Shown: positions 1 through 64,000 of the stretch, piece by piece
How positions within the stretch are numbered: the first letter of the stretch is position 1
How the letters are laid out: each line of letters starts with the position of its first letter
DNA from: Escherichia phage ECO07P1
Length of the DNA: 64,000 nucleotides
Direction: 5' to 3' (one strand)
Sequence record: OP172784
Notes under the pieces: generated by a model
The model's input: the letters and a program-made list of their open reading frames with translations, nothing else
Databases searched by the model: none
What the model was told of the DNA's origin: nothing
Program-made: the position numbers and the translations under genes

Positions 1-1
1 C

Positions 2-532
2 AAATGTTGCTCCTGGAAGGTAGGAGCAGTAATTGAAAAGAATGGACGTATTATTTCTACTGGGTATAATGGTTCGCCCGCAGGCGGTGTGAACTGTTGT
101 GATTATGCTGCTGAGCAAGGTTGGTTGCTGAATAAGCCTAAACATACTATCATTCAAGGTCATAAGCCCGAATGTGTATCGTTTGGTTCAACTGATCGTT
201 TTGTCTTAGCGAAAGAACACCGTAGTGCTCACTCTGAATGGTCGTCTAAAAATGAAATTCATGCTGAACTAAATGCAATTTTGTTTGCTGCACGAAATGG
301 TTCTTCAATTGAAGGTGCTACTATGTATGTAACACTTTCTCCTTGCCCAGATTGTGCAAAAGCGATAGCTCAATCTGGAATTAAAAAGCTGGTTTATTGC
401 GAAACATACGATAAGAATAAACCTGGCTGGGATGATATTCTGCGAAATGCAGGTATTGAAGTGTTCAATGTTCCTAAGAAAAACTTGAATAAGTTAAATT
501 GGGAAAATATCAACGAATTCTGTGGTGAATAA
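2..532 (+). CDS. cd: dCMP deaminase, 5'-truncated at window edge
   Basis: Frame is open from window start (..KCCSWKVGAVIEKNGRIISTGYNGSPAGG upstream of the listed ORF); deaminase zinc motifs HAE (HAELNAI) and PCxxC (SPCPDCAKA); matches T4 Cd from memory. Confidence 0.9.
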   Translation, partial: KCCSWKVGAVIEKNGRIISTGYNGSPAGGVNCCDYAAEQGWLLNKPKHTIIQGHKPECVSFGSTDRFVLAKEHRSAHSEWSSKNEIHAELNAILFAARNGSSIEGATMYVTLSPCPDCAKAIAQSGIKKLVYCETYDKNKPGWDDILRNAGIEVFNVPKKNLNKLNWENINEFCGE

Positions 533-768
533 TGAAATTTCGTTTGGTACAACTCACAGCAATTAGTTCTTATTCTAATGAGAATATTTCATTTGCTGTA
601 GAGTATAAGAAATATTTTTTCTCTAAATGGAAACAGTATTATAAGTCAGAATGGGTTTGTATTGATAGGCCGTATAGTTGGAAATCTGATTTAGAAAAAT
701 GCCAAAAATTGCTTTCCACTCTTAAAGAACGTGGAACAACCCATATTAAAACTGTAATAGGTAAATAA
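532..768 (+). CDS. hypothetical small early protein (78 aa)
   Basis: ORF start overlaps cd stop (TAATG); same strand, tight packing. Confidence 0.45.
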   Translation: MKFRLVQLTAISSYSNENISFAVEYKKYFFSKWKQYYKSEWVCIDRPYSWKSDLEKCQKLLSTLKERGTTHIKTVIGK

Positions 769-1077
769 ATGAAACTGACGACTGAACAAAAAGTAGCAAT
801 TCGTGAAATTTTGAAAACTAAATTGTCCATGGGTATTTCAAACGTGGTTTTTGAAAAGTCTGATGGTACTATTCGTACTATGAAAGGCACTCGTGATGCT
901 GACTTTATGCCAACTATGCAAACCGGTAAATTGACTGAATCTACTCGGAAAGAATCTATTGATATGATTCCAGTATTTGATGTTGAGCTTGGTGCATGGC
1001 GAGGTTTTTCTATTGACAAATTGATTTCCGTTAATGGTATGAAAGTTGAGCATTTGCTTCAATTTATTGGTAAATAA
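769..1077 (+). CDS. hypothetical protein (102 aa)
   Basis: ORF immediately follows previous stop; position corresponds to T4 31.x small genes. Confidence 0.45.
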   Translation: MKLTTEQKVAIREILKTKLSMGISNVVFEKSDGTIRTMKGTRDADFMPTMQTGKLTESTRKESIDMIPVFDVELGAWRGFSIDKLISVNGMKVEHLLQFIGK

Positions 1078-1078
1078 A

Positions 1079-1103
1079 TGCTTTAAGAATTATTTGTTAT
1101 TAT
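1079..1103 (+). promoter_or_regulatory. MotA-dependent middle promoter (MotA box TGCTTTA + -10 TATTAT, 12-nt spacer) upstream of gene 31
   Basis: AATGCTTTA at 1077-1085, TATTAT at 1098-1103; block is identical to 60711-60735. Confidence 0.55.
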
Positions 1104-1133
1104 TAATTCATCTGTTAACAAAAAGGAAAAACG

Positions 1134-1469
1134 ATGTCTGAAGTACAACAGCTACCAATTCGTGCTGTCGGTGAATATGTTATTTTAGTTTCTGAACCTG
1201 CACAAGCCGGTGATGAAGAAGTTACAGAATCAGGACTTATTATCGGTAAACGTGTTCAAGGTGAAGTTCCTGAACTGTGTGTAATTCACTCTGTTGGTCC
1301 TGATGTTCCTGAAGGTTTCTGTGAAGTTGGTGATTTGACTTCTCTTCCAGTTGGTCAAATTCGAAACGTTCCGCATCCTTTTGTAGCTCTGGGTCTTAAG
1401 CAGCCAAAAGAAATTAAACAAAAATTCGTTACCTGTCACTATAAAGCTATTCCGTGTCTTTATAAGTGA
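1134..1469 (+). CDS. 31: co-chaperonin for GroEL (GroES-like), gp31
   Basis: 111 aa; translation [22 protein letters not shown].. matches T4 gp31 from memory; RBS AAGGAAAAACGATG; MotA-type middle promoter upstream. Confidence 0.85.
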
Positions 1470-1479
1470 TATAAATAAT

Positions 1480-1487
1480 AATATGAA
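1480..1487 (+). promoter_or_regulatory. late promoter-like TATAAATA upstream of rIII
   Basis: Exact TATAAATA; about 130 nt upstream of the rIII start, so assignment is tentative. Confidence 0.35.
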
Positions 1488-1616
1488 TTGGATGTCGGAA
1501 TAATAAGTTAACCGAACAATTCTATGTGGTAGTCTACAACTGAGAGATCTGTCGAAAGAAGATGAAATTCAGAAGAACGTGACTACCGAGTTTTAATCTC
1601 TAACGAGAATTTTTAA

Positions 1617-1865
1617 ATGATTAAACAATTACAACACGCTCTTGAACTGCAACGAAACGCATGGAATAATGGTCACGAAAACTATGGTGCATCTATTGAT
1701 GTTGAAGCCGAAGCTCTTGAAATCCTGCGTTATTTCAAACATCTGAATCCTGCTCAAACTGCATTAGCTGCTGAGCTTCAGGAAAAAGATGAACTTAAGT
1801 ATGCTAAGCCTCTGGCTTCTGCTGCACGAAAAGCAGTTCGTCACTTTGTGGTAACACTGAAGTAA
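1617..1865 (+). CDS. rIII: rIII lysis-inhibition accessory protein
   Basis: 82 aa, same length and sequence as recalled T4 RIII; lies between gene 31 and ligase-side small ORFs as in T4. Confidence 0.8.
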   Translation: MIKQLQHALELQRNAWNNGHENYGASIDVEAEALEILRYFKHLNPAQTALAAELQEKDELKYAKPLASAARKAVRHFVVTLK

Positions 1866-2058
1866 TTTATTGGAGAGTCACTGCCTTAGTGTGAAGTTAA
1901 AACGAGGAGCCGTCGAACTTTGTTTTACGGTGTACCTCTTGAATGATGACGGGTTTATGGTTATCCTGTCGTTAAATATCCAAAACCTATGTTCCCCTTG
2001 AGGGCTTGCGCAGGCAATGCCAATAAGTCCTGCATTTTCATTTAAAAGAGAATTTATA

Positions 2059-2235
2059 ATGGCAAAACAAGTTAAAGCAAAGAAAGCAGTTGAAAAGAAA
2101 GTTGGTGATTCTAAACGCGCTGGCTACAAGCGTGGGTCGAACTCTCGTATCAATCAAACTGTTGAGAAGATCATGCGTCGAGCACGTGCGGTTCTTCGAG
2201 ATGATGCTTCTCGTTTTGGTAAGCAGAAAGCATAA
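2059..2235 (+). CDS. small lysine/arginine-rich hypothetical protein (58 aa from ATG at 2059)
   Basis: ORF MAKQVKAKKAVEKK..; followed directly by a strong hairpin terminator at 2239-2266. Confidence 0.35.
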   Translation: MAKQVKAKKAVEKKVGDSKRAGYKRGSNSRINQTVEKIMRRARAVLRDDASRFGKQKA

Positions 2236-2238
2236 GTT

Positions 2239-2266
2239 GAGGACTCCTTCGGGAGTCCTTTTTTAT
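2239..2266 (+). terminator. intrinsic terminator hairpin
   Basis: AGGACTCC-TTCG-GGAGTCCT followed by TTTTTTATTTT. Confidence 0.7.
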
Positions 2267-2288
2267 TTTCCAAAGATTGCACAAAGTT

Positions 2289-2338
2289 GTTTACAGTATA
2301 GTTCCTTTGTGATAGTATTATCTTACACAAACAAAGGA
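2289..2338 (+). promoter_or_regulatory. early promoter cassette (GTTTAC -35, TGa-TAGTAT extended -10) embedded in an inverted repeat that overlaps the downstream RBS
   Basis: GTTTAC 2289-2294; -10 at 2313-2318; arms TCCTTTGT (2303-2310) and ACAAAGGA (2331-2338). Confidence 0.55.
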
Positions 2339-2345
2339 GAATAAA

Positions 2346-2678
2346 ATGAAAACGATTAATCTGAACGCTACAGTTAAAACTAAATGCTTCAATGGTAAAT
2401 ATGATGAAACTATGTGGTTCTTAATGGCAGTTGAAGGTGATATTATTGAAGTAGAAACAACAGAAGGTATGGGAACAGATTTCACCTTTACAATTCAAGT
2501 TCATAATTTCTTTACTGGTTGGATTTATGAATTGAATACAGTAATCGTTGGAAAAATTGAACAAAATGAATTGGGTGAATGGTATTATGTTACAGCTCGT
2601 CAACGTGCCGAACGCTTAATTGAGAAGATGAAAAAAGTTGGTAAACTTGACATGCAGCACTGGAAAGTAGTAAAATAA
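2346..2678 (+). CDS. hypothetical early protein (110 aa)
   Basis: ORF with strong RBS AAGGAGAATAAAATG and early promoter cassette at 2289-2318. Confidence 0.5.
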   Translation: MKTINLNATVKTKCFNGKYDETMWFLMAVEGDIIEVETTEGMGTDFTFTIQVHNFFTGWIYELNTVIVGKIEQNELGEWYYVTARQRAERLIEKMKKVGKLDMQHWKVVK

Positions 2679-2746
2679 TTGTTTACTTTGGTACAGGATA
2701 TGATATTATATACCTGTACCGCAATTAAACATCTCGGAGAATAAAA

Positions 2747-3112
2747 ATGAATTACATCAACTTTGAACGTAAATATGTTTCTAACGGTATTGCAGGTTCT
2801 ATTGATACTATCTGCCTTTGGAAACATCAAAATGGATCAGTATGCGAAATTGAACAGTATATGACTCCTAACTACGTTTATATGCGATTTGAAAATGGCA
2901 TTACGGTTTCAATCACGAAAGAAGGTTCTTCTTTTAAAATCGCTTTGGATGATGATTTTCGTCAACGTGATTTAGGGACTCATCCTTGCTGGAATGGCGT
3001 TAATCGTAAGCTTCTGGTTAAAACTTGGATTCGTCATATTCTGAGTAATAGAGCTAAACCTGAGCATCTTGAAGCAATCTTTGATGTAGTTCTTAACGAA
3101 TTTGATATTTAA
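2747..3112 (+). CDS. hypothetical protein (121 aa)
   Basis: ORF with RBS GGAGAATAAAAATG; hairpin AAGGGGCTTCGGCCCCTT downstream at 3121-3138. Confidence 0.5.
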   Translation: MNYINFERKYVSNGIAGSIDTICLWKHQNGSVCEIEQYMTPNYVYMRFENGITVSITKEGSSFKIALDDDFRQRDLGTHPCWNGVNRKLLVKTWIRHILSNRAKPEHLEAIFDVVLNEFDI

Positions 3113-3120
3113 AATAAAAT

Positions 3121-3138
3121 AAGGGGCTTCGGCCCCTT
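3121..3138 (+). terminator. stem-loop (UUCG tetraloop)
   Basis: AAGGGGC-TTCG-GCCCCTT; no long T-run, so may act as an RNA stability element rather than a terminator. Confidence 0.4.
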
Positions 3139-3153
3139 ACTGAGGAAAATACT

Positions 3154-3441
3154 ATGTTTATGACTACTTATTTTGATACTCGTAAAAACTTCTGCGAAGT
3201 AGTTTTCTCTAAGGCGCCTAAAGACCTTCCTGCTCATTTGCAGCCTACCAGTGAATCGATTAAAAACTATGTTAATGTAGTATGTCCTTTAGAGTTCCGT
3301 ACTGTAAATGGGCGTGATACTCTAGCTATCACTAAACTCAACCGTGAAATTGACATTGACCCTTCAATCGCGCGCGAAATTAACATTTCTGATATCGGCG
3401 GCGGTAATGTTAAATCGCATGGTTTTCAGATGAGGTTCTAA
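3154..3441 (+). CDS. hypothetical protein (95 aa)
   Basis: ORF with RBS GAGGAAAATACTATG. Confidence 0.45.
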   Translation: MFMTTYFDTRKNFCEVVFSKAPKDLPAHLQPTSESIKNYVNVVCPLEFRTVNGRDTLAITKLNREIDIDPSIAREINISDIGGGNVKSHGFQMRF

Positions 3442-3638
3442 TGAAATTCTTTTTAGGTCAAACTGTTGAATTAAAGGGAGTTGGTATACCTGGATTAATT
3501 TCTAAGGTTCTACCTCCATTTAAATGGAGTGGTATTCAAATAAAAGAGGCTTATATTGTTTCCTGGGTAGATGGAAATGAAGACCTTCGTATGGGTGATG
3601 AATTATCTCCTATCTACGGATTAAAGGAATTAATATGA
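3441..3638 (+). CDS. hypothetical protein (65 aa)
   Basis: ORF start overlaps previous stop (TAATG). Confidence 0.4.
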   Translation: MKFFLGQTVELKGVGIPGLISKVLPPFKWSGIQIKEAYIVSWVDGNEDLRMGDELSPIYGLKELI

Positions 3639-3841
3639 ATATAATTAATAAGATTTTTGGAATTCAGTACATTAAGGTTACATATAAAGTAACGTATAAA
3701 GGTCCGTATACCGATGAACATGAAGAGCCACAAGTTCAGTCTATTATATTAGAAAAGGACCCTAACTGGCCAGTTGAATTTCGTCTTCCTTGCTATGGTC
3801 ATTGGGCTGATGTTGAAATTATAAGTATTGAAAATGTCTGA
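3635..3841 (+). CDS. hypothetical protein (68 aa)
   Basis: ORF start overlaps previous stop (ATATGA). Confidence 0.4.
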   Translation: MNIINKIFGIQYIKVTYKVTYKGPYTDEHEEPQVQSIILEKDPNWPVEFRLPCYGHWADVEIISIENV

Positions 3842-4292
3842 GTTAGAGATAAGAAGCAATTTTAGATGGCCATCATGCGCATTAAGTAATTTCGCCCAAT
3901 GGCCTTTTGTTATGGACGGTATTCAATTTGGAGGTCTCGAAGGATTCCTCCAAGGATGTAAGGTGAAAAATGTTGAACAACAACGTCGCATATTTGGGTT
4001 ATCCGGGCTTGCCGCCCAACAAGCTGGACGAGCTTATGCTAGAGCTCAGGACCGTGGGACCCTCTTCTGGCTTGGAGTTCCGTTTTCAAGATACTCTCCA
4101 GCGTGGAAAGAATTATACACAAATGCATATTTTGAAGCAGCGATCCAAAACAAGGGATTTCGTGATGCATTACAAGCCTCGAAAGGAAAAGTTTTGAAGC
4201 ACAGCATGGCTAGTGGTCTAACAAAAGATGATACAATACTAACCGAAGCTGAATTTATTGATGTGTTAAACCTATTAAGAGACTCTCTATGA
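3834..4292 (+). CDS. hypothetical protein (152 aa from ATG at 3834)
   Basis: ORF; ATG at 3834 overlaps upstream stop (ATGTCTGA); the track start at 3828 is a TTG. Confidence 0.45.
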   Translation: MSELEIRSNFRWPSCALSNFAQWPFVMDGIQFGGLEGFLQGCKVKNVEQQRRIFGLSGLAAQQAGRAYARAQDRGTLFWLGVPFSRYSPAWKELYTNAYFEAAIQNKGFRDALQASKGKVLKHSMASGLTKDDTILTEAEFIDVLNLLRDSL

Positions 4293-5128
4293 AGCCTACT
4301 ATTTTAACTGATATTGATGGAGTATGTTTAAGCTGGCAATCAGGTCTTCCTTATTTTGCTCAGAAATATAATCTTCCGTTAGAACATATTTTAAAAATGA
4401 TCCAAGATGAGAAATTTATTTCTCCAGGTAAACTCTTTAATTGTGATGAAGAACTTGGCGTCAAGTTAATTGAAAAATACAATCGTTCAGATTTTATTCG
4501 TTATTTGTCTCCGTATAAAGATGCCCTGTGTGTAATTAACAAATTAAAAGAAGATTATAATTTTGTAGCTGTTACAGCATTGGGTGATTCTATTGACGCT
4601 CTGTTGAATCGTCAATTTAATTTGAATGCTCTTTTTCCTGGTGCCTTCTCAGAAGTAATGATGTGTGGTCATGATTCTTCAAAAGAAGAGTTATTTAAAA
4701 AGGCAAAAGAGAAATATAACGTAATTTGTTATATTGACGATCTCGCTCACCACTGCGACCATGCGAGTGAAATATTAAATGTTCCTGTTTATTGGATGGC
4801 GCGAGGAGAGCGTGACAATATTCCAAAAACCGCTCAGCGAGTTTATACATGGAATGATGTAGAAAATAAGCTTTTTTCACCAAAGGAAAATAAAGAAAGT
4901 TTTGATAGCGAAAAAGCTATAAAAAATATAATTGAAAAGATGATTAAAAATGATTCTTTTCGTTGGAACACTACCTGGAGAACTCCTGGATTTAATCCTT
5001 ATAATCATCTATATCATCCATATCAGACACATCCGTTTCAGACATGGAACTATATTAAACCTGGTGGAATAGAGTATTTGTATAATAGACCAACTTGTGG
5101 TGATAATATTTTCCAAGGAGCATTCTAA
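4289..5128 (+). CDS. HAD-superfamily hydrolase-like protein (putative nucleotidase/phosphatase)
   Basis: 279 aa; N-terminal DxDGV motif (TDIDGVCLSW) typical of HAD motif I and a later acidic DD motif (YIDDLAHH); function is inferred. Confidence 0.5.
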   Translation: MKPTILTDIDGVCLSWQSGLPYFAQKYNLPLEHILKMIQDEKFISPGKLFNCDEELGVKLIEKYNRSDFIRYLSPYKDALCVINKLKEDYNFVAVTALGDSIDALLNRQFNLNALFPGAFSEVMMCGHDSSKEELFKKAKEKYNVICYIDDLAHHCDHASEILNVPVYWMARGERDNIPKTAQRVYTWNDVENKLFSPKENKESFDSEKAIKNIIEKMIKNDSFRWNTTWRTPGFNPYNHLYHPYQTHPFQTWNYIKPGGIEYLYNRPTCGDNIFQGAF

Positions 5129-5397
5129 TGTTTGTCGTTCACACTATTTATGAAAATGAAGGTAATACTACGCGTGATTACGGTCACGTAAATCAATTTT
5201 TTAGATGCAATCCAGAATTCCGAGCTCAAAAAGACGAACGAATTTTTAAAAAATGTGTAGAGCAAGGTTTCATTTACGTCAAGCACTGGATGCAAGGAAA
5301 TAAAGTTAGAACTACATATCATAAGTCTTTGACTGAGCTTAATGATGAATTGATTTATAATAGAGCTGTAAACCAAACTTTGAAGGATGAGCAATGA
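5128..5397 (+). CDS. hypothetical protein (89 aa)
   Basis: ORF start overlaps previous stop; stop overlaps ligase start. Confidence 0.45.
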   Translation: MFVVHTIYENEGNTTRDYGHVNQFFRCNPEFRAQKDERIFKKCVEQGFIYVKHWMQGNKVRTTYHKSLTELNDELIYNRAVNQTLKDEQ

Positions 5398-6854
5398 TTC
5401 TTAAAATTCTGAACGAAATAGCATCTATTGGTTCAACTAAGCAGAAGCAAGCAATTCTTGAAAAGAATAAAGATAATGAATTGCTTAAACGAGTATATCG
5501 TCTAACTTATTCTCGTGGGTTACAGTATTATATCAAGAAATGGCCTAAACCTGGTATTGCTACCCAGAGTTTTGGAATGCTGACTCTTACAGATATGCTC
5601 GACTTCATTGAATTCACGTTAGCTACTCGGAAATTGACTGGAAATGCTGCAATTGAGGAATTAACTGGATATATCACTGATGGTAAAAAGGATGATGTTG
5701 AAGTTTTGCGTCGAGTTATGATGCGAGACCTTGAATGCGGTGCTTCAGTATCTATTGCAAACAAAGTTTGGCCAGGTTTAATTCCTGAACAACCTCAAAT
5801 GCTGGCAAGTTCTTATGATGAAAAGGGCATTAATAAGAATATCAAATTTCCAGCCTTTGCCCAGTTAAAAGCAGATGGAGCTCGGTGTTTTGCTGAAGTT
5901 AGAGGTGATGAATTAGATGATGTTCGTCTTTTATCACGAGCTGGCAATGAATATCTAGGATTAGATCTTCTTAAGGAAGAGTTAATCAAAATGACTGCTG
6001 AAGCCCGCCAGATTCATCCAGAAGGTGTGTTAATTGATGGCGAATTGGTATACCATGAGCAAGTTAAAAAGGAACCAGAAGGCCTAGATTTTCTTTTTGA
6101 TGCTCCTGAAATTAGTAAAGCTAAAGAATTCGCCGAAGTAGCTGAATCACGTACTGCATCTAATGGCATCGCCAATAAATCTTTAAAGGGAACCATTTCT
6201 GAAAAAGAAGCCAAATGCATGAAGTTTCAGGTCTGGGATTATGTCCCGTTGGTAGAAATATACGGTCTTCCTGCATTTCGTTTGAAATATGATGTACGTT
6301 TTTCTAAACTAGAACAAATGACATCAGGTTATGATAAAGTAATTTTAATTGAAAACCAGGTAGTAAATAACCTAGATGAAGCTAAGGTAATTTACAAAAA
6401 GTATATTGACCAAGGTCTTGAGGGTATTATTCTCAAAAATACCGATGGATTGTGGGAAAATGCTCGTTCAAAAAATCTTTATAAATTTAAAGAAGTAATT
6501 GATGTTGATTTAAAAATTGTAGGAATTTATCCTCACCGTAAAGACCCTACTAAAGCGGGCGGATTTATTCTTGAATCAGAGTGTGGAAAAATTAAGGTAA
6601 ATGCTGGTTCAGGCTTAAAAGATAAAGCTGGCGTAAAATCACATGAACTTGACCGTACTCGCATTATGGAAAACCAAAATTATTATATTGGAAAAATTCT
6701 AGAATGTGAATGCAATGGTTGGTTAAAATCTGACGGCCGCACTGATTACGTTAAATTATTTCTTCCGATTGCGATTCGTTTACGTGAAGATAAAACTAAA
6801 GCTAATACATTCGAGGATGTATTTGGTGATTTTCATGAGGTAACTGGTCTATGA
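5394..6854 (+). CDS. 30: ATP-dependent DNA ligase gp30
   Basis: 486 aa; adenylation motif KxDGxR (QLKADGARCF); translation matches T4 DNA ligase from memory. Confidence 0.95.
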   Translation: MILKILNEIASIGSTKQKQAILEKNKDNELLKRVYRLTYSRGLQYYIKKWPKPGIATQSFGMLTLTDMLDFIEFTLATRKLTGNAAIEELTGYITDGKKDDVEVLRRVMMRDLECGASVSIANKVWPGLIPEQPQMLASSYDEKGINKNIKFPAFAQLKADGARCFAEVRGDELDDVRLLSRAGNEYLGLDLLKEELIKMTAEARQIHPEGVLIDGELVYHEQVKKEPEGLDFLFDAPEISKAKEFAEVAESRTASNGIANKSLKGTISEKEAKCMKFQVWDYVPLVEIYGLPAFRLKYDVRFSKLEQMTSGYDKVILIENQVVNNLDEAKVIYKKYIDQGLEGIILKNTDGLWENARSKNLYKFKEVIDVDLKIVGIYPHRKDPTKAGGFILESECGKIKVNAGSGLKDKAGVKSHELDRTRIMENQNYYIGKILECECNGWLKSDGRTDYVKLFLPIAIRLREDKTKANTFEDVFGDFHEVTGL

Positions 6855-7039
6855 AAGCTTACTTAGAAACAATTGTCATTGCTCAAAAAGAAGGTGGAGA
6901 TGTTTCTACTTCTGTATCACAAGTCATTCTCGAATTTGTAGATGCATATGCTTATAATAAATTTACAGAAACATTTGATGCCTATGAAAAAGGACCAAAG
7001 TTTGAAATATATCGTACTCTCTTACCACTAGATTACTAA
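6851..7039 (+). CDS. hypothetical protein (62 aa)
   Basis: ORF start overlaps ligase stop (ATGA); followed by hairpin 7038-7054. Confidence 0.4.
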   Translation: MKAYLETIVIAQKEGGDVSTSVSQVILEFVDAYAYNKFTETFDAYEKGPKFEIYRTLLPLDY

Positions 7040-7059
7040 AGGCCTTCGGGCCTTTAATT
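7038..7059 (+). terminator. hairpin terminator between ligase-side small ORF and alt
   Basis: AAAGGCC-TTCG-GGCCTTT then AATTTT. Confidence 0.5.
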
Positions 7060-7060
7060 T

Positions 7061-7068
7061 TATAAATA
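7061..7068 (+). promoter_or_regulatory. late promoter TATAAATA upstream of alt
   Basis: Exact TATAAATA about 20 nt upstream of the alt start. Confidence 0.6.
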
Positions 7069-7088
7069 GAATAAACACTAGAGAGGCT

Positions 7089-9185
7089 ATGATGGAACTT
7101 ATTACAGAATTATTTGACGAAGATACTACTCTTCCGATTACAAACTTAAATCCAAAGAAGAAAATACCGCAAATTTTTTCAGTTCATGTTGATGACGCAA
7201 TTGAACAACCAGGCTTTCGTTTATGTACCTATACATCTGGAGGTGATACTAATCGCGATTTAAAAATGGGCGATAAAATGATGCATATTGTTCCTTTTAC
7301 ATTAACTGCTAAAGGTTCAATTGCTAAATTAAAAGGTCTCGGTCCAAGCCCAATTAATTATATCAATTCAGTTTTTACTGTTGCAATGCAGACGATGCGT
7401 CAGTATAAAATTGATGCCTGTATGCTCCGTATTCTTAAGTCTAAAACTGCTGGTCAAGCTCGACAAATTCAAGTTATTGCTGATAGACTTATCCGTAGTC
7501 GTTCGGGTGGCAGATACGTCCTTCTTAAGGAACTCTGGGATTACGATAAAAAGTATGCATATATTCTTATACATCGCAAAAATGTATCACTAGAAGACAT
7601 TCCAGGAGTTCCGGAAATTAGCACCGAGCTCTTTACTAAAGTTGAATCGAAGGTCGGTGATGTTTATATCAATAAAGATACTGGAGCTCAAGTAACTAAA
7701 AATGAGGCAATTGCTGCATCTATTGCGCAAGAAAATGATAAACGTTCTGACCAAGCTGTAATCGTTAAAGTTAAAATTTCCCGTAGAGCAATTGCACAAA
7801 GTCAATCATTAGAATCTTCTAGATTTGAAAGCGAATTATTCCAGAAGTATGAATCTACCGCAGCTAATTTCAATAAACCTGCTACCGCTCCTTTAATTCC
7901 CGAAGCAGAAGAAATGAAACTTGGAATTAATTCATTGGCTTCTAAAACTAAGGCAGCAAAAATTATTGCTGAAGGAACTGCAGATGAACTTCACTATGAT
8001 TATAAATTCTTTTCAAAAAGTGAGGTTAATGAAGTTTCTGAAAAAATTAAAGATGTAATTTTTAACGCGATCAAAAATGAACCGACTACTTCAATAAAAT
8101 GTTTAGAGAAGTATGCAGCAGCTATTAATAAATTCTTTGAAGAATATAAAGATACTTGGCTTGATAAACATAATAAAACCCGTAAAGGACAGCCAGATGA
8201 AGTCTGGGAAGAAATAACTAAAAATTCCTGGAACGCAGCAAAAACTAAATTCCTCAAACGAATGATTTATAGCTTTTCTGGAATTGGTGCAGGTCCAATG
8301 ATTGATATTACTATTGCCCGTGATGGTTCTAAATATACTCCATCACAAAAGCGCGGCATTAGAGAGTATTGTGGTTCAGGATATACTGACATCAATAATC
8401 TTCTTTTAGGACGCTACAATCCAGAACGATATGATGTAATGAGTGAAAAAGAAATTGAATCTGCTATAAATAACTTAGATTCAGCTTTTGAAAATGGTGA
8501 CCGTATACCGGAAGGCATTACAGTTTATCGTGCACAAAGTATGACTGCTCCTATATACGAAGCACTAGTTAAAAATAAAGTGTTCTATTTCAGAAATTTT
8601 GTATCTACTTCTTTAACTCCTATCATTTTTGGGCGTTTTGGAATTACACATGCTGGTATTGGTCTTTTAGAACCAGAAGCTCGTAATGAATTAACAGTTG
8701 ATAAAAATGAAGAAGGAATAACTATTAATCCAAACGAAATAAGAGCGTATAAAGAAAATCCTGAATACGTTAAAGTTCAAATAGGATGGGCAATTGATGG
8801 AGCTCATAAAGTTAATGTTGTATATCCAGGAAGTCTCGGAATAGCAACAGAAGCTGAAGTTATTCTACCACGCGGATTGATGGTCAAAGTTAATAAAATA
8901 ACTGATGCTTCTAATAACGACGGAACAACATCTAATAATACAAAACTCATTCAAGCTGAAGTTATGACTACGGAAGAACTCACCGAATCAGTCATTTATG
9001 ACGGTGACCGTCTAATGGAAACTGGTGAAGTAGTTGCAATGACAGGTGATATTGAAATAGAAGACAGAGTTGACTTTGCATCATTTGTTTCATCAAATGT
9101 TAAACAAAAAGTAGAATCATCTCTTGGAATTATTGCGTCTTGCATAGATATTACAAACATGCCTTACAAGTTCGTTCAAGGATAA
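7089..9185 (+). CDS. alt: Alt-like ADP-ribosyltransferase (virion-packaged), copy 1
   Basis: 698 aa; N-terminus M(M)ELITELFDEDTTLPITN matches T4 Alt from memory; ART-type R / STS / ExE elements (YRAQS.., FVSTS, EAEVILPRG); late promoter TATAAATA at 7061-7068. Confidence 0.85.
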   Translation: MMELITELFDEDTTLPITNLNPKKKIPQIFSVHVDDAIEQPGFRLCTYTSGGDTNRDLKMGDKMMHIVPFTLTAKGSIAKLKGLGPSPINYINSVFTVAMQTMRQYKIDACMLRILKSKTAGQARQIQVIADRLIRSRSGGRYVLLKELWDYDKKYAYILIHRKNVSLEDIPGVPEISTELFTKVESKVGDVYINKDTGAQVTKNEAIAASIAQENDKRSDQAVIVKVKISRRAIAQSQSLESSRFESELFQKYESTAANFNKPATAPLIPEAEEMKLGINSLASKTKAAKIIAEGTADELHYDYKFFSKSEVNEVSEKIKDVIFNAIKNEPTTSIKCLEKYAAAINKFFEEYKDTWLDKHNKTRKGQPDEVWEEITKNSWNAAKTKFLKRMIYSFSGIGAGPMIDITIARDGSKYTPSQKRGIREYCGSGYTDINNLLLGRYNPERYDVMSEKEIESAINNLDSAFENGDRIPEGITVYRAQSMTAPIYEALVKNKVFYFRNFVSTSLTPIIFGRFGITHAGIGLLEPEARNELTVDKNEEGITINPNEIRAYKENPEYVKVQIGWAIDGAHKVNVVYPGSLGIATEAEVILPRGLMVKVNKITDASNNDGTTSNNTKLIQAEVMTTEELTESVIYDGDRLMETGEVVAMTGDIEIEDRVDFASFVSSNVKQKVESSLGIIASCIDITNMPYKFVQG

Positions 9186-9188
9186 ATC

Positions 9189-11246
9189 ATGGAACTTATT
9201 ACAGAATTATTTGACGGCGCTTCGGCGCCGGTTGTTAACTTAAATCCTAAGCATAAAATACCTCAAATTTTCGCTATTCAAGCCGGTGAAGAAAGTGTGC
9301 TTCCTGGATTTAGATTTTGTACATACACCTCTGGCGGTGATACAAATAAAAACGTTAAGCCAGGCGATAAAATGATGCATATCGTAATGATAGGTGTTAA
9401 TGAGAAATTATCATTAGTTAAACTTAAAAACTTGGGTGGAAATCCAATTGGTGTTATTAATGCGGTTTTTGATACTGCTCTTCAAACAATGAAACAGTAT
9501 AAAATTGACGCATGCCTATTCCGCGTACTAAAAAGTAAAACAAATGGCGCAGCTCGTCAAATGCAAGTTATTGCTGACCGTTTAGTACGTACTAAAGGAG
9601 CAGGTCGATATGTTCTTTTAAAGGAAATCTGGGATTATGATAAAAAGTATGCATATATTATGGTTTACCGTAAAAATGCCAATTTAGAAGACATTCCAGG
9701 TGTACCTCCTATTTCAACTGAGTTATTCACAAAAGTTGAATCAAAGGTTGGTGATGTTTATGTAGATGTTAAAACAGGTAATGCTGTTCCTAAAGCTGTT
9801 GCTGTTGCTGCTTCTATTGCTTTAGAAAATGATAAGCGCACGGATCAAGCTGTTATTCAGAAAACTAAAATTAGTCGTCGATTAGCAGCGCAAGCTCAAT
9901 ATTCTACTGTAGATGCTTCGCTTCAGGGTGATAGCTTCGCTGCCAAGAAATATCAAGAGTTTGAATCTAAAGTTCCGGTATATAAAGCAGAAGGACCAAT
10001 GAACTCTGGCGTTATTCAGATTGGTTCAAACTTCAGCAAAGGAGCTATCGGTGGTATGAGAAGTGCTTCTCGTTTTAAATCTAGCGATTATGAACTAGAA
10101 AACTTCCGAAATCATATTGCATTGGCTCATGCGCGTTTACGTGATCCATCTATCAAGTTACAGAGCGATATAACATATCAAGGTTCTCAGGAATATTTAA
10201 AGAATAAAGAATTTTTTGATTATAAAACTGATAAAATTTTAAGCGATCTTGCTGACATTAATATTTCTAATAGCTTTGATGTTATTAAGAAAATCGTCAA
10301 TGATTTAGTTAAAGGTTCTAAAGCCACGCCAGACGAAAAGATAGCTATTGTTCAATTTGTCATGAATGGCATTTATAAATTGATTAATGAGTCTGCTTCT
10401 CAAGCGTATGAATATGCAAGTACCGAAGTACCCCCAAAAGGATTAACTCAGGCTGAGTCTGATGTAATTGAAGATTATTGTGCAGATTCATATGTTGAAA
10501 TGAACTCGTTCCTCTTGGGTAAACCAGATTCTACCCGTGAAGAATACATGGAACGAGCTATTAAACACATCGAGACGCTGGATTCTGCATTCGCCAAAGG
10601 ATCAGTTCTTCCTCCAGGAACTACGCTTTATCGTGGACAAGAAGTTACTTTTAAAACTTTACGCCATAATATTGAAAATAAAATGTTCTATTTCAAGAAC
10701 TTCGTATCAACATCGCTTAAACCAAATATCTTCGGTGAGTATGGTAAAAACTATATGGCCCTAGATGATTCTGGTGCAGTATTTTCTGGTGAAGGAGAAG
10801 GTTCAGTTGATGCTGAAGATTTAATGCATATGGGCAGTCACTCTGCTTACGCGAATGAAGATGCTGAAACTAGCGTGGGTATGGTAATTAAAGGGGCTGA
10901 GCGAATCAAAGTTATCGTTCCAGGTCATTTATCAGGATTTCCATCAGAAGCTGAAGTTATTCTACCGCGCGGAATTTTACTGAAGATTAATAAAGTAAGT
11001 ACGTACTTTATGAAAGAAACTGCTTATAACAAGTATCTAATAGAAGGTACAATCGTTCCTCCTTCTGAACAATTAGAGGAATCGGTATATGATGGCGACC
11101 ATCTAATGGAAACTGGCGAAGTTCGTCCAATGGCTGGATTTAATCAATTCCTTGTAGAAGAATCAAAAGAAGAGGAAAACGAAGTTTCTCAAATCTTAGC
11201 TTCTTTGGTTAACATTAACGGAATGTCTAAAAAGTTCAAAATGTAG
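9189..11246 (+). CDS. Alt-like ADP-ribosyltransferase paralog, copy 2
   Basis: 685 aa; N-terminus and C-terminal ART core (YRGQE.., FVSTS, EAEVILPRG) conserved with copy 1, central region divergent; starts 3 nt after copy 1 stop. Confidence 0.8.
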   Translation: MELITELFDGASAPVVNLNPKHKIPQIFAIQAGEESVLPGFRFCTYTSGGDTNKNVKPGDKMMHIVMIGVNEKLSLVKLKNLGGNPIGVINAVFDTALQTMKQYKIDACLFRVLKSKTNGAARQMQVIADRLVRTKGAGRYVLLKEIWDYDKKYAYIMVYRKNANLEDIPGVPPISTELFTKVESKVGDVYVDVKTGNAVPKAVAVAASIALENDKRTDQAVIQKTKISRRLAAQAQYSTVDASLQGDSFAAKKYQEFESKVPVYKAEGPMNSGVIQIGSNFSKGAIGGMRSASRFKSSDYELENFRNHIALAHARLRDPSIKLQSDITYQGSQEYLKNKEFFDYKTDKILSDLADINISNSFDVIKKIVNDLVKGSKATPDEKIAIVQFVMNGIYKLINESASQAYEYASTEVPPKGLTQAESDVIEDYCADSYVEMNSFLLGKPDSTREEYMERAIKHIETLDSAFAKGSVLPPGTTLYRGQEVTFKTLRHNIENKMFYFKNFVSTSLKPNIFGEYGKNYMALDDSGAVFSGEGEGSVDAEDLMHMGSHSAYANEDAETSVGMVIKGAERIKVIVPGHLSGFPSEAEVILPRGILLKINKVSTYFMKETAYNKYLIEGTIVPPSEQLEESVYDGDHLMETGEVRPMAGFNQFLVEESKEEENEVSQILASLVNINGMSKKFKM

Positions 11247-11301
11247 TTTACAAGTTCCTCATGTTGTGTTATAGTAGTCTTACTGACATAACATGAGGAA
11301 C
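11246..11301 (+). promoter_or_regulatory. early promoter (GTTTAC, TGt-TATAGT) nested inside a 12-bp inverted repeat whose 3' arm contains the RBS of ORF 11307
   Basis: GTTTAC 11246-11251; -10 11270-11275; arms GTTCCTCATGTT (11255-11266) and AACATGAGGAAC (11290-11301). Confidence 0.55.
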
Positions 11302-11306
11302 ACAAA

Positions 11307-11597
11307 ATGAAATCTTCTTTGCGCTTTTTAGGTCAAGAACTTGTAGTTGAAGGCGTTATTCCTGCTGATAACGCTTTTAATGAAGCAGTTTACGATGAAT
11401 TTATCAAAATTTTTGGAACAGATAAAAAGTTCGGAATTTTTCCTTCTGAAAATTTTTCAAAGCCAGAACAGACTGAAAGTATTTTTCAGGGTGTGGTAAC
11501 AGGTAAATTTGAGTCAGAAGCTCCGGTAAAAATTGAAGTTTATATTGAAGACAGTTTAGTTGCTTCAGTTGCTGCTTTCATTTCATTCCGTAAATAA
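11307..11597 (+). CDS. hypothetical protein (96 aa)
   Basis: ORF with RBS GAGGAACACAAAATG; own early promoter cassette; hairpin terminator at 11602-11623. Confidence 0.45.
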   Translation: MKSSLRFLGQELVVEGVIPADNAFNEAVYDEFIKIFGTDKKFGIFPSENFSKPEQTESIFQGVVTGKFESEAPVKIEVYIEDSLVASVAAFISFRK

Positions 11598-11601
11598 AAA
11601 C

Positions 11602-11623
11602 ATGGGGACCGAAAGGTCCCCAT
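11602..11623. terminator. bidirectional terminator hairpin between convergent genes
   Basis: ATGGGGACC-GAAA-GGTCCCCAT flanked by A-run upstream and T-rich downstream; sits between ORF 11307 (+) and gp54 (-). Confidence 0.65.
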
Positions 11624-11625
11624 TG

Positions 11626-12591
11626 TTATATTGCTCCTAATATTTTACTCTGCGAATTGACAATCCCTGTCATAGTATTAATGTTTGAAATGCTTCCTGC
11701 AGTTCCACCTAATCTACTAAGTCGTGAAAGCGAACTAGATAGTTCAGTAACACCTCCATTATTTCCAGAAGAGCTTTGAATACCATTTATAGCAGCAGAT
11801 TCAAGCCATTCAAGCGCAGCTTGTCTATCAACTGCTCCAGCCTGCATGACTCTATACGCAAAAGTAACATCAAATGTAGTTATTTGGTTATCTCCATCAT
11901 ATGATAACTCAGGAGCGCTCACTGACACTGGAATGCATCCGGTGAACATCACCGCAGTATGAGGCAATCCATTGCGAGAATGAAGATTAACTTGGATATC
12001 CGCCTCGACATCTTGCGGCAGAGCACGTAATCCAGTTACTGGGTCTTGAACAGCATTGACCCAGTCTTGCATTGCACGATAATTACACGACTCTGAATCC
12101 ATTCTAAATGAAATAACCAAAGGGTCTAATTCTCTCCCGGTTATGCGAATATTAGGAGAATTATAGTTCCAGTCAGTTTCATAAGATAATCTATTCTCTG
12201 GCATTTTTACAGAGTATATCATCAATCCAGATGAGTTATATGCCATGTTAAAGAAGTCAATTAAATATGTACCAACTGTAAATGAGCCTAATAAACTTTG
12301 AACTGTACGTTGACTCATTGCACCAATTAGATATTTACTGACTCCTGATTTTCTTGTCAGTTTTTGTGTTCCAGCAGTAATTAACGTTGTAATTCCCTGA
12401 TTAATATCGCCTTGGGTTAATCCTAACCAATCTGAATTTAGACCCAAGTTATTATAAGAAAAGTTGCTAATTGAACTTATCAACGAAGAGCTTTTAGTTG
12501 ATGGAGTTGTCGCAAAAACGCAGCTAAACATATTATTACGTTGAAAATCTGCGTTTATTGCTTGATTATTAAATTCCTCTAAAGAATACAT
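11626..12591 (-). CDS. 54: baseplate tail-tube initiator gp54
   Basis: 321 aa; position and length as T4 gp54, adjacent to gp48/gp29. Confidence 0.8.
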   Translation of the reverse strand: MYSLEEFNNQAINADFQRNNMFSCVFATTPSTKSSSLISSISNFSYNNLGLNSDWLGLTQGDINQGITTLITAGTQKLTRKSGVSKYLIGAMSQRTVQSLLGSFTVGTYLIDFFNMAYNSSGLMIYSVKMPENRLSYETDWNYNSPNIRITGRELDPLVISFRMDSESCNYRAMQDWVNAVQDPVTGLRALPQDVEADIQVNLHSRNGLPHTAVMFTGCIPVSVSAPELSYDGDNQITTFDVTFAYRVMQAGAVDRQAALEWLESAAINGIQSSSGNNGGVTELSSSLSRLSRLGGTAGSISNINTMTGIVNSQSKILGAI

Positions 12592-13685
12592 TAAAAAGTC
12601 CCCGCATATAAAGAAGCACGGTTTAACGTAATAATTTCTCTCATAGTAATCTCGAGAGTAAATGTACTAGGGAGATTTGGTGCAATAGCTAATCCGTTAA
12701 AGTTACCGTTAGGTGTTTTATCAAATCTGATGCTCTGTATTTGGCATGGACCAAATATTTCCGTTTTTCCATCAAACTTAGATGTTGCACCAAAGTTTTT
12801 CACCATCCAAATCGTCGGGTTTGAAACTACTAGAACGTTAGTTAAACTCGATGTCATTTTCTCAAATAGTGTTTTATTTTTAGCCGCGTCTTCCGGAGAT
12901 AAAGGTTCAATTAACGTAGAACGATACCAATCATCTAAATACCCCTTTATTTCAGCGGCATATTGAGATTTACCCGTTTCACCATAAGAAAAATAGTTAA
13001 AATATTGATAGATATTAATAATAGCCATTAAATCTTCTGTTGAACGTGGCGTCAAATCCCATGTAAACACTTTAGTTCTATTCTCAGCACCGCCATACAT
13101 ACTTCTGGCTGTAGTATAAATCTGTTCATTATTATCAGCCATTATACCCTGTGTTATACTTTCCAGTGCCCCAAATACTGCAGTTGAAGCAATATTACTT
13201 AACACACCAGTAGCAGTACCTCCGCCTCTGCTGATAAGACTTTCTTGAACATCATTAAATCTATGTGATGATGTATCAACATCGGATTTAGATCTTGGTA
13301 AAAGAATATTTGCAACAGGGGCTTTACTTATTGTTCCTGAATTATTATCTGATATTAATCCATTTGACAGTTTTGATACTGTATTACTGATAGTGTTTCT
13401 GGCTGTACGTAAAATACTCGAAGATGAAGAAGAGTAGTTAGATCTCATCGATCTAAGACTTCCAGAATCCCTAGATGACATATTGTATGCAGTAAATAAT
13501 AATCCATTCTTATATAGATCTGTTACCTGGAAGTCCCCTGTAGTGTCATTACCACTAGCACGCCCAGTTGGAAACTGGGCTGTGTATGTTTTAATTCCTA
13601 CTTCTGATTTAGTGCTTTGTCCGGCTGAAATTGTCTCACCGGATTTTTTAATTAAATCAGCAGTTATTTCTTTAACAATTGCCAT
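12591..13685 (-). CDS. 48: baseplate tail-tube cap gp48
   Basis: 364 aa, as T4 gp48; synteny 29-48-54. Confidence 0.8.
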   Translation of the reverse strand: MAIVKEITADLIKKSGETISAGQSTKSEVGIKTYTAQFPTGRASGNDTTGDFQVTDLYKNGLLFTAYNMSSRDSGSLRSMRSNYSSSSSSILRTARNTISNTVSKLSNGLISDNNSGTISKAPVANILLPRSKSDVDTSSHRFNDVQESLISRGGGTATGVLSNIASTAVFGALESITQGIMADNNEQIYTTARSMYGGAENRTKVFTWDLTPRSTEDLMAIINIYQYFNYFSYGETGKSQYAAEIKGYLDDWYRSTLIEPLSPEDAAKNKTLFEKMTSSLTNVLVVSNPTIWMVKNFGATSKFDGKTEIFGPCQIQSIRFDKTPNGNFNGLAIAPNLPSTFTLEITMREIITLNRASLYAGTF

Positions 13686-13693
13686 ATTATTCC

Positions 13694-15466
13694 TTAATTA
13701 ACTCCAGTCGCATCAAATACACCAGGAGCAGTCGTACTCGTTACGGGTGTCATATTATGAACGACAGTATTTTTCTTAATAACATTATTAGTATTATTGA
13801 TTGAAGGAGATGCTTGTTGAACAGGAGCTTGCTGTGCTTTGTTCTTTTCAATCACCTGAACCTGTTTCGCTTCCGGTGATTTAGCAGAAGTTTCAGGTTT
13901 GGCATTAGGCTGATTTTTCTTGAGCTCTTGATAAGTAGCATCAATTTTAGAAAATCTAGCAGCAAGTTCTTTTTTAACTGCCGGTGAATTATTTAAATCC
14001 GGGTCATCCATCCGTTTTTTAAGGTCTTCATAGGCAGCTTCAACTGATTTAACAGTTGAGTCTTTACTCATATCAGCTGAATCAGCATATTTTTCAAAAC
14101 GAATCATCGCGGCACGAGCTTCATTGGCCTTCATTAAAGCATTTTTTCTTTCTTCAGGTGAAAGCTGCTTTAATTTTTCTTCTTCTGCTGCACGTTCTTC
14201 GTCAGTAGTCAGTGCTTCTTTATTATCTACACCACGAATCCAGTTAGATGCACGAGTTTTCCAGTTAGAGATTTTGTCTAGTCCTTCTGCTATTGGGCCA
14301 ATGTCTCCATTCATTCGTTTATCTTGATAATTTGCTACTTTTTCTTGGTCTTCTTTATTGAGAGACGCTCCAGTAGAATTTTGGAAATTTTCTAGTGCTC
14401 TTCCTTCTACTTCATCTGCAGTGTCTTTCATACCAGGAATGACTCGAAGGATTGCTGCAGATAATTTAGCCATTCCAAGCTGAATAAGTTCTCCTAAATT
14501 ATAAAGAACCTTTCCAAGCCCTTCTACAATAGCTACCGTCAAACCGCCCCAATCTCCCTCTTCCCAGAATTTTTTAATTTCATCAATAGAACTAAAGATG
14601 CTCTGTAATAAAGGACCCCATGTTCCTGTTTCACTAGAGAATTTAGTAAAGTCTGTACTAAATAAATCCCATGCCTGCGAAAATTTATCTGACCAATATT
14701 TGAAATGAACCATCAACAGGTCTATTCCGACAACAACAGCCAATATCATTGCTGTCATTTTAGCAGCTTCAATAGCAGCACTGACGGTATACTTAAATAG
14801 CATGCTTGATATTTTATCAGTAATTGAAATAGATTTCTTAAATCCGAAATCAACAGTCTTTGTTAATTTATCTAAAGCTTGAGATAATTTTAAGTTAAAT
14901 GTGTCTTTTTTCTGTTTTTCTTCTGGCGATTCTTGTTTAGGTTCAACTGGCTGAGGGGTAGGGAAAAAATCAGCATCAGGATCATTATTAACTGCTTCAG
15001 GAGCTGGTAATAAAGGACCCACAGATTCAGCTGTATCGTCCTCAACAACTTTAACAGGAATAGCGCTTTCAACCGTGGCTAAACTAGTTCCTGTTTGTTG
15101 AATTCCAGCTGTCTGAATTTTTTGCTCCAGTAAACTTGTTAATTTATCTAATTTGCTCCCGAGCGATTCACCGATTTCTTTATTAATATTATTGCCAATT
15201 TCGACAGTTTCAGCAATTAACTCAGAACCAGCAGTAGTATCACTCACTGCGCTTTCTACGTTGTCAATTGCTCCAATTATTTCATTCGATTTTTCTTCGA
15301 CAGTTTGAGCAATTAATTCAGACGCAGCTTGAGCATCATCCAATTTCGTAGATATATCGTTAAGTCCAGATAAAGTGTTAGAAGCGGATTTAGCCGCTTC
15401 CTGTGTTGGTTTATTATCTGAAATAACTTTTCTACGCATCGTTTGCATTTCTTGTGGCTTTTTCAT
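13694..15466 (-). CDS. 29: tail length tape-measure / baseplate hub protein gp29
   Basis: 590 aa, as T4 gp29; synteny. Confidence 0.8.
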   Translation of the reverse strand: MKKPQEMQTMRRKVISDNKPTQEAAKSASNTLSGLNDISTKLDDAQAASELIAQTVEEKSNEIIGAIDNVESAVSDTTAGSELIAETVEIGNNINKEIGESLGSKLDKLTSLLEQKIQTAGIQQTGTSLATVESAIPVKVVEDDTAESVGPLLPAPEAVNNDPDADFFPTPQPVEPKQESPEEKQKKDTFNLKLSQALDKLTKTVDFGFKKSISITDKISSMLFKYTVSAAIEAAKMTAMILAVVVGIDLLMVHFKYWSDKFSQAWDLFSTDFTKFSSETGTWGPLLQSIFSSIDEIKKFWEEGDWGGLTVAIVEGLGKVLYNLGELIQLGMAKLSAAILRVIPGMKDTADEVEGRALENFQNSTGASLNKEDQEKVANYQDKRMNGDIGPIAEGLDKISNWKTRASNWIRGVDNKEALTTDEERAAEEEKLKQLSPEERKNALMKANEARAAMIRFEKYADSADMSKDSTVKSVEAAYEDLKKRMDDPDLNNSPAVKKELAARFSKIDATYQELKKNQPNAKPETSAKSPEAKQVQVIEKNKAQQAPVQQASPSINNTNNVIKKNTVVHNMTPVTSTTAPGVFDATGVN

Positions 15467-15996
15467 TCAAATAATCCAATAATATTGCCAATTCCGGTTA
15501 TTGGACCATTAGGGCCAGGAATTGCTAAAGTTGTAAAAATATCATTTGCCCATTTTAAAACGAATGCTGGCATCTCAAGAAAATTAATTTCTTTAACTTC
15601 ATCATTGACCTTAAGCAAGCATTTGGATAACATATCGCTCACAGTTAAAAATTGTTCAAATTTTCCAGGCGGTCTAAAATAAAATGTATTTCCTTGGTAT
15701 TGAAATTCTAATCTTTGGCATACATAAACATCATTAATGTCATAAGTATAACCATCTATTTCTTTACGAGATTTAATCTTTCCATTAAATTCCAATAAAT
15801 GAATAGAAACGAAATCAACTTCTGCCGGTGATAAATTCGGACAAATAGAATCAATAAGAAGTTTTAAATTTTCATCAGGACCTTTAACATCTTTTAAAAT
15901 GTTATAATGTTTAAGACCCATTTTAGGAATAGAAACTTCTTTATTGCTTATTGGAAGAACTACTTTCTTCAGTGGTAGTATCAGATTTAAATTCAT
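15463..15996 (-). CDS. 28: baseplate distal hub subunit gp28
   Basis: 177 aa, as T4 gp28; overlaps gp27 3' end by about 56 nt in a different frame (an internal Met at 15921 is an alternative start). Confidence 0.75.
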
Positions 15997-17116
15997 TTTT
16001 AACCTTAACTGGGTCTATTGTTTCCAGTTTCGTTGCATTAGTGAACATATATAAATGAGTTACTGAATTATTATTTGATAATTCATGGATAACTTCATCA
16101 ACGTAAAATTCTGTTTTAAATTGGTTTTTACTATCATTAAAAATAATTTTAACTCCAGGTGTCAAGTTAAAATTACCGACAGTAGAACATTTAGCATAAC
16201 CATCGTATTGTGCCATAGTTTGAAGACGAATAGCTTCTTCATATCCATTCCTATAAGTCATTTCAGAATAAGCGCCTGACCTTGACACCACAATAGAGTT
16301 TTCACCCTTTCCTGTAGTAATCATTGGTATTGAAGAATCTAAAAATGAATGCGCATAGATAGTAGCGTTTTTCATTGGGTCACGTTTGTGAGGATTCGAT
16401 TTAGTCAACCAAACAAAATCATATGCTAATGGATATTTTAATTCTTGGATGAATTGACCTATTAAAGATGGTTCACCGACAATCATTGGATATGGTTCTT
16501 GATTTATCATCATATCATAGTCCATCATGTTAACTCCCATGATGTCTTGCCACACAAATACAAATTTGTCGCTTCCTACAGCTAGACCAACTTCTCTTAC
16601 ATAGGACAAATAATTTTCAAATGTACTAGTCCATGGAATATCAGGAACATAAGCATTTATAGCATTTATTGCTGGAGTTAATAATGTGCGGTCTTGATAA
16701 ATGACGCCAAGCATTTCCTTTATAGATTCACCTGCATCAGGGAAAAACGGTCTGCCAAATTTAAGATTTTCTATAGAATGAATAGTTCCCAATTCAATAG
16801 CAATGATGTTATCACCCTTTGAATCTACTGACACGGAAAAATGCTTACATCCATAAATTCGTGTTTTAACATTATTAATATCGTTTGCATTAGCTACAGA
16901 AATCTGAATTATTTCATTTCCATCCATTTTTGTATGGATATTTTTAGAATCATAAAACTGCAGCATTCCTTCATTTCGGCCATAAAGAGAATCCCGCATA
17001 GTTAATGTGGTAATAGTAGCAGCTAATTCAACAAATCTATTATTACTCCAAGCGTCGTAACTATCAAACAATTTAACGCTGAGATTTGGATATCCTGGGC
17101 GTTGCAGCATACTCAT
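15941..17116 (-). CDS. 27: baseplate hub subunit gp27
   Basis: 391 aa, as T4 gp27; synteny. Confidence 0.85.
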
Positions 17117-17865
17117 TATTGTTTATCCTTCTCAATCAGTTTTAATACGAATCCGCGCTCGGCAGGAATCATTTTCATTATTGAATTTAAGCTATAATTA
17201 CTTTTTACGAGCGTGTGATTAATTTGATAAAAAGTAAATATTTCATCTGGGTTAACTAATAGCTTAAACACATCTACTATATCAGTGTATTTTTTTACAT
17301 ACTTATTACAACACGACATATGCAATGTTAAATTAATAGGATTCATTGCATCGAGAATTTTTTCTAGTGTTTCTATCTCGATGGCGTCAACTAGTTCTAT
17401 TTGACTGGACTCGCTAATTTCCTTCCAATCATACCATGTTTCATCTACTTGAACAGAATGAATATTTTCAGTAATCATCTTTGCTTTATTTTCATAAAAC
17501 TCAGAAGGAAACTTTAATTTAATTTTAACATTAGCTACATCAAAAACAGGTTCCTTTAATTCTTTTTGATATATTTCAAATGGAACTGTCTTTTCTTTTT
17601 TACATTTTGGACACACAAATGTGACTGGTACTTTAGTTTTACCTATTGACCCTACAAATACCTGCAAAAATATAAATGGTTGCCAAGTCTTCGGATAGTC
17701 TCCAAAATAATCAGCAATTAAATCAGCAATTATTTCTTTTTGTTCTTGTGGTGATCGATGTTCTATATCGTTTCGAACTAACAAAAAATCTCGATAATCT
17801 TCTACCGTAAATGGTTTAAAACGATGAACACCATCTGGTAATTTACAACGAATAATGTTTGCCAT
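17116..17865 (-). CDS. 51: baseplate hub assembly catalyst gp51
   Basis: 249 aa, as T4 gp51; late promoter TATTTATA (minus sense) at 17883-17890. Confidence 0.8.
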
Positions 17866-17882
17866 AGATGCTCCTTTTATTC

Positions 17883-17894
17883 TATTTATAAATA
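17883..17894. promoter_or_regulatory. overlapping divergent late promoters for gene 51 (-) and gene 26 (+)
   Basis: Palindromic TATTTATAAATA: TATTTATA 17883-17890 (minus sense) and TATAAATA 17887-17894 (plus sense). Confidence 0.6.
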
Positions 17895-17915
17895 TGATAA
17901 ATAAAGGAGCTAAAT

Positions 17916-18542
17916 ATGTATGAATACAAATTTGACGTGAGAGTTGGTTCTAAAATAATCAACTGTCGTGCATTTACTCTTAAAGAATATCTAGAACTTA
18001 TTACTGCTAAAAAGAACGGTTCAGTAGAAGAGATCGTTAAAAAGCTAATTAAAGACTGTACAAATGCAAAAGATTTAAACCGTCAAGAATCAGAGCTACT
18101 GTTGATTCATTTATGGGCGCATTCTCTTGGAGAAGTTAATCACGAAAACTCCTGGAAGTGCACCTGTGGAACTGAAATACCAACCCATATAAATCTATTA
18201 CATACGCAAATAGATGCACCAGAAGACCTCTGGTATACACTGGGTGACATTAAAATTAAGTTCCATTACCCTAAAATTTTTGATGATAAAAATATAGCCC
18301 ACATGATAGTATCATGTATAGAAACGATTCATGCTAACGGTGAAAGCATTCCAATTGAAGACTTGAATGAAAAAGAGTTGGAAGATTTATATTCTATCAT
18401 CACAGAGTCAGATATTGTAGCTATAAAAGATATGCTTTTAAAGCCTACTGTTTATTTGGCTGTTCCGATTAAATGTCCAGAGTGTGGAAAATCTCACGCT
18501 CATGTAATAAGAGGACTCAAAGAATTCTTTGAGCTATTGTAA
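17916..18542 (+). CDS. 26: baseplate hub subunit gp26
   Basis: 208 aa, as T4 gp26; late promoter TATAAATA at 17887-17894; RBS AAGGAG. Confidence 0.8.
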
Positions 18543-18940
18543 TGGCAAATATTAATAAGCTTTATTCTGACATTGACCCAGAAATGAAAATGGATTGGGA
18601 CAAAGATGTTTCTAGATCTCTTGGATTAAGGTCAATTAAAAATAGCCTTTTAGGAATTATTACAACCAGAAAAGGGTCGAGACCATTTGACCCGGAATTT
18701 GGATGTGATTTATCTGATCAGCTTTTTGAGAATATGACTCCTCTTACTGCTGATACTGTTGAGCGTAACATTGAAAGCGCAGTAAGAAACTACGAGCCAC
18801 GTATTGATAAATTAGCAGTTAATGTAATACCGGTTTATGATGATTATACTCTGATAGTAGAAATACGCTTTTCGGTCATCGATAACCCTGATGATATTGA
18901 GCAGATAAAATTGCAACTGGCTTCCAGTAACAGAGTATAA
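18542..18940 (+). CDS. 25: baseplate wedge subunit gp25 (sheath initiator)
   Basis: 132 aa, as T4 gp25; start overlaps gp26 stop. Confidence 0.85.
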   Translation: MANINKLYSDIDPEMKMDWDKDVSRSLGLRSIKNSLLGIITTRKGSRPFDPEFGCDLSDQLFENMTPLTADTVERNIESAVRNYEPRIDKLAVNVIPVYDDYTLIVEIRFSVIDNPDDIEQIKLQLASSNRV

Positions 18941-19006
18941 TGCTTCACGTATAAACGTGGTATAATGAATCTAAGTCCATCCAATAACAATTGAATAGAG
19001 AACAAT

Positions 19007-19420
19007 ATGAAATTAGAAGATCTTCAAGAAGAATTGAAGAAAGATGTGTTTATAGATTCGACTAAATTACAGTATGAAGCAGCTAATAATGTGATGTTAT
19101 ATAGTAAATGGCTTAATAAGCATTCAAGTATTAAAAAGGAAATGCTTAGAATTGACGCACAGAAAAAAGTTGCTCTTAAAGCTAAATTAGACTACTACTC
19201 GGGACGAGGAGATGGTGATGAATTTAGTATGGATCGTTATGAGAAATCAGAAATGAAGACAGTTCTATCAGCTGATAAGGATGTTTTAAAAGTTGATACT
19301 TCATTACAATATTGGGGAATTTTATTGGATTTTTGTAGCGGAGCTCTTGATGCTATTAAATCACGTGGATTTGCTATTAAGCATATTCAAGACATGCGAG
19401 CATTTGAGGCTGGAAAATAA
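19007..19420 (+). CDS. uvsY: recombination mediator protein UvsY
   Basis: 137 aa; translation M.LEDLQEELKKDVFIDSTKLQYEAANNV.. matches T4 UvsY from memory. Confidence 0.9.
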   Translation: MKLEDLQEELKKDVFIDSTKLQYEAANNVMLYSKWLNKHSSIKKEMLRIDAQKKVALKAKLDYYSGRGDGDEFSMDRYEKSEMKTVLSADKDVLKVDTSLQYWGILLDFCSGALDAIKSRGFAIKHIQDMRAFEAGK

Positions 19421-19647
19421 TGAAATATAGCATTGATGATGCTTTTAATTATGAAGAAGAAGAATTCGAAACGGAAATTCAATTCTTAATGAAAAAGTAT
19501 AATCTCAAGCGTCAGGATATTCGTATCCTGGCCGACCATCCATGCGGTGAAGATGTACTTTATGTTAAAGGAAAATTTGCCGGATATCTTGATGAATATT
19601 TTTATTCTAAAGATATGGGCATTGATATGCATATGAGAGTTATATAA
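19420..19647 (+). CDS. hypothetical protein (75 aa)
   Basis: ORF start overlaps uvsY stop (TAATG). Confidence 0.45.
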   Translation: MKYSIDDAFNYEEEEFETEIQFLMKKYNLKRQDIRILADHPCGEDVLYVKGKFAGYLDEYFYSKDMGIDMHMRVI

Positions 19648-19676
19648 ATAGATATATAATTTAGAGGAGACAATCA

Positions 19677-19844
19677 TGTCAGATAAGATTTGTGTTGTCT
19701 GTAAAACTCCAATCGATTCTGCATTGGTTGTTGAAACAGACAAAGGTCCTGTACATCCTGGGCCTTGTTATAATTACATTAAAGAACTACCAGTTTCAGA
19801 AAGTTCGGAAGAACAATTAAATGAAACACAACTTTTGCTATAGT
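19677..19844 (+). CDS. small Cys-containing hypothetical protein (55 aa)
   Basis: ORF MSDKICVVCKTPIDS..HPGPC.. with RBS GAGGAGACAATCATG; below the 60-aa track cutoff. Confidence 0.35.
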
Positions 19845-19898
19845 GTGACCTTTAGTCTATAGTTTTGGCCCTTCCTTTTTGGTTGGGCCTTTTTTAAT

Positions 19899-20141
19899 TT
19901 AAAAGCTTTCTTCTACTTCATCGTCTGAATCTTCTAATTCAGCTCTTTTTCCTGCCAAAGCATCTCTCACAGAGATGTCATCAGTATCTTTTAATTCAGT
20001 TTCTTTAACTCTTTTCTTGTAATAAGCTTCAAGTTCTTCTAAACCTTCTAATGTTTGACAAGAGGCAATTTTACCCATAAATTCATCAATAGAAGCTTCA
20101 TAAAGAAATTGTTTAAATTCTAGTAACATCTTTTTCTCCAA
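19899..20141 (-). CDS. small acidic protein downstream of uvsW (UvsW.1-like)
   Basis: 80 aa ORF directly 3' of uvsW on the same strand. Confidence 0.5.
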   Translation of the reverse strand: MEKKMLLEFKQFLYEASIDEFMGKIASCQTLEGLEELEAYYKKRVKETELKDTDDISVRDALAGKRAELEDSDDEVEESF

Positions 20142-20154
20142 AGGGCCGAAGCCC

Positions 20155-21666
20155 TTATAAATTAACTGTTTTCATTACGTAATTAAATTTTTCATCTGCG
20201 TAGCGCTGAATACGATCAATGCCATGTTTTAAAAGATAGTTCAAATGAACGTATTTCTTTTTCGTATTAGCAGATTTTGGCTTAACACCGCAATCATCTA
20301 TGAGGTCCCAGACTGTTGCGATTGTTTTAGAACCATGCTTACGTAATACGCGACCTATTGTTTGCAATACAATAATTTTAGATTTAACACCGTGCGCTAA
20401 AACAACGTGATGCAGATTTTTAACTGAAATACCAGTAGAAAATACACCATAACTAGCTACTATAATTATTCCTTTACCGTTTTCAGCTAGGGTTTTCATT
20501 ACGTTGCGTGTTTCGGTATCAACTTCCCCTGATACGTAATAAACTTTATCGTATTCATTTTTAATTAAATCGAAAATAGCTTTACCGTGCGATACGTGTT
20601 TAAACATGACAAAAGCGTTTTCATCTTTTTGTGCAAGTTTAATAGCTAATTTAGCGATCCATTTATTTCTTTTACTGAGCCCAGTAATAATTTTTATTTC
20701 TTCTTGGTAAGTTTTTCCCTTTAATTTAGTAGTGAACTCATCAGGATAGCGAAGAAAAATACTATTAATTTTTAACTCAGTTACTTGTCCATCTTCCATT
20801 AATTTAGAAGTCGTTACTGGCTTAAATATTTCACCAAACATTCCAACATACTGCATGATATTAGCTTTGCCATCGCGCAATGAACCGGACAAACCAAATT
20901 TAAACATACAGTTATTTAAACCTGATATGATAGATGAAATACTTTTTCCTGTAGCAAGATGGCATTCATCATTCATCATCATTCCAAACTGTGAGAACCA
21001 TTCTTTCGGTTGTTTTACTACAGTTTGCCATGTACCAACAACGACTGGTGCATCATTTTTATATTTATCATCTTTTGATGCTCCACCACCGATTTTCTTT
21101 ATCATTGCATGACTGAATAAACGATAGTCAACAAAGTCATCAGCCATCTGAGTTGTCAGAGCAGTTGTTGGAACAATGATAAGAATTTTACCTTCATAAT
21201 TTTCCAAATAATAACGTGCAAGCAAAGCTTGAATTAAAGATTTACCTGCGGATGTTGGAAGATTAAGAATTCTACGACGATTAACTAATCCTTCGAACAC
21301 TGCATCTTTTTGATACCAGTGCGGTTCAATTCTTTTATTTCCTGAATAGATTTCTAATTTAGAAAGCCATTCATCAAAATCTTTTCTTGATAATTCTTCT
21401 TTTTCGTTAATCTGCGGGTCAATCCAGGCTTTATAGCCAAAGTTATCACAGAACTTTTTAATTTGCCCGACTAAGCCGAATGGAAGAAGTCGATTATAAT
21501 CTAAAAGACGGATTCGCCCATCCCAATGACCATATTTGTACTTCGGATTAAAACGATACCCATCAGCTTCAAAGCTAAAGAAATCACGGAGTTCATGAAA
21601 TGCACTTTCTTCACAATCAATTCTCACGTGACTAAAATCATAAAAATGTACTTTAATGTCAGTCAT
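20155..21666 (-). CDS. uvsW: UvsW DNA/RNA helicase (SF2)
   Basis: 503 aa; Walker A (PTSAGKSLI) and DECH box (MMMNDECHL); length as T4 UvsW; late promoter motif just upstream. Confidence 0.9.
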   Translation of the reverse strand: MTDIKVHFYDFSHVRIDCEESAFHELRDFFSFEADGYRFNPKYKYGHWDGRIRLLDYNRLLPFGLVGQIKKFCDNFGYKAWIDPQINEKEELSRKDFDEWLSKLEIYSGNKRIEPHWYQKDAVFEGLVNRRRILNLPTSAGKSLIQALLARYYLENYEGKILIIVPTTALTTQMADDFVDYRLFSHAMIKKIGGGASKDDKYKNDAPVVVGTWQTVVKQPKEWFSQFGMMMNDECHLATGKSISSIISGLNNCMFKFGLSGSLRDGKANIMQYVGMFGEIFKPVTTSKLMEDGQVTELKINSIFLRYPDEFTTKLKGKTYQEEIKIITGLSKRNKWIAKLAIKLAQKDENAFVMFKHVSHGKAIFDLIKNEYDKVYYVSGEVDTETRNVMKTLAENGKGIIIVASYGVFSTGISVKNLHHVVLAHGVKSKIIVLQTIGRVLRKHGSKTIATVWDLIDDCGVKPKSANTKKKYVHLNYLLKHGIDRIQRYADEKFNYVMKTVNL

Positions 21667-21685
21667 GTCTAAATACCATGTAATA

Positions 21686-21693
21686 AATATATC
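21686..21693 (-). promoter_or_regulatory. late promoter upstream of uvsW
   Basis: TATTTATA on plus strand (TATAAATA on minus) about 20 nt upstream of the uvsW start. Confidence 0.5.
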
Positions 21694-21716
21694 TATATTT
21701 ATACTGAGGAAATATT

Positions 21717-22397
21717 ATGATAGATAAAGATTATATTGCAGAGCTGAAGGCTCTTGATGATAATAAAGAAGCTAAGGCTAAATTAGCTGAATATGCTGAA
21801 CAGTTTGGTATAAAGGTCAAAAAGAATAAATCTTTTGATAATATCGTTGTTGATATTGAAGAAGCCCTCCAGAAGCTCGCTAGCGAACCTATGCCAGAGA
21901 CTGATGGGTTATCTATTAAAGACTTAATCAATGCTGCTGATGCTGCAGAAGGATTAAAATATGACGATGAAGAAGTCAATCCAGAAGCAGCACTTCTGAT
22001 TGATTCTCCGGTTAAATCTGACATTAAAATTGAAGTAGTAGAAAAGGATAAAATTCCTGAAAATACTGATGTTTTGATTGAAGATACTCCTTTTGTTGAA
22101 GAAAAATTCGAGCAGGCCGTAGCTGAGATTATTGAATCTGAAAAGCCGTCTGTATTTACTCTTCCGGAAAACTTTAGTCCGAATCTTCAGCTGATTGGAA
22201 AAAATCCAGGATTCTGTACTGTTCCTTGGTGGATTTATCAATGGATTGCTGAAACTCCGGATTGGAAATCTCACCCAACTAGTTTTGAACACGCGTCAGC
22301 ACACCAAACTTTATTTAGCTTAATTTATTACATTAACCGTGACGGATCAGTTTTAATTCGTGAAACACGCAACTCTTCTTTCGTGACATTAAAATAA
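21717..22397 (+). CDS. inh: Inh-like protein (inhibitor of prohead protease)
   Basis: 226 aa ORF immediately upstream of hoc, same length and position as T4 inh. Confidence 0.65.
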   Translation: MIDKDYIAELKALDDNKEAKAKLAEYAEQFGIKVKKNKSFDNIVVDIEEALQKLASEPMPETDGLSIKDLINAADAAEGLKYDDEEVNPEAALLIDSPVKSDIKIEVVEKDKIPENTDVLIEDTPFVEEKFEQAVAEIIESEKPSVFTLPENFSPNLQLIGKNPGFCTVPWWIYQWIAETPDWKSHPTSFEHASAHQTLFSLIYYINRDGSVLIRETRNSSFVTLK

Positions 22398-22406
22398 GGA
22401 TAACTT

Positions 22407-23537
22407 ATGGCTTTTACAGTTGATATAACTCCTAAAACACCTACTGGAGTTATAGATCAGACTCAGCAGTTTACTGCTACACCCAGTGGTGAAACTGGAG
22501 GCGGAACTATTACCTATGCTTGGACTGTAGATGATGTTCCACAAGATGGAGCTGAAGCAACTTTTAGTTATGTACTAAAAGGACCTGCCGGTCAAAAGAC
22601 TATTAAAGTAGTTGCAACAAATACAGTTCCAGAAGCTGAAGCTGAAACAGCAGAAGCTACTACAACTATCACAGTTCAAAATAAGACACAAACGACTACC
22701 TTAGCTGTAACTCCTGATAGTCCTGCTGCTGGAGTGATTGGAACTCCTGTTGAATTTACTGCTGCTTTAGCTTCTCAACCAGTTGGAGCGTCTGCTACGT
22801 ATCAGTGGTATGTAGATGATTCTCCTGTTAGTGAAGCAACTTCCGCTACATTTAGCTATACTCCAACTACAAGTGGAGTAAAAAGAATTAAATGCGTAGC
22901 TCAAGTAACAGCGACAGATTATGATGCAAAGGAAGTTACTTCTAATGAAGTATCACTGACTGTTAATAAGAAGACAATGAATCCACAGGTTACATTGACT
23001 CCTCCTTCTATTAATGTTCAGCAAGATGCTTCGGCTACATTTACTGCTAATGTCACTGATGCTCCTGAAGAAGCGCAAATCGAATATTCATGGAAGAAAG
23101 ATTCTTCTCCTGTAGAAGGGTCAACTAACGTATACACCGTTGATACATCATCTATTGGAAGTCAAACTATTGAAGTTACTGCAACTGTTACCGCTACTGA
23201 TTATGATAGCAAAACTATTACAGCAGAAGGTCAAGTTCAAGTGACTGATAAAGTTGCTCCGGAACCAGAAGGTGAATTACCTTATGTTCATCCTCTTCCA
23301 CATCGCACTTCAGCTTACATCTGGTGTGGTTGGTGGGTTATGGATGAAATCCAAAAAATGACTGAAGAAGGTAAAGATTGGAAAACTGACGACCCAGATA
23401 GTAAGTACTACTTGCATCGTTACACTCTTCAGAAGATGATGAAAGACTATCCAGAAGTTGATGTTCAAGAATCACGTAATGGATACATCATTCATAAAAC
23501 TGCTTTAGAAACTGGTATCATCTATACCTATCCATAA
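22407..23537 (+). CDS. hoc: Hoc highly immunogenic outer capsid protein
   Basis: 376 aa; repeated Thr/Val-rich Ig-like modules visible in translation; length as T4 Hoc. Confidence 0.85.
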   Translation: MAFTVDITPKTPTGVIDQTQQFTATPSGETGGGTITYAWTVDDVPQDGAEATFSYVLKGPAGQKTIKVVATNTVPEAEAETAEATTTITVQNKTQTTTLAVTPDSPAAGVIGTPVEFTAALASQPVGASATYQWYVDDSPVSEATSATFSYTPTTSGVKRIKCVAQVTATDYDAKEVTSNEVSLTVNKKTMNPQVTLTPPSINVQQDASATFTANVTDAPEEAQIEYSWKKDSSPVEGSTNVYTVDTSSIGSQTIEVTATVTATDYDSKTITAEGQVQVTDKVAPEPEGELPYVHPLPHRTSAYIWCGWWVMDEIQKMTEEGKDWKTDDPDSKYYLHRYTLQKMMKDYPEVDVQESRNGYIIHKTALETGIIYTYP

Positions 23538-23540
23538 TCA

Positions 23541-23565
23541 TAAGGGGCTTCGGCCCCTTTCTTCA
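23541..23565 (+). terminator. terminator hairpin after hoc
   Basis: AAGGGGC-TTCG-GCCCCTT followed by TCTTCATTTT. Confidence 0.55.
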
Positions 23566-23626
23566 TTTTGAAAGCACGCAAAACACAATCAGAAAACGTT
23601 GTATATAATGGCATCAACTCGATAAC

Positions 23627-23842
23627 ATGAGATTGATTATGAGAACTGAGGTTGTGGTGTTTACTCTTCATGAGTCTGGAAAGTCATTCATTGAAATTGC
23701 TCGTGAATTGAACTTGCAGGCGAAAGAAGTGGCTGTATTGTGGGCTCGAGCTATGACTGCTAAGAATAAATTTGAGACTCGAGAAAAAGTTGTCTATAGA
23801 AAAAGACATATTAATAAAAAGGTGAAAAATGGAACAGTATGA
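23627..23842 (+). CDS. hypothetical protein (71 aa)
   Basis: ORF between hoc terminator hairpin and rnlB. Confidence 0.4.
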   Translation: MRLIMRTEVVVFTLHESGKSFIEIARELNLQAKEVAVLWARAMTAKNKFETREKVVYRKRHINKKVKNGTV

Positions 23843-24107
23843 TCTTTATGAAAATGAATCTTTTGCTAATCAATTACGCGAAAAAGCACTTAAAAGTAAA
23901 CAGTTTAAACTAGAGTGTTTTATTAAAGATTTTTCGGAACTTGCTAATAAAGCAGCTGAACAAGGTAAAACATATTTTAGTTATTATTGTACTGCTCGCG
24001 ATAAATTGATTACTGAAGAAATTGGTGATTGGCTGAGAAAAGAAGGATTTAGCTTTAAAGTCAATAGTGATCAGCGTGATGGTGATTGGTTAGAAATTAC
24101 ATTTTGA
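23829..24107 (+). CDS. hypothetical protein (92 aa)
   Basis: ORF with RBS AAGGTGAAAAATG overlapping previous ORF end. Confidence 0.45.
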   Translation: MEQYDLYENESFANQLREKALKSKQFKLECFIKDFSELANKAAEQGKTYFSYYCTARDKLITEEIGDWLRKEGFSFKVNSDQRDGDWLEITF

Positions 24108-24116
24108 GGATTAATT

Positions 24117-25121
24117 ATGTTTAAAAAGTATAGCAGTCTTGAAAATCATTACAATTCTAAATTCATTGAAAAACTCTACAGTTTAGGATTGACTGGCGGC
24201 GAATGGGTAGCTCGTGAAAAGATTCATGGTACAAACTTTTCATTGATTATTGAGCGTGATAAAGTAACTTGTGCTAAACGTACTGGTCCTATTCTTCCTG
24301 CTGAAGATTTCTTTGGGTATGAAATTATTCTAAAGAATTACGCTGATTCCATTAAAGCTGTACAAGATATTATGGAAACTTCGGCAGTTGTATCTTATCA
24401 AGTCTTCGGCGAATTCGCTGGACCTGGCATTCAGAAGAATGTTGATTATGGTGATAAAGATTTTTATGTATTTGACATTATTGTTACTACAGAAAGTGGT
24501 GATGTAACTTATGTCGATGATTATATGATGGAATCATTCTGCAATACATTTAAATTTAAAATGGCTCCACTTTTAGGTCGCGGTAAATTTGAAGAGCTTA
24601 TTAAATTGCCAAACGATTTAGATTCTGTTGTCCAGGATTATAATTTTACAGTAGACCATGCTGGATTAGTTGATGCAAATAAATGCGTTTGGAATGCAGA
24701 AGCAAAAGGCGAAGTATTTACTGCTGAAGGATATGTATTGAAACCTTGTTATCCTTCTTGGATGCCTAATGGCAATCGCGTAGCCATCAAATGCAAGAAC
24801 TCTAAATTTAGCGAAAAGAAAAAGTCTGATAAGCCTATTAAAGCTAAAGTTGAGCTGTCAGAAGCTGATAATAAATTGCTGGGAATTTTAGCTTGCTACG
24901 TTACACTGAACCGAGTAAATAACGTTATTTCTAAAATTGGCGAAATTGGTCCAAAAGATTTTGGAAAGGTGATGGGGCTAACTGTTCAAGATATTTTGGA
25001 AGAAACTTCTCGTGAAGGTATTACTCTAACTCAAGCAGATAATCCTTCTTTGATTAAAAAGGAATTAGTTAAAATGGTACAAGATGTGCTTCGTCCGGCT
25101 TGGATTGAATTGGTAAGTTAA
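24117..25121 (+). CDS. rnlB: RNA ligase 2 (Rnl2)
   Basis: 334 aa; nucleotidyltransferase motif I lysine in EKIHGTN; translation matches T4 Rnl2 from memory. Confidence 0.9.
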
Positions 25122-25124
25122 ATA

Positions 25125-25152
25125 AAAAGGGACCTTTCGGTCCCTTTGTTTT
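25125..25152. terminator. bidirectional terminator between rnlB (+) and gene 24 (-)
   Basis: AAAAAGGGACC-TTTC-GGTCCCTTTGTTTT. Confidence 0.65.
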
Positions 25153-26434
25153 ATTCATCAACGATAATTTTTGGCAGTTTAACACCTAATAAAACAGACA
25201 AATCTGAACGACCCGCCATTTTATCCATGTCTCCACCATCAATTATTCTTGCTTCTTTTTCATCTTTTGCTACAGTGTAAGGATTTGCAGATAAAGCATA
25301 TCTAACTAATAAACCGATAGATGGCTGCAAACTTTCTGGATCGACTACAACTTTAAATGCACCTACATGTTCAGGGTCATCTAAGTCAAGACCTTCTGTA
25401 TACGGAGCATAGAAAATTGATCCGACGATTTCTTTTTCACCGATATTTTCTACTACACCAACGATTACATAATCTAATGGGCTGTTAGTATCGCAATAAA
25501 GCGGTAAACCATTAGCTAAGAACCCGTAGGCATTTTGTGAAAGATATTTGTCATCTTCTGGTTTATGTTTTAACCAACCTGATGCAGCAAGAATCGCAGC
25601 GGCACGAGCTGAAGCAACACAGAACGTTGCAGTATAAGTTGATTCTTTTTGGATATGCGAAACCATTTCACACACCATTCGGTATAATGAACGACCAGCT
25701 TCAGGTGCAGATGCATAACTCAAATCAATGAATCCAGTATCAGTAATTCCTGTAACTTTATAGCGTTTTGACACTGTAATCAAAGACTGTAGAATATCTT
25801 TATTAATTTCATCTGCCATTTCAGTTGCAAGCAAATCTTCCAAGAAATTAGGAGCATCGAATCCATTTGCTTCTAAATCTTGTGCTAATTCAACCGTGAT
25901 GCCAGTTTTAAGTTTACGAGATTTAACTGCGGTTTGCCATTTATTAATCTGGAATCTAGCATCAGCAATTTCGCTATCAGAGCTTTCAAATTTGCTTGTT
26001 ACTGCAGCATCAGAAAATAGACGAACCTTTAAAAGAACGATTGCAATCTGAAGAGCTAATTCTAAATCGCTTTCTTCAATATCAGCAAATGGTGTATCTT
26101 CTAATACTTTATAAACGATGTTATTATATTTGAATAAATCGCCTTTATTGAGAGTTAATTTAGACTCTTCTGTTAATTCTGTGATTTGTTCTCGGTCTAC
26201 ATATCCAGCTTCTCCAGCGTAAGTAGCACCAGTTTTAAACGTAAATTCGTTATCTGGGTTAAGGTATTTGATACCATAAAAAGCAGCAACAGGTTGATTA
26301 GTTCTTTGCGTTGCTACAATGTCAGAATATATTAATTTAGTGGTAGCGCGAGTCAAAGCAACGAGATTTGGGCGACCGATTGAGTTGCTATTCGTTGTGG
26401 TTGATTCGCGCAGAAGTTCGTTGATTTTAGCCAT
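25151..26434 (-). CDS. 24: head vertex protein gp24
   Basis: 427 aa; capsid-fold paralog directly downstream of gp23; late promoter at 26462-26469. Confidence 0.85.
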   Translation of the reverse strand: MAKINELLRESTTTNSNSIGRPNLVALTRATTKLIYSDIVATQRTNQPVAAFYGIKYLNPDNEFTFKTGATYAGEAGYVDREQITELTEESKLTLNKGDLFKYNNIVYKVLEDTPFADIEESDLELALQIAIVLLKVRLFSDAAVTSKFESSDSEIADARFQINKWQTAVKSRKLKTGITVELAQDLEANGFDAPNFLEDLLATEMADEINKDILQSLITVSKRYKVTGITDTGFIDLSYASAPEAGRSLYRMVCEMVSHIQKESTYTATFCVASARAAAILAASGWLKHKPEDDKYLSQNAYGFLANGLPLYCDTNSPLDYVIVGVVENIGEKEIVGSIFYAPYTEGLDLDDPEHVGAFKVVVDPESLQPSIGLLVRYALSANPYTVAKDEKEARIIDGGDMDKMAGRSDLSVLLGVKLPKIIVDE

Positions 26435-26461
26435 TGCGCTTTCCTTTTGGTTTATATGATT

Positions 26462-26469
26462 TATTTATA
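26462..26469 (-). promoter_or_regulatory. late promoter upstream of gene 24
   Basis: TATAAATA on minus strand about 28 nt upstream of the gp24 start. Confidence 0.6.
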
Positions 26470-26484
26470 CCATAAAAACAACTA

Positions 26485-26504
26485 AAGGGACCCGAAGGTC
26501 CCTT
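26485..26504 (-). terminator. hairpin between genes 23 and 24
   Basis: AAGGGACC-CGAA-GGTCCCTT immediately 3' of gp23 on the minus strand. Confidence 0.5.
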
Positions 26505-26517
26505 AAATCGTCAAAGA

Positions 26518-28083
26518 TTAGATACCTTTAACATATACACGGCGGAAGTAAGCGTTTTTACCAAGGCTATTCAGAATAGAAGGCATACCGCTCTGGATGC
26601 GAGAAGCCGGAGCCTGAGCAGCGGATTCTGCAAATGGGTTGATACCGATACCGTAACGAGTTTTGAATCCCATTACTGGTTGGAAGTTCTTCGGATCGGA
26701 ACCACGCAGCGGAGTCAGAGCTACATATGGAGCATAGTAAATACCAGCATCCATTTCGTTCGGACCTTTATAACCTACAGTGAAATAATCCTGTTTAGCA
26801 TACTGGTCGATATATACACGGTATTTACCACCCAGAACACCAGCAAATACTGACTTGGTAGTATCAGTGTTAAAGCCGGTAGCCAGACCCTGTGCAGCAT
26901 AAGAAATGCCAGTATCAACTGAAGCCAGAACGTTAACTACGTTACGGGAAGCGATAATGAAGTTACCTTCACCACGACCGGTCTGACGAGCAATTTCAAC
27001 TGCTTCTTTGTCAATCTGGAACAACAGAGCTTTAAAGGATTCACCTGCCCAGCGAGCACCACGAATATCGATTGGGTCCTGGAAGTCAAATACACCAGCT
27101 TTAGAACCCGGAGTCAGGGTCATACCAGATTTACCAACCTGTGCGGAGTAGTTAATCCAATCAACAATTTCACGGTTGATTTCCAGCATGATTTCGGTAG
27201 CCAGAATACCAGACAGTTCAGCATCAGCATCCATACCGTGAACAGCGCGGAGGTCTTGTGCTAATTCGATAGAGTAAGCAGCTTTCAGCTGGCGAGATTT
27301 AGCTTCGATAACTTGCTTATCGATACGGAAGCCCATTTCATTCCATGGGTTATCGGTAGAACCGTTGAAACCTTCCTGGAGTTCAGCGATAGAAGTAGCC
27401 ATACCTTCAGCGATTTCTACCAGTACACCAGCTTCCATTTGTTTCTTAATTTCAGCATCTAATTTAGCAGCATCAGTCGCACCAGCATCGATTGTTACTA
27501 CAGCGGAAGCTTGTAGATACACAGTACCAGTTTCCTGGAAGAAGTGAGTATAGATATCACCTACAACGGTTTGTGTGCTAGCAGCCAGAGCTGGGAATTT
27601 CTTAGCAGCACCCTGACCAGAGAACATTGCGTCTGGACCATACATTGGGTGGAATGCTTCTTTAGCATCGGCAGCGATCGGATCTTTACCATATACTGCG
27701 CGCAGTGCGAATACCTGACCGGTTGGGCTGCTCATTGGTTGAACACCGCAAATATCGAAAGCAATCAGGTTAGGAATAGCACGACGTACCATACCCATAA
27801 CAGCCGGGCCAATCTGAGTTACTGCGCCAGAAGTCTGACCTGCAGCGATGTTAGTAGCATTGTAACCGTGGTCACCACCGATTTCAGCTTCTGTTAAGAA
27901 AGAACCAAATGCCTGAGCAATTTTTTCGTCTTTATATTCCGGAGCTGTCTGGAAATCTTTTTCCTGGTTTTCAAAGATTTTAGCGATAATCGCTTGTTTG
28001 CTATTAGCAATTTCCGGTAAACCTTCACCTTCCAGTAATGGCTTCCATTTGTTCAAAAGTTCAGCTTTAGTTTTGATAGTCAT
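26518..28083 (-). CDS. 23: major capsid protein gp23 (precursor)
   Basis: 521 aa; matches T4 gp23 length; synteny 20-67-68-21-22-23-24. Confidence 0.95.
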   Translation of the reverse strand: MTIKTKAELLNKWKPLLEGEGLPEIANSKQAIIAKIFENQEKDFQTAPEYKDEKIAQAFGSFLTEAEIGGDHGYNATNIAAGQTSGAVTQIGPAVMGMVRRAIPNLIAFDICGVQPMSSPTGQVFALRAVYGKDPIAADAKEAFHPMYGPDAMFSGQGAAKKFPALAASTQTVVGDIYTHFFQETGTVYLQASAVVTIDAGATDAAKLDAEIKKQMEAGVLVEIAEGMATSIAELQEGFNGSTDNPWNEMGFRIDKQVIEAKSRQLKAAYSIELAQDLRAVHGMDADAELSGILATEIMLEINREIVDWINYSAQVGKSGMTLTPGSKAGVFDFQDPIDIRGARWAGESFKALLFQIDKEAVEIARQTGRGEGNFIIASRNVVNVLASVDTGISYAAQGLATGFNTDTTKSVFAGVLGGKYRVYIDQYAKQDYFTVGYKGPNEMDAGIYYAPYVALTPLRGSDPKNFQPVMGFKTRYGIGINPFAESAAQAPASRIQSGMPSILNSLGKNAYFRRVYVKGI

Positions 28084-28101
28084 TTGTGTTAACCTTTAAA
28101 A

Positions 28102-28911
28102 TTAGAAACGAGATGCGACTTTCGCATATACACTTACAATATCTTCTGCACCAGGTGCAGCTTTATCTTCTACAGCTTCAGTGACGAAATTCAGTCCGGC
28201 TGCTTCAGTATCAGGAGTATTTATACCCTCAGTAATAGTGCTTTCATCTTTATTAGACTTCTTCACCATTTCTACGATGGCACTCAATTTACTTGAGAAT
28301 TCATCTGAATAATCCATACCTTCGACCAGAGCAGAGACTTTTTCTTTTTGAGACTCAGTCAGATCTTTAGTACTTTCGCTCAATGCCACTTCACGCTGCA
28401 CATAATTGATATATGCGTCACGCTTATTGAGTTCTTCGAACAGACGAGCTGATTCTTCTTTATGTTCTTGCAGCTCTTCTTCCATTTCAGCTACAACATC
28501 AACTGATTCTTCTGGAACAACAACGTTGTGTTCAACAAAGAGCTCTTTTAATCCACCAAGCATGGATTCAAACAGTTCGGCTTTGATGCCTTTATCAACT
28601 GCTAATTTATTTTCAGCGAGCCATTCTTTCGCAAGATGGTCGATGAATTTAGAAGCTTGCTCAGCGATTTTCTTCTCAGCTTTTTCTTCGGCTTCTTCTT
28701 TATTTTTTTCTACTTCTTCTTCTGCTTTTTCAGCAATTTTAGCGATATGAGATTCAGCTAATTTAACGGCGTGCTGCTTGACGGTAGCTTCGAATACAGT
28801 GCCGAAAGTTTCTTTTGCTTCCGGAGAAATATTAACTGATTCGAAAATACTATCAAGAGCAACGGAAGCATCAATTTTCTGCGCTTCGGCAATCAGTTGT
28901 TCTTTAAGCAT
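28102..28911 (-). CDS. 22: prohead core scaffold protein gp22
   Basis: 269 aa, highly acidic coiled-coil-like translation; late promoter at 28939-28946. Confidence 0.85.
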   Translation of the reverse strand: MLKEQLIAEAQKIDASVALDSIFESVNISPEAKETFGTVFEATVKQHAVKLAESHIAKIAEKAEEEVEKNKEEAEEKAEKKIAEQASKFIDHLAKEWLAENKLAVDKGIKAELFESMLGGLKELFVEHNVVVPEESVDVVAEMEEELQEHKEESARLFEELNKRDAYINYVQREVALSESTKDLTESQKEKVSALVEGMDYSDEFSSKLSAIVEMVKKSNKDESTITEGINTPDTEAAGLNFVTEAVEDKAAPGAEDIVSVYAKVASRF

Positions 28912-28938
28912 TTTGTAGTCCTGTTGTTTAGATAATAA

Positions 28939-28946
28939 TATTTATA
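28939..28946 (-). promoter_or_regulatory. late promoter upstream of gene 22
   Basis: TATAAATA on minus strand. Confidence 0.6.
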
Positions 28947-29580
28947 ACGCTTTTTTCATGGCCTCTGCGAGAGCCATATAGGCGTCATCGGCACTTGTAT
29001 CGGCTTCCGCCGTCTGTGATTCGGTAATTTCCTTAGGAGTTACCCATGCATCTGGAGCACTTGGACCCCATACTGCATCAACACCTACAGTTAATTTGAA
29101 TCCTTCGTTTACGATACGATAACCTTTATTTGTGTCAGTCAATGAACCTAATCCACGAGAAGAAACTCCTGGAATCCATCCGGCACGAATATTAGCTGCT
29201 AATTTATCTCCAGGACCATGGTCACCTTCAATAACACGAGCTCGTCCGTATACGTCATTTCCTTTCCACCACATATCTTCTATAATGATAGCGGCTTGCA
29301 TCGGGTCAACATTAGCGCGTGGAGGATGATTTAATTCTCCGAGAGCTTGTTTAGTTAAAACTTGCTCATTGATATAGTCTTTTACCGCTTTTTCTAATAT
29401 GCGTTTTGGATAAAGACGTTTATTTCTATTGACGACTTCCGCTTGCATGAATATTCCTTCAATGTATAAACCCGGTTTTAAACCTAGGTCTTTTCCATCG
29501 TGGGATTCAAGCATTGGCACACCATCAATAATTTCGCCAGGTTGACCCCAAGTTTCAATTAATAATTGGGGTTCATTCAT
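28942..29580 (-). CDS. 21: prohead core protease gp21
   Basis: 212 aa, as T4 gp21; synteny. Confidence 0.9.
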   Translation of the reverse strand: MNEPQLLIETWGQPGEIIDGVPMLESHDGKDLGLKPGLYIEGIFMQAEVVNRNKRLYPKRILEKAVKDYINEQVLTKQALGELNHPPRANVDPMQAAIIIEDMWWKGNDVYGRARVIEGDHGPGDKLAANIRAGWIPGVSSRGLGSLTDTNKGYRIVNEGFKLTVGVDAVWGPSAPDAWVTPKEITESQTAEADTSADDAYMALAEAMKKAL

Positions 29581-30005
29581 TAGCTTAATCCTAATGCTTT
29601 ACGGCGTTTAAGAGCTTTTTTACGCTTACGCTGAGCACGAGATTGACCTGCTGGATTGGCAATCTTCGTTTTGGTAGCTTTGCGAGCAATTTGTCTACGT
29701 TTTGCTTTAGACAGCCCAGTGGTTTGAAATGCATTACGTTCGCGTGTTTTGCGGTCTTTAGTACGTGTAATTTCACCACGAGCTGAAACGTGCTTAACAA
29801 TGAATTCATTTAACGGCATATTTTCATTAATAGAAGCTAATGCAACTGCTAAATCAGTTTCATCATCAAGCATATTCTCGACAATTGTATTTATATCGTC
29901 TTTATTTAAAGCAGAAGACAATTCGTCAAAGCGACCCTGTGCTTCAGGAATAAGTGCTTCGACATTCTCGAGAACTAATTCATGAGTTTCAGGGATCAGA
30001 AGCAT
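29580..30005 (-). CDS. 68: prohead core protein gp68
   Basis: 141 aa; position between gp67 and gp21. Confidence 0.7.
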
Positions 30006-30246
30006 TATTCATCATCCTCGTCTTCGTCATCTTCGTCAGAGTCTTTGTCTTTTTTGTCGTCTTTATCATCACTGTCTTCGTCATCATCCTCGTCTTCAGG
30101 TTCTTCACCTTCGATTAAGAAATTACGAGCGATAGCGATTTTTTCTTCTTTAATTAAATCAATCGTTCTTGCAGCCATGGCTTCAGCAAATAATTTACGA
30201 GCGGCTACGAGGTCGTTTGATTTAATAGCTTCAATTAAACCTTCCA

Positions 30247-30247
<1 letters not shown>
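30005..30247 (-). CDS. 67: prohead core protein gp67 (acidic C-terminal tract)
   Basis: 80 aa with poly-Asp/Glu tail; position as T4 gene 67. Confidence 0.7.
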
Positions 30248-31872
<1,625 letters not shown>

Positions 31873-31904
31873 TTAAGCAGGATGGGGATTTCTCCCCATT
31901 CATT

Positions 31905-32396
31905 TTATTCCCAATAATCGAGAGCGAGAGTTACTTCAAAGGTTTGGATTTCATTGTTTGAATCCCAATCTAATTGAAGTTCACCCACGTTAGTAGGCCA
32001 CAGGCCTTTAATTTCGACTTCTTTTGTTACGGTTTTAGCGTCACGAGCATATTGGCGAACAACAGCGCTCTTTTTATACTCTGCTGGTTTTCCACCAGTA
32101 ATTTCGTTCCCTTGCCCAGCAGCAATGCTTTGCCAGTCAACAAACTTCTGGCGAGCATCATGTGCCTCATCGTTCATTACTGTAACAGTCCAGTCATCGA
32201 ATGTACGATCGCCTGCTACGTTAATTTTACGGTTCATAAATCCGACTGGAATTTTTTCTACAATACCAGCTGGTAAAGCAGTGGCTTTACATTGAAACGT
32301 AAAATTTTGTCCAAGATAAGAAATTTCTACTTGGAATAAGTTAGGTCGAGCAAAATCACCAGATTCAAACGCTCGTGTTACATCATCTACAAACAT
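31905..32396 (-). CDS. 19: tail tube protein gp19
   Basis: 163 aa, as T4 gp19; late promoter motifs at 32411-32418 and 32470-32477. Confidence 0.9.
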   Translation of the reverse strand: MFVDDVTRAFESGDFARPNLFQVEISYLGQNFTFQCKATALPAGIVEKIPVGFMNRKINVAGDRTFDDWTVTVMNDEAHDARQKFVDWQSIAAGQGNEITGGKPAEYKKSAVVRQYARDAKTVTKEVEIKGLWPTNVGELQLDWDSNNEIQTFEVTLALDYWE

Positions 32397-32410
32397 ATTA
32401 GCCTCTGTAG

Positions 32411-32418
32411 TATTTATA
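32411..32418 (-). promoter_or_regulatory. late promoter upstream of gene 19 (a second copy lies at 32470-32477)
   Basis: TATAAATA on minus strand, two copies about 60 nt apart. Confidence 0.55.
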
Positions 32419-32478
32419 TCCCTATGTTTAACCTAGGGCATATAGAATTAAAGAATTAAGGATATAGTGTATTTATAT

Positions 32479-32496
32479 GGCCTGCCGAAACAGGCC
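32479..32496 (-). terminator. hairpin between HNH gene and gene 19 promoters
   Basis: GGCCTG-CCGAAA-CAGGCC. Confidence 0.4.
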
Positions 32497-32503
32497 TTTA
32501 GAA

Positions 32504-33121
32504 TCATTCTAGTAAATCCCAAAGATCTACGCTATTTCTTTTTGACTTTTCTCGGTTAGATTCCCAAGTGATTATTTCTAAATTATTAATACCGCCAATT
32601 ATTTTAGCAGGAATTAAATTATCAAAACCGTATTTGATAGATACCTTATGATCAAGTTGGTAAGCACCTTCTGTACCACACACTCCTATCTTATCAGCAT
32701 TTGGCCATTTTGACCAAATTTTCTTATGCTTACGAGTTTCTCTATATACCGATGAAATATATTCACGCATTTCAGATTTATTTGGGTTCCATCTTGGATG
32801 ATTTACGCCATGCATACATTCTACGGTTTTTCCTTTATTCGCTGAACCATATGAATTATTATGCATTTTATCTTTATGACGGCAATCACAACAAATATCA
32901 GTGTTTCTTCCAATGCGTTGATTATATTCAATTCCACATTTATCGCAACGACATTTTACATACGCAGTACTACCTTTAATGTCTTCAACTTTAACATCAA
33001 TTTCATAATACTTAAATCCGTGTTTAACCGCTCCAAGAGGTGTTAATTTATATCCCTTTGACTGATAATGTTTAAAATTTGATGGTACAATTTTTACTTT
33101 AATGAATTTAGAAATAATCAC
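32504..33121 (-). CDS. free-standing HNH-family homing endonuclease-like protein
   Basis: 205 aa; Cys cluster CRCDKCG..CCDCRH and HNH-like element QLDHKVSIKYGF..NLEIITWESNREK; inserted between gene 18 terminator hairpin and gene 19 promoters. Confidence 0.6.
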   Translation of the reverse strand: MIISKFIKVKIVPSNFKHYQSKGYKLTPLGAVKHGFKYYEIDVKVEDIKGSTAYVKCRCDKCGIEYNQRIGRNTDICCDCRHKDKMHNNSYGSANKGKTVECMHGVNHPRWNPNKSEMREYISSVYRETRKHKKIWSKWPNADKIGVCGTEGAYQLDHKVSIKYGFDNLIPAKIIGGINNLEIITWESNREKSKRNSVDLWDLLE

Positions 33122-33138
33122 TTGATTCCTCGAGAACA

Positions 33139-33154
33139 GGGGCCGAAGCCCCTT
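33139..33154 (-). terminator. hairpin 3' of gene 18
   Basis: AGGGGC-CGAA-GCCCCT. Confidence 0.5.
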
Positions 33155-33159
33155 ATCAA

Positions 33160-35139
33160 TTAACCTGCAAGACCAGTTAACTCATCGAAATCTGCACCAG
33201 TAGCAGTTGCGACGAAATTCAAAGTAATATAATTTATACTGCGCGCCGGTTGGATGTAGAATGTTGCAACAAACTCATTTCTATCAATTACTGACGGAGT
33301 GTTATTTGTTGTATCGCAAACTACACGATATTCATAAATTCCACCGAGAGCTTTAATTCCCTGCAAGTACTGGGAAGTTTCTGTGCGGAACGATGAACGA
33401 GTAAACGCGTTGTTTAATTCGAACAAACGATATTTTGAACTACGTCCGATATTCGTTTTCAACATATTAAACAGACGACGAACGTTAATACGATCAAATG
33501 GAGAAGGAACAGAAGTAGCTGTTTTATCACCATACAATACGTAACCATCACCACCTGTACCAGTTACTGGGTTGATAGCTTCTTGGTATAAACGGTCGCG
33601 CTGCGCCTGGCGAGTTTCAATAGCAAGTTTAATAACGTTAAGAATCTGGCCACGATTATAACCAGCTGGAGACATCCAAGTCTGAGAAACGTTATCAGTT
33701 CTTGCGCATAAACCAGCAATATCAGCTGCTAATGGAACCCAACGATTCACATCATTATATTTGTCATACTGATACTTGTAGTTACCATCAATTGCTGCAT
33801 AGGTTGAACTGATATTAAAGTTATTATCAGTGTATGAACCTGCTGCAGTTCTCCAATTGACTAAGTTATCAACAGCACGAGTTACAGGAATTCCAACCAC
33901 AGTTTCACGCGGTGGTGAGCACAATACCAAGCAATCTTGGCGAGCATCACCAATTGAAACAACATGTTTTTGGACAGTAGATGCTGTTTCAAGAGATTCA
34001 CCGGCACAAGAACCAGCAATAAACAACTGAACGTCAACAGATTCACGGTCAGCAAAGAAGTCCCAGGCTTCCATCAAATCTCCTGCTGTTACTTCAGCAT
34101 TTGACGATAATCCACCAGACAGAGTTAAAATTCCGGAGAAGCCTTCTGGCCAGTTTTGTGCAGTTGCGAAAATATATTCTGAACCGCCTTTTGCGAAAAA
34201 GTCATCAATATAGATGTTACTATCGTAAATATCTTTTTCACCACGCTTTGTTGAAAGAACAACGCTTTGAACAATAGCATCATTGCGACGAACTATAATA
34301 GCGTATTGTGAATCAGTTTGTGGTCCATATCCAAACACTGCTTTGGCAGTAGATGCGCGTGTTCCGCCACCTGGATAAATTGGTAGTAATGCAGAAGCAC
34401 CTTTTGCGTAGTCAGCTTTAGATACGATTTCAATTTCGATTTTATCGCCCAACTCGCCTGGATAAAGAGCTACTACTCCTGGAATTCCATATTTTTCGAG
34501 ATTTGTTTGAAAGTCAACAGCTGTCATGGCAGCTTCGGCATTTTCAATTTCAGCTAATAAAATACCAGAATCAGTAATAATTTTTCCAAGAGTTATTACT
34601 GCAGCTAAACCAGAGGAAGACGAAGAAATTTCTGCGGTCCAGTTAGAACCTAGTGCTGGATATTCGCCTACTTCTTTCGCTTTAGCGATAATTTTTGCGG
34701 TAGGAATATTAATTTTCTTAATTTTTCCATCAGCATCTACTTCGGTAATTTTACATTCTGTTTCAATGTCTTCTGAAACATACTTAACCGTGATTTTATC
34801 TCCAACCGCGTAGTTACTACCTGGGGTAGAAATAGTGTATTCAATATTACCGGCAATCGGAGATGAGTTTTTAGCGGTATCTCTATCGACAGCACGCACA
34901 ACTCGCAAATCATTTCCGTATTGTAAGAAATTCATTGCAGACATAAAATAGTCAGCAGTTTCAGCTGTAGGTTGACCAAAAGTATTAACTAAATCTACTT
35001 CATTTGTAACCTGTTTAATTTGAAAAGCAGGACCCCACTGGAATTTACCGGCCAGAGCTGCTGTACCAGTAGAGTTATTAACCACGGTGCTTTGAACCGT
35101 AGTTTCTTTGAGCTCAATGCCCGGAGATAATAAAGTCAT
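33160..35139 (-). CDS. 18: tail sheath protein gp18
   Basis: 659 aa, as T4 gp18; synteny; late promoter at 35168-35175. Confidence 0.9.
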   Translation of the reverse strand: MTLLSPGIELKETTVQSTVVNNSTGTAALAGKFQWGPAFQIKQVTNEVDLVNTFGQPTAETADYFMSAMNFLQYGNDLRVVRAVDRDTAKNSSPIAGNIEYTISTPGSNYAVGDKITVKYVSEDIETECKITEVDADGKIKKINIPTAKIIAKAKEVGEYPALGSNWTAEISSSSSGLAAVITLGKIITDSGILLAEIENAEAAMTAVDFQTNLEKYGIPGVVALYPGELGDKIEIEIVSKADYAKGASALLPIYPGGGTRASTAKAVFGYGPQTDSQYAIIVRRNDAIVQSVVLSTKRGEKDIYDSNIYIDDFFAKGGSEYIFATAQNWPEGFSGILTLSGGLSSNAEVTAGDLMEAWDFFADRESVDVQLFIAGSCAGESLETASTVQKHVVSIGDARQDCLVLCSPPRETVVGIPVTRAVDNLVNWRTAAGSYTDNNFNISSTYAAIDGNYKYQYDKYNDVNRWVPLAADIAGLCARTDNVSQTWMSPAGYNRGQILNVIKLAIETRQAQRDRLYQEAINPVTGTGGDGYVLYGDKTATSVPSPFDRINVRRLFNMLKTNIGRSSKYRLFELNNAFTRSSFRTETSQYLQGIKALGGIYEYRVVCDTTNNTPSVIDRNEFVATFYIQPARSINYITLNFVATATGADFDELTGLAG

Positions 35140-35167
35140 TTTTAATCCTCTTTAATATGCTTTAATA

Positions 35168-38308
<3,141 letters not shown>

Positions 38309-38349
38309 GATTTCTCCTAATCTGGGCTTTAATTAGTTTATAATATTTA

Positions 38350-40051
<1,702 letters not shown>

Positions 40052-40081
40052 TTAAAATCCTTTGGGGCCTTGCGGCCCATG

Positions 40082-41545
40082 TTATGCTGGTGATAAAAAG
40101 GTAGAAAGCAATACCCATTCGCCGTCTTTACGAACGTAAGCTTGGCCATCTTTTGGAGCTTCAGGAATATAACCTGCTTCTTGTAGAGCTTGAACATCAC
40201 CTTGCAGAGAAGATATACTGCCTTTGGCTGTATTCACTTCTTGTGTAACTGATGCAATGTTGGTTTCGTTAGCTTTTATTGAATTGGTTAATCCACGTTC
40301 TTCGACAGTTGAACCGTTTGGATTAGTTCCATTTACTAAAGTATTTAACGCTACAACTTGCCCTTTAATTCCTGTGCTGTTATTACCAATCTCTACTTGT
40401 AGGTTTTGAACATCATTATTCAAGCCTGAAACAGAAGTTTCAATTGTAGAAACTCGGTTTAAAAGAGACCCAGGAGGAGAAGGTTGTCCACCGCTAGAAT
40501 CAGTTCCAACAATTTGGTTTAACCATGAAACATTCGCTCTTAAACCGGATGAAGTGTTTTCACCTACAATTCCGTTTAGAGCTTCGATTGAAGTTGTATT
40601 ATCTTTAATTTGTCCTTTAATACTCGAAGGAATATCATCTGAACCGATAGAAGTTTCTATAGCGGTTAAACGCTGTTTAATACCTCCACTTTGATTTAGC
40701 TCTAAATTAATAGATGCAATATTATCAGTGTTTGTATTAACACTCGTGATAATCGAATTATTTCCTGGATATCCTATTGAGGTCTTAATAGCACTAATGT
40801 CAGATTCAAATGTTGTCTGTTTAGTGTCAATTTCATTTAAACGACTATAAACGTTTTGTGAAAATGATGGCGGTTTCGGTCCAAGCTCTTCACGAAGATT
40901 ACCAACTTCAATAGTCAAAGAACCTACATCAGATTCAATAAATTTTGTTTCTAATTCGCTTAAACGTATTCCCTGTGAAGTAATGGCATCAGTATTATTA
41001 ATAATGCGATGCTTCATTCCACTACTAGGATTTCCTACAACAGGAAGACCATTAATATCTTGACCTGCGTATTGTCCAAGTTCACGCTTTATCCACAGTA
41101 AATCATTTCTGATTGTTCTGTATACAGAGTTGGCCTCAGAGTTAAATGGACCAATATCAGCAAGAATACTGTCAACCGTACTATTAGTTCCATTTAATAT
41201 TTCTGTATGTTCACTGGTTAGCGTTTTGAGGTCAGAAATATCCTTTTTATTGATACCTATTTGGGCCAAAGCTTCAATATCACCAGATACATCTAAGATG
41301 CCCTGAATTGTTTTAATATCACTATTTGCGGTTTCTAAAGATGTTTTAAGTATTCCAATATTTTTATCAAGAACTTCAACATTTCTTAGTACAGAAACTG
41401 TAGGTCTATTCATTGAACCTTCGCTTCCATACTGCGTGTCAGCTCCTAATATTTCTTCGCCGTTTTTAATCCAGGAAATGCGGCTCTGGCCCTCTGCAGG
41501 AGAGCCGTCAACGAATGGTAAGTCATTCAGTACAATATCTGTCAT
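40082..41545 (-). CDS. wac: fibritin (whisker antigen control)
   Basis: 487 aa; C-terminal foldon [27 protein letters not shown] recognisable; long segmented coiled-coil-like body. Confidence 0.9.
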
Positions 41546-43125
41546 TCTTTTACCTTAATTATGTAGTTTAAAGAAATGTTCCATGGACGTGTTTCATTTC
41601 CAATTAATTCAGGACGATTTAGTGTATATTTGGAATTTCGTTGTGATGCTGGGTCAATTTCATATCCGTCATTGGTGAAGTATGAATGGTTATCCCAGTC
41701 AAGTCCTTTACGTGTACCAACAAAATTTGATCTACGAGTATTACCGAATGCCCCAGAATCATCAGCCTCACCAAATCCGCCAGCGTGTTTATGATAAGAC
41801 ATCTGCTGTTTTTGTACTTCACCGACATATCCACCGGTACAACCTACACCTAATCTAGGCTTACCAAATTGGTCATTACCATTAACATTTGGATTCGTTA
41901 AGTGAGAGCCACGACCAGAGCCACGAACAAAAAGACCACGCATGTCAGGCAATCCAGGATTTGATGAGCTTCCGCCATATCTTGTTCCAATTCTAGAAGC
42001 ATATAATGGGCAATCTGACGCAGAAACAGTTCCACCATGACAGAAGCGCCAAGCATCACTAGGAAGACTATCTGCCGCCCACATCATAATAGCTCCGACA
42101 GGAATAGTTCTATCTATTTCATTCTGCGTTACAACACGCTTACCTTGAATATAACCACCGGTCATGTTAACTGTTCCGGTAATATTTGCTCCGCCTGAAG
42201 CTATTGTAAGCGTATTATTAATACGAAGTGTTCCATTAATCGTTTGACCACCTCTTTGGTGGATAACGTCAGCATTCCAAGCTAGTGCTGATGAAGCATC
42301 ACCTCCGCTCTGTGAACCGGCGGTTGTAGTTAATTTAACCACGCCTCTCATTGACGTTGTAGAACCACGACCATTAAGAGTTGCGCCAGTAACCGCAACA
42401 GAAGCATTATTTGAGTTAACTTCTGATTGTGTTCCTAATTTAATTACGCCTTTATATTCTTCAGTAGCAGTAGAATTCATTAGCGTATAAGGAGAAATTG
42501 CATAGCCTTCTCTTAAGGTTCCTTGACGAACTTGAGCTACTGTCGCTAATTGAACAACGCCTTGGTCCGATTCGGTAGCTGTGGTTTCAGAAGGAGCGAT
42601 TTGCGCAATTAGTTTAATAGCTAACTGCTGCGTTTTTAATGGAGTCATTGCAGTAGTATCATCTGCGCCAGCTAATGCTTGCGGTAGAGATGAAATTTTA
42701 ATAACACCATTCGAGGATTCAGTTGAAACACGAGTTTCAAACGCATTATTAAGAGCAACAGTAAATTTAGCTGGAGTTATAGAAGATTCGTTATTAACTC
42801 CGGCAATGGCTTCATCATTGGTTGAATATCTTGTTAATCCGTAAACAGTTTCAGTTGCATTTGGATAAGATAATCTTGTTGCCAACGTTGCTGGTGTAAC
42901 TGCTTTGGTATTATTAGTTCCATCTATAACTTCCTGTTCAGTGGCAAGAAATAAAATTCCCTTTGTTGTTGACGATGCATCAGGAACTCCATTTACGCCA
43001 GCAGGAGAAATGGCTGCTATAGCAGCCTGAACATCAGTAATCTCTGGTGGAAAATTCGTATCGGTAGGATCAAATTTTACATAACGAGATTCATTAGAAA
43101 CGTGTTGATATGTATTATTACTCAT
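41542..43125 (-). CDS. 12: short tail fibre gp12
   Basis: 527 aa, as T4 gp12; synteny. Confidence 0.85.
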
Positions 43126-43781
43126 GCTGTTCTCTCAAAATGATAAAATACTGTAGGAGTATGCTGATTATCTAAAGTTACCGTTTGTGCGCCTAATAAA
43201 TTCCATGTACCGTAGCCAGGTTTAGACTCAGAAATAATTTCCTGCGAAATAGTTATTCCATATGTAGAATATGTGCTTAATACATGTTTTTGATTATCTA
43301 AATAAGTAACTTCTAATTTACTACCATCTGTTGGATGGTCTTTATATGAGTTGATAGCAGTAAATGACGCAATAGCTTCTTGAAGGGCAACACGAACTTT
43401 GGCGACAAACTCAATAGCTGTCATTCCAGTTGTTGCTGAAACTGGAAGACCGAATACTAATACAGTAACAGGAGAACCAGGAGGAAGCGAATCATCTGTT
43501 ACAGTTCCCGAAAATGCCCAATAATCAGTTTGAGAAACACCCTCAGGAGAAACACCAGTTTTATTAGTAATAATTGTACCAACGTCTTTTATAGAAAAAT
43601 TATGAACATCATTAATAGCTGATTCTACGTTTGGTTCATAAAATCCTTTCGCTAATTGAGAAATTGTCACTGACCCAACTGATTGACGATTCATTACATC
43701 GATGTCACCAGTTTTAGGTCTAAAACCAAGAAAATCGGCTAAGCGGGAAATAACTCCCGCTTTATTATTAAGTAAACTCAT
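43122..43781 (-). CDS. 11: baseplate wedge short-fibre attachment protein gp11
   Basis: 219 aa from Met at MSLLNNK (start overlapping gp10 stop); track ORF extends 6 codons upstream to 43799. Confidence 0.8.
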
Positions 43782-45589
43782 TATGCAATCCTTATCCAAC
43801 GATAAACTGTAATATATGGTTGAATGTTAGTTATTGATGTTGGCGGAGTGTGAGTAGAGTTAGTAGATGCTTTAGCTTCACGGTATTTCGTGTAAACTGG
43901 ACCGGATTCATCTGGATCGTATTGACATCCACCAACAATGACTGATCCATTTTCATCAACTATTAGAACTTCTTCATCTGTTTCAGTTGCAGGAAGATTA
44001 GCATTTTCCAATGTAACAGAAGTAGAACCGCCTGTTCCACCTGCAGTATGTGAAGGATTTCCACCCGAATCTAAATCGTTGTTATTTAGAGCAAAGTTAG
44101 GGTCCGAAATATCTTCATTCCATCCAACTAAAACTTTTCCTTGCCCAAATAATTTCCATGAGCCGAATCCCATATATGTAACAGGGTTATTTGGATTAAC
44201 AGCGTTTTCATATATAGTTCCAATAGGATAAATCGTATCAAAGATATTTGAAACAGCATTAAATTCGCGTTGATAGGATTGAACTGCTTCTACATTTGGC
44301 CAACCAATTTTATCGAAGTCTGTTAAATTTACATCACCTGAAATATCTACTCCCGGTCCTTGCGATACATAGAGATTATCAGTTTCATCAATAATCTCAT
44401 CTTTTGTTAATAATGTACCTAAATCATTATTAAACCAGGTGATATTGATAATGTCACCATGCTCAAATACTCTATCGAAATGTAAAATTTCCGGTATGCC
44501 GTTTTCGTCAGTTTCAACTGAATAGTCGGTATGAGACTGTTCCCAAGTTCCACCTAAAACAGAGCATTCTACTTCATCGTCTGAATCGGCACCAACACAA
44601 TGAAATAATGGCATTCCAACTGTTCCAGCCAATTCTTGTAAAATTCCATTAAAACGAACCTCAAGAGAATTAGGATTAATAGGTTCACCTGGAATTAATC
44701 CAAAAGCTGAAAATGGAATTGATTTCATTGTTGATAAATCAGTAACGTAAATGCTTCCTTCTAAAGAAGTTTTTGACGTTAATTTTGAATCTAACAGTCT
44801 AATTTGGCGTCTTGTATATGAACTTCTCCATTGTGATACACCATCCATAAATGTTTCAATTTGAACAGTGTCGCCAATATTACAAGGCTGTCTTAATCGA
44901 ATATTAAATCCATCAAGAGGAACTAATTCGCCTTCATTTTCGCCCGGAGAGCCAAAATCACTGTTTTCACTAAATACATCGCCGTAATACAATTCGTTAC
45001 CACGATGTTTTACTCTGATGTTATTTACATTATAACTAGTTCCACGGAAAACATCTAAAAAGTCTGTTTGTCCTTGGACTTCGACTAAAAATTCTTTACG
45101 AGCTACATTACTAATGTCTGAACTGGTAATTTTGTCAATTTGTTTATTTTTGACATATTCCCAACGTCCTGGGGCGCAATACACTAATTCCAAATCGCTG
45201 AATTGAACATTAATTTCAACTGGTACTGCAGAACCTTTAATCGTATCGCCGGAAGCAGCTACTAGCGTAACTGGGTTAACGTTCCATGTAGCAAATACGT
45301 CTCTAGCTCTAATTACTTTGTTGTAATCATTGACAGTTCCTTTTGGAAGATTTATAGTTACTCTTCCAGAAGAGGTATTAATAGCGTATGATTTTCCCCA
45401 TTCGGCTTTTAGTGTTTGGCCAGATGAAGCATCATAAGTTTTCCAGGCACCGGCTGAATATGGAACATCTCCATCACCGAGCTCGTAATAAAGCTCATCA
45501 AAGTTTTCATTTATTTTTATACCACCTTTACGCAGGTAGTCACCGGTACCATCATCAACAACATTACCGATATTAATATTTTGTTTCAT
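43781..45589 (-). CDS. 10: baseplate wedge protein gp10
   Basis: 602 aa, synteny. Confidence 0.85.
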
Positions 45590-46455
45590 TATTGAGCCAC
45601 CCCGATTTTCTGCGTAGCGATAACTTTAACTGCTGCTCTCATACCGACAGTTGAAGAACTTATAGTCGCCGTTACATAATTTTCTTTAATACTAAATGCA
45701 ATATTAGCGATTTCGTCTTCTTCGGTTTCATTCCCAACTCGCATGACAGCATATTCAGAAGAAATGACCTCTGAATTAACAGTATCCACAAGAATATTTA
45801 TTTCTGCCGTTTTAATTTTTCTTCCATCTACTGATTGGCATGTAACTAACAATTTAGCCATGTTATATTCAGTACGATGAAATAGTGGAATATCAACTGA
45901 TCCGGATGTAGAAATATTCCATGTACCTTCAGCAGGTGATTCCTTTTGACCAAACATACTTTCAATAGAATAATTCCACACCGATGTAGAATTATCAGAT
46001 GAAATACAACGTAAAGTTACTTTACTATATGGGCTAGTTACTACTAAATTACCTGAAACACCTTTAATTGAATCAATGGCTTGAATTGTTAAAGGATTAG
46101 TAACTGATATTGATCCATTTGAGTTAATAAATTCAACACAATCACCAAGTTCGCCTCTTTCAATGATAACTTTAACACCTACAGTAGAGGTATCAATATC
46201 ATGTCTAGTGCCAACTTTCACTGGAGTTGCGTACTCTGCAATAGAGTGTTTTTGATAATATCCAGTAGCATGGATAATTTGACCATCTGCTCCAGTGCCA
46301 TTTGCTACTGCCATTTTGCGCTGATCGCCAAACGCATTATAAATTGCGTTAAAATCACTATTAATTTTATTACCACCGTCGAATAAGATATCACCAGTAG
46401 AAGCGTTACCAATTTCGCCGGTATCAATCAATTTCTTTGGTTCTTGAATGAACAT
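45589..46455 (-). CDS. 9: baseplate wedge / long tail fibre socket gp9
   Basis: 288 aa; late promoter at 46480-46487. Confidence 0.85.
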   Translation of the reverse strand: MFIQEPKKLIDTGEIGNASTGDILFDGGNKINSDFNAIYNAFGDQRKMAVANGTGADGQIIHATGYYQKHSIAEYATPVKVGTRHDIDTSTVGVKVIIERGELGDCVEFINSNGSISVTNPLTIQAIDSIKGVSGNLVVTSPYSKVTLRCISSDNSTSVWNYSIESMFGQKESPAEGTWNISTSGSVDIPLFHRTEYNMAKLLVTCQSVDGRKIKTAEINILVDTVNSEVISSEYAVMRVGNETEEDEIANIAFSIKENYVTATISSSTVGMRAAVKVIATQKIGVAQ

Positions 46456-46479
46456 AGCGGTTTCCTTATGAGTTTATAG

Positions 46480-46487
46480 TATTTATA
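46480..46487 (-). promoter_or_regulatory. late promoter upstream of gene 9
   Basis: TATAAATA on minus strand. Confidence 0.55.
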
Positions 46488-46493
46488 AAGAAA

Positions 46494-46513
46494 AAGGGAG
46501 CCCATGGGCTCCC
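46494..46513 (-). terminator. perfect palindrome hairpin between genes 8 and 9
   Basis: AGGGAGCCCATGGGCTCCCT, fully self-complementary. Confidence 0.45.
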
Positions 46514-46518
46514 TCAAT

Positions 46519-47523
46519 TTAAAATGTAAACAGAATATTGATTTCTTCTGTTTGATCCATTGCCATGATAATAGGTGGCCTATTTTCCATATAAATCATT
46601 TCGCCCGAATGCCTCATTAAATCTTCCGGATCATAATAATCCTTTTCAGCTTTAACGTTTGGGTCATTTGGATGAGCTTTAGCTTCAAGAGGATTCGTGA
46701 TTATTGATATTTGTCTAAATCCTTTATTTCCTGGCAATGCAGCTTCAGGAAAATAAACTGAATCTAAATATGCTTTAAAACGGATAGTATTTGCCTTAAC
46801 CCGATAAATTAATCCAAAATCATCTTGTTGCCAAGTGAGATTATCTTCATACCCCCATCTAGTCGGGTCTTCTTTTAATTCCTCAGGCCAAGGAACCACA
46901 ATATATTCATTCGTGCATCTATTTATAGATACATCGGGCGGAATCTCAAAAAGATATTCCCATACATATCCGTCTCCAGGTTCAATTGTTCCTTCCGCGT
47001 CTCCTCGACCTTCAGGAGGAGTCATTGACCTAGCAGAAGGAGTCCATTTTCCACCTAACTTAAGGCATTCATCTTTATCAGTTAAAGATGCTATTGAACA
47101 CATTCCGGTATCAGGAACATCTAAACAACGATATACTAACCAGCCTGCGCCTGATTCGGTAGCATTGTAAGGAGCTGAGTTACACACTACAATATCGTTA
47201 ATTCTAAATGTGTATGGATCCGGATATCTAGTATCTCCCCAATCTCGACGAGGAATAACTGCATCAAGCATAGATGGAAGAACCTTCACGGTTCCCATCA
47301 TATGAGTCCACATGTCAGTTACACCTAATACAGAATCGGTGGGATAAGGTGGGGCAAATCCCACCTCATTTTCATTTGATGACCATGGTTCTGATCTTCC
47401 AAATGTGATAAAGATAGTGTTTTTATCCGGACCACTTCCAATTGAATTATAAAAATTCAACATTTTTTCTGTTCTAAATTTTGAAGTAACTATCGCACGA
47501 TAGATAACACTTGAATCATTCAT
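46519..47523 (-). CDS. 8: baseplate wedge protein gp8
   Basis: 334 aa, synteny. Confidence 0.85.
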   Translation of the reverse strand: MNDSSVIYRAIVTSKFRTEKMLNFYNSIGSGPDKNTIFITFGRSEPWSSNENEVGFAPPYPTDSVLGVTDMWTHMMGTVKVLPSMLDAVIPRRDWGDTRYPDPYTFRINDIVVCNSAPYNATESGAGWLVYRCLDVPDTGMCSIASLTDKDECLKLGGKWTPSARSMTPPEGRGDAEGTIEPGDGYVWEYLFEIPPDVSINRCTNEYIVVPWPEELKEDPTRWGYEDNLTWQQDDFGLIYRVKANTIRFKAYLDSVYFPEAALPGNKGFRQISIITNPLEAKAHPNDPNVKAEKDYYDPEDLMRHSGEMIYMENRPPIIMAMDQTEEINILFTF

Positions 47524-50500
47524 CTATTTTAACCTGTGTTGGATTTTCAGGGTCTCTTGGATTTCCTATATTATCTTTTAGACGTTTATTAACTAAATCT
47601 CTAAATTGTGCAAATGTTGTTCCAGATGCGTCAAATAGAGGACTCATTAATTTACGTCGTTCAGATGGCAATTGACCTTGAAATATTGAATTATTATTTT
47701 CAGCATTATAGTCATCAGGAAGAGGATATTTTACACCAGCCATTGGGCCAGGTTCATAAATTGCTTCGCCTGTTACCGAATCATGCTCAATTTCACCGGT
47801 TGGAGTCAATTTAGCTACTCTATCAGCATATTCAGTAGGCAATCCAGAATCCCATTTATAGTTTTTGTATTTATTAATTATAGTCTCTGTGTGTTTAAGA
47901 GTTAAACCAACATTAATAAACATTGTTAAAAGAGTAATTGCTATAAATCCAAATCCTACCGGATGAACAAAACGAATAACGTCAGATTTCCAGCGGGAAG
48001 AAGGTAAATTGGATTTAATTTTCATTACATAATATGATCGACTTCTATTAATATAGTCTATATTATTTTGAAGCAAATCCTTTCCTTTAACCCCGCGAAT
48101 AATTTCGCCTTCAAAACTAGGGAGTCTTTCTGCTTTAACTTCTTGACCGGCAATTAATCTTCCTAAAAGATTATGAATAGTTACAGTCCATTGCAATTTA
48201 CCATTAGAATAGCTTCTTTCTATATAAGTAACATTACATCTTCCTGTAGCTGTATAAATTGTTTGTCCTACTAAGTCTTCAGTCAAAGAATCAGATTGAA
48301 CGATTATATCATATTCAGTACCAGCCCCAGATTCAATTTCAATTTCAACTTCTTCATTATAAAGAACTTTAAAAAGAAATTTGTATGATGCTTCAATTCC
48401 TTTAGTGGAATAAAAATCATAGCTGCGTGATTCGAAAAATCTTGCAACAGCATCGCGTTTGTCAGCATTCAAATAAATGTTTCTTTTATATATCTCTGAC
48501 CACAAATATTCCCATGCATGCTCTTCTCGTGGATATTTGTTACGAATTAAATTTCGTAAATTGTTATACTGAGTTCCATATCCATCAGAGAGATACTGAA
48601 TATATGCTTCACAAAATGCCTCAAAATTCGAATCCTGTAACAAATAAGAATCAGGCATCATTGTGCCAATCAATGGTCTTAAATCAGGGTCAGCTAATCC
48701 ACGCTCTTCTTCGGGCGACCAAGGAGTTTCATGCTCTTGGTTTTGTAAAAATGCTTTTAAAAATACTTCAGTTGGCTTCCAAATAATTTCGACAGTGTCT
48801 CTAACACGATAGTTAAAATCATAGTAAGAAATTATTTCACCGGAGGCTTTATAGAAAAGCATCCCAGATGCATATTTTTTAAATCCAGTGAATTTAACAT
48901 TTGGCATTACTATAGTGCAATCGCCATCATCCCAGTATTCATGAACTAATCTATCTGGTGATGTTTCAGGAATATTTTCTATAACTTTAGTGTATTTTAA
49001 ATCAGCATAAACTACTACAACCCTGTCAGAGTTGTTTATCCAACAGCGTGTGTTAGATTTTTTAGACCAGTTAAAGAATGGTTCAGCGTAGTATTTCATC
49101 GGCTGAGGAGTAAAAGTTTCCCAATCAGACTTTTCATCTGCTATAAATGCCATCATATGATAATGCTTATCAGCTAACCATTCACGAGGAAATTCATATT
49201 TAACAGCACCGATTAACTGATATTTTGCTGCAGTTTCAGGGTCATTAACAACATTATCACTTAAAAATTTAAAATTACTCGATGATAGAGAAACTAATTT
49301 ACCATCAGTTGACATATTCGCATACCCTGGTTGAATACGTCTTCTTTCTTCTTCAGTGTTGCCAAAAACTCTTTTCCATGTTTTTGTGTCATGATTTAAA
49401 ACATATATTCCTTTATCAGCAGAATCAATTATTTTTGATGTTCTAGGATTAGCATTTAATGTTTCAACTTCACCAATAATAAGAGCAAAAACTTTATCAC
49501 CGACAGAATCCATTTTATAGCATACTGCTTTAGGATTTCCAGTTATAGTCATAGTATCAGGTTCAAAAAGCCTTTCCGAATATGTCGGAGATAATGGATC
49601 AGAATCTATAGGTGCATTACTCGTTTTTATGTATCTAACTTTATCTCTGGCGACAACGTAAATGTAATCATCGGTGCAAGTAATAGCTTCTGCAATACGG
49701 TATACATTAGCTGGTAAAGTCGCGTAAGTGGCAAAAATTTCTACATCAAATCCTAGATGTAATTGGTCACCGAGTTTAGCGAATGTTATATCCTGAGAAC
49801 TAAATCTGACATCATCAGCTGACCATCTAACATCAGTCGATTTGCGGCCATAGAAAATCTTGTCGTATCCTAGAACGTATGTTGTGTTCGCAGATTGGTA
49901 ATATACTGTCTTAGATAAAGGATATCCTACGCGGTCATTGAAGAGCTTTACAGCTTTCCAGGTTTGTCCTTTATCATTGGATACTTTAACTACAGGTTGA
50001 TAACGCTCAAAAAGATATAGAATCCCTTCTGATTCCATCAAATAAACTCGGTTAATATCCTTACATACTTGCTGAATAGAACCTTGTATTTCATGATACT
50101 CATTTTCACCAATAATAAAATTACTTATTGATGAAACGTCAACATATGATGGGCTGAACTGAAATGATTCATTCATTAATGCAGCCATTATAGTGTCATT
50201 ATTAAAATTAACATAATCAGAATTATTAAGAGTAAATTTTTCCTGAATGAATTTATTAGCTAATTGCATTTCAATCATGTTTTGAAATGTATAAGCATTT
50301 GTAGCAAAAGTTTCAAACTCTTCGGTATAAATCCAATCAGACTGCTCAAAATCTTGTGCAGCTGTAGCTACTCTAATAACGTATGATGTCAATGGGTCAG
50401 CATCATCAAAAAAGAAGCTGTTATTTGCAGTATATCCTAAGTTAATCCATCTGTATTGATTACTCGGGAGATTTTTCCCCGAGTTTGTTTTTGTCTCAGC

Positions 50501-50614
50501 GATTTCTACAAAATAGTAGAAATTAGCACCAACGTCATCCCAGCGTACTTGCACCTGATTTGCGGATAACTTGGAAATTCTGAGACTAGTGACTGAAGGT
50601 GCTTTTACTGTCAT
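47516..50614 (-). CDS. 7: baseplate wedge initiator gp7
   Basis: 1032 aa, synteny. Confidence 0.85.
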   Translation of the reverse strand: MTVKAPSVTSLRISKLSANQVQVRWDDVGANFYYFVEIAETKTNSGKNLPSNQYRWINLGYTANNSFFFDDADPLTSYVIRVATAAQDFEQSDWIYTEEFETFATNAYTFQNMIEMQLANKFIQEKFTLNNSDYVNFNNDTIMAALMNESFQFSPSYVDVSSISNFIIGENEYHEIQGSIQQVCKDINRVYLMESEGILYLFERYQPVVKVSNDKGQTWKAVKLFNDRVGYPLSKTVYYQSANTTYVLGYDKIFYGRKSTDVRWSADDVRFSSQDITFAKLGDQLHLGFDVEIFATYATLPANVYRIAEAITCTDDYIYVVARDKVRYIKTSNAPIDSDPLSPTYSERLFEPDTMTITGNPKAVCYKMDSVGDKVFALIIGEVETLNANPRTSKIIDSADKGIYVLNHDTKTWKRVFGNTEEERRRIQPGYANMSTDGKLVSLSSSNFKFLSDNVVNDPETAAKYQLIGAVKYEFPREWLADKHYHMMAFIADEKSDWETFTPQPMKYYAEPFFNWSKKSNTRCWINNSDRVVVVYADLKYTKVIENIPETSPDRLVHEYWDDGDCTIVMPNVKFTGFKKYASGMLFYKASGEIISYYDFNYRVRDTVEIIWKPTEVFLKAFLQNQEHETPWSPEEERGLADPDLRPLIGTMMPDSYLLQDSNFEAFCEAYIQYLSDGYGTQYNNLRNLIRNKYPREEHAWEYLWSEIYKRNIYLNADKRDAVARFFESRSYDFYSTKGIEASYKFLFKVLYNEEVEIEIESGAGTEYDIIVQSDSLTEDLVGQTIYTATGRCNVTYIERSYSNGKLQWTVTIHNLLGRLIAGQEVKAERLPSFEGEIIRGVKGKDLLQNNIDYINRSRSYYVMKIKSNLPSSRWKSDVIRFVHPVGFGFIAITLLTMFINVGLTLKHTETIINKYKNYKWDSGLPTEYADRVAKLTPTGEIEHDSVTGEAIYEPGPMAGVKYPLPDDYNAENNNSIFQGQLPSERRKLMSPLFDASGTTFAQFRDLVNKRLKDNIGNPRDPENPTQVKIDE

Positions 50615-52593
50615 TGTGATATAGGCTCCAAATCGATAGTTAAGTATTGTGGACGTAAGTCATTTTCAAATACAATCAGTGAACCATCGCGAGTAAAGAT
50701 AACATCATCTGTTGGGTCAGAATATAATTCAATAGTCTGAACTTCAAATTTTTCAGATGTTAAATTAATTTTAGCGATATTCCAATAAATCACATCAGCT
50801 GGATAATTTATTTCACCGATAACATAGTATTTGTCGCGTCCATCAGAATTTGCTAATTTGTTAAAATCGTTGCCTGTATACGGCTGAATATTTTCATTTT
50901 CTGTAACATCACCAGAAGCAAATGGACCAATAATAACTTTACCAATTCCTTTAGAATCTCGGTCTGTTGATACTATGCGAACGTCATATAATACATCTTC
51001 TTCTAAACCAGTATCAGGATTTACAACCTTTCGTCCAGAATTAAATGAAAACGTATTAGATTCCATAGAACGGTCTTTTATTTGATTATTGTATTTAATA
51101 CCTGCTTCAGGTGTTTTATAGAAGTTTTGTACTTCACGTACTATTTGAATTGTCGCCGATGAGCCAATGATAGAATGATCTGCATCATCTACATATGTCA
51201 ACATCTTAGATTTAGCGAAAGATGAGTTAAAAATTTCTACATCTTCGGTATAATAACGATCAATTTTATCAATTATTTGACCTTCGAGCCACTGTTCGGA
51301 TTCTTGCAGCTTATTTAAAGCATATGTGACTTTTAAATTAGTCTTAATAAAAAGATAATTAGGAGAAATAATTGATGGCGTAATAGGAGCTAAATTATAG
51401 TCTTTGAGATAATTTTTAATATCTTCGCGTTGTACAGTAGTTAAATACAACCCTGATTTAGGTTTAGCAGCAATAAATGCATAACCAGGTTTAGTAGAAT
51501 CAGTGAAAGTCTGAACTGCTTGAATAATAGAACCAAATCTCTCTGAAACGAATGTATCATAGTCAGTCGCAGTTACGCAGCGTTGCTGGGTTTCACGTTT
51601 AATAGTACCCAATTCGCGAATACGTTCAATATCTTCTGGGTCACCGCCGCCATCTGCCCCAACAAAATCTGGGTCATCGTTTGGATTTTCATTAATGTTG
51701 ATGACAGTTATATTTGTTAATGTATCTGCGTATGAAAATCCGACTGCGCCATTCGCATCGGCACCGTTAGTACTGATGTACTCAATAACAATCGTAGAGT
51801 TCTGGGTAGGTTTAAGACCTCCAATGTAATTAGCGGTCAATGCTCCTTCTGCCGCATTAACAGAAATCTCACCTTCACCAAAATAAAATTCAGTATTTCC
51901 ATCAATAGTTTCACGCATGTAGTAAATTGTTGATGTAGAACCAGCATGAACCATTGACTTTCTTGTCCAGTTAATCCATTCTGCTCCATCAACATACAGC
52001 TTAACTTGGTTTCTATCTATATTTTTGTCATAAATGATAATAGGTGTTAATTTATCATAAATGATTTCAGTTCTTACTATACGTCCCTGGGCTAATTTTA
52101 AACGCGGAAAATATTGGTTATTTTTATCGCGAATAGCAATAACATCTTCGGTAGAGACAAAGTTATATGGATTAACAGAAGTATCTTTTGCATATGCTAA
52201 AAAGCGAGTACCACGAGGAATAGTAATGTAATTTCTATTCAATGCATCTGTACACGTTAGCATAATTTCAGTTTGAGCAGCTGATTTTGAAGTAGGTAAA
52301 TATCCATTATCTTGTGCAGCTTGAACTACTGAACTACGCAAATTAGCAGTACGCATAAAGCTTTCATACACGGCAGCATTACCAAACTGCTGAATGTATA
52401 ATGTGTTATAAGCCAAAAGGTCACACAGAACGTTTAATCTTGAGCCTTCAAAATCATAATCCAAAAATTCATTTTGACCATTAAGCCATTCAATGAGGTT
52501 TTGTTTTATTTCAGCAAATGTACCCCCGACGAATATCTCGGGAATAGCATTTGCTGTTCTTGTTAATTGATAATTTACAGGGGTATTTGCCAT
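50611..52593 (-). CDS. 6: baseplate wedge protein gp6
   Basis: 660 aa, synteny. Confidence 0.85.
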   Translation of the reverse strand: MANTPVNYQLTRTANAIPEIFVGGTFAEIKQNLIEWLNGQNEFLDYDFEGSRLNVLCDLLAYNTLYIQQFGNAAVYESFMRTANLRSSVVQAAQDNGYLPTSKSAAQTEIMLTCTDALNRNYITIPRGTRFLAYAKDTSVNPYNFVSTEDVIAIRDKNNQYFPRLKLAQGRIVRTEIIYDKLTPIIIYDKNIDRNQVKLYVDGAEWINWTRKSMVHAGSTSTIYYMRETIDGNTEFYFGEGEISVNAAEGALTANYIGGLKPTQNSTIVIEYISTNGADANGAVGFSYADTLTNITVININENPNDDPDFVGADGGGDPEDIERIRELGTIKRETQQRCVTATDYDTFVSERFGSIIQAVQTFTDSTKPGYAFIAAKPKSGLYLTTVQREDIKNYLKDYNLAPITPSIISPNYLFIKTNLKVTYALNKLQESEQWLEGQIIDKIDRYYTEDVEIFNSSFAKSKMLTYVDDADHSIIGSSATIQIVREVQNFYKTPEAGIKYNNQIKDRSMESNTFSFNSGRKVVNPDTGLEEDVLYDVRIVSTDRDSKGIGKVIIGPFASGDVTENENIQPYTGNDFNKLANSDGRDKYYVIGEINYPADVIYWNIAKINLTSEKFEVQTIELYSDPTDDVIFTRDGSLIVFENDLRPQYLTIDLEPISQ

Positions 52594-52601
52594 TTTAAAT
52601 C

Positions 52602-52895
52602 CTATTTAATGAATACTTTAGATGATGCCTGAGCCACAGTATCACCGCATGATATTGGATCAGCCATTTGAACAGCTTTCTTTCCAGTGACATATACCTT
52701 AGAAGTTCTAGGTTGTGTCACTCCGCCATGTGTTTCATATGGCTTTTTAATTTCTGTATGTTCTGTAATTGGATCACCTGCTACGAGAACAGCAATTCCT
52801 CCAGTGAATACTTTACTTTGTGTAGCATTCACAACTGTTGGAGGCCACGCTTCATGGCCGGCAGTAACACACTTATCATAGCTTAATCCTGACAT
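52602..52895 (-). CDS. 5.4: PAAR-repeat spike-tip protein gp5.4
   Basis: 97 aa, Gly/Val-rich with conserved His/Cys; position between gp5 and gp6. Confidence 0.75.
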
Positions 52896-53453
52896 TTATG
52901 GCCTCTCATACACGTAGCTTCTCAATTTATTAGCCCAGCGACTCCAATTTCCAACTATAGTTTTTGTATAATTTTTAACAAGAGTTTTTCTTATTGGAGC
53001 AGGAGGATCAGTTGGTTCAGTAGTATCAGAAGATGACCTAGAATTACTGCCAGAACCTCCAGATTCACCTTGTTCTTGGTAGTCATATATTAATGTTACT
53101 TCGTAAGTGAATGTCTTCTGGAGGTTCTGAGGAGCTTTCCATAGATATAACTGAGTATTAGAATCAGTTGGAAGGTCTTCCCATGAAGCAGCGGTTTTAA
53201 ATTCATTATCTAAACGATATTTCAACGCATCATTTCCAAATCCAAATACAGATTCATACGTTCCATATAAACGATTTTCTTCTACTAAAACCCCAGGAGT
53301 TTTTTCGTAACTAGTTATATTTATAGATACTAACGTTTCACCCGTTTCTAATTGAGCGGTAAAGGTGACGTCGATAGAAGAACCTTCCATGGATTCTCCT
53401 AAATCAGCGCTCATTGGAAGTATATTAGCCAATGTCAATCCTCGATCCATCAA
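52896..53453 (-). CDS. hypothetical protein (gene 5.1-like position)
   Basis: 185 aa ORF between gp5 and gp5.4. Confidence 0.5.
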
Positions 53454-55152
53454 TTGTGTATTGACCAGATGAAATAGAACTCATAGATGCCATTTTTTCT
53501 GTCCAATCACCACCAACGTCCCAATCAACTGTCCCAGCAACTTTCCAAGAAAGATTTCCATTTACTGTATTAGTTTGATTTCCTTCAACTAAAGTAGTAG
53601 CATCCCCTTTAACTGTAATGTCAGCATTACCTTCAACTACAATAGTAACATTACCTTTAACTAGGATAGTTCCATTACCTTCAACTGTCTTAGTTTCATC
53701 GCCACGCACAAATATTGTGTTGCTTCCATCTATTTGGTGAAGACGATTATCCATGTTGTAATAAATTTCTGATCCACCGACGTTAGTCTTTTTATCACCG
53801 GCTACCAAAAAATTACCATCGGCATTTGTTATATCATACAAATTATCAATAGTTTTTCTTGTTCTTCTTCCTGATGGTGATACTTCCTCATACGTTCCAG
53901 TCGGATGAACTAATCTGTATCGTTCTTGCCCAGGGGTATCGTCAAATTCCTGAATATGACCGCTTTCAGTTTCCATTGTGTGAACATACGGATATTCACC
54001 TTTATATGAAGAAACAGGTTCTTTGAATAAAATTCTTGAATCATTCGGAATAGGAGGGTCAGCCGGGTCAGAAGACTTTGCTACAGTAGCAGCCATTGCT
54101 GACAAAGACCTGGCTGGCGTTTTCACTTCAATACCGTATGATTCCAAATTCCCTGTAAGAATAATCATGGTAACACGGGATGCACGGCCTTTTGTTTGTT
54201 GATACCACAATGAATCACGGCCGGCTTTATATGCTTTTTCCCAATCTCCGGCTAACATAGCAGTTAACATTGTGTTAAATTTAGCTACGCCGCCAACGCC
54301 CATCTGAAATGCCATATTTTCTAATGCCATTTGACGAGAACGATTAACTGCTTTCCAAACTGGGCCAACTTTAGAATGTGATTTAATGTCACGTTGCATA
54401 TCAGCTAAATCACGTTCAAATAAAGTTACCGCTTCTTCCATTGTAATAGAACCTGGATTTCCGGTAATTTCACGTCCAACTTGTTTTGATAAAACTTTAT
54501 TAATTTGGGTCATATCACGAACTGGCTGCTTCATGATAAGATGACCAATACCAATTGTCGGATATCCTTCAGTATCCCAATAAACTTTTAGTCTTAATCC
54601 TTCATCACGGCGAAGCATTTCAGCCATTGACATATTTGGATTATCATCAGTTGGAATCTCTGATAGCGGTCTATCATCGGGATTTATTGCAGTATCTAAA
54701 TTACTGTCTTGGATAATGTTAGAAGACGAATCATATCCTACTTCTCCGCCTTGGTTTAATACGTTAGTATCATTTCCTAGACGTCTAGGATACTGTCCAG
54801 TCGGGTCAGAAAATCCTTCAAGTCTATTAGGCTTTTCGCGAACTATTCCACCATACGTGCCAAGGACAATTCCGTTAGTTTTCCATTTGTCTAAAAAATG
54901 ACCATAAACTCTAGTTCCTTCTACCGGACCAGTAACGGAGCCTCCAATTCCAGACATTGCTGCAGAAGTTATAGGTTGAATAACTGACATCCATGGCAAT
55001 TTATCGGTTGGAATACCCATTACGTCGCCTTGCGCTCTTTGGGGTGGATGCAGACCAACTACACGAACACGAACACGACCTAATTTTAATGGGTCCATTC
55101 TATCTTCAACAACACCAACAAACCAATTAAGGTTATTACTTATCATTTCCAT
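53425..55152 (-). CDS. 5: baseplate hub / cell-puncturing protein with lysozyme domain gp5
   Basis: 575 aa; central T4-lysozyme-like region (..YWDTEGYPTIGIGHL..) and C-terminal beta-helix repeats (VxGxxT repeats). Confidence 0.9.
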   Translation of the reverse strand: MEMISNNLNWFVGVVEDRMDPLKLGRVRVRVVGLHPPQRAQGDVMGIPTDKLPWMSVIQPITSAAMSGIGGSVTGPVEGTRVYGHFLDKWKTNGIVLGTYGGIVREKPNRLEGFSDPTGQYPRRLGNDTNVLNQGGEVGYDSSSNIIQDSNLDTAINPDDRPLSEIPTDDNPNMSMAEMLRRDEGLRLKVYWDTEGYPTIGIGHLIMKQPVRDMTQINKVLSKQVGREITGNPGSITMEEAVTLFERDLADMQRDIKSHSKVGPVWKAVNRSRQMALENMAFQMGVGGVAKFNTMLTAMLAGDWEKAYKAGRDSLWYQQTKGRASRVTMIILTGNLESYGIEVKTPARSLSAMAATVAKSSDPADPPIPNDSRILFKEPVSSYKGEYPYVHTMETESGHIQEFDDTPGQERYRLVHPTGTYEEVSPSGRRTRKTIDNLYDITNADGNFLVAGDKKTNVGGSEIYYNMDNRLHQIDGSNTIFVRGDETKTVEGNGTILVKGNVTIVVEGNADITVKGDATTLVEGNQTNTVNGNLSWKVAGTVDWDVGGDWTEKMASMSSISSGQYTIDGSRIDIG

Positions 55153-55726
55153 AAGATTTCTCCATTATACGTATAAGGTCGTTCATAAATGAATTGATGT
55201 CTGATTTTGCTATTATTTTTATTTGACGAAGTTTTTCATTTTCAAGAACAGCAGCTTCATACGTATCGACCGCAGCAAGTGCTCCTTCATATTGAGGATA
55301 TTTTCTGGCTTTATCGCCTTTGTCATACCAAACATATGGGTTATCATCATATGATATTAAATTATAAAATTTTTCACCGTTCTCATTCACATGATATACT
55401 ATTTGGTCTCCACCTATGTTTTTGTATTTTTGTATAGATGCTTGATAAGCAGCTTCTTGCGAAGTAATCCATCCATAATACGGATCATAATTATCATTAC
55501 ACATCAATAAAACCCAATACAACTGCGGATTTCCATATATAGCATTTGCTAATTCTTCCGGGCGTGGTGAACCTTTAATATAATAAGTACGTAAGCGATA
55601 TCCCGCAAGAGCGCGTTTGAAATAGTCTTTATAGTTTCTAAAAATATCTGTCATAGGAATAGTCGGCGCGTTTTTATTCACCGTTTTGGCCGCATATTCA
55701 ATCGGATCAAAAAATGTAAAGAGCAT
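55136..55726 (-). CDS. 53: baseplate wedge protein gp53
   Basis: 196 aa; late promoter at 55755-55762. Confidence 0.8.
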   Translation of the reverse strand: MLFTFFDPIEYAAKTVNKNAPTIPMTDIFRNYKDYFKRALAGYRLRTYYIKGSPRPEELANAIYGNPQLYWVLLMCNDNYDPYYGWITSQEAAYQASIQKYKNIGGDQIVYHVNENGEKFYNLISYDDNPYVWYDKGDKARKYPQYEGALAAVDTYEAAVLENEKLRQIKIIAKSDINSFMNDLIRIMEKSYGNDK

Positions 55727-55739
55727 GGGCCCTCCTGTT

Positions 55740-55762
55740 TATAAATATATTATCTATTTATA
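55740..55762. promoter_or_regulatory. back-to-back divergent late promoters for gene 4 (+) and gene 53 (-)
   Basis: TATAAATA plus-sense at 55740-55747 and minus-sense at 55755-55762. Confidence 0.6.
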
Positions 55763-55773
55763 AGGAGAATCCA

Positions 55774-56226
55774 ATGGCATATTCTGGAAAATGGGTTCCT
55801 AAAAATATATCAAAATATAGAGGTGACCCTAAAAAAATTACGTATAGATCAAATTGGGAAAAATTCTTTTTTGAATGGTTAGATAAAAATCCAGAAATTA
55901 TTGCATGGGGTAGTGAAACAGCAGTAATTCCTTATTTTTGTAATGCAGAAGGGAAAAAACGTAGATACTTCATGGATATTTGGATGAAAGATTCTTCTGG
56001 GCAAGAATTTTTTATTGAAATAAAACCTAAAAAAGAAACACAACCACCAGTTAAACCAGCACATCTAACAACTGCGGCGAAGAAAAGATTTATGAATGAA
56101 ATTTATACATATTCCGTTAATACCGACAAATGGAAAGCAGCACAATCTTTAGCTGAAAAGCGTGGAATAAAATTTAGAATTCTAACAGAAGATGGATTAC
56201 GAGCTCTTGGCTTTAAGGGGGCATAA
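55774..56226 (+). CDS. 4: head completion protein gp4
   Basis: 150 aa; late promoter TATAAATA at 55740-55747; RBS AAGGAGAAT. Confidence 0.8.
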
Positions 56227-57050
56227 TGGCTATTTTTCAAATAATTAATGAAAGCACTCCCCAAGTTCCAAAGGTTAAGCAATCATTAAACGAAAAGAAA
56301 TGGATTCAGATAGGTCTTGAATACAAAAAGGCCAAAGCAAAAGGAATGACAGGAAAGCAATTTGCTGAAGAAAGAGGAATCAAATACTCTACGTTTACTT
56401 CGGCAATGTCAAAATATGCTTCAGGAATTAAAACAGCTGAAAAGATTCAAAATCTTGAATCAAAACCAATGAATAAACTCAATAAGCAAGAAAGACAACT
56501 GCTTATGATAAATTCATTCAGGCAAACGTTGCGTGATAAAATTCGTAATGAAGGTGCAGCAATTAATAATAAAACCAGAAAGTGGTTTGCTGAAACTATT
56601 AAGCAGGTAAAAGGACATAAAGTTGTTCGCCCGCAGCCGGGACGAATATATGCTTTTGCTTACGATGCTAAACACAAAGAAACTCTTCCTTATTGGGATA
56701 AATTTCCTTTGATAATTTACCTTGGTTTAGGTAAACATAATTTAATGTACGGATTGAACTTGCACTATATTCCACCTAAAGCTCGTCAGCAATTTCTAGA
56801 AGAGCTTTTAAAGCAATATTCAAATACACCTACTATTACTAATAAAACGAAATTAAAAATTGATTGGAGTCAAGTGAAAGGATTTAGGGGTGCAGACCAA
56901 ATGATTAAGGCATATATACCTGGTAATATCATGGGTAGTCTTGTTGAAATCGCCCCGAAAGACTGGGCGAACGTTGTGTTAATGCCACTTCAGCAGTTCG
57001 TTTCAAAAGGAAAACGTTTCTCTGCAAACAAAGTCTGGTCAAATATCTAA
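56226..57050 (+). CDS. 2: DNA end protector protein gp2
   Basis: 274 aa; start overlaps gp4 stop. Confidence 0.8.
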
Positions 57051-57156
57051 TTCTATTATCTTCCATTCTTTTCTATTGTTTGTTCTAATTGGAATTGAAT
57101 GGAAGGGACTTAGACCCATTATACCACCAACACTTATAAAGCATTATGAGGAATAT

Positions 57157-57687
57157 ATGTCGCAAGCATTGCAACAAATTTTTAACCAAGCAAATACAAC
57201 TAACTTTGTAGTATCAATACCGCATAGTAATACTACATCTGCTTTTACTTTAAATGCTCAGTCAGTTCCTATTCCGGGAATTAGGATACCTGTTACTGAT
57301 ACCGTGACTGGGCCGTTTGGACTAGGCCGAGCACAGCGTCCAGGAGTTACATTTGAGTACGATCCACTCATCGTGAGATTTATAGTTGATGAAGAGCTTA
57401 AGTCATGGATAGGAATGTATGAATGGATGCTAGGAACTAGTAACTATCTTACAGGCGAAAATACTGCCCAAAAAACAGGTCCTGAATACATTACGCTTTA
57501 CATTTTAGATAATAGTAAAACTGAAATCGTGATGTCAATAAATTTTTATAAGCCTTGGGTTTCTGACCTGTCTGAAGTAGAATTTAGCTACACGGAAGAT
57601 TCAGACCCAGCTTTAGTATGTACAGCAACGATTCCTTATACGTATTTTCAAGTAGAAAAAGATGGCAAAATTATAGCAGAAGTTTAA
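57157..57687 (+). CDS. 3: tail tube terminator (tail completion) gp3
   Basis: 176 aa from Met at MSQALQQIFNQ (RBS GAGGAA upstream); track ORF begins further upstream at 57076. Confidence 0.75.
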   Translation: MSQALQQIFNQANTTNFVVSIPHSNTTSAFTLNAQSVPIPGIRIPVTDTVTGPFGLGRAQRPGVTFEYDPLIVRFIVDEELKSWIGMYEWMLGTSNYLTGENTAQKTGPEYITLYILDNSKTEIVMSINFYKPWVSDLSEVEFSYTEDSDPALVCTATIPYTYFQVEKDGKIIAEV

Positions 57688-57736
57688 TGCTTCAGTTTCA
57701 TGTGTTATAATCTTAACTAAATTTGAGGAGAAACAT

Positions 57737-58461
57737 ATGAAACTAATCTTTTTAAGTGGTGTAAAGCGTAGTGGAAAAGATACTACTGCAGATTTTATCA
57801 TGGAAAATTATTCTGCAGTTAAATATCAACTTGCTGGTCCTATTAAGGATGCATTGGCTTATGCATGGGGTGTATTTGCAGCAAACACTGACTATCCTTG
57901 CTTAACTCGTAAAGAGTTTGAAGGAATTGACTATGATCGTGAGACTAATTTAAATCTGACTAAATTAGAAGTAATTACGATTATGGAACAAGCATTTTGC
58001 TATCTTAATGGTAAAAGCCCAATTAAAGGTGTGTTTGTTTTTGATGACGAAGGACAAGAATCAGTTAATTCCGTAGCATTTAACAAGATTATTGACGTTA
58101 TAAATAATATTGAAGATCAATGGTCAGTCCGTCGTCTGATGCAAGCCCTAGGTACGGATTTGATTGTTAATAACTTCGACCGCATGTATTGGGTAAAATT
58201 ATTTGCTTTAGATTATCTTGATAAATTTAACTCAGGTTATGATTATTATATCGTTCCTGATACTCGTCAAGATCATGAAATGGATGCGGCTAGGGCGATG
58301 GGTGCTACAGTAATTCATGTAGTTCGTCCTGGTCAAAAATCCAATGATACTCATATTACAGAAGCTGGATTGCCAATTCGTGATGGCGATTTAGTAATTA
58401 CAAACGATGGTTCTCTTGAAGAACTTTTTTCTAAAATTAAAAATACACTAAAGGTACTATA

Positions 58462-58462
<1 letters not shown>
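57737..58462 (+). CDS. 1: deoxynucleoside monophosphate kinase gp1
   Basis: 241 aa; P-loop GVKRSGKDT; RBS GAGGAGAAACATATG. Confidence 0.85.
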
Positions 58463-59159
<697 letters not shown>

Positions 59160-59171
59160 TTTCACAAAGTT

Positions 59172-59210
59172 GTTTACACGGGGTTTTAGTTGTGATACTA
59201 TTACCCTATC
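59172..59210 (+). promoter_or_regulatory. early promoter cassette upstream of first IP-like gene
   Basis: GTTTAC 59172-59177, TGa-TACTAT at 59196-59201, followed by ACCCTATC. Confidence 0.6.
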
Positions 59211-59237
59211 AAAACAAATGAGTGATTGGAGAATAAA

Positions 59238-59510
59238 ATGAAAACATTTAAAGAATTTATCAATGAAGCTGCTTTTAACGAAAAAGTAAAAATTAGCAAA
59301 GCTGTCAAGACTATGATTGATAACATCAATTACCTATATGGTATTGATTTAACTGACTATGTAACAGTTGGTAACAAACGTAACTATTTCGTGTTTGACA
59401 TCTCTGAACTTGACCAGAATCAAATTAACAACATTGAGCGTTTTGCTAATGATAAGGGTCTTCGTCATGAGTCAGCGGGTTATAAAAAATACGCAATTTA
59501 TTTAAAATGA
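59238..59510 (+). CDS. internal-protein-like small protein with N-terminal capsid targeting sequence
   Basis: Starts MKTFKEFINE|AA.., matching the T4 IP capsid-targeting sequence/gp21 cleavage context (MKTYQEFIAE|A recalled); preceded by early promoter cassette and RBS GGAGAATAAAATG. Confidence 0.6.
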   Translation: MKTFKEFINEAAFNEKVKISKAVKTMIDNINYLYGIDLTDYVTVGNKRNYFVFDISELDQNQINNIERFANDKGLRHESAGYKKYAIYLK

Positions 59511-59545
59511 GTTTACTTTTAAATAGGGTTGTGGTACTATTATCT
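59511..59545 (+). promoter_or_regulatory. early promoter cassette upstream of second IP-like gene
   Basis: GTTTAC 59511-59516, TGg-TACTAT extended -10. Confidence 0.55.
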
Positions 59546-59570
59546 CATCAAAATTAATTAGGAAAATAAA

Positions 59571-59879
59571 ATGAAAACATTTAAAGAATTTATCAATGAA
59601 GCGGCTGCACCAAAGACATTCATTATTTATACTCAAGCGGGTCTTGATGATGAGTATGCGGAAGCAATTCTGAGGTCACTTGCTAAGAACGGTGTTGAAG
59701 TAATTGCTTCGGACTTTAAGAAAGGGGCTTCCGAGATGTTTATTTCTATAACTAAAGGATCTAAAGCTAAAATCAAATCATCATTCGGTGTTGCTCGTAC
59801 CGATCAAATCGACAATCATGACTTTAAACAAACTGGTGCTAAACGACAGAATACAATTGCATCACGCGGAATAAAATAG
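59571..59879 (+). CDS. internal-protein-like small protein with capsid targeting sequence
   Basis: Starts MKTFKEFINE|AAAPK..; own early promoter cassette. Confidence 0.6.
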   Translation: MKTFKEFINEAAAPKTFIIYTQAGLDDEYAEAILRSLAKNGVEVIASDFKKGASEMFISITKGSKAKIKSSFGVARTDQIDNHDFKQTGAKRQNTIASRGIK

Positions 59880-59891
59880 TTTATAAAAACC

Positions 59892-59930
59892 GTTTACTTT
59901 TAGATAGGGTAGTGATACTATTACCCTATC
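59892..59930 (+). promoter_or_regulatory. early promoter cassette with flanking inverted repeat (promoter-early-stem-loop-like)
   Basis: GTTTAC 59892-59897; arms GATAGGGTA and TACCCTATC flank the -10 GTGATACTAT. Confidence 0.6.
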
Positions 59931-59949
59931 AACTACTGAGGAGAATAAA

Positions 59950-60174
59950 ATGAAAACATGTAAAAAATTTATTGTAGAAGCTAAAAGACACGAAGACGAA
60001 CTGCCTTTTGTTTCAAAAACCTTTGATGGAACATTGGCTGATTTTAAAAAAATTCCTAATGATAAACTTGCTAAATTGGTTGGTTCTATTAGTGAAAAAG
60101 ATGGCAAGGTCACATTTTCTGCTCAAGGCGTTGCCAATCTCAAGAAACTTTTGAAAGCCGCTGGTGTTGAATAA
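59950..60174 (+). CDS. internal-protein-like small protein with degenerate capsid targeting sequence
   Basis: Starts MKTCKKFIVE|AK..; own early promoter cassette and RBS GAGGAGAATAAAATG. Confidence 0.5.
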   Translation: MKTCKKFIVEAKRHEDELPFVSKTFDGTLADFKKIPNDKLAKLVGSISEKDGKVTFSAQGVANLKKLLKAAGVE

Positions 60175-60177
60175 ATT

Positions 60178-60216
60178 GTTTACATAGGGTTTTAGTTGTG
60201 ATACTATTACCCTATC
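60178..60216 (+). promoter_or_regulatory. early promoter cassette with flanking inverted repeat
   Basis: GTTTAC 60178-60183; arms ATAGGGT and ACCCTAT; identical leader ACCCTATCAACTACTGAGGAGAATAAAATG as at 59920-59952. Confidence 0.6.
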
Positions 60217-60235
60217 AACTACTGAGGAGAATAAA

Positions 60236-60418
60236 ATGAAACGTTGTGAATTAATTCGAAATGTTGCTATTGCAATTTCTGCTTCTGCTTTTAGTTTTTC
60301 AATGTTTGTTGGATTTATATGCGGATTATTGACTACAGCAGAAAATGTTTTTTCACTTGTAGTAGCATTTTTAATTGGTTTAATTGCTATCGTTATGGAT
60401 AAAATTTCTAAAGGTTAA
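60236..60418 (+). CDS. small membrane protein (two predicted hydrophobic helices)
   Basis: 60 aa; hydrophobic stretches AIAISASAFSFSMFVGFICGLL and VFSLVVAFLIGLIAIV; own early promoter cassette. Confidence 0.45.
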   Translation: MKRCELIRNVAIAISASAFSFSMFVGFICGLLTTAENVFSLVVAFLIGLIAIVMDKISKG

Positions 60419-60420
60419 TA

Positions 60421-60708
60421 ATGATTCTTTATGCGAAAGTATCGTCCGTTGAAAATGGATATAAATATGATCAAGATGCGGCTAAAGCCTTGATTGATGA
60501 TTATGGCATTTTAACATGTTTTGAAGTTGAAAAGGTTTACATTGACCGTTCATCTTCTCAAGTTAAATTAGTAAAGGAAGACCGTAAATTTAATACAGTA
60601 AATTTTGATTTCTTTATTGAAACAGAAAAAGGTCCTCTTGAATATGATATTTTCAAGAATCCTTTGGGTCTTGAATGCATCGTAAACATGTATTATCATA
60701 AATGGTAA
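60421..60708 (+). CDS. hypothetical protein (95 aa)
   Basis: ORF start overlaps previous stop (TAATAATG). Confidence 0.45.
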   Translation: MILYAKVSSVENGYKYDQDAAKALIDDYGILTCFEVEKVYIDRSSSQVKLVKEDRKFNTVNFDFFIETEKGPLEYDIFKNPLGLECIVNMYYHKW

Positions 60709-60710
60709 AT

Positions 60711-60735
60711 ATGCTTTAAGAATTATTTGTTATTA
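60711..60735 (+). promoter_or_regulatory. MotA-dependent middle promoter upstream of tRNA cluster
   Basis: Same ATGCTTTAAGAATTATTTGTTATTATTAA block as at 1077-1107. Confidence 0.5.
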
Positions 60736-60805
60736 TTAACTCATATCACACTGATTAATACCCTCTATCATCAAGGGTTCTTGCTTGAGAGCCTTTGTTA
60801 ATAAT

Positions 60806-60878
60806 TGGGAATTAGCCAAGTTGGTAAGGCACTGGATTTTGATTCCAGGATGCAAAGGTTCGAGTCCTTTATTCCCAG
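60806..60878 (+). tRNA. tRNA-Gln (anticodon UUG)
   Basis: Hand-folded cloverleaf: acceptor TGGGAAT/ATTCCCA, anticodon stem CTGGA/TCCAG with loop TTTTGAT, T-arm AAAGG-TTCGAGT-CCTTT. Confidence 0.8.
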
Positions 60879-60879
60879 C

Positions 60880-60966
60880 GCGAGAATGGTCAAATTGGTA
60901 AAGGCACAGCACTTAAAATGCTGCGGAATGATTTCCTTGTGGGTTCGAGTCCCACTTCTCGCACCA
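60880..60966 (+). tRNA. tRNA-Leu (anticodon UAA), class II with long variable arm
   Basis: Acceptor GCGAGAA/TTCTCGC, anticodon loop CTTAAAA, long variable arm, T-loop TTCGAGT, 3' CCA encoded. Confidence 0.8.
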
Positions 60967-60971
60967 AATTT

Positions 60972-61045
<74 letters not shown>

Positions 61046-61055
61046 ATTTAATTTA

Positions 61056-61130
61056 CTCCGTGTAGCTCAGTTTGGTAGAGCGTCTGCTTTGGGAGCAGAA
61101 TGTCGCAGGTTCAAATCCTGCCGCGGAGAC
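61056..61130 (+). tRNA. tRNA-Pro (anticodon UGG)
   Basis: Acceptor CTCCGTG/CGCGGAG, anticodon stem TCTGC/GCAGA with loop TTTGGGA, T-loop TTCAAAT. Confidence 0.8.
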
Positions 61131-61131
61131 T

Positions 61132-61221
61132 GGAGGCGTGGCAGAGTGGTTTAATGCACCGGTCTTGAAAACCGGCAGTCGCTCCGGCGACTCATAGGTT
61201 CAAATCCTATCGCCTCCGCCA
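61132..61221 (+). tRNA. tRNA-Ser (anticodon UGA), class II
   Basis: Acceptor GGAGGCG/CGCCTCC, anticodon stem CCGGT/ACCGG with loop CTTGAAA, long variable arm, CCA encoded. Confidence 0.8.
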
Positions 61222-61226
61222 GTTTT

Positions 61227-61302
61227 GCTGATTTAGCTTAGTAGGTAGAGCAACTCACTTGTAATGAGAAGGTCGGCGGTTCGATTCCGTCAATCAGCAC
61301 CA
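61227..61302 (+). tRNA. tRNA-Thr (anticodon UGU)
   Basis: Acceptor GCTGATT/AATCAGC, anticodon loop CTTGTAA, T-loop TTCGATT, CCA encoded. Confidence 0.8.
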
Positions 61303-61303
61303 A

Positions 61304-61378
61304 GGCCCTGTAGCTGGAAGGTTCAAGCAAGCGACTCATAATCGCCAGATGGTGGTTCAATTCCACCCAGGGCCACCA
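61304..61378 (+). tRNA. tRNA with CAU anticodon (Ile via lysidine modification, or Met)
   Basis: Acceptor GGCCCTG/CAGGGCC, anticodon loop CTCATAA, T-loop TTCAATT, CCA encoded; the T4 equivalent is recalled as annotated Ile. Confidence 0.75.
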
Positions 61379-61391
61379 AATTAAGAATTAA

Positions 61392-61478
61392 GGGGAGTTA
61401 TCCCGTAGAGGTAGCGGTGTGGACTGTAAATCCATTGTCATTGCGACTCGGGTGGTTCGACTCCATCACTCCCCACCA
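61392..61478 (+). tRNA. tRNA-Tyr (anticodon GUA), class II
   Basis: Acceptor GGGGAGT/ACTCCCC, anticodon stem GTGGA/TCCAT with loop CTGTAAA, 15-nt variable arm as expected for bacterial-type tRNA-Tyr, T-loop TTCGACT, CCA encoded. Confidence 0.7.
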
Positions 61479-61482
61479 ATTT

Positions 61483-61557
61483 GGATGTGTAGCTCAATGG
61501 CAGAGCGATCGCCTGTTAAGCGATTGGTTATAGGTTCGAATCCTATCACGTCCGCCA
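61483..61557 (+). tRNA. tRNA-Asn (anticodon GUU)
   Basis: Acceptor GGATGTG/CACGTCC (one G-U), anticodon stem ATCGC/GCGAT with loop CTGTTAA, T-loop TTCGAAT, CCA encoded. Confidence 0.7.
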
Positions 61558-61561
61558 AATC

Positions 61562-61637
61562 CGAGGCATAGCTCAGAAGGAAGAGCAAGGACCTTCTAAG
61601 TCCTAGGTCGTAGGTTCGATCCCTACTGCCTCGACCA
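61562..61637 (+). tRNA. tRNA-Arg (anticodon UCU)
   Basis: Acceptor CGAGGCA/TGCCTCG, anticodon stem AGGAC/GTCCT with loop CTTCTAA, T-loop TTCGATC, CCA encoded. Confidence 0.8.
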
Positions 61638-61653
61638 ATTAAGTGAGGAAAAT

Positions 61654-62004
61654 ATGAAAGGTAATGTTTATTTAGTAGTTCATGATTTAACATTCTATTT
61701 TAATCATAATGACACTGTTATTTCTGAACGCGTAATTAATTTGCTTTATCAGCACGCAGATTATGTTTATGTCGAAAACGAATACGGTCATTGGCAATTT
61801 CTCAAAAATCGTTCATTTGGTTTAGATGGTTACGAATACTTTGAACGTAAAGACCTTTTAGATAAAATTCCATTATCTACACAATATCAAAATCACAAGT
61901 CTTTACATAAATGCCGTCCAATTCGAAATGTTGAATCTGCGTATGAAGCAATTGATTTGTGGCGTAAACGCCGTGAACAGATTGATGCTTTAAAAGAATA
62001 TTAA
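61654..62004 (+). CDS. hypothetical protein (116 aa)
   Basis: ORF with RBS GAGGAAAATATG directly after tRNA-Arg. Confidence 0.45.
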   Translation: MKGNVYLVVHDLTFYFNHNDTVISERVINLLYQHADYVYVENEYGHWQFLKNRSFGLDGYEYFERKDLLDKIPLSTQYQNHKSLHKCRPIRNVESAYEAIDLWRKRREQIDALKEY

Positions 62005-62345
62005 GAAACCGGGTCGCTACCGGTAAGTCGTCGGACTGATGTTCCCTGGGTAAGGACTGGCATTAACAAATCTTTACGATTTGTTAATGTCCCCTTACAT
62101 CACAGCAGAAACGGCGCACCGAATTATCGATTCGAGGAAATATCTTTGCCGTAAGCCGAGTAGCGTTTTTGACGGAACGTTCGGATATGGTCGAGATATG
62201 GCCTTTTAAAAATATTAAGTAGCGTCAACTGCTTAATAACCGGGTTCGAATCCCGGCGTTTCGTACAAACACTTGCCTTAGCAGGTGGAACCCCGACAAG
62301 GTTGCCGCAAGGCTTAGCCCCGACCGAAAGGTTGGGGCTTTTTAG
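62005..62345 (+). ncRNA. putative structured stable RNA(s) / tRNA-like element, ending in an intrinsic terminator
   Basis: No ORF of 60 aa or more; perfect 11-bp hairpin ATTAACAAATC-TTTAC-GATTTGTTAAT (about 62057-62083); tRNA-like T-arm CCGGG-TTCGAAT-CCCGG with possible acceptor pairing CGGAACG/CGTTTCG; terminator AGCCCCGACC-GAAA-GGTTGGGGCT-TTTTT at 62316-62345. Confidence 0.3.
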
Positions 62346-62433
62346 TTTGAATCACTCGGATAACGCTGTTACGGATAATAACAAAGTAATAAATAATTAA
62401 TAACCAACCGATAGATTATTTCAAGGATTTTAA

Positions 62434-62997
62434 ATGAAAACTTATGCCGAATTTTTAACCGAAGCAGCAAAATTACCATCTGAAGCAGAACTTACTAAAG
62501 TATTCTTCCAATTGGACCCAAAAGACCGTGGCGATTTTCTTAAGTGGAAAGCTAAAGCTATTGAAATGTATAACATTGATAATAGTTCTTTTACGATGAG
62601 TCAAGAAAATAAATTCAATAAAGCATTTTTCAAAATTTCTAAGAAACTGGCATCTGGCGCTCAGGTTCCTAAATCTGCCTTAGCTACTCCTGAACGTGCG
62701 CCTGTTAAAATTTCTAAGAATATGTTCGACACTAAAAAATACGTTAATGCTTTGAATAAAGCTCTTGATGCATTGGATGATGCAAAGAAGGCAGCCCGTG
62801 ATCTTCAAGACGTGTACATCGATTTTGATCGTAAAACTAAAGGTTCTATTTCAAATAGCGAACGCAATAGTGTAAGCGTTTATTCTGATAGCCTTGACGT
62901 TCTTGGCGATGCGTATACTGAAATTAAAAATCGTATTAACACCGCATCTAAACTAAAAGCTGCCGCAGAAGCTATAATAGCTAAACTAGATAAATAA
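62434..62997 (+). CDS. internal-protein-like protein with capsid targeting sequence (IPIII-sized)
   Basis: 187 aa starting MKTYAEFLTE|AAK.., very close to the recalled T4 IP capsid-targeting sequence; followed by terminator 63005-63030. Confidence 0.6.
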   Translation: MKTYAEFLTEAAKLPSEAELTKVFFQLDPKDRGDFLKWKAKAIEMYNIDNSSFTMSQENKFNKAFFKISKKLASGAQVPKSALATPERAPVKISKNMFDTKKYVNALNKALDALDDAKKAARDLQDVYIDFDRKTKGSISNSERNSVSVYSDSLDVLGDAYTEIKNRINTASKLKAAAEAIIAKLDK

Positions 62998-63004
62998 TTT
63001 TAAA

Positions 63005-63030
63005 TCCCTATCTAAATGATAGGGCTTTTT
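63005..63030 (+). terminator. intrinsic terminator after IP-like gene
   Basis: CCCTATC-TAAAT-GATAGGG followed by CTTTTT. Confidence 0.6.
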
Positions 63031-63164
63031 GGTATCTAGGCCTTTCTGGACCTCTCTAAGAATCATTTAGTTTCTACCCTTTATAATATATTATCCTATC
63101 CTTTAATTGCCCCTCCCTGTCCTAGAATTCCCTAAAACTTTTTAAAAAATTTTTTCACAAAACT

Positions 63165-63200
63165 GTTTACATCCCCGTTCTTCCATGGTACTATACAACT
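63165..63200 (+). promoter_or_regulatory. early promoter with A/T-rich upstream element
   Basis: TTTTTAAAAAATTTTTT tract, GTTTAC 63165-63170, GG-TACTAT -10, leader TATCAACTACTGA. Confidence 0.55.
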
Positions 63201-63238
63201 ATCAACTACTGATACAGAAAAACAACTTGGAGAATGAA

Positions 63239-63502
63239 ATGGATAATTACGGCGAACTGTTCAACTTCTTTATGAAATGCGTTTCAGAAGATTTCGGTCG
63301 TACAGTGAATGATATTAAAGTCATCGGTCCTGACCATCCGATGTTTGAAACTTACGCAGTAATGGGTAATGAAGACGGTCAGTGGTATACTGTAAAAGTT
63401 GTGATTAATATGTTCACTGCTGAAGGTTATGTTAAACTGTCTTCTAAAGTTTACCACGATAACGATGAAATCGCAGAAGAATATTTCAATAATATGAAAT
63501 AA
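63239..63502 (+). CDS. hypothetical early protein (87 aa from Met at MDNYGELF)
   Basis: RBS GGAGAATGAAATG; early promoter cassette at 63165-63192; track ORF start at 63185 lies inside the promoter and is unlikely. Confidence 0.45.
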   Translation: MDNYGELFNFFMKCVSEDFGRTVNDIKVIGPDHPMFETYAVMGNEDGQWYTVKVVINMFTAEGYVKLSSKVYHDNDEIAEEYFNNMK

Positions 63503-63570
63503 GTGTGTACAAACACCAAGGATGGTGTTATTATAGACTTATCAAAACAATCACAGAAGCGGAGAAATAA

Positions 63571-63747
63571 ATGACTACTTTAACTATTTGGTTTGACGAA
63601 AATGAAGAAACATACTGTGTGAACATTGATGAAAGTCCAATGCCAGAATTTGAATCTTCAGATAAAAACTCGGTTGTATCTTGGGCTGAAGGTTATAAAG
63701 CAGCAAAAGGCGATGTTGAAATAGTTTACAAACTATCCGGAGTATAA
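63571..63747 (+). CDS. hypothetical small protein (58 aa)
   Basis: ORF MTTLTIWFDENEETYCVNID.. with RBS GCGGAGAAATAAATG; below the track cutoff. Confidence 0.35.
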   Translation: MTTLTIWFDENEETYCVNIDESPMPEFESSDKNSVVSWAEGYKAAKGDVEIVYKLSGV

Positions 63748-63791
63748 TACTCTCATGGATTTTAAATCTTAATTAACCTAAGGAAATACTA

Positions 63792-64000
63792 TGAACACAC
63801 TGAAGAAAATTGTTGATTTTATTCGCACTAAACTTGGTTCTGCAATGGCTAAAAATCTATCTGTTGAAGAACAGTATACTGCTGCAGCAGCAAAACTGCT
63901 TGATAAAATTAAAGACCTAAAAACTGCTTCTGTTAAATCTATTAATGAAGAAAAACGTATTCGTGAACTTATTGTTGAAAAGAATAAACAGGCTGAATCA
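63792..64000 (+). CDS. hypothetical protein, 3'-truncated at window edge
   Basis: [19 protein letters not shown].. with RBS AAGGAAATACTATG; runs off the window end. Confidence 0.35.

Follow-up and report, generated by a model that had tools for sequence, protein, structure and literature searches.

A putative free-standing homing endonuclease gene with zinc-ribbon and HNH-type domains between the tail sheath and tail tube genes of Escherichia phage ECO07P1

Introduction

The main differences among T-even phage genomes lie in the free-standing endonuclease genes that they carry. In Escherichia phage ECO07P1 (sequence record OP172784), the 64,000-nucleotide stretch of DNA analyzed here (hereafter the window) carries an open reading frame (ORF) between gene 18, which encodes the tail sheath, and gene 19, which encodes the tail tube. 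The question raised by this locus is what kind of gene the ORF is and how it came to lie between these two structural genes. An earlier note, made from the sequence alone, had read it as a homing-endonuclease insertion, and this reading is supported by the patchy presence of the ORF, the exact boundaries of the inserted DNA and the conservation of nuclease-like motifs. The ORF is probably a free-standing homing endonuclease gene whose product combines a zinc ribbon with a His-Me finger domain; its catalysis, its target site and its homing are what we infer from these features.

The inserted cassette and the empty site

The ORF listing places the 205-aa frame between sheath and tube, as had been described, and the locus comprises the following features.

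33160..35139, minus strand: gene 18, tail sheath, 659 aa, the upstream flank of the ORF
32504..33121, minus strand: the ORF, 205 aa, GTG start, putative homing endonuclease; intact, free-standing and intergenic
31905..32396, minus strand: gene 19, tail tube, 163 aa, the downstream flank of the ORF
32505..33159, minus strand: the whole inserted cassette, approximately 655 nt, delimited by T4 and T6 alignments
33126..33131, minus strand: Shine-Dalgarno sequence GAGGAA, with its GAGG core 6 nt 5' of the GTG; conserved in T6

Alignment of the T4 spacer confirms that T4 has no gene at this position. The spacer between genes 18 and 19 of T4 matches window positions 32397-32504 at 100% and then jumps to the gene 18 stop codon, and at the insertion point T4 has 8 nt (TACGGTGC) instead of the approximately 655 nt found here, with identical flanks. 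The empty site, which reads GGTTAA, then TACGGTGC, then ATTCTAAAGG, is identical in every ORF-less Tequatrovirus locus examined. Aligning the 18-19 junction with T4 and relatives, as had been proposed, yields base-exact boundaries: the left edge of the cassette lies directly after the TAA of gene 18 and the right edge within the TGA of the ORF, and the DNA between them consists of a hairpin, a ribosome-binding site and the ORF. The ORF also has a lower GC content than the flanking late genes, at 31.6% versus about 40% (39.8% for gene 18 and 40.4% for gene 19). Elsewhere in the window, the seg genes that T4 carries near genes 23/24 and uvsW are absent, as had been noted, and the 23-24 gap of 83 nt and the inh-uvsW gap of 50 nt leave no room for segD or segE.

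Distribution, alleles and gene history

Approximately 117-121 of about 500 Tequatrovirus-like records (~24%) carry an ORF at this site; a gene shared by all close relatives would have spoken against an insertion, and the ORF is missing from T4 and about three quarters of them. These population statistics come from the GenBank phage collection, the IMG/VR scan having yielded 15 related loci, which is too few. When records are counted by organism name in the ORF search relative to the gene 18 search, the figures are 40/251 for Klebsiella, 15/64 for Acinetobacter and 9/46 for Enterobacter, which suggests, as a rough comparison of record counts and not of genomes, that the ORF is similarly patchy in the phages of these hosts.

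Two mosaic Tequatrovirus alleles occupy the site. The window and T6 versions share 30% identity across aa 12-134 but 90% across aa 135-205, and the divergent part takes in the zinc-ribbon domain, the linker and the nuclease domain's first helix. Overall identity of the window ORF is about 50% with the T6 allele but about 65% with copies from Klebsiella and Enterobacter phages, whereas its neighbors, genes 18 and 19, match those of T6 at 95% identity or more. Judged from these identities, the history of the ORF appears discordant with that of its host phage. Closer copies occur in RB3 (96.6% identical) and in W143, in which the entire 763 nt between genes 18 and 19, including the ORF, are identical in DNA to the window. 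The dN/dS ratio is 0.14 against the 94.6%-identical allele of Ec_YwIITB1 and, for the comparison with T6, 0.10 in the domain that the two alleles share; by this measure, the ORF is under purifying selection, i.e., a functional gene.

Domain architecture and nuclease evidence

The AF2 model of the ORF comprises two domains separated by a low-confidence linker, and both peptides quoted in the earlier note (CRCDKCGIEY..CCDCRH and QLDHKVSIKYGF..NLEIITWESNREK) are found in the translation.

32882..33121, minus strand: N-terminal domain, approximately aa 1-80, beta strands with a CxxC...CxxC zinc ribbon (alignment A2)
32507..32791, minus strand: C-terminal HNH-like (His-Me finger) nuclease domain, approximately aa 111-205

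The N-terminal domain is modeled with a pLDDT of about 90. Among its zinc-ribbon cysteines, C59, C62 and C77 are invariant in alignment A2, and C80 falls outside both the invariant and the near-invariant lists. The domain has weak matches to the DUF4379 treble-clef (8 of 29 members) and Zn_ribbon_8 (4 of 29), as well as matches to mS66 and zinc-finger entries in the PDB. It is presumed to be the DNA-binding, specificity-determining module.

The C-terminal domain contains the invariant residues Y154, D157, H158, N180, L181 and N189; K192 is nearly invariant, being conserved in at least 90% of sequences. The invariance of D157-H158, N180-L181 and N189 extends over alignments A2 (29 sequences), A5, A6, A7 (64) and A8 (50). 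A confident AF2 model of this domain (pLDDT 93.9) has a beta-beta-alpha core; the predicted model and the alignments together contain the elements of a His-Me core, namely the beta-beta-alpha fold, the D-H pair, an Asn and a helix Asn. In SpCas9, N854 and N863 are separated by 9 residues, and the spacing between N180 and N189 of the ORF is likewise 9. In the alignments, the motifs to which the earlier note had drawn attention form the conserved core of a nuclease-like domain.

Profile searches with the ORF itself gave a single library match, to PHROG 5104 ("unknown function", E 1e-90). Pfam returned no match even at E 10 and no HNH profile at the gathering threshold, and nothing was obtained from PADLOC or from NCBIfam, the latter searched with the C-terminal domain and its relatives. 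Foldseek against the PDB gave noise only, and PDB sequence profiles gave only the zinc-finger matches and spurious LRR matches to the "P-EIIG-I-NL-I--W--N" stretch; the best structural matches to the ORF are 4h9d and 5h0o. Among 50 domain relatives, sub-threshold Pfam matches comprise HNH_4 in five, HNH in two, and HNH_5, HNH_3 and GmrSD_C in one each, the best HNH matches having E values of 0.002-0.004. Among 64 relatives, 19 match PHROGs labeled endonuclease VII (best E 9e-8), whereas PHROGs labeled HNH endonuclease are matched by six (1e-6), two and one, and homing endonuclease by two; three small relatives are named McrA by JGI. The expectation that a profile search would reveal an HNH domain is therefore borne out for the relatives, which match HNH and endonuclease VII PHROGs at E 1e-6 to 1e-8, but not for the ORF itself, on which Pfam is empty. 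The C-terminal domain of the ORF is most likely of HNH type, in an H-N-N variant from a branch of HNH proteins that has no name, and would be catalytic.

Relatives of the putative catalytic domain

The C-terminal domain is represented by 5,284 clusters at 50% identity and has no Pfam model. In almost all of the best 150 matches listed it lies at the C-terminus, and the N-terminal partners found in relatives include HTH_7, NUMOD1, NUMOD3, DUF4379 and DUF7487 in addition to zinc ribbons. The family thus displays a modular architecture, in which a constant, putatively catalytic domain is combined with a variable, presumably DNA-binding module.

At least six other T4-superfamily lineages carry full-length relatives in the sheath-tube interval. 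The order sheath, ORF, tube is kept in Tevenvirinae, Twarogvirinae, Emmerichvirinae, Emdodecavirus and one unclassified Straboviridae phage, and this position is occupied by almost all relatives checked, a set that extends to very distant phages and to identities of about 30%. Other domain relatives lie in different contexts: one interrupts rnlA in Acinetobacter phage 133, one immediately precedes an nrdA fragment in Klebsiella phage KP13-7, and in Campylobacter phage CP21 one splits the sheath gene between the equivalents of gp18 residues 515 and 517.

Comparison with known systems

The T-even phages contain the free-standing HNH homing endonuclease genes mobA-mobE, of which MobE has been characterized experimentally (PMC2790892, PMC2988022). 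Like these genes, the ORF is intergenic, free-standing, situated between conserved genes and patchy in close relatives, and it is predicted to encode a His-Me/HNH module together with a separate DNA-binding module. However, the mobE-like protein of W143 shows no detectable similarity to the ORF (BLASTP E 0.1), and it matches NUMOD3 at 3e-12, whereas the ORF has no match to NUMOD3, HNH_3 or any other Pfam family. Compared with the mobE type, the nuclease domain of the ORF is C-terminal and its DNA-binding part is a zinc ribbon. On sequence grounds, the ORF appears to fall outside the T4 Mob group.

The Gme HNH (4h9d) and GVE2 HNH (5h0o) proteins are only 10-19% identical to the ORF. They are single-domain proteins, whereas the ORF has an additional N-terminal zinc-ribbon domain, and the catalytic His of the ORF is separated from its structural Asn by about 22 residues.

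Hef of phage U5 resembles the ORF in being an unorthodox free-standing endonuclease of T4-related phages. Hef-type enzymes have been assigned to the Vsr-like (EDxHD) family, which has a different fold (PMC3239194), and in LIMEstone1 a Hef-like gene has been reported upstream of the tail tube gene (PMC3296691). The fold evidence for the ORF points to His-Me and not to Vsr. A "Hef-like" identity, suggested by the LIMEstone1 table and the annotation of phage 133, was therefore dropped, Hef being Vsr-like and none of the listed relatives being labeled Hef.

The proteins of PHROG 5104, including GenBank RB3_165 and T6ORF160 ("hypothetical protein"), belong to the same family as the ORF and have no assigned function. 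Literature searches on the topic of T4 homing endonucleases found no experimental report on this protein. A few family records are labeled as homing or HNH endonucleases, and others as holin, head morphogenesis protein or type II restriction endonuclease.

Hairpins, promoters and expression

The intergenic stretch contains two hairpins and two late promoters.

33139..33152, minus strand: cassette-borne hairpin GGGGCUUCGGCCCC with a UUCG loop, just 3' of the gene 18 stop
32479..32496, minus strand: ancestral hairpin GGCCUGUUUCGGCAGGCC (-12.8 kcal/mol, z -2.9), overlooked in the earlier note
32470-32477 and 32411-32418, minus strand: two exact late-promoter boxes TATAAATA, which serve gene 19 and lie outside the insert

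With its extension, the cassette-borne hairpin has a predicted folding energy of -19.6 kcal/mol (z = -2.4). The extended stem pairs with part of the ribosome-binding site of the ORF, leaving the Shine-Dalgarno GAGGAA partly base-paired in the predicted fold, and the hairpin is also present in the T6 allele. It had been described as the gene 18 terminator; the hairpin itself is there, but it has no U-tract and was not called by the terminator scan. Both hairpins were rejected as intrinsic terminators, as neither fits the pattern of a stem followed by a U-tract. The ancestral hairpin lies directly 3' of gene 18 in T4 and 3' of the inserted ORF here.

The gene 19 late promoters downstream of the ORF were found as two exact T4 boxes. 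On the minus strand between 33121 and 35139 there is no exact TATAAATA, and the next one upstream, at 35168-35175, precedes gene 18, which is the likely source of read-through transcription into the ORF. Since the cassette carries no exact-consensus late promoter, expression of the ORF is probably low and late, via gene 18 read-through, and further limits would come from the GTG start and the partial occlusion of the ribosome-binding site. Rfam gave no match over 31700-33500, and an intron or structured-RNA explanation of the insert was dropped for that reason.

Candidate target site and proposed mechanism

In the alignment of T4, the window and T6, a cluster of differences from T4 is seen near the 3' end of gene 18.

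33211..33244, minus strand: block of 12 silent substitutions in 13 codons of gene 18 versus T4, 49-82 nt before the stop

Most ORF-bearing records have this block, but some records without the ORF have it too, so its linkage to the ORF is not strict. When the T4 version was used as a query, three ORF-bearing records ranked top in identity; the one that was fetched, Ec_YwIITB1 (L025), has the full T4 version, and the other two probably keep it as well. The block was therefore rejected as a necessary immunity determinant, given that ORF-less phages carry either version and the ORF-bearing L025 carries that of T4; on this comparison, it is a linked polymorphism only. A TATAAAT(T) sequence within it was likewise rejected as a late promoter of the ORF's own, as it is not an exact TATAAATA and is missing from L025. 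Sequence comparison of ORF-bearing and ORF-less records identified no cleavage site, and the empty 18/19 junction, which the insert disrupts, remains a candidate.

The free-standing endonuclease genes of T-even phages, which have been characterized experimentally, provide the model for the proposed mechanism (PMC2988022). During mixed infection, the enzyme would nick or cut the genome of a phage lacking the ORF, at the 18/19 junction or close to it, with the N-terminal zinc-ribbon domain probably reading the DNA sequence. Recombinational repair templated by the ORF-bearing genome would then copy the 655-nt cassette together with some flanking markers.

Alternative explanations

The near-constant position of the relatives between sheath and tube is a pattern also expected of an old resident gene with frequent loss. 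The ORF might accordingly be an accessory nuclease of the tail cluster, immobile or rarely mobile, that confers a benefit on the phage, possibly by excluding or degrading co-infecting relatives. Purifying selection and the dispensability of the gene 18 flanking block for self-immunity are also in keeping with such a gene. Nevertheless, loss alone leaves unexplained the alternative 8-nt filler at the empty site, the 30%-identical alleles within near-identical flanks, and the greater likeness of the window ORF to Klebsiella and Enterobacter copies than to that of T6, and this explanation is considered improbable. Exclusion and homing are in any case compatible in T-even phages (PMC2993671, PMC2988022).

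A non-catalytic nucleic-acid-binding protein with a zinc ribbon, such as a regulator of tail genes in which the HNH-like residues are vestigial, would account for the observation that the zinc-ribbon region alone matches curated or solved proteins at the sequence level, and for the location of the ORF between two highly expressed late genes with hairpins on both sides. It is very improbable, however, because conservation in the family peaks exactly at the residues of catalytic type (D-H, N and N), because over the thousands of clusters it is the putative binding modules that vary and not the C-terminal domain, and because T4 lives without the gene.

A packaging-associated HNH nickase assisting terminase, as in phages of the HK97 and GVE2 type, can be all but dismissed: the best structural matches are small phage-type HNH nickases, one of which (5h0o, GVE2 HNH) is terminase-associated, and the ORF lies one gene downstream of the terminase large subunit gene, yet T4 and most Tequatroviruses package normally without the ORF, T4-type terminase carries its own nuclease, and relatives interrupt unrelated genes such as rnlA.

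A homing endonuclease gene thus remains the preferred reading, and it admits a further, rather doubtful extension, in which one endonuclease lineage has stayed associated with the 3' end of the sheath gene throughout much of the T4 superfamily and two Tequatrovirus alleles compete for one site. Such a lineage may span phages with hosts in Gamma-, Alpha- and Epsilonproteobacteria and lie inside the sheath gene in Campylobacter phages, and its alleles may consist of unrelated specificity domains attached to one shared catalytic domain.

Implications

For T4 biology, the ORF is routine, an uncharacterized protein belonging to a kind of element that is ordinary in T4-like phages. If such a lineage with competing alleles exists, it would provide a natural setting in which homing endonucleases are retargeted and alleles compete at a structural gene, as well as evidence of spread between genera. 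Evidence of the latter kind was, according to Petrov et al. (2010), lacking for intron-borne elements of T-even type phages (PMC2993671). The presence of two alleles at one site, together with the recurring association with the sheath gene, makes this locus a tractable case for studying target choice and retention. The 18/19 junction is a candidate recombination hot-spot, which is relevant to the engineering and typing of therapeutic Tequatroviruses. Furthermore, the widespread protein family that includes PHROG 5104, whose members are mostly "hypothetical" or mislabeled, can be annotated as HNH-type homing endonucleases with a zinc-ribbon or other DNA-binding module.

Gene order and the insertion between genes 18 and 19

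The window covers a Tequatrovirus (T4-like) late-gene region in which gene 17, gene 18, the 205-aa ORF, gene 19 and gene 20 follow one another on the minus strand. The features are listed below, those of the spacers being read 5' to 3' on the minus strand from the gene 18 TAA to gene 19.

33160-35139, minus strand: gene 18, tail sheath
33139-33152, minus strand: hairpin GGGGCUUCGGCCCC after the gene 18 TAA
Upstream of the ORF, minus strand: GAGGAA, with its GAGG core 6 nt 5' of the GTG
32504-33121, minus strand: 205-aa ORF, GTG start
32479-32496, minus strand: second hairpin GGCCUGUUUCGGCAGGCC, after the ORF
32470-32477 and 32411-32418, minus strand: two exact late-promoter boxes TATAAATA, ahead of gene 19
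31905-32396, minus strand: gene 19, tail tube

As the earlier note stated, T4 has no gene at this position: its sequence is 100% identical to window 32397-32504 and then runs directly into gene 18. Alignment of the two junctions gives exact insertion edges, with GGTTAA followed by TACGGTGC and then ATTCTAAAGGCC in T4, and by 655 nt and then ATTCTAAAGGCC in the window. The right edge falls inside the TGA of the ORF itself. The cassette therefore carries its own hairpin, ribosome-binding site and ORF, and the hairpin of T4 is shifted in the window to the far side of the cassette. The empty site is identical in every ORF-less Tequatrovirus locus extracted. The ORF is also AT-richer than the flanking late genes (31.6% vs ~40% GC).

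The hairpin after gene 18, described earlier as a terminator, is present. Neither it nor the second hairpin precedes a U-tract, and both went uncalled in a terminator scan. No exact late-promoter box occurs from the ORF up to the gene 18 promoter at 35168-35175. In the predicted fold of 33100-33165, the stem of the UUCG hairpin is extended by pairing with UCGA of UCGAGGAA, the ribosome-binding region of the ORF. This predicted stem and the GTG start suggest that translation of the ORF may be low.

A probable divergent HNH nuclease domain

The peptide strings on which the HNH proposal was based, CRCDKCGIEY..CCDCRH and an HNH-like element, are both present in the ORF translation. Searches with the ORF gave no match in Pfam, even at E 10, nor in PADLOC or Foldseek, and an NCBIfam scan of the C-terminal domain and relatives was equally negative. 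PHROGs assigns the ORF to family 5104 ('unknown function'), while PDB sequence profiles match zinc-finger proteins only in the N-terminal part and spurious leucine-rich repeats in the C-terminal part.

The HNH interpretation is nevertheless supported by invariant residues, the predicted fold and weak profile matches in relatives. Y154, D157, H158, N180, L181 and N189 are invariant, and K192 invariant or nearly so, in every alignment (29 full-length relatives; 64 and 50 diverse domain relatives). Such a D-H ... N ... N arrangement is that of the H-N-N variant of HNH; N854 and N863 of SpCas9 show the same N-to-N spacing of 9. The AlphaFold models are of high confidence (pLDDT 86.9 for the full-length ORF, 93.9 for the C-terminal domain) and place a strand at 154-158, a helical insert, a strand at 181-185 and a helix at 186-192, which together form a beta-beta-alpha core. 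Sub-threshold Pfam matches among the 50 relatives fall mostly in the HNH clan (HNH_4 in 5, HNH in 2, and HNH_5, HNH_3 and GmrSD_C in 1 each). Among the 64 relatives, PHROGs labelled endonuclease VII are matched by 19 (best 9e-8), those labelled HNH endonuclease by 6, 2 and 1 (best 1e-6), and those labelled homing endonuclease by 2; three small relatives bear the label McrA from JGI. The fold of the nuclease domain is very probably HNH, with putative activity.

Residues 1-80 make up a beta-rich N-terminal domain that contains a CxxC...CxxC zinc ribbon, with C59, C62 and C77 invariant, and gives weak DUF4379 'treble clef' matches; between this domain and the nuclease domain lies a linker (81-110) of low confidence in the model. 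Pfam has no model for the C-terminal domain; when it was used as the query of an exhaustive profile search, 5,284 clusters at 50% identity were recovered, 3,224 of them at E 1e-10 or better. The domain is C-terminal in almost all of the 150 best matches listed, and in longer members it is preceded by arrays of resolvase-type HTH, NUMOD1, NUMOD3, zinc ribbons or DUF7487. Homing endonucleases are classically built in this way, with one catalytic domain kept constant and exchangeable DNA-binding modules attached to it (PMC2988022).

Relatives in other phages

Full-length relatives occupy the sheath-tube position in Dhakavirus (Bp7, PSD9, UP19), Acinetobacter Hadassahvirus AbTZA1, Aeromonas Ceceduovirus AS-zj, Citrobacter phage Ursula and Sinorhizobium Emdodecavirus phiM7 (33% identity). 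Proteins that have just the nuclease domain in common with the ORF interrupt rnlA in Acinetobacter phage 133, between rnlA-A and rnlA-B (L008:1570-3647), immediately precede an nrdA fragment in the Klebsiella jumbo phage KP13-7 (L009:1856-3365) and occur at a different locus in a Vibrio phage. In Campylobacter phage CP21 (L033:289-3659), the sheath gene is in pieces, and a 388-aa ORF, likewise related through the nuclease domain only, sits exactly between gp18-equivalent residues 222-515 and 517-643. Gene-splitting positions are typical for homing endonucleases. The recurring association with the sheath gene is notable; it could reflect a target conserved within gene 18, or a gene of long standing that has been lost many times.

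Two neighbouring observations concern other genes. In CP21, three further 'putative homing endonuclease' genes follow the 388-aa ORF. In Bp7 (L005:3210-5630), another ORF, labelled 'HNH endonuclease', separates genes 19 and 20, and the portal gene is annotated as split (gp20' + gp20); the HNH label may be wrong, since Pfam gives only a weak SegE GIY-YIG match (E 0.005).

Distribution, alleles and selection

Of ~500 records in the GenBank phage collection with >=90% identity to the end of gene 18, ~117-121 carry an ORF at this site. The window/RB3-type allele accounts for 47 records (at least 90% protein identity), and the remainder are T6-type. Identity between the two alleles is 30% across residues 12-134 but 90% across residues 135-205, and they share the hairpin and first codons. 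With divergence confined to part of the ORF and nearly identical flanking genes, this is a mosaic locus. The window allele is less similar to that of T6 than to the copies of Klebsiella, Enterobacter, Raoultella and Erwinia phages (~65%). Purifying selection on the ORF is indicated by a dN/dS of 0.14 against an allele 94.6% identical, and of 0.10 when the C-terminal part shared with T6 is compared.

Two records bear unexpected hosts: 'Staphylococcus phage SAJK-IND' (MG010123.1, 32 kb) and 'Pseudomonas phage PsgM02F' (OR584013.1) contain Tequatrovirus 18-ORF-19 DNA at ~98% and ~93% identity, and their host labels look like contamination or mislabelling.

Candidate target sites

The simplest candidate target is the empty junction, which the insert disrupts. 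A second candidate was a block in gene 18, where 12 silent substitutions relative to T4 fall in 13 codons, 49-82 nt before the stop, with the rest of the surroundings identical; such clustered silent changes resemble a protected target. Both block versions occur among ORF-less phages, and three ORF-bearing records matched, at 95.8% identity, a chimeric query that joined the T4 block to the ORF junction; the one fetched, Ec_YwIITB1 (L025), has the complete T4 block. These mixed combinations rule out the block as a required immunity determinant and leave it as a linked polymorphism that may be the footprint of co-conversion. At least three haplotypes of this 34-nt patch (33211-33244) circulate (T4-type, window-type and T6-type); it could stem from co-conversion, from a diverged donor that supplied the patch, or from selection for an RNA or DNA signal. 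Cleavage of its own genome by the enzyme might also occur, as reportedly happens with SegH and Hef (Sandegren et al. 2005).

Endonuclease complement and relation to known systems

The suspected absence of segD and segE is borne out by a 23-24 gap of 83 nt (within 25151-28083) and an inh-uvsW gap of 50 nt (21666-21717). In phage W143 (L029:22891-25347), whose ORF DNA is identical to that of the window, uvsW is split by a NUMOD3-containing 'mobile endonuclease E'-like gene; in the window, uvsW (20155-21666) has no insert and is followed 13 nt later by a short uvsW.1-like ORF (19899-20141). The endonuclease complement therefore differs between these near-identical phages.

In its behaviour the ORF resembles the free-standing HNH (mob) genes of T4, but its sequence sets it apart from them (BLASTP against a mobE-like protein, E 0.1), and it lacks NUMOD3. 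A Hef-like identity was rejected because Hef is placed in a Vsr-like family (PMC3239194). Table 5 of Petrov et al. counts a single 'other HNH' in T6 but no such gene in RB3 (PMC2993671), so the ORF seemingly went uncounted in RB3. Literature searches by topic (T4 homing endonucleases) rather than by gene name yielded no experimental work on it, and GenBank labels range over 'hypothetical protein', 'homing endonuclease', 'HNH endonuclease', 'holin', 'head morphogenesis protein' and 'type II restriction endonuclease'.

Overall, the insertion is real, and the evidence supports its interpretation as a homing endonuclease. The type of element is known, but this member of it is uncharacterised and belongs to a divergent HNH sub-family still missing from curated libraries. 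It would surprise a specialist little; the modest additions are the size of the family, its faithful association with the sheath gene even in distant phages, and the mosaic of two alleles at a single site.

What the first reader, a model, noticed from the sequence alone, without database searches (positions are those of the whole stretch)
59160..60720. Cassette-like locus of small injected-protein candidates, each with its own early promoter and a capsid-targeting N-terminus
Three consecutive small ORFs (59238, 59571, 59950) begin MKTFKEFINE-AA / MKTFKEFINE-AA / MKTCKKFIVE-AK, which matches the T4 internal-protein capsid-targeting sequence cleaved by the gp21 prohead protease after Glu10 (established for T4 IPI/II/III). 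Downstream of the shared N-terminus the three proteins are unrelated. Each is preceded by a near-identical promoter block (GTTTAC, about 18 nt, TGnTACTAT, ACCCTATC) and RBS. A 2-helix membrane ORF (60236) and a 95-aa ORF follow under a fourth copy of the same promoter. This is the architecture of a hyperplastic cargo locus: a reusable packaging tag fused to variable payloads. T4 IPI is an injected anti-restriction protein, so these are candidate injected anti-defence proteins with undescribed payloads.
Basis: partly seen in the sequence, partly recalled or inferred. Interest (0 to 1): 0.75.

Follow-up and report, generated by a model that had tools for sequence, protein, structure and literature searches.

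The report
T4-type internal-protein cassettes Ip9, Ip7, Ip8
This is the well-known variable "internal protein" locus of T4-like phages, here carrying the already named genes Ip9, Ip7 and Ip8. These small proteins are packed into the phage head and probably injected to disarm host defences, so the architecture is ordinary, but their targets are still unknown.

Summary
Three consecutive small ORFs (59238, 59571, 59950) start with a T4-type capsid-targeting sequence. Each follows a copy of a 46-nt early-promoter block, and a fourth copy precedes the next two ORFs.

The locus is not new. The window comes from a Tequatrovirus, and the locus lies between gene 57B (Acb1) and the tRNA cluster. This is the polymorphic internal-protein (Ip) locus attributed to Repoila et al. 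1994.

- The three ORFs are Ip9 (90% identical to RB32 Ip9), Ip7 (96% identical to RB32 Ip7) and Ip8 (90.5% identical to VR5 ip8).
- The two ORFs that follow are the conserved T4 genes trna.4 and trna.2, not cargo.
- The promoter blocks match published PeSL (early promoter plus stem-loop) shuffling elements. Breakpoints against other phages fall inside them.
- The gp21 protease and gp22 scaffold needed for packaging and processing are encoded in the same window.

Published work gives targets for Ip1, Ip2, Ip3 (distinct GmrSD enzymes) and Ip6 (McrBC). Ip4-10 were tested against GmrSD variants, and the apparent ip7 and ip8 hits did not reproduce. The architecture and gene families are therefore known. 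What Ip7, Ip8 and Ip9 act on remains open.

A fourth ORF with a capsid-targeting sequence, at 62434, is "hypothetical protein" (or "phage protein", or unannotated) in every record listed of 164 matches.

The parts
58704..59159 (+). Gene 57B (Acb1 anti-CBASS phosphodiesterase). It is the conserved left anchor of the locus.
   Evidence: Pfam Acb1, E 2.6e-60. Same position as T4 57B.
59167..59212 (+). Promoter block copy 1, PeSL type. -35 TTTACA at 59173-59178, extended -10 TGATACTAT ending at 59201, with an overlapping hairpin.
   Evidence: Repeat family D3. Promoter scan. Hairpin dG -14.8 kcal/mol, z -2.6.
59238..59510 (+). Ip9 precursor, 90 aa. The tag is MKTFKEFINE, with the predicted cut before A. 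The predicted mature protein has 80 aa and pI 8.9.
   Evidence: 90% identical to RB32 Ip9 and 88% to RB15 Ip9, Q38376. phrog_7673 'internal head protein', E 3.6e-54. AF2 pLDDT 76.5.
59506..59551 (+). Promoter block copy 2. -35 TTTACT and -10 TGGTACTAT are present, but the 3' hairpin arm has decayed.
   Evidence: 63% identity to copy 1.. No stable hairpin (z +0.9).
59571..59879 (+). Ip7 precursor, 102 aa. The tag is MKTFKEFINE, with the predicted cut before A. The predicted mature protein has 92 aa and pI 9.7, with a ferredoxin-like core and a basic, poorly predicted C-terminal tail.
59887..59932 (+). Promoter block copy 3. A 12-bp hairpin (59903-59930) encloses the -10 box.
   Evidence: Hairpin dG -16.4 kcal/mol, z -3.3.
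59950..60174 (+). Ip8 precursor, 74 aa. The tag MKTCKKFIVE is atypical, with the predicted cut before A. The predicted mature protein has 64 aa and pI 9.4.
   Evidence: 90.5% identical to the VR5 gene annotated 'ip8, similar to Ip8 of RB15'. phrog_8765 'internal virion protein', E 2.3e-23. Relatives carry MKTYQKFIVE or MKTYQEFITE.
60173..60218 (+). Promoter block copy 4, which drives trna.4 and trna.2.
   Evidence: 93% identical to copy 1. Promoter scan. Hairpin dG -14.2 kcal/mol, z -2.3.
60236..60418 (+). trna.4 homologue. A conserved 60-aa hydrophobic (predicted membrane) protein with no packaging tag; not cargo.
   Evidence: 100% identical over 60 aa to T4 and RB32 trna.4. phrog_1692.
60421..60708 (+). 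trna.2 homologue, 95 aa and acidic. The T4 gene trna.3 that normally lies between trna.4 and trna.2 is absent here.
   Evidence: 97% identical to T4 trna.2. Junction at 60409-60421.
60806..61637 (+). Cluster of 10 tRNA genes. It is the conserved right anchor of the locus.
   Evidence: ARAGORN. Rfam.
62434..62997 (+). A fourth tag-bearing ORF, 187 aa. The tag is MKTYAEFLTE, with the predicted cut before A. It lies in a second locus downstream of the tRNAs and has no PeSL block upstream.
   Evidence: Shares only the tag with T4 IPIII. Among 164 matching phage records, every listed one calls it 'hypothetical protein' or 'phage protein', or has no annotation.
28942..29580 (-). gp21 prohead protease, the enzyme expected to remove the tags.
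   Evidence: Pfam Peptidase_S77, E 1.4e-111.
28102..28911 (-). gp22 scaffolding core protein, the expected docking partner of the tag.
   Evidence: Pfam T4_CASP, E 3.7e-90. Internal proteins co-purify with gp22 (PMC9026906).

Best explanation
This is the polymorphic internal-protein (Ip) locus of a T-even phage (Tequatrovirus). Here it carries three cassettes, Ip9, Ip7 and Ip8, between gene 57B and trna.4.

**Cassette structure.** Each cassette has a PeSL-type early promoter with an overlapping stem-loop, a ribosome-binding site, a 10-codon capsid-targeting sequence and a payload unrelated to the others.

**Proposed mechanism.**
1. The precursor is made from its own sigma-70-type promoter. Late in infection it is probably also made by read-through from the late-promoter motif at 58099.
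2. The N-terminal tag M-K-T-(F/Y)-x-E-F-I-x-E docks the precursor onto the gp22 scaffolding core of the assembling prohead.
3. The gp21 protease cuts after Glu10 (motif I-x-E, then A), releasing a small basic protein of 6.9-9.9 kDa (pI 8.9-9.7) that stays in the head with the DNA.
4. The protein is ejected into the next host with the DNA. There it acts before any phage gene is expressed, most likely as a stoichiometric inhibitor of a modification-dependent (type IV) restriction enzyme or another first-line defence.

**How the locus varies.** The roughly 110-bp promoter/RBS/tag unit is repeated before each payload. It serves as portable homology for recombination, which inserts, deletes and swaps cassettes between related phages.

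**Shown here:** gene identities, tag and cleavage motifs, presence of gp21 and gp22, repeat structure and breakpoint positions.
**Inferred:** packaging, cleavage, injection and the anti-defence role.
For: **Context.** The window is a Tequatrovirus. The locus is 98.5% identical over its full length to Salmonella phage F13076, and 893 phage records match some part of it. The gene order 1, 57A, 57B, Ip genes, trna.4, trna.2, tRNAs is the same as in T4 and RB32.

**Identities.** Ip9, Ip7 and Ip8. PHROGs label them 'internal head protein' or 'internal virion protein'.

**Tag.**
- It aligns with T4 IPII and IPIII, MKTYQEFIAE followed by A.
- For IPIII, the first 10 residues suffice for packaging. 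Residues 4 and 7 govern targeting; residues 8 and 10 govern processing (PMC9026906).
- Ile8 and Glu10 are present in all three proteins.

**Machinery.** gp21, gp22, gp23 and gp20 are encoded in the window.

**Cassette shuffling.**
- 84 tag-bearing ORFs in 25 payload families were found across 40 loci.
- The same payload family carries 2-5 different tag variants, and the same tag sits on different payloads.
- Against T4, homology runs 58704-59259 (through MKTFKEF), then resumes at promoter copy 4 (60173). Against an Ip7-only phage (L034), homology breaks at 59273 and resumes at 59527.

**PeSL match.** The blocks fit the published T4/PST PeSL consensus TTTACW-N17-TAYWAT plus a stem-loop (PMC4122927).

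**Function by analogy.** Ip1, Ip2 and Ip3 each block one GmrSD enzyme (PMC12373910). Ip6 (bas37_0260, 95% identical to PST IpVI) blocks McrBC (bioRxiv 10.1101/2025.11.20.689424).

**Folds.** The models show small generic alpha/beta modules with no specific structural relative, and in particular no specific enzyme match. This fits binders rather than catalysts.
Against: - There is no direct evidence here that Ip7, Ip8 or Ip9 are in virions, are processed, or are injected.
- Ip4-10 were tested against GmrSD variants, and the apparent ip7 and ip8 effects could not be reproduced. If they are anti-restriction proteins, the targets lie outside that panel.
- The Ip8 allele here has Cys at tag position 4 and Lys at position 6, where relatives have Tyr and Glu or Lys. 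Position 4 is a targeting determinant, so its packaging may be impaired.
- No late-promoter motif (TATAAATA) lies directly upstream of any Ip gene. Late supply depends on continued early-promoter use or on read-through from 58099.
- All three mature proteins are basic, which also fits a DNA-associated structural role.
Confidence: 0.85

Rival explanations
1. The proteins are packaged, but they serve mainly as basic head-filling or DNA-associated proteins. In this reading they help charge neutralisation, DNA packing or prohead core assembly and do not inhibit a defence system.
For: - All three predicted mature proteins are basic, pI 8.9-9.7.
- About 300 copies of each T4 internal protein are present per head, which led to the early assumption that they interact with phage DNA. 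IPIII-minus and triple mutants show head-assembly aberrations (PMC9026906).
- No reproducible GmrSD inhibition was seen for ip4-10.
Against: - A structural role does not explain why payloads are unrelated and swapped so freely: 25 families in 40 loci.
- Every Ip with an identified target (Ip1, Ip2, Ip3, Ip6) inhibits a type IV restriction enzyme.
- The models show folded globular cores, not simple basic peptides.
Confidence: 0.15
2. One or more of the proteins act on a target class other than type IV restriction enzymes. Examples are an abortive-infection or signalling defence, a competing phage, or a host takeover function. In this reading the proteins are injected but not anti-restriction.
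For: - Results against the GmrSD panel were negative.
- The locus sits next to another counter-defence gene, Acb1 (anti-CBASS).
- The Ip7 core resembles ACT/RRM/HMA-type ferredoxin-like binding modules, and Ip9 is a generic alpha/beta sandwich. Neither resembles a known restriction inhibitor.
- Alt, another packaged and injected T4 protein, is a host-takeover enzyme (PMC9026906).
Against: - All four Ips with known targets hit type IV enzymes.
- Type IV enzymes are very diverse, and only a small panel was tested.
Confidence: 0.2
3. At least Ip8 in this phage is not efficiently packaged. Its tag has drifted, so it acts only as an early cytoplasmic protein or is decaying.
For: - The tag is MKTCKKFIVE, while relatives carry MKTYQKFIVE or MKTYQEFITE.
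- Residue 4 is a targeting determinant.
- The gene has its own early promoter.
- Many related phages match only 88% of the locus. The ~286-bp Ip8 cassette is about the size of the missing part, though I did not map which part is missing.
Against: - Phe7, Ile8 and Glu10 are intact.
- The ORF is full length and 100% identical in F13076.
- The suppressor analysis summarised in PMC9026906 tested amber codons at positions 2, 4, 7 and 8 with suppressors inserting seven different residues. The summary read here does not say which substitutions at position 4 are tolerated, and Cys was not among those tested.
Confidence: 0.1

Closest known systems
Polymorphic internal-protein locus of T-even phages (Repoila, Tetart, Bouet and Krisch 1994, EMBO J 13:4181), with the Ip5-Ip9-Ip7 arrangement of phage RB32 as a sequenced example
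   Same: - Same position, between 57B and trna.4.
- Same gene families: Ip9 at 90% and Ip7 at 96% identity.
- Same N-terminal tag.
- Direct repeats flank the cassettes; the RB32 annotation notes a '43 bp direct repeat'.
   Different: - This window has Ip9-Ip7-Ip8 and lacks Ip5.
- It lacks trna.3.
- The exact arrangement was found in only one GenBank record, Salmonella phage F13076.
- I could not read the 1994 paper itself. What it reports is taken from papers that cite it.
[quoted passage not shown]
   Same: - N-terminal capsid-targeting sequence with a gp21 cleavage motif.
- Small size.
- Ip1 and Ip6 lie in the same locus.
- Expected route: scaffold core, then cleavage, then injection.
   Different: - No sequence similarity beyond the tag.
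- T4 IPI has a 19-residue propeptide rather than 10.
- Targets are known for Ip1, Ip2, Ip3 (distinct GmrSD enzymes) and Ip6 (McrBC), but not for Ip7, Ip8 or Ip9.
PeSL elements (early promoter plus stem-loop) of T4-like phages (Arbiol et al. 2010; Comeau et al. 2014)
   Same: - Promoter consensus TTTACW-N17-TAYWAT.
- An associated stem-loop.
- A location between small non-essential ORFs.
- Coincidence with insertion, deletion and replacement junctions.
   Different: - Here the stem-loop overlaps the -10 box and is not followed by a T-run, so terminator function is doubtful. The terminator scan found none inside the locus.
- The homology unit extends through the ribosome-binding site into the first 10-12 codons (the tag).
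- Copy 2 has lost its stem.

Membership tests
T4-type internal proteins (tag-bearing, gp21-processed head proteins) | N-terminal capsid-targeting sequence of the form M-K-T-(Y/F)-x-E-F-(I/L)-x-E | tested here: met
   Ip9 and Ip7 carry MKTFKEFINE. Ip8 carries MKTCKKFIVE, which departs at positions 4 and 6. Aligned with T4 IPII and IPIII MKTYQEFIAE.
T4-type internal proteins (tag-bearing, gp21-processed head proteins) | gp21 cleavage motif (Ile/Leu at position 8, Glu at position 10, then a small residue) | tested here: met
   The motifs are I-N-E then A, I-N-E then A, and I-V-E then A. Positions 8 and 10 govern processing (PMC9026906).
T4-type internal proteins (tag-bearing, gp21-processed head proteins) | The genome encodes the gp21 protease and the gp22 scaffolding core | tested here: met
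   Peptidase_S77 at 28942-29580 and T4_CASP at 28102-28911.
T4-type internal proteins (tag-bearing, gp21-processed head proteins) | Sequence homology to a named Ip family | tested here: met
   Ip9 is 88-90% identical to the RB15 and RB32 proteins, Ip7 is 96% identical to RB32 Ip7, and Ip8 is 90.5% identical to VR5 ip8.
T4-type internal proteins (tag-bearing, gp21-processed head proteins) | Physically present in the virion in processed form and ejected with the DNA | not testable with these tools
   This needs virion proteomics or N-terminal sequencing. I found no open-access report for Ip7; I did not search for Ip8 or Ip9.
Ip-type inhibitors of type IV restriction enzymes (Ip1, Ip2, Ip3, Ip6) | Sequence or fold similarity of the mature part to a characterised inhibitor | tested here: not met
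Ip-type inhibitors of type IV restriction enzymes (Ip1, Ip2, Ip3, Ip6) | Blocks a specific GmrSD or McrBC enzyme | not testable with these tools
   In published tests of ip4-10 against GmrSD variants, the apparent ip7 and ip8 effects were not reproducible.
PeSL recombination/regulatory elements | Early promoter matching TTTACW-N17-TAYWAT | tested here: met
   All four copies match: TTTAC[A/T], a 17-nt spacer, then TACTAT preceded by TGn.
PeSL recombination/regulatory elements | An associated stable stem-loop | tested here: met
   Copies 1, 3 and 4 fold at -14.2 to -16.4 kcal/mol (z -2.3 to -3.3). Copy 2 has decayed. Terminator activity was not shown, and no T-run follows the stem.
PeSL recombination/regulatory elements | Lies at insertion, deletion or replacement junctions between related phages | tested here: met
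   Homology breakpoints against T4, RB32, L034, L035 and others fall within the blocks or the adjoining tag codons.

The most novel reading that the evidence does not exclude
Ip7, Ip8 and/or Ip9 may be injected inhibitors of a defence that is not a GmrSD-type enzyme, or of a type IV enzyme family not yet recognised. Published tests of ip4-10 against the GmrSD panel gave nothing reproducible. In addition, the 187-aa tag-bearing ORF at 62434-62997, labelled 'hypothetical protein' (or 'phage protein', or unannotated) in every record listed of 164 matches, may be an unrecognised packaged protein in a second variable locus downstream of the tRNA genes.
Probability: 0.3. Interest if true: 0.5.

Novelty: already known. 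Interest (0 to 1): 0.15.

Why it matters
The locus is a textbook case of a phage using one short packaging tag to load interchangeable counter-defence proteins into its capsid, so they arrive in the host before any phage gene is expressed. That principle and these three gene families are already described, so the finding adds no new kind of system.

What is still open is what Ip7, Ip8 and Ip9 act on. Four other Ips (Ip1, Ip2, Ip3, Ip6) each disable a different type IV restriction enzyme. Finding the targets of the remaining ones would help predict the host range of therapeutic T4-like phages. It could also reveal new modification-dependent defences.

Tried and rejected
- **Pfam.** No hits for the three Ips, trna.4 or trna.2.
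- **PDB sequence search.** Nothing meaningful for Ip9, Ip7, Ip8 or ORF187.
- **BFVD search with Ip9.** One significant hit, to an unnamed 535-aa viral protein (UPI0018AFBB59, E 3.5e-6), which I could not identify.
- **Is one of the window's Ips the newly reported McrBC inhibitor bas37_0260?** Rejected. That protein is IpVI (95% identical to PST IpVI) and shares only the tag with Ip7, Ip8 and Ip9.
- **Is ORF187 a diverged IPIII?** Rejected. Only residues 1-12 align.
- **Minus-strand ORFs in the locus** (59865-60113 and 59204-59329). No PHROG match, and they lie antisense to the Ip genes, so I treat them as non-coding.
- **Late promoter (TATAAATA) directly upstream of the Ip genes.** None. The nearest on the + strand is at 58099, inside gene 1.
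- **Papers not held.** Repoila 1994 (PMC395341) and Miller 2003 (PMC150520) are not in the library. What they say is taken from citing papers or marked as inference.
Full report
**What is in the sequence.** The region 59160-60720 holds five + strand ORFs:

| ORF | Length | N-terminus |
|---|---|---|
| 59238-59510 | 90 aa | MKTFKEFINEAA... |
| 59571-59879 | 102 aa | MKTFKEFINEAA... |
| 59950-60174 | 74 aa | MKTCKKFIVEAK... |
| 60236-60418 | 60 aa | MKRCELIRNV..., hydrophobic, no tag |
| 60421-60708 | 95 aa | MILYAKVSSV..., no tag |

The pattern MK[TS]xxxF[ILMV]xE occurs only four times in the six-frame translation of the whole 64-kb window. Each occurrence is at the start of a + strand ORF: these three plus one at 62434. 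Beyond residue 11 the three proteins show no detectable similarity to each other (BLASTP E at least 0.6).

A 46-nt block recurs at 59167, 59506, 59887 and 60173, with 63-93% identity to the first copy. The strict form GTTTAC-N15-TGnTA[CT][TA]AT occurs five times in 64 kb, all on the + strand, and four of these are in the locus. Each block is followed by a GGAG or GGAA ribosome-binding site and an ATG 29-37 nt after the -10 box.

**Genomic context.** The window is a piece of a Tequatrovirus (T4-like) genome. The locus and its flanks match 893 phage records. The best match is Salmonella phage F13076, at 98.5% identity over the full length.
- Upstream lie dNMP kinase (gene 1), 57A and 57B. The 57B product is Acb1 (Pfam E 2.6e-60).
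- Downstream lies a cluster of ten tRNA genes.
- In T4 the same interval holds ipI, trna.4, trna.3 and trna.2. In RB32 it holds Ip5, Ip9, Ip7, trna.4, trna.3 and trna.2.

**Gene identities.**
- ORF 59238 is Ip9. It is 90% identical to RB32 Ip9 and 88% identical to RB15 Ip9, UniProt Q38376. It matches phrog_7673 'internal head protein'.
- ORF 59571 is Ip7. It is 96% identical to RB32 Ip7, and several sources name the family 'Ip7 protein'.
- ORF 59950 is Ip8. It is 90.5% identical to the VR5 gene annotated 'ip8, similar to Ip8 of Enterobacteria phage RB15'. It matches phrog_8765 'internal virion protein'. An apparent 'Ip9' label in phage IME08 came from a one-base overlap with the neighbouring feature.
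- The 60-aa ORF is T4 trna.4, 100% identical. The 95-aa ORF is T4 trna.2, 97% identical. These are conserved genes without a packaging tag, not cargo.
- trna.3 is missing. The junction lies at a short AAAGGT/AGAGGT microhomology.

**The tag and the processing machinery.** T4 IPII and IPIII begin MKTYQEFIAE followed by A. T4 IPI begins MKTFKEFTSTTTPVSTITE followed by A. T4 ipI encodes 95 aa and the mature IPI* has 76 residues, so IPI loses 19 residues.

A review of the Black laboratory's work states three relevant points (PMC9026906):
- The first 10 residues of IPIII are sufficient for packaging.
- Targeting depends mainly on residues 4 and 7, and processing on residues 8 and 10.
- The internal proteins co-purify with the scaffold protein gp22.

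Ip9 and Ip7 here carry Phe4, Phe7, Ile8 and Glu10. Ip8 carries Cys4 and Lys6, where its relatives have MKTYQKFIVE or MKTYQEFITE. Its targeting may therefore be weaker.

The window also encodes the gp21 protease (28942-29580, Peptidase_S77, E 1.4e-111), the gp22 scaffold (28102-28911), gp23 and the gp20 portal. The predicted mature proteins are 6.9-9.9 kDa with pI 8.9-9.7.

**The promoter blocks are PeSL elements.** Krisch's group described composite early promoter plus stem-loop elements (PeSLs). These flank small non-essential ORFs in T4-like phages and mediate insertion, deletion and replacement by recombination, including excision of mini-circles (PMC2839356). For the T4/PST pair they give the consensus TTTACW-N17-TAYWAT. 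They state that similar observations had been made 20 years earlier in the T4 IP locus by Repoila et al. 1994 (PMC4122927).

All four copies here fit that consensus. Copies 1, 3 and 4 form hairpins of -14.2 to -16.4 kcal/mol (z -2.3 to -3.3) that enclose the -10 box. Copy 2 has lost its 3' arm. No T-run follows the hairpins, and the terminator scan finds none inside the locus. Terminator function is therefore not supported here.

**Evidence for cassette shuffling.** I fetched 36 loci encoding a 57B relative from IMG/VR and added T4, RB32, F13076 and the window.
- Downstream of 57B these 40 loci contain 84 tag-bearing ORFs in 25 payload families.
- One payload family carries several tag variants. 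For example, Ip9 occurs with five different decapeptides. The same decapeptide also sits on different payloads.
- Against T4, homology runs from 57B through the first seven codons (58704-59259), stops, and resumes exactly at promoter copy 4 (60173).
- Against an Ip7-only phage (L034), homology breaks at 59273 and resumes at 59527.

The repeated promoter/RBS/tag unit is thus where the exchanges happen.

**What the payloads might do.** No Pfam family and no PDB sequence relative exists for any of the three.

These models fit small binding modules but do not indicate a target.

The literature gives the functional frame:
- Ip1, Ip2 and Ip3 of T4 each inhibit a different GmrSD-type type IV restriction enzyme, with no cross-protection (PMC12373910).
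- A 2025 preprint reports that bas37_0260, encoded at the ipI position of phage Bas37, inhibits McrBC. I identified that protein as IpVI, 95% identical to PST IpVI. It shares only the tag with Ip7, Ip8 and Ip9.
- The Nature Communications study also tested ip4-10 against GmrSD variants. It notes that apparent interactions, such as ip7 with CLS_011 and ip8 with the CLS_018/019 pair, could not be reproduced.

The targets of Ip7, Ip8 and Ip9 therefore remain unknown.

**Expression timing.** The four promoters are sigma-70 type, so they should be active early. No TATAAATA late-promoter motif lies directly upstream of an Ip gene. The nearest + strand copy is at 58099 inside gene 1, and no terminator-like site lies between it and 62316. 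Late supply to proheads could come from read-through or from protein made earlier. This is inference.

**Verdict.** The three payloads are named families, and Ip7 and Ip8 at least have been screened experimentally. The novelty class is 'already known' and interest is low. The remaining open question, what Ip7, Ip8 and Ip9 act on, needs experiments, not further sequence analysis.

The most useful by-product is the 187-aa tag-bearing ORF at 62434-62997. It lies outside the classical locus. Among its 164 matching phage records, every listed one calls it 'hypothetical protein' or 'phage protein', or has no annotation. It shares only the tag with T4 IPIII.

Noticed in passing
window 62434-62997 (+): A 187-aa ORF begins MKTYAEFLTE followed by AA, a full capsid-targeting sequence with a cleavage motif. 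It lies downstream of the tRNA cluster and has no PeSL promoter. It shares only residues 1-12 with T4 IPIII. It belongs to phrog_2280 'unknown function'. Among 164 matching phage records, every listed one calls it 'hypothetical protein' or 'phage protein', or has no annotation. A second tag-bearing family (153-205 aa, for example MKSYAQFLNE...) sits next to it in related phages (L001, L002, L004, Bas37) but is absent from the window.
   Followed up: partly
window 59950-59982 (+): The Ip8 allele has an atypical tag, MKTCKKFIVE, with Cys4 and Lys6. It is shared only with phage F13076. Close relatives have MKTYQKFIVE or MKTYQEFITE. Position 4 is reported to be a targeting determinant, so packaging of this allele may be reduced.
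   Followed up: partly
window 60409-60421 (+): The T4 gene trna.3 (about 400 bp) is cleanly absent between trna.4 and trna.2. The junction is at an AAAGGT/AGAGGT microhomology, and trna.4 loses its last codon. Among the records examined, only F13076 shares this deletion.
   Followed up: partly
window 58704-59159 (+): Gene 57B is Acb1, the anti-CBASS phosphodiesterase (Pfam E 2.6e-60). Several GenBank records still label it 'RNA ligase'. The Ip cassettes therefore sit directly next to another counter-defence gene.
   Followed up: yes
window 60806-61637 (+): The tRNA cluster has ten genes (Gln, Leu, Gly, Pro, Ser, Thr, Met/Ile-CAU, Tyr, Asn, Arg), against eight in T4. It lacks the segB homing endonuclease that interrupts the cluster in T4, RB32, PST and F13076.
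   Followed up: no
window 62010-62340 (+): This stretch has no convincing ORF and contains a tRNA-like T-arm sequence (GGTTCGAATCC) and a strong terminator-like hairpin at 62316-62339. It is in roughly the position of the T4 stable RNAs rnaC and rnaD. No Rfam family reached threshold there.
   Followed up: partly
protein P0014 (Escherichia phage OLB35 'ip7 protein', 77 aa): This annotated protein is a chimera. Its N-terminal part is Ip7 (from about residue 29 to 72) and its C-terminal 32 residues are Ip9. It has no packaging tag. It looks like a recombination or deletion product between adjacent cassettes.
   Followed up: no
BFVD entry UPI0018AFBB59 (535 aa): This is the only significant structural match of the Ip9 model among viral proteins (Foldseek E 3.5e-6, TM 0.77 over the query, 29% identity). 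An Ip9-like module therefore appears to be embedded in a much larger viral protein, which I could not identify.
   Followed up: no
window 63165-63194 (+): A fifth copy of the same early-promoter motif (GTTTAC-N15-TGGTACTAT) lies upstream of the ORF at 63185-63502 (phrog_2678, unknown function). It has no stable hairpin. It follows a terminator-like hairpin at 63006-63024 whose arms use the same CCCTATC/GATAGGG sequence as the promoter blocks.
   Followed up: no

Follow-up and report, generated by a model that had tools for sequence, protein, structure and literature searches.

The window, by which we mean the whole stretch of DNA that was analysed, comprises 64,000 nucleotides of Escherichia phage ECO07P1 (sequence record OP172784; one strand, 5' to 3'), and nucleotide similarity places this phage among the T4-like members of Tequatrovirus. 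Some 900 Tequatrovirus/Mosigvirus records matched, Tequatrovirus genomes aligning with the region at 94-98% identity, with Salmonella phage F13076 as the top match for positions 58700-60830 (98.5%) and Escherichia phage G4498 covering 59100-63300 at 94%. The genes follow the order gp2, gp3, gp1, 57A, 57B, three small ORFs, trna.4 and trna.2, after which come ten tRNAs, an ORF, the rnaD/rnaC region, an IPIII-like ORF and an e.8-like ORF. The three small ORFs match internal head or virion protein families and adjoin 57B as in T4, and their N-termini (MKTFKEFINEAA in genes A and B, MKTCKKFIVEAK in gene C) form a putative capsid-targeting leader of approximately 11 residues. As three tandem internal-protein (IP) genes are found where T4 has only ipI, we assign 59100-60250 to the hyperplastic internal-protein ("IP1") locus that extends from 57B to the tRNA genes. 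As at a T-even IP locus, its ORFs adjoin 57B, share a conserved leader and are framed by conserved blocks that carry expression signals.

59238-59510, + strand: internal-protein gene A, 90 aa, starting with MKTFKEFINEAA; phrog_7673 internal head protein, E 3.6e-54
59571-59879, + strand: internal-protein gene B, 102 aa, Ip7-like; phrog_2667
59950-60174, + strand: internal-protein gene C, 74 aa; phrog_8765 internal virion protein

Homologous blocks with transcription and translation signals reportedly flank and shuffle the IP genes at T-even loci. As reportedly described by Repoila et al. (1994, EMBO J 13:4181), the T-even IP locus resembles the present one in its position next to 57B, its conserved 11-residue N-terminal leader and its block-mediated shuffling, and nothing substantive in that account differs from the window, which would represent another allele with three IP genes (phrog_7673, phrog_2667 and phrog_8765) as compared with ipI only in T4.

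On the + strand between 59100 and 60250, one regulatory unit is present in four tandem copies (cassettes P1 to P4), each of which precedes one small gene. The 5' part of the unit consists of an AT-rich block with the stop codon of the preceding ORF, a GTTTAC -35 element and a 17-bp spacer, and the 3' part consists of TGn, the -10 element TACTAT, a conserved CC(C/T)(T/C)ATCAA and a leader of 15-25 nt that carries a Shine-Dalgarno (SD) sequence and leads to the ATG. The conserved start region of the cassettes is CCTATCAA. In the internal-protein genes the first ~11 codons are a conserved stretch that probably encodes the capsid-targeting signal, and in P1 these codons follow the leader and ATG.

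59154-59273, + strand: cassette P1, with upstream block TTTCACAAAGTT, -35 GTTTACA at 59172-59178, -10 TACTAT at 59196-59201 and ATG at 59238
59180-59184 and 59203-59207, + strand: P1 stem, GGGGT/ACCCT, weakened; RNA fold -11.5 kcal/mol, z -2.5
59503-59606, + strand: cassette P2, with GTTTAC at 59511 and -10 TACTAT at 59535-59540; stem broken, -1.9 kcal/mol, z +0.7
59872-59982, + strand: cassette P3, with -35 GTTTACT at 59892-59898, -10 TACTAT at 59916-59921, leader and ATG at 59950
59903-59911 and 59922-59930, + strand: P3 arms, GATAGGGTA/TACCCTATC, 9 bp each; -16.4 kcal/mol, z -4.8
60173-60244, + strand: cassette P4, the trna.4 promoter, with -35 GTTTACA at 60178-60184, -10 at 60202-60207 and ATG at 60236
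60184-60190 and 60209-60215, + strand: P4 arms, ATAGGGT/ACCCTAT, with an 18-nt loop; -13.7 kcal/mol, z -4.1

A search of the window for GTTTAC-N(15-18)-TANNAT returned seven matches, at 59172, 59511, 59892, 60178, 63165, 2289 and 2681, against 1.06 expected. The stricter GTTTAC-N17-TACTAT with TGn is found at 59172, 59511, 59892 and 60178, which identifies all four cassettes as early promoters. The upstream stop codons (59157-59159, 59508-59510, 59877-59879 and 60172-60174) lie 1-13 nt ahead of the -35, and GGAG or GGAA followed by an ATG is located 30-37 nt downstream of the -10, reproducing the stop, SD and start layout of the PeSL cassettes that are discussed below. As far as the work of Liebig and Ruger (1989) is represented in PMC2988021, T4 early promoters are composed of UP, -35 GTTTAC, TGn and -10 elements, and all four cassettes match this arrangement, including TGn and the CTATCAA start region. 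The cassettes at 59172 and 59511 are two further members of the family, upstream of the pair at 59892 and 60178 and absent from the original prediction.

That prediction had inverted repeats flanking the -10 in the 59892 and 60178 cassettes, and these are indeed present, with arms at 59903-59930 and 60184-60215. The loop of P3 is 10 nt long (GTGATACTAT) and holds both TGn and the -10. The 5' arm of P4 abuts the -35 and that of P3 lies within the spacer, while both 3' arms come after the -10. ATAGGG-N(3-25)-CCCTAT occurs at just two sites in the 64 kb, those of P3 and P4, against 0.02 expected, and none of 100 shuffles reached two. A stable stem-loop is thus found in P3 and P4, a weaker one in P1 and none in P2, which is a chimera between an ATAGGG-type 5' half and a T4 ipI-type 3' half (TATCTCATCAAAATTAATTAGG). 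T4 itself carries the same promoter as P4, with its ATAGGGT/ACCCTAT palindrome, ahead of trna.4. An Rfam search over 58500-64000 (E up to 0.1) gave nothing at the hairpins and returned only tRNAs and sub-threshold noise.

The cassettes form direct repeats of about 44-120 bp, and P3 and P4 contain the two copies of a perfect one.

59912-59955, + strand: left copy of the 44-bp perfect direct repeat, comprising the extended -10, 3' arm, leader, SD and ATGAAA
60198-60241, + strand: right copy of the 44-bp perfect direct repeat, identical to 59912-59955

The identical leader that had been predicted for these two cassettes, ACCCTATCAACTACTGAGGAGAATAAAATG, is found at 59923-59952 and 60209-60238 and turns out to be part of the 44-bp repeat. 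As the cassettes are direct repeats spaced 286-381 bp apart, the efficient homologous recombination of the phage removes, adds and exchanges the genes that lie between them, and reassorts the promoter halves.

We compared the window with the same locus from 18 other phages by BLAST against each. IP gene content between 57B and trna.4 varies in nearly every relative among the 18, in agreement with the original proposal that the repeated units bound variable cargo ORFs.

T4: ipI
ime09: Ip5
RB7: Ip5 and ipI
GiZh, BCPShso_001, VIPECOOM03 and BW-1: Ip5 and Ip6
ECO07P2 and SQ17: genes A and B
The window, F13076 and G4498: genes A, B and C
mogra, RB69, IME281 and CC31: other sets

Homology from 57B passes through P1 and ends at 59257-59273, which is the end of the capsid-targeting codons, in T4, ime09, RB7, GiZh, BCPShso_001, VIPECOOM03, ESh33, PaulHMueller and mogra. 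The points at which it restarts all lie in P4: position 60173 is 5 nt ahead of the -35, 60195 marks the border of the extended -10, and 60226 belongs to the SD. The block 59569-59955, which contains ip7 and the downstream promoter, has 86% identity with Enterobacter phage CC31. Gene C, a 286-bp unit, is missing in ECO07P2 and SQ17, where homology extends to 59955 and restarts at 60195. The junction in both phages is one copy of the 44-bp repeat and leaves a single hybrid promoter with the P3 5' half fused to trna.4, matching the prediction for a crossover between the repeats or for integration of a 286-bp circle. All of these junctions (59257-59273, 59569, 59955, 60173, 60195 and 60226) lie within cassettes, the location that is characteristic of PeSLs.

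When 15 loci were each compared with all the others, 144 of the 259 block ends fell within -45 to +85 of a -10, the cassettes making up 31% of the interval, a figure that is descriptive only and for which a binomial p-value is not meaningful because the pairwise comparisons share ancestry. The block ends cluster near -28, -5, +17/+25, +40 and +57 to +78 relative to the -10, positions that locate crossovers imprecisely, given that homology would be expected to break off at the borders of conserved functional elements as well. The expectation that breakpoints between relatives coincide with the repeats was borne out for the IP-gene junctions inside the cassettes, but not for two indels away from them, namely the loss of trna.3, joined at 60409-60424 via a 13-bp overlap, and the insertion of a 516-bp ORF at 60680-60700 in several phages. 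Altogether, the comparison of relatives establishes, at the level of sequence, that recombination takes place at the cassettes, and it indicates that internal-protein genes are swapped, lost and gained with junctions in the promoter-leader-signal repeats. The window provides a clean natural example, in which an IP gene lies between 44-bp perfect repeats and is missing, exactly at those repeats, from two relatives. Internal proteins are injected and counteract restriction, with T4 Ip1-3 each blocking a different GmrSD-type enzyme (PMC12373910), and it is therefore through the cassette structure that T4-like phages alter their anti-defence repertoire and host range.

The promoters themselves are reassorted as well. 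Among all the cassettes listed, the 5' halves are of the types ..TGATGAGGTA, TTTTAGATAGGGTA and ATAGGGTTTTAG and the 3' halves of the types TACCTCATCAAAATTAATTAGG, TACCCTATCAACTACTGAGGAG and TACCCTATCAAAACAAA, and these are found in several combinations across phages, which shows that crossovers take place in the shared core GTGATACTATTA, i.e., in the hairpin loop, and are able to break the palindrome. Crossovers in the -10 core part the two arms and produce broken stems such as that at 59511; mismatched chimeras of this kind are P2 of the window, the second cassette of RB7 and the first cassette of BW-1. The recombining substrate is accordingly the entire direct repeat of ~45-120 bp, which extends from the upstream block through promoter and leader to the ATG and the capsid-targeting codons, and not the palindrome.

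PeSLs (promoter-early stem-loops), cassettes that combine an early promoter with a stem-loop and mediate modular shuffling, were described in RB49/phi1, where the commonest position of the stem-loop is between -35 and -10 or overlapping the -10 (Arbiol et al. 2010, PMC2839356). They were later extended to PST/T4 and nt-1/KVP40, with the PST/T4 consensus TTTACW-N17-TAYWAT (Comeau et al. 2014, PMC4122927), and the 2010 paper cites Repoila et al. 1994 to the effect, as far as that citation goes, that PeSL-like analogues rather than homologues exist at two T-even IP loci (PMC2839356). The window cassettes resemble PeSLs in uniting an AT-rich block, an early promoter, an embedded stem-loop, an SD and an ATG in one intergenic unit, in recurring between small, dispensable ORFs in a hyperplastic region, and in containing the junctions of indels and replacements; in addition, their promoters fit TTTACW-N17-TAYWAT. 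They differ from the RB49/phi1 elements, which have TTGACA/TATAAT promoters and GGGG..CCCC stems in place of GTTTAC/TACTAT and ATAGGGT/ACCCTAT and which thus form a separate family, and terminator activity and mini-circles have been demonstrated for the RB49/phi1 elements alone (PMC2839356). The PST elements differ in another respect, as the 2014 legend places an AGNA..TCNT stem-loop just upstream of the promoter, whereas the window stems enclose the -10 (PMC4122927). Judged by their sequence, the window cassettes fall under the broad definition of a PeSL, and the original description of PeSL-like promoter-plus-stem-loop units is apt for these T4-type early promoters, into which a stem-loop is built. 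The element is therefore one already known in kind, at an IP locus already described as prone to shuffling.

The present analysis makes a modest addition, namely numerical support for selection on hairpins around the -10 at about one third of T4 early promoters. A survey of 127 kb of T4 yielded 34 early-promoter-like sites. A perfect inverted repeat of at least 6 bp encloses the -10 at 13 of the 34, compared with 2.8 when upstream and downstream halves were re-paired among promoters and 3.6 after shuffling, and the corresponding count for repeats of at least 7 bp is 9 (controls 0.8 and 1.0, respectively); 0 of 2000 permutations attained the observed counts. The 13 stems are mutually different in sequence. 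The promoters concerned precede ipI, trna.4, e.8, e.7, ipIII, denV, motB, 30.8, 30.9, cd.3, frd.2 and rnh, and the thirteenth site lies inside gene 34. The published summary of the T4 consensus (PMC2988021) is without an inverted repeat around the -10, in contrast to these 13 of 34 sites, and the -10-enclosing hairpin is unmentioned for T-even phages in that promoter review and in the description of the PST/T4 PeSLs (PMC4122927).

The stems also covary. The T4 ipI stem (TGATGAGGTA/TACCTCATCA) has the same register as GATAGGGTA/TACCCTATC of the window, with two pairs changed on both sides, and G.U intermediates are present (GATGGGGTA, ATGGGGT, TATCTCATC and ACCTTAT). Orthologous promoters carry the following stems around the -10:

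SQ17 and RB69: AGGATGAT/ATCATCCT
CC31: AGGGCTAT/ATAGCCCT
RB69 and mogra: GATAGGACTA/TAGTCCTATC
IME281: AGGTCTATAG/CTATAGGCCT and GGGCT/AGCCC
JD18: GGGTTGTAGTA/TACTATAACCC

In two gapless alignments, a few rows of which were included because they fold in the register concerned, 90% of the cells are paired in the first (A1, 13 sequences; slid controls 32-63%) and 81% in the second (A2, 16 sequences; slid controls 32-52%), with 5 of 10 pairs (1/500 shuffles) and 5 of 8 pairs (0/500 shuffles), respectively, changed on both sides. A scan of IMG/VR with the trna.4 leader returned only four contigs, too few for large-scale covariation. The -10 inverted repeat is thus apparently a second, separately selected feature of approximately one third of T4 early promoters. 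As only two of the four cassettes have perfect stems and recombination breaks stems, selection on the hairpin would be weak or intermittent. Elsewhere in the window, two further early-type promoters carry such hairpins.

2681-2721, + strand: distant hairpin promoter, GGTACAGG/CCTGTACC around the -10; -16.1 kcal/mol, z -4.7; orthologue of the T4 promoter at 129917
63499-63542, + strand: early-type promoter TGTACA-N17-TATTAT (63506-63534) wholly in a hairpin; -17.1 kcal/mol, z -4.9

On balance, the locus is best explained, and we consider this explanation probable, by recombining T4-type early promoter cassettes at the IP1 locus that carry in addition a separately selected -10 hairpin, likely an attenuator or protector. 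We weighed against it the view that the palindromes as such are functionless and arise as a by-product of the early-promoter consensus and of the copying of promoters by duplication and recombination. The 3' arm does include the conserved CTATC start region, P3 and P4 have their whole 3' half in common as the 44-bp repeat, the stem is weakened in P1 and broken in P2, and several phages contain mismatched chimeras. Moreover, changes that look compensatory could stem from templated correction of quasi-palindromes, a type of mutation for which T4 provides classical examples. However, when promoters are permuted with the conserved positions held constant, stems of at least 7 bp are expected at 0.8 promoters, against the 9 observed, and at least 12 stem sequences with no relation to one another, in at least two registers, are all centred on the -10. 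Pairs changed on both sides outnumber those in shuffles, and the 5' arms of P3 and P4, which occupy different positions in the spacer, are both complementary to the same 3' arm. A mere by-product is for these reasons unlikely in our judgement.

The clustering of block ends at about -5 and at +17 to +25 of the -10, which correspond to the loop and 3'-arm boundaries, would suit a hairpin that acts in DNA, where a cruciform or single-strand hairpin starts recombination, for example as a target of endonuclease VII or gp46/47, and the palindrome itself drives shuffling. Yet the stems are short (7-9 bp), with loops of 10-18 nt, and fold as DNA at no more than -5.5 to -6.9 kcal/mol. Many of the junctions are found beyond the palindrome, at the SD/ATG and where the signal codons end, the stemless cassette P2 is a junction site as well, and the G.U-compatible variants point to sense RNA. 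Since T4 recombines at homologies of 6-10 bp without a special signal (PMC9391042), such a signal at the DNA level is possible and not needed, and we regard it as quite improbable that the palindrome drives the shuffling. A palindrome centred on the -10 also has the geometry of a classical operator, at which a dimeric DNA-binding protein would shut the promoter off, and the mechanism by which T4 early promoters are shut off is described as unresolved (PMC2988021). This reading was rejected as very improbable, because the arm sequences covary, being wholly different between promoters and phages with complementarity kept, because the distance between the arms ranges from 6 to 18 nt, and because the same 3' arm is used in two registers.

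Within the favoured explanation, that of recombining cassettes with a selected hairpin, standard -10/+1 spacing would place the transcription start of the cassette promoters within the 3' arm, on the A of CTATCAA, at about 59929 in P3 and 60215 in P4. The hairpin would therefore be absent from the promoter's own RNA and form only in read-through RNA or in DNA. Three observations favour a hairpin that acts as RNA. On the sense strand, most of the variants are compatible with G.U pairing. The sense folds are stronger than the antisense folds (-16.4/-13.7 vs -12.2/-11.9 kcal/mol for P3/P4), the mean over 53 related sequences being -11.9 for sense and -8.6 kcal/mol for antisense, a difference owed partly to the promoter consensus GTGATACTAT itself. 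Folds of P3 and P4 with DNA parameters are weak (-6.9 and -5.5 kcal/mol).

In read-through RNA the hairpin could serve as a compact attenuator or as a 3'-end-protecting hairpin without a U-tract, which would insulate neighbouring cassettes where there is no room for a separate terminator, as the promoters abut the upstream stop codons. An attenuating or 3'-end-protecting role appears most likely by analogy with the one RB49 stem-loop that Arbiol et al. (2010) tested when they proposed a terminator- or attenuator-type role (PMC2839356). Like intrinsic terminators, the promoter hairpins are stable as RNA and located where a gene ends, but they have longer loops and no T-run. As our terminator scan found no T-run after the hairpins at 59903-59930 or 60184-60215, intrinsic termination is doubtful; canonical intrinsic terminators were rejected as an identity for them, and the term "terminator" does not carry over to the promoter hairpins. 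A canonical terminator lies within 250 nt upstream of 1 of the 13 T4 hairpin promoters and of 8 of the 21 others, a difference in the expected direction that is not significant (Fisher p = 0.11), and a literature search found no published T4 3'-end mapping data.

It is tempting to speculate, with less than even confidence, that promoters with a -10-enclosing hairpin constitute a distinct T4-type early-promoter class, in which a sense-strand RNA element in read-through transcripts insulates or processes tandem single-gene cassettes and replaces a separate terminator. If so, promoter and insulator would be one overlapping module of ~45 nt, whose arms are continually broken and re-paired by recombination in the -10 core. 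The hairpin statistics make the attenuator/insulator idea directly testable.

Intrinsic terminators with a stem, a short loop and a T-run were found only at 62316-62339 and 63006-63024.

63006-63030, + strand: intrinsic terminator CCCTATC-TAAAT-GATAGGG (63006-63024) followed by CTTTTT, after the IPIII-like ORF at 62434-62997
63165-63194, + strand: early promoter of the GTTTAC family without a hairpin, 140 nt past the 63006 terminator; -1.8 kcal/mol, z 0

The original prediction linked the promoter palindromes to a terminator stem of the same motif at 63005-63024. The terminator is real, at 63006-63024, and its arms have a heptamer in common with those of the promoter hairpins in the reverse order, but the common heptamer may be coincidental. 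Among the relatives, this terminator occurs only in F13076 and G4498, both of which have the same IPIII-like ORF, and it resembles the rnaC terminator.

The two early promoter cassettes P3 (59892) and P4 (60178), each with a hairpin around its -10 region, have two spacer blocks in common, but in swapped order: TTTAG-ATAGGGT in P3 (59898-59911) versus ATAGGGT-TTTAG in P4 (60184-60197). As sequence, this swap suggests either a small duplication with a deletion or an out-of-register exchange between the cassettes. The leader that they share carries GAGGAG (59938-59943 and 60224-60229), in which the GGAG lies within the Shine-Dalgarno site. The T4 RegB endoribonuclease cleaves such GGAG sites in some early mRNAs (PMC2988021), and the leader GGAG is a candidate site of the RegB type.

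Downstream of P4, the window is without trna.3 (60409-60424), which T4, G4498 and ECO07P2 carry as a stretch of about 400 bp. About 13 bp where trna.4 stops and trna.2 starts belong to both of the homology blocks that flank the gap, so the loss of trna.3 looks like a microhomology deletion in which the promoter cassettes would not be involved. F13076 has the same arrangement as the window; in GiZh trna.3 is unannotated, yet about 380 bp are kept between trna.4 and trna.2. Also missing from the window is a 516-bp ORF found between trna.2 and tRNA-Gln in PaulHMueller, VIPECOOM03, ESh33, BW-1, SQ17 and RB69, and no early-promoter repeat was found at the junction of this indel (60680-60700).

Two further features were noted:

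60806-61637, ten tRNA genes (Gln, Leu, Gly, Pro, Ser, Thr, Met, Tyr, Asn, Arg)
62434-62997, an ORF of 187 aa, assigned to phrog_2280 (unknown function), whose leader (MKTYAEFLTEAAKL) is of the internal-protein type

The tRNA cluster lacks the segB homing endonuclease, whereas in T4 and in F13076, otherwise the closest relative, segB precedes tRNA-Arg and both tRNA-Tyr and tRNA-Asn are absent. This contrast in gene content makes the locus a mosaic, F13076-like on the left and G4498-like on the right. Sub-threshold Rfam matches to 'Plastid-ycf2 5UTR RNA' (61227-61635, minus strand), antisense to three of the tRNA genes, can almost certainly be dismissed as artefacts that tRNA-like sequence produces. 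The 187-aa ORF occupies the stretch from an rnaC-like terminator (62316-62339) to the one at 63006, no GTTTAC early promoter was found ahead of it, and T4 has only a spacer of about 285 bp at this position.

Three other promoters were noted, at least two of them with a hairpin:

63506-63534, promoter TGTACA-N17-TATTAT, wholly inside a hairpin at 63499-63542
2681-2721, early promoter far from the internal-protein cassettes, orthologue of T4 site 129917
2289-2335, early promoter, likewise distant, orthologue of T4 site 130309

The hairpin at 63499-63542 (-17.1 kcal/mol, z -4.9) combines an inner stem, AACACCA/TGGTGTT, with an outer stem, ATAAGT/ACTTAT, that includes the upstream stop codon. Around the -10 region of the 2681-2721 promoter an 8-bp stem is formed by GGTACAGG/CCTGTACC (-16.1 kcal/mol), and in the T4 orthologue of the 2289-2335 promoter (130309) the 3' arm overlaps the Shine-Dalgarno site. 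In the RefSeq record of T4 (NC_000866.4, around 70330, minus strand), the e.8 promoter hairpin (ATAGGCTNATG) has an ambiguous base, N, within its 5' arm; F13076 has a C at this position, giving a 10-bp stem.

Follow-up and report, generated by a model that had tools for sequence, protein, structure and literature searches.

In Escherichia phage ECO07P1, a 60-codon open reading frame (ORF) stands between genes for internal head proteins and a cluster of tRNA genes, and its product is almost entirely hydrophobic. The question raised by this locus is what a protein so short would do in an infected cell, and whether it is a protein at all. A first-pass annotation of the same DNA had put forward an exclusion or anti-defence factor acting at the membrane. 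Here the reading frame, its control signals, its relatives and its predicted fold are examined together with the published data for phage T4. All positions refer to the window, which is the whole 64,000-nucleotide stretch of record OP172784 that was analysed.

Results

Identity of the reading frame

The product predicted from positions 60236-60418 of the plus strand is MKRCELIRNVAIAISASAFSFSMFVGFICGLLTTAENVFSLVVAFLIGLIAIVMDKISKG, in which two hydrophobic stretches, approximately residues 10-32 and 38-54, flank the sequence TTAEN. With a GRAVY value (Kyte-Doolittle) of 1.30 it ranks first among the 104 ATG-started ORFs of 50-90 aa found in all six frames of the window. The ORF map of the window contains no ORF of at least 30 aa that overlaps it in the other frames or on the opposite strand, and an Rfam scan returned no family overlapping it.

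All 60 residues are identical in T4, T2 and AR1 ('trna.4') and in hundreds of other Tequatrovirus copies retrieved by tblastn. By its sequence, the ORF is orthologous to trna.4 of T4, and its 60-aa form is shared with phage T2. The T4 gene (NC_000866.4, 73329-73514; NP_049748.1; UniProt P13322) is annotated under the last accession as "conserved hypothetical predicted membrane protein"; database entries name the exact 60-aa sequence 'putative membrane protein [Escherichia phage T2]' and the 61-aa T4 form 'Uncharacterized 6.6 kDa protein in segB-ipI intergenic region'. The protein matches PHROG 1692, catalogued with function unknown, at E = 2.6e-34 (residues 1-60 of the 61-position profile covered), and all its database homologues bear a precomputed assignment to PF26870.1. 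The gene, the predicted membrane nature of its product and its early expression were thus all on record previously, and nothing in them is new here.

T4 and the window share the promoter cassette, the leader and the position of the gene, which follows the ip locus and precedes trna.2 and the tRNA genes, but the T4 product has 61 aa and ends in a Glu that is absent from the 60-aa form of the window. T4 also carries trna.3 (136 aa), which starts immediately behind the trna.4 stop, whereas the window lacks precisely this gene and has the trna.4 stop at the deletion junction (AAAGGT/TAATAATG in the window versus AGAGGT/TGATGATG where trna.3 ends in T4). With ten tRNA genes (Gln, Leu, Gly, Pro, Ser, Thr, Met, Tyr, Asn and Arg) and without segB the window belongs to a T2-type phage, and this combination matches the tRNA region of T2L as described in PMC2330249.

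Table 1. Features of the trna.4 locus (positions in the window)
Feature	Position	Strand	Basis or detail
Three internal-protein (Ip) cassettes	59235-59510, 59571-59879, 59950-60174	+	PHROGs, repeat families
T4-type early (sigma-70) promoter	60178..60207	+	Promoter scan; -35 GTTTACA at 60178-60184
TG-extended -10 TGATACTAT	60199-60207	+	Part of the trna.4 early promoter
Promoter-cassette stem-loop, PeSL-like	60184..60215	+	Arms 60184-60190 and 60209-60215
Shine-Dalgarno GAGGAG	60224-60229	+	6 nt before the trna.4 ATG
trna.4 CDS	60236-60418	+	ATG 60236, TAA 60416-60418; 60 aa and stop
Predicted TM1, residues ~10-32	60263-60331	+	Hydropathy
Predicted TM2, residues 38-54	60347-60397	+	Hydropathy
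trna.2 orthologue, 95 aa	60421..60708	+	PHROG 2023, E = 7e-48; T4 annotation
10 tRNA genes	60806..61637	+	ARAGORN, Rfam

Transcription unit and promoter cassette

The three ORFs directly upstream match PHROGs families of internal head or virion proteins (E from 2e-23 to 4e-54), and each of them has an N-terminus of the capsid-targeting type, MKT(F/C)K.F, and is headed by a promoter cassette of its own (Table 1). On the other side, the ATG of trna.2 follows only 2 nt past the trna.4 stop (TAATAATG), which places both genes in one early transcription unit, and it is strongly supported that trna.4 is the first cistron of a unit running on into trna.2. Since no terminator-like site is predicted between trna.4 and the tRNA cluster, the first one downstream on the plus strand lying past the cluster at 62316-62339, the early trna.4 transcript may extend into the tRNA genes and probably reaches the cluster. 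In T4, the tRNA genes are reportedly transcribed mainly from a middle promoter that lies immediately before the cluster (PMC2330249).

The pattern GTTTAC-N14-16-TGNTANNAT occurs seven times in the window, against 0.05 occurrences expected; all seven are on the plus strand and four of them fall within the Ip/trna.4 cluster. The promoter cassette is in fact a direct repeat present in four copies, at 59167, 59506, 59887 and 60173, with one ORF behind each copy, and three of the four, that of trna.4 included, form a stem-loop spanning the -10 region. For the trna.4 copy the RNA fold amounts to -14.2 kcal/mol (z = -3.46), although this structure would arise solely in transcripts reading through from upstream. 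The likeness extends to the leader, as the 32 nt CCCTATCAACTACTGAGGAGAATAAAATGAAA before trna.4 (60210-60241) are identical to those before the third Ip cassette (59924-59955).

The unit of promoter, stem-loop and Shine-Dalgarno sequence has the same layout as the PeSL and ORFan cassettes of T4-type phages (Arbiol et al. 2010, PMC2839356), in which a strong promoter is combined with a stem that serves as terminator or attenuator of upstream read-through, and such a repeated unit precedes trna.4 and each of the neighboring Ip genes. Whereas PeSL cassettes typically hold variable ORFans, trna.4 is a fixed and near-universal gene that borders the variable ip locus. The upstream region of trna.4 in T4 contains an early promoter nearly identical to that of the window, and a promoter of the same type is recognizable in most of the other genera examined, the Mosigvirus copy being degenerate. 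Accordingly, several statements of the first-pass annotation hold: the ends MKRCELIR and MDKISKG that it quoted as charged match the sequence exactly, the ORF does adjoin cassettes for injected proteins, as the three Ip ORFs demonstrate, and the early promoter cassette that was ascribed to it is borne out by the promoter pattern, by the repeat and by the early RNA of T4.

Expression and dispensability in T4

In a time-resolved transcriptome of T4, the trna.4 RNA belongs to the early class (PMC9697503). Transcription of trna.4 from a strong early promoter in the first minutes after infection is strongly supported by these RNA data for T4, and for the window phage it is predicted from the conserved early promoter consensus. 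Trna.4 was not detected in the T4 time-course proteome, where P13322 is named as undetected (PMC9697503), and the size and hydrophobicity of the protein could explain this.

The gene is dispensable under laboratory conditions. Knock-down of T4 trna.4 by CRISPRi-ART gave a score of 0.57 (p = 0.106), classified as 'Not Fit' (PMC11879866), and in the HIDEN-SEQ study (10.1101/2025.11.20.689424) transposons hit 16 of its 17 TA sites, so that it is listed as 'Non-essential'. Two conditional comparisons of that study were considered, neither of them significant for trna.4: log2FC was +2.74 in an independent library (p = 0.21, adjusted 1.0) and -1.32 in the RexAB comparison (p = 0.62, adjusted p 1.0). 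The text of the study does not name trna.4 among the hits for RnlAB, CBASS, DarTG1/2, Mokosh and Septu, nor among those for M9 medium and for clinical isolates. No functional study of trna.4 turned up in full-text searches for the gene name, P13322, T4p135, PHROG 1692 or PF26870. The gene is dispensable in laboratory E. coli and yet retained in nature, and consequently its role is expected to be conditional.

Conservation and limits of the family

The trna.4 frame retains a length of 59-61 codons across at least eight genera of Tevenvirinae, and the genera with homologues include Tequatro-, Mosig-, Gapriver-, Kanagawa-, Jiaoda-, Gelderland- and Karamvirus. The gene order gp3, gp1, 57A, 57B, Ip gene(s), trna.4, (trna.3, trna.2) and tRNAs, all on the same strand, is preserved, and the conserved position of trna.4 is seen in the window, in T4 and in seven other genera. 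Pairwise dN/dS values (Nei-Gojobori, for pairs with unsaturated dS) range from 0.12 to 0.45, and both the length and the hydrophobic pattern persist down to 37% identity. Invariant in the 19 aligned sequences are M1, K2, R3, E5, L6, I7, R8, N9 and E36, as well as L41, A44, F45, L46, G48, I50, M54 and K56, and the wider family keeps MKRxExIRN, the loop Glu and (F/Y)(V/I)MD(K/Q)I.

The codons of the conserved N-terminus vary synonymously (CGT/CGC, TGT/TGC, TTA/CTG/CTT, CGA/CGT/AGA and AAT/AAC), which indicates that the constraint acts on the protein and not on an RNA or DNA element. A cause at the nucleic-acid level, considered because of a palindrome at 60240-60265, was rejected, since synonymous sites vary there. 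On sequence comparison, trna.4 is a real protein-coding gene under purifying selection, and the loss of the frame in relatives, which the first-pass annotation had named as an outcome that would speak against it, is not what was found: the frame is conserved.

A tblastn search with Trna.4 matched 978 of 50,697 phage records, and the hosts of these phages are Escherichia, Shigella, Klebsiella, Enterobacter, Salmonella, Yersinia, Serratia, Citrobacter and Raoultella. Homologues of gp1 (dNMP kinase) are present in 1418 records, including T4-like phages of Aeromonas, Acinetobacter and Proteus, which are absent from the trna.4 matches. At 95% identity or above, trna.4 is found in 505 records and gp1 in 500; these matching counts in the T4 genus mean that trna.4 is essentially fixed there, even though it adjoins the hyperplastic ip locus.

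Outside its own family the protein has no evident relatives in the databases searched. A family-profile search of 1.84 billion representative proteins returned 12 clusters, all of 52-80 aa and all belonging to the family itself; the copy of Pfam searched gave at E<=1 solely sub-threshold matches to DUF7554, DUF2721 and NLRC4_HD2, NCBIfam gave no match, and a sequence profile search of the PDB had no match below E = 0.35. In Jiaoda-, Gelderland- and Karamvirus, a second small ORF with one transmembrane segment overlaps the trna.4 stop. When the Jiaodavirus copy of it was used in tblastn, the matches were confined to Klebsiella-type phages, with none in T4-like coliphages; this ORF cannot, therefore, be an obligatory partner of Trna.4, and that candidate was rejected.

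Predicted fold and topology

An AlphaFold2 model built on the 19-sequence alignment consists of a helix at residues 2-28, a loop at 29-34 and a second helix at 35-59, with a mean pLDDT of 74. The two hydrophobic segments of the first-pass annotation are thus recovered, at the level of prediction, both by hydropathy and by the modelled hairpin. The first transmembrane segment (TM1) is marginally hydrophobic and rich in Ala, Ser and Gly, and the second (TM2) is strongly hydrophobic and insertable in every genus; approximate insertion energies across genera, taken from a central-position biological hydrophobicity scale, run from -0.6 to +1.8 for TM1 and from -0.3 to -3.6 for TM2. The N-terminus carries 2-3 Lys or Arg residues, the loop none and the C-terminus 1-2; under the positive-inside rule, this distribution predicts an N-in/C-in hairpin with both conserved ends in the cytoplasm. 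On these simple scales and a model at pLDDT 74, Trna.4 is predicted to be an inner-membrane helical hairpin with a five-residue periplasmic loop, TTAEN, that contains the invariant Glu.

A signal peptide or lipoprotein was considered and rejected: neither 'ASA' (residues 16-18) nor Cys29 is conserved, the segment in front of them contains E5, R8 and N9, and a lipobox is absent. A Foldseek search of the PDB with the AlphaFold2 model found nothing below E = 6. The top matches, ATP synthase c and PsbZ among them, were two-helix membrane subunits of a generic kind and are uninformative.

Discussion

Taken as a whole, the explanation that we prefer, with a probability of roughly 60%, is that the ORF is the T4/T2 trna.4 orthologue, expressed early, and that its product is a membrane hairpin which acts by binding. 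According to this hypothesis, the hairpin would sit in the host inner membrane with its short conserved ends facing the cytoplasm, and would bind either further copies of itself or a conserved inner-membrane partner of host or phage origin, whose activity would be altered by the contact. The best-conserved parts of Trna.4 are its two ends (MKRxExIRN and F-V-M-D-K-I-S-K) and the small-residue positions, a pattern that suggests helix packing and interaction at the cytoplasmic face rather than an enzymatic role. As selection falls on the cytoplasmic ends and on the small-residue packing positions of a protein too small for catalysis, binding is its most likely mode of action. As to the process served, a rough prior split would give approximately 30% to the neutralization of a membrane-embedded abortive-infection or defence effector, approximately 20% to phage-versus-phage exclusion, approximately 30% to a host membrane function, approximately 10% to the timing of lysis and approximately 10% to other roles.

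That trna.4 might not work as a protein is very improbable. Under this alternative it would be a translated leader or spacer that carries the early promoter and stabilizes or couples the expression of trna.2 and the tRNA precursor, and this would accord with the failure to detect the protein, with the tight coupling to the next gene (TAATAATG) and with the presence of tRNA genes downstream without a predicted terminator in between. Nevertheless, dN/dS lies well below 1 across genera, the motifs are invariant despite synonymous change, and a leader peptide would have no need for the length and hydrophobic pattern that are kept down to 37% identity; a leader or spacer role is accordingly disfavoured.

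Among roles for a genuine membrane protein, superinfection exclusion or immunity draws support from the fact that most small envelope proteins of T4 with known function (Imm, Sp and RI) deal with superinfection. The hairpin would then alter the inner membrane or a DNA-entry component and block the DNA of a later phage, in an Imm-like manner, and trna.4 is expressed early, has a small product with two predicted membrane spans and, like imm, is conserved across T-even phages. T4 Imm, like the predicted Trna.4 hairpin a small pre-late membrane protein of T-even phages without a catalytic domain, differs, however, in its length (82-83 aa), in its locus between genes 42 and 43 and in showing no similarity to Trna.4 in sequence or profile. 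In fact, Trna.4 gave no match to PF14373 at E<=1, while the control, T4 Imm, scored 7e-16, and hhalign of Trna.4 against T4 Imm returned a probability of 0.2%; membership of the Imm family was rejected on both grounds. Furthermore, the classical genetics of Vallee and Cornett and of Lu and Henning reportedly explains nearly all T-even exclusion by imm and sp, which leaves little activity for trna.4 to account for. The pooled transposon and CRISPRi screens, for their part, do not measure exclusion. Overall, we regard exclusion as an unlikely function of the gene.

A hairpin that binds and blocks an effector of host defence or abortive infection embedded in the membrane, such as a transmembrane effector of CBASS or Pycsar or a component of Zorya-, Kiwa-, Rex- or Pif-type systems, would fit the neighborhood. 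According to 10.1101/2025.11.20.689424, 57B is Acb1, an anti-CBASS nuclease, IpI inhibits GmrSD, and another gene of the ip locus, in phage Bas37, inhibits McrBC. A pull-down with DRT1 enriched two T4 proteins, and the product of the downstream gene, Trna.2, is one of them (PMC13275509). In addition, trna.4 is dispensable in K-12 but kept in nature. On the other hand, the RexAB comparison cited above was not significant, the HIDEN-SEQ text leaves trna.4 unnamed among its defence and clinical-isolate hits, and anti-defence genes are usually patchy, whereas trna.4 is near-universal and well conserved in sequence. Counter-defence on its own is thus somewhat doubtful.

A role in host take-over or in the timing of lysis is conceivable to a slightly greater degree, if still short of probable: the hairpin would modulate a function of the host inner membrane (transport, energy state, division or a protease were considered as targets), or act as a holin- or antiholin-like regulator. 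In its favor, the predicted hairpin architecture with its marginal TM1 is kept across genera, the small-residue positions of TM1 and the invariant AFLxG in TM2 suggest helix packing or oligomerization, and the confinement of the family to phages of Enterobacterales would suit a host-specific target. Class II holins or pinholins such as S21-68 of phage 21 are proteins of approximately 60-70 aa with two transmembrane helices in an N-in/C-in arrangement, of which TM1 is weakly hydrophobic and rich in Gly, Ala and Ser and TM2 is strongly hydrophobic; in size and in predicted two-helix N-in/C-in architecture, with a weak TM1 and a strong TM2, Trna.4 is similar to them. It differs, however, in having no family match, an early transcript and a C-terminal tail that is short and near-neutral rather than strongly basic. 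With no Pfam holin family at E<=1 and an early rather than late transcript in T4, membership of a holin family was not found. T4 already possesses the holin T, the genes t, e, rI and rIII account for its lysis, and loss of trna.4 produced no lysis or fitness phenotype in the screens, with no effect on fitness in LB.

A broader and more tentative proposal, to which we attach a little less than an even chance, is that Trna.4 is a hitherto unrecognized, near-universal early membrane effector of enterobacterial T-even phages in conflict, operating through its MKRxExIRN and FVMDKI ends, which would either disarm a membrane-embedded defence or abortive-infection effector or provide a third layer of exclusion independent of Imm and Sp. 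The anti-defence neighborhood (57B/Acb1 and IpI) and the near-universal retention of the gene keep the idea of exclusion or anti-defence plausible from the genomic context. The present evidence does not, however, favor it over a role at the host membrane or in lysis timing.

The gene trna.4 is one of many T4 genes with unassigned function, and is set apart from them by its fixed place beside a variable anti-defence locus. It is kept in essentially all enteric T-even phages, under purifying selection, and is dispensable in laboratory hosts, a combination that suggests a role in nature under particular conditions. Assigning a function to Trna.4 would help to chart the ways in which T4-like phages manipulate or protect the inner membrane of the host during the first minutes of infection.

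Absence of trna.3 beside trna.4

The window precisely lacks the gene trna.3, whose T4 product has 136 aa, as is seen when 60410-60425 is set against 2675-2690 plus 3085-3105 of the comparison locus L001. Because the junction, AAAGGT|TAATAATG, falls at the '(K/R)-G-stop' end shared by trna.4 and trna.3, the sequence suggests that trna.3 was lost in a deletion via short homology. The terminal Glu of Trna.4 was lost through this deletion, and the same layout lacking trna.3 is found in Salmonella phage F13076 and in UFV-AREG1. Two oddities were met in the databases. The 90% cluster of Trna.4 also contains 136-aa Trna.3 proteins, including the cluster representative, a membership that is a clustering artefact. 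P0040, a copy of Trna.4, has Val, Phe, Leu, Ile, Cys or Trp in place of many of its Ala, Ser, Thr and Arg residues, a pattern of pervasive C-to-T change that probably arose artefactually, from reads that were converted or damaged.

Features of the trna.4 neighborhood in the window and in the trna.4 loci of three other genera
Feature	Sequence	Position	Description
Repeat family D1	window	59228-59273, 59561-59606, 59940-59985, 60226-60271, 62424-62469	
Ip-type cassettes	window	59235-60174	
trna.2	window	60421-60708	95 aa, PHROG 2023; adjoins trna.4
Candidate middle promoter	window	60710-60736	between trna.2 and tRNA-Gln; pattern match only
tRNA cluster	window	60806-62004 (with ORF)	10 genes: Gln, Leu, Gly, Pro, Ser, Thr, Met, Tyr, Asn, Arg
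116-aa ORF	window	61654-62004	after the tRNA cluster
Second small ORF	L007 (Jiaodavirus)	2667-2846	at the trna.4 stop
Second small ORF	L008 (Gelderlandvirus)	2673-2858	at the trna.4 stop
Second small ORF	L009 (Karamvirus)	2667-2864	at the trna.4 stop

Genomic context

Upstream of trna.4, three different internal-protein (Ip) cassettes lie in tandem, the T4 counterpart being ipI alone, and one gene at the ip locus of Bas37 inhibits McrBC (10.1101/2025.11.20.689424). The first 46 nt of trna.4, comprising the Shine-Dalgarno sequence and about 11 codons, display 67% identity to the starts of these cassettes (repeat family D1), and there is a loose resemblance between the Trna.4 N-terminus, MKRCELIRNVA, and MKTFKEFINEA, the capsid-targeting motif of the Ip proteins. 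Trna.4 lacks the (L/I)xE protease site. The likeness of the two starts could be a relic of recombination within promoter-early-stem-loop (PeSL) cassettes, or it could be due to chance.

Downstream lies trna.2; when the defence reverse transcriptase DRT1 was pulled down, only two T4 proteins were enriched with it, one of them the product of the T4 homolog of this gene (PMC13275509). The putative promoter that follows consists of TATGCTTTA, a 12-nt spacer and TATTAT, a layout that agrees, as a pattern match, with that of a MotA-box middle promoter. Such a site would fit the situation reported for T4, where a middle promoter immediately before the tRNA cluster accounts for most of its transcription (PMC2330249). 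Unlike that of T4, the tRNA region of the window has a T2L-type arrangement, and segB is absent from the cluster.

Predicted small membrane proteins at the trna.4 locus

In the T4 transposon screen HIDEN-SEQ, trna.4 offers only 16-17 TA sites, and its insertion counts changed between libraries from 249 to 1671 and from 548 to 220, non-significantly (Extended Data Table 6, 10.1101/2025.11.20.689424). These swings suggest one or two jackpot insertions, and the power of the screen is low for a gene as short as this.

In Jiaoda-, Gelderland- and Karamvirus, the trna.4 stop lies in a 14-nt overlap with a second small ORF (59-65 aa), which is found neither in T4 nor in the window; with the Jiaodavirus copy as tblastn query, matches were limited to Klebsiella-type phages. 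The N-terminal half of this ORF is polar, while the C-terminal half is hydrophobic and ends in a basic tail. Judging from this arrangement, trna.4 and the second ORF would encode two small membrane proteins whose translation is coupled.
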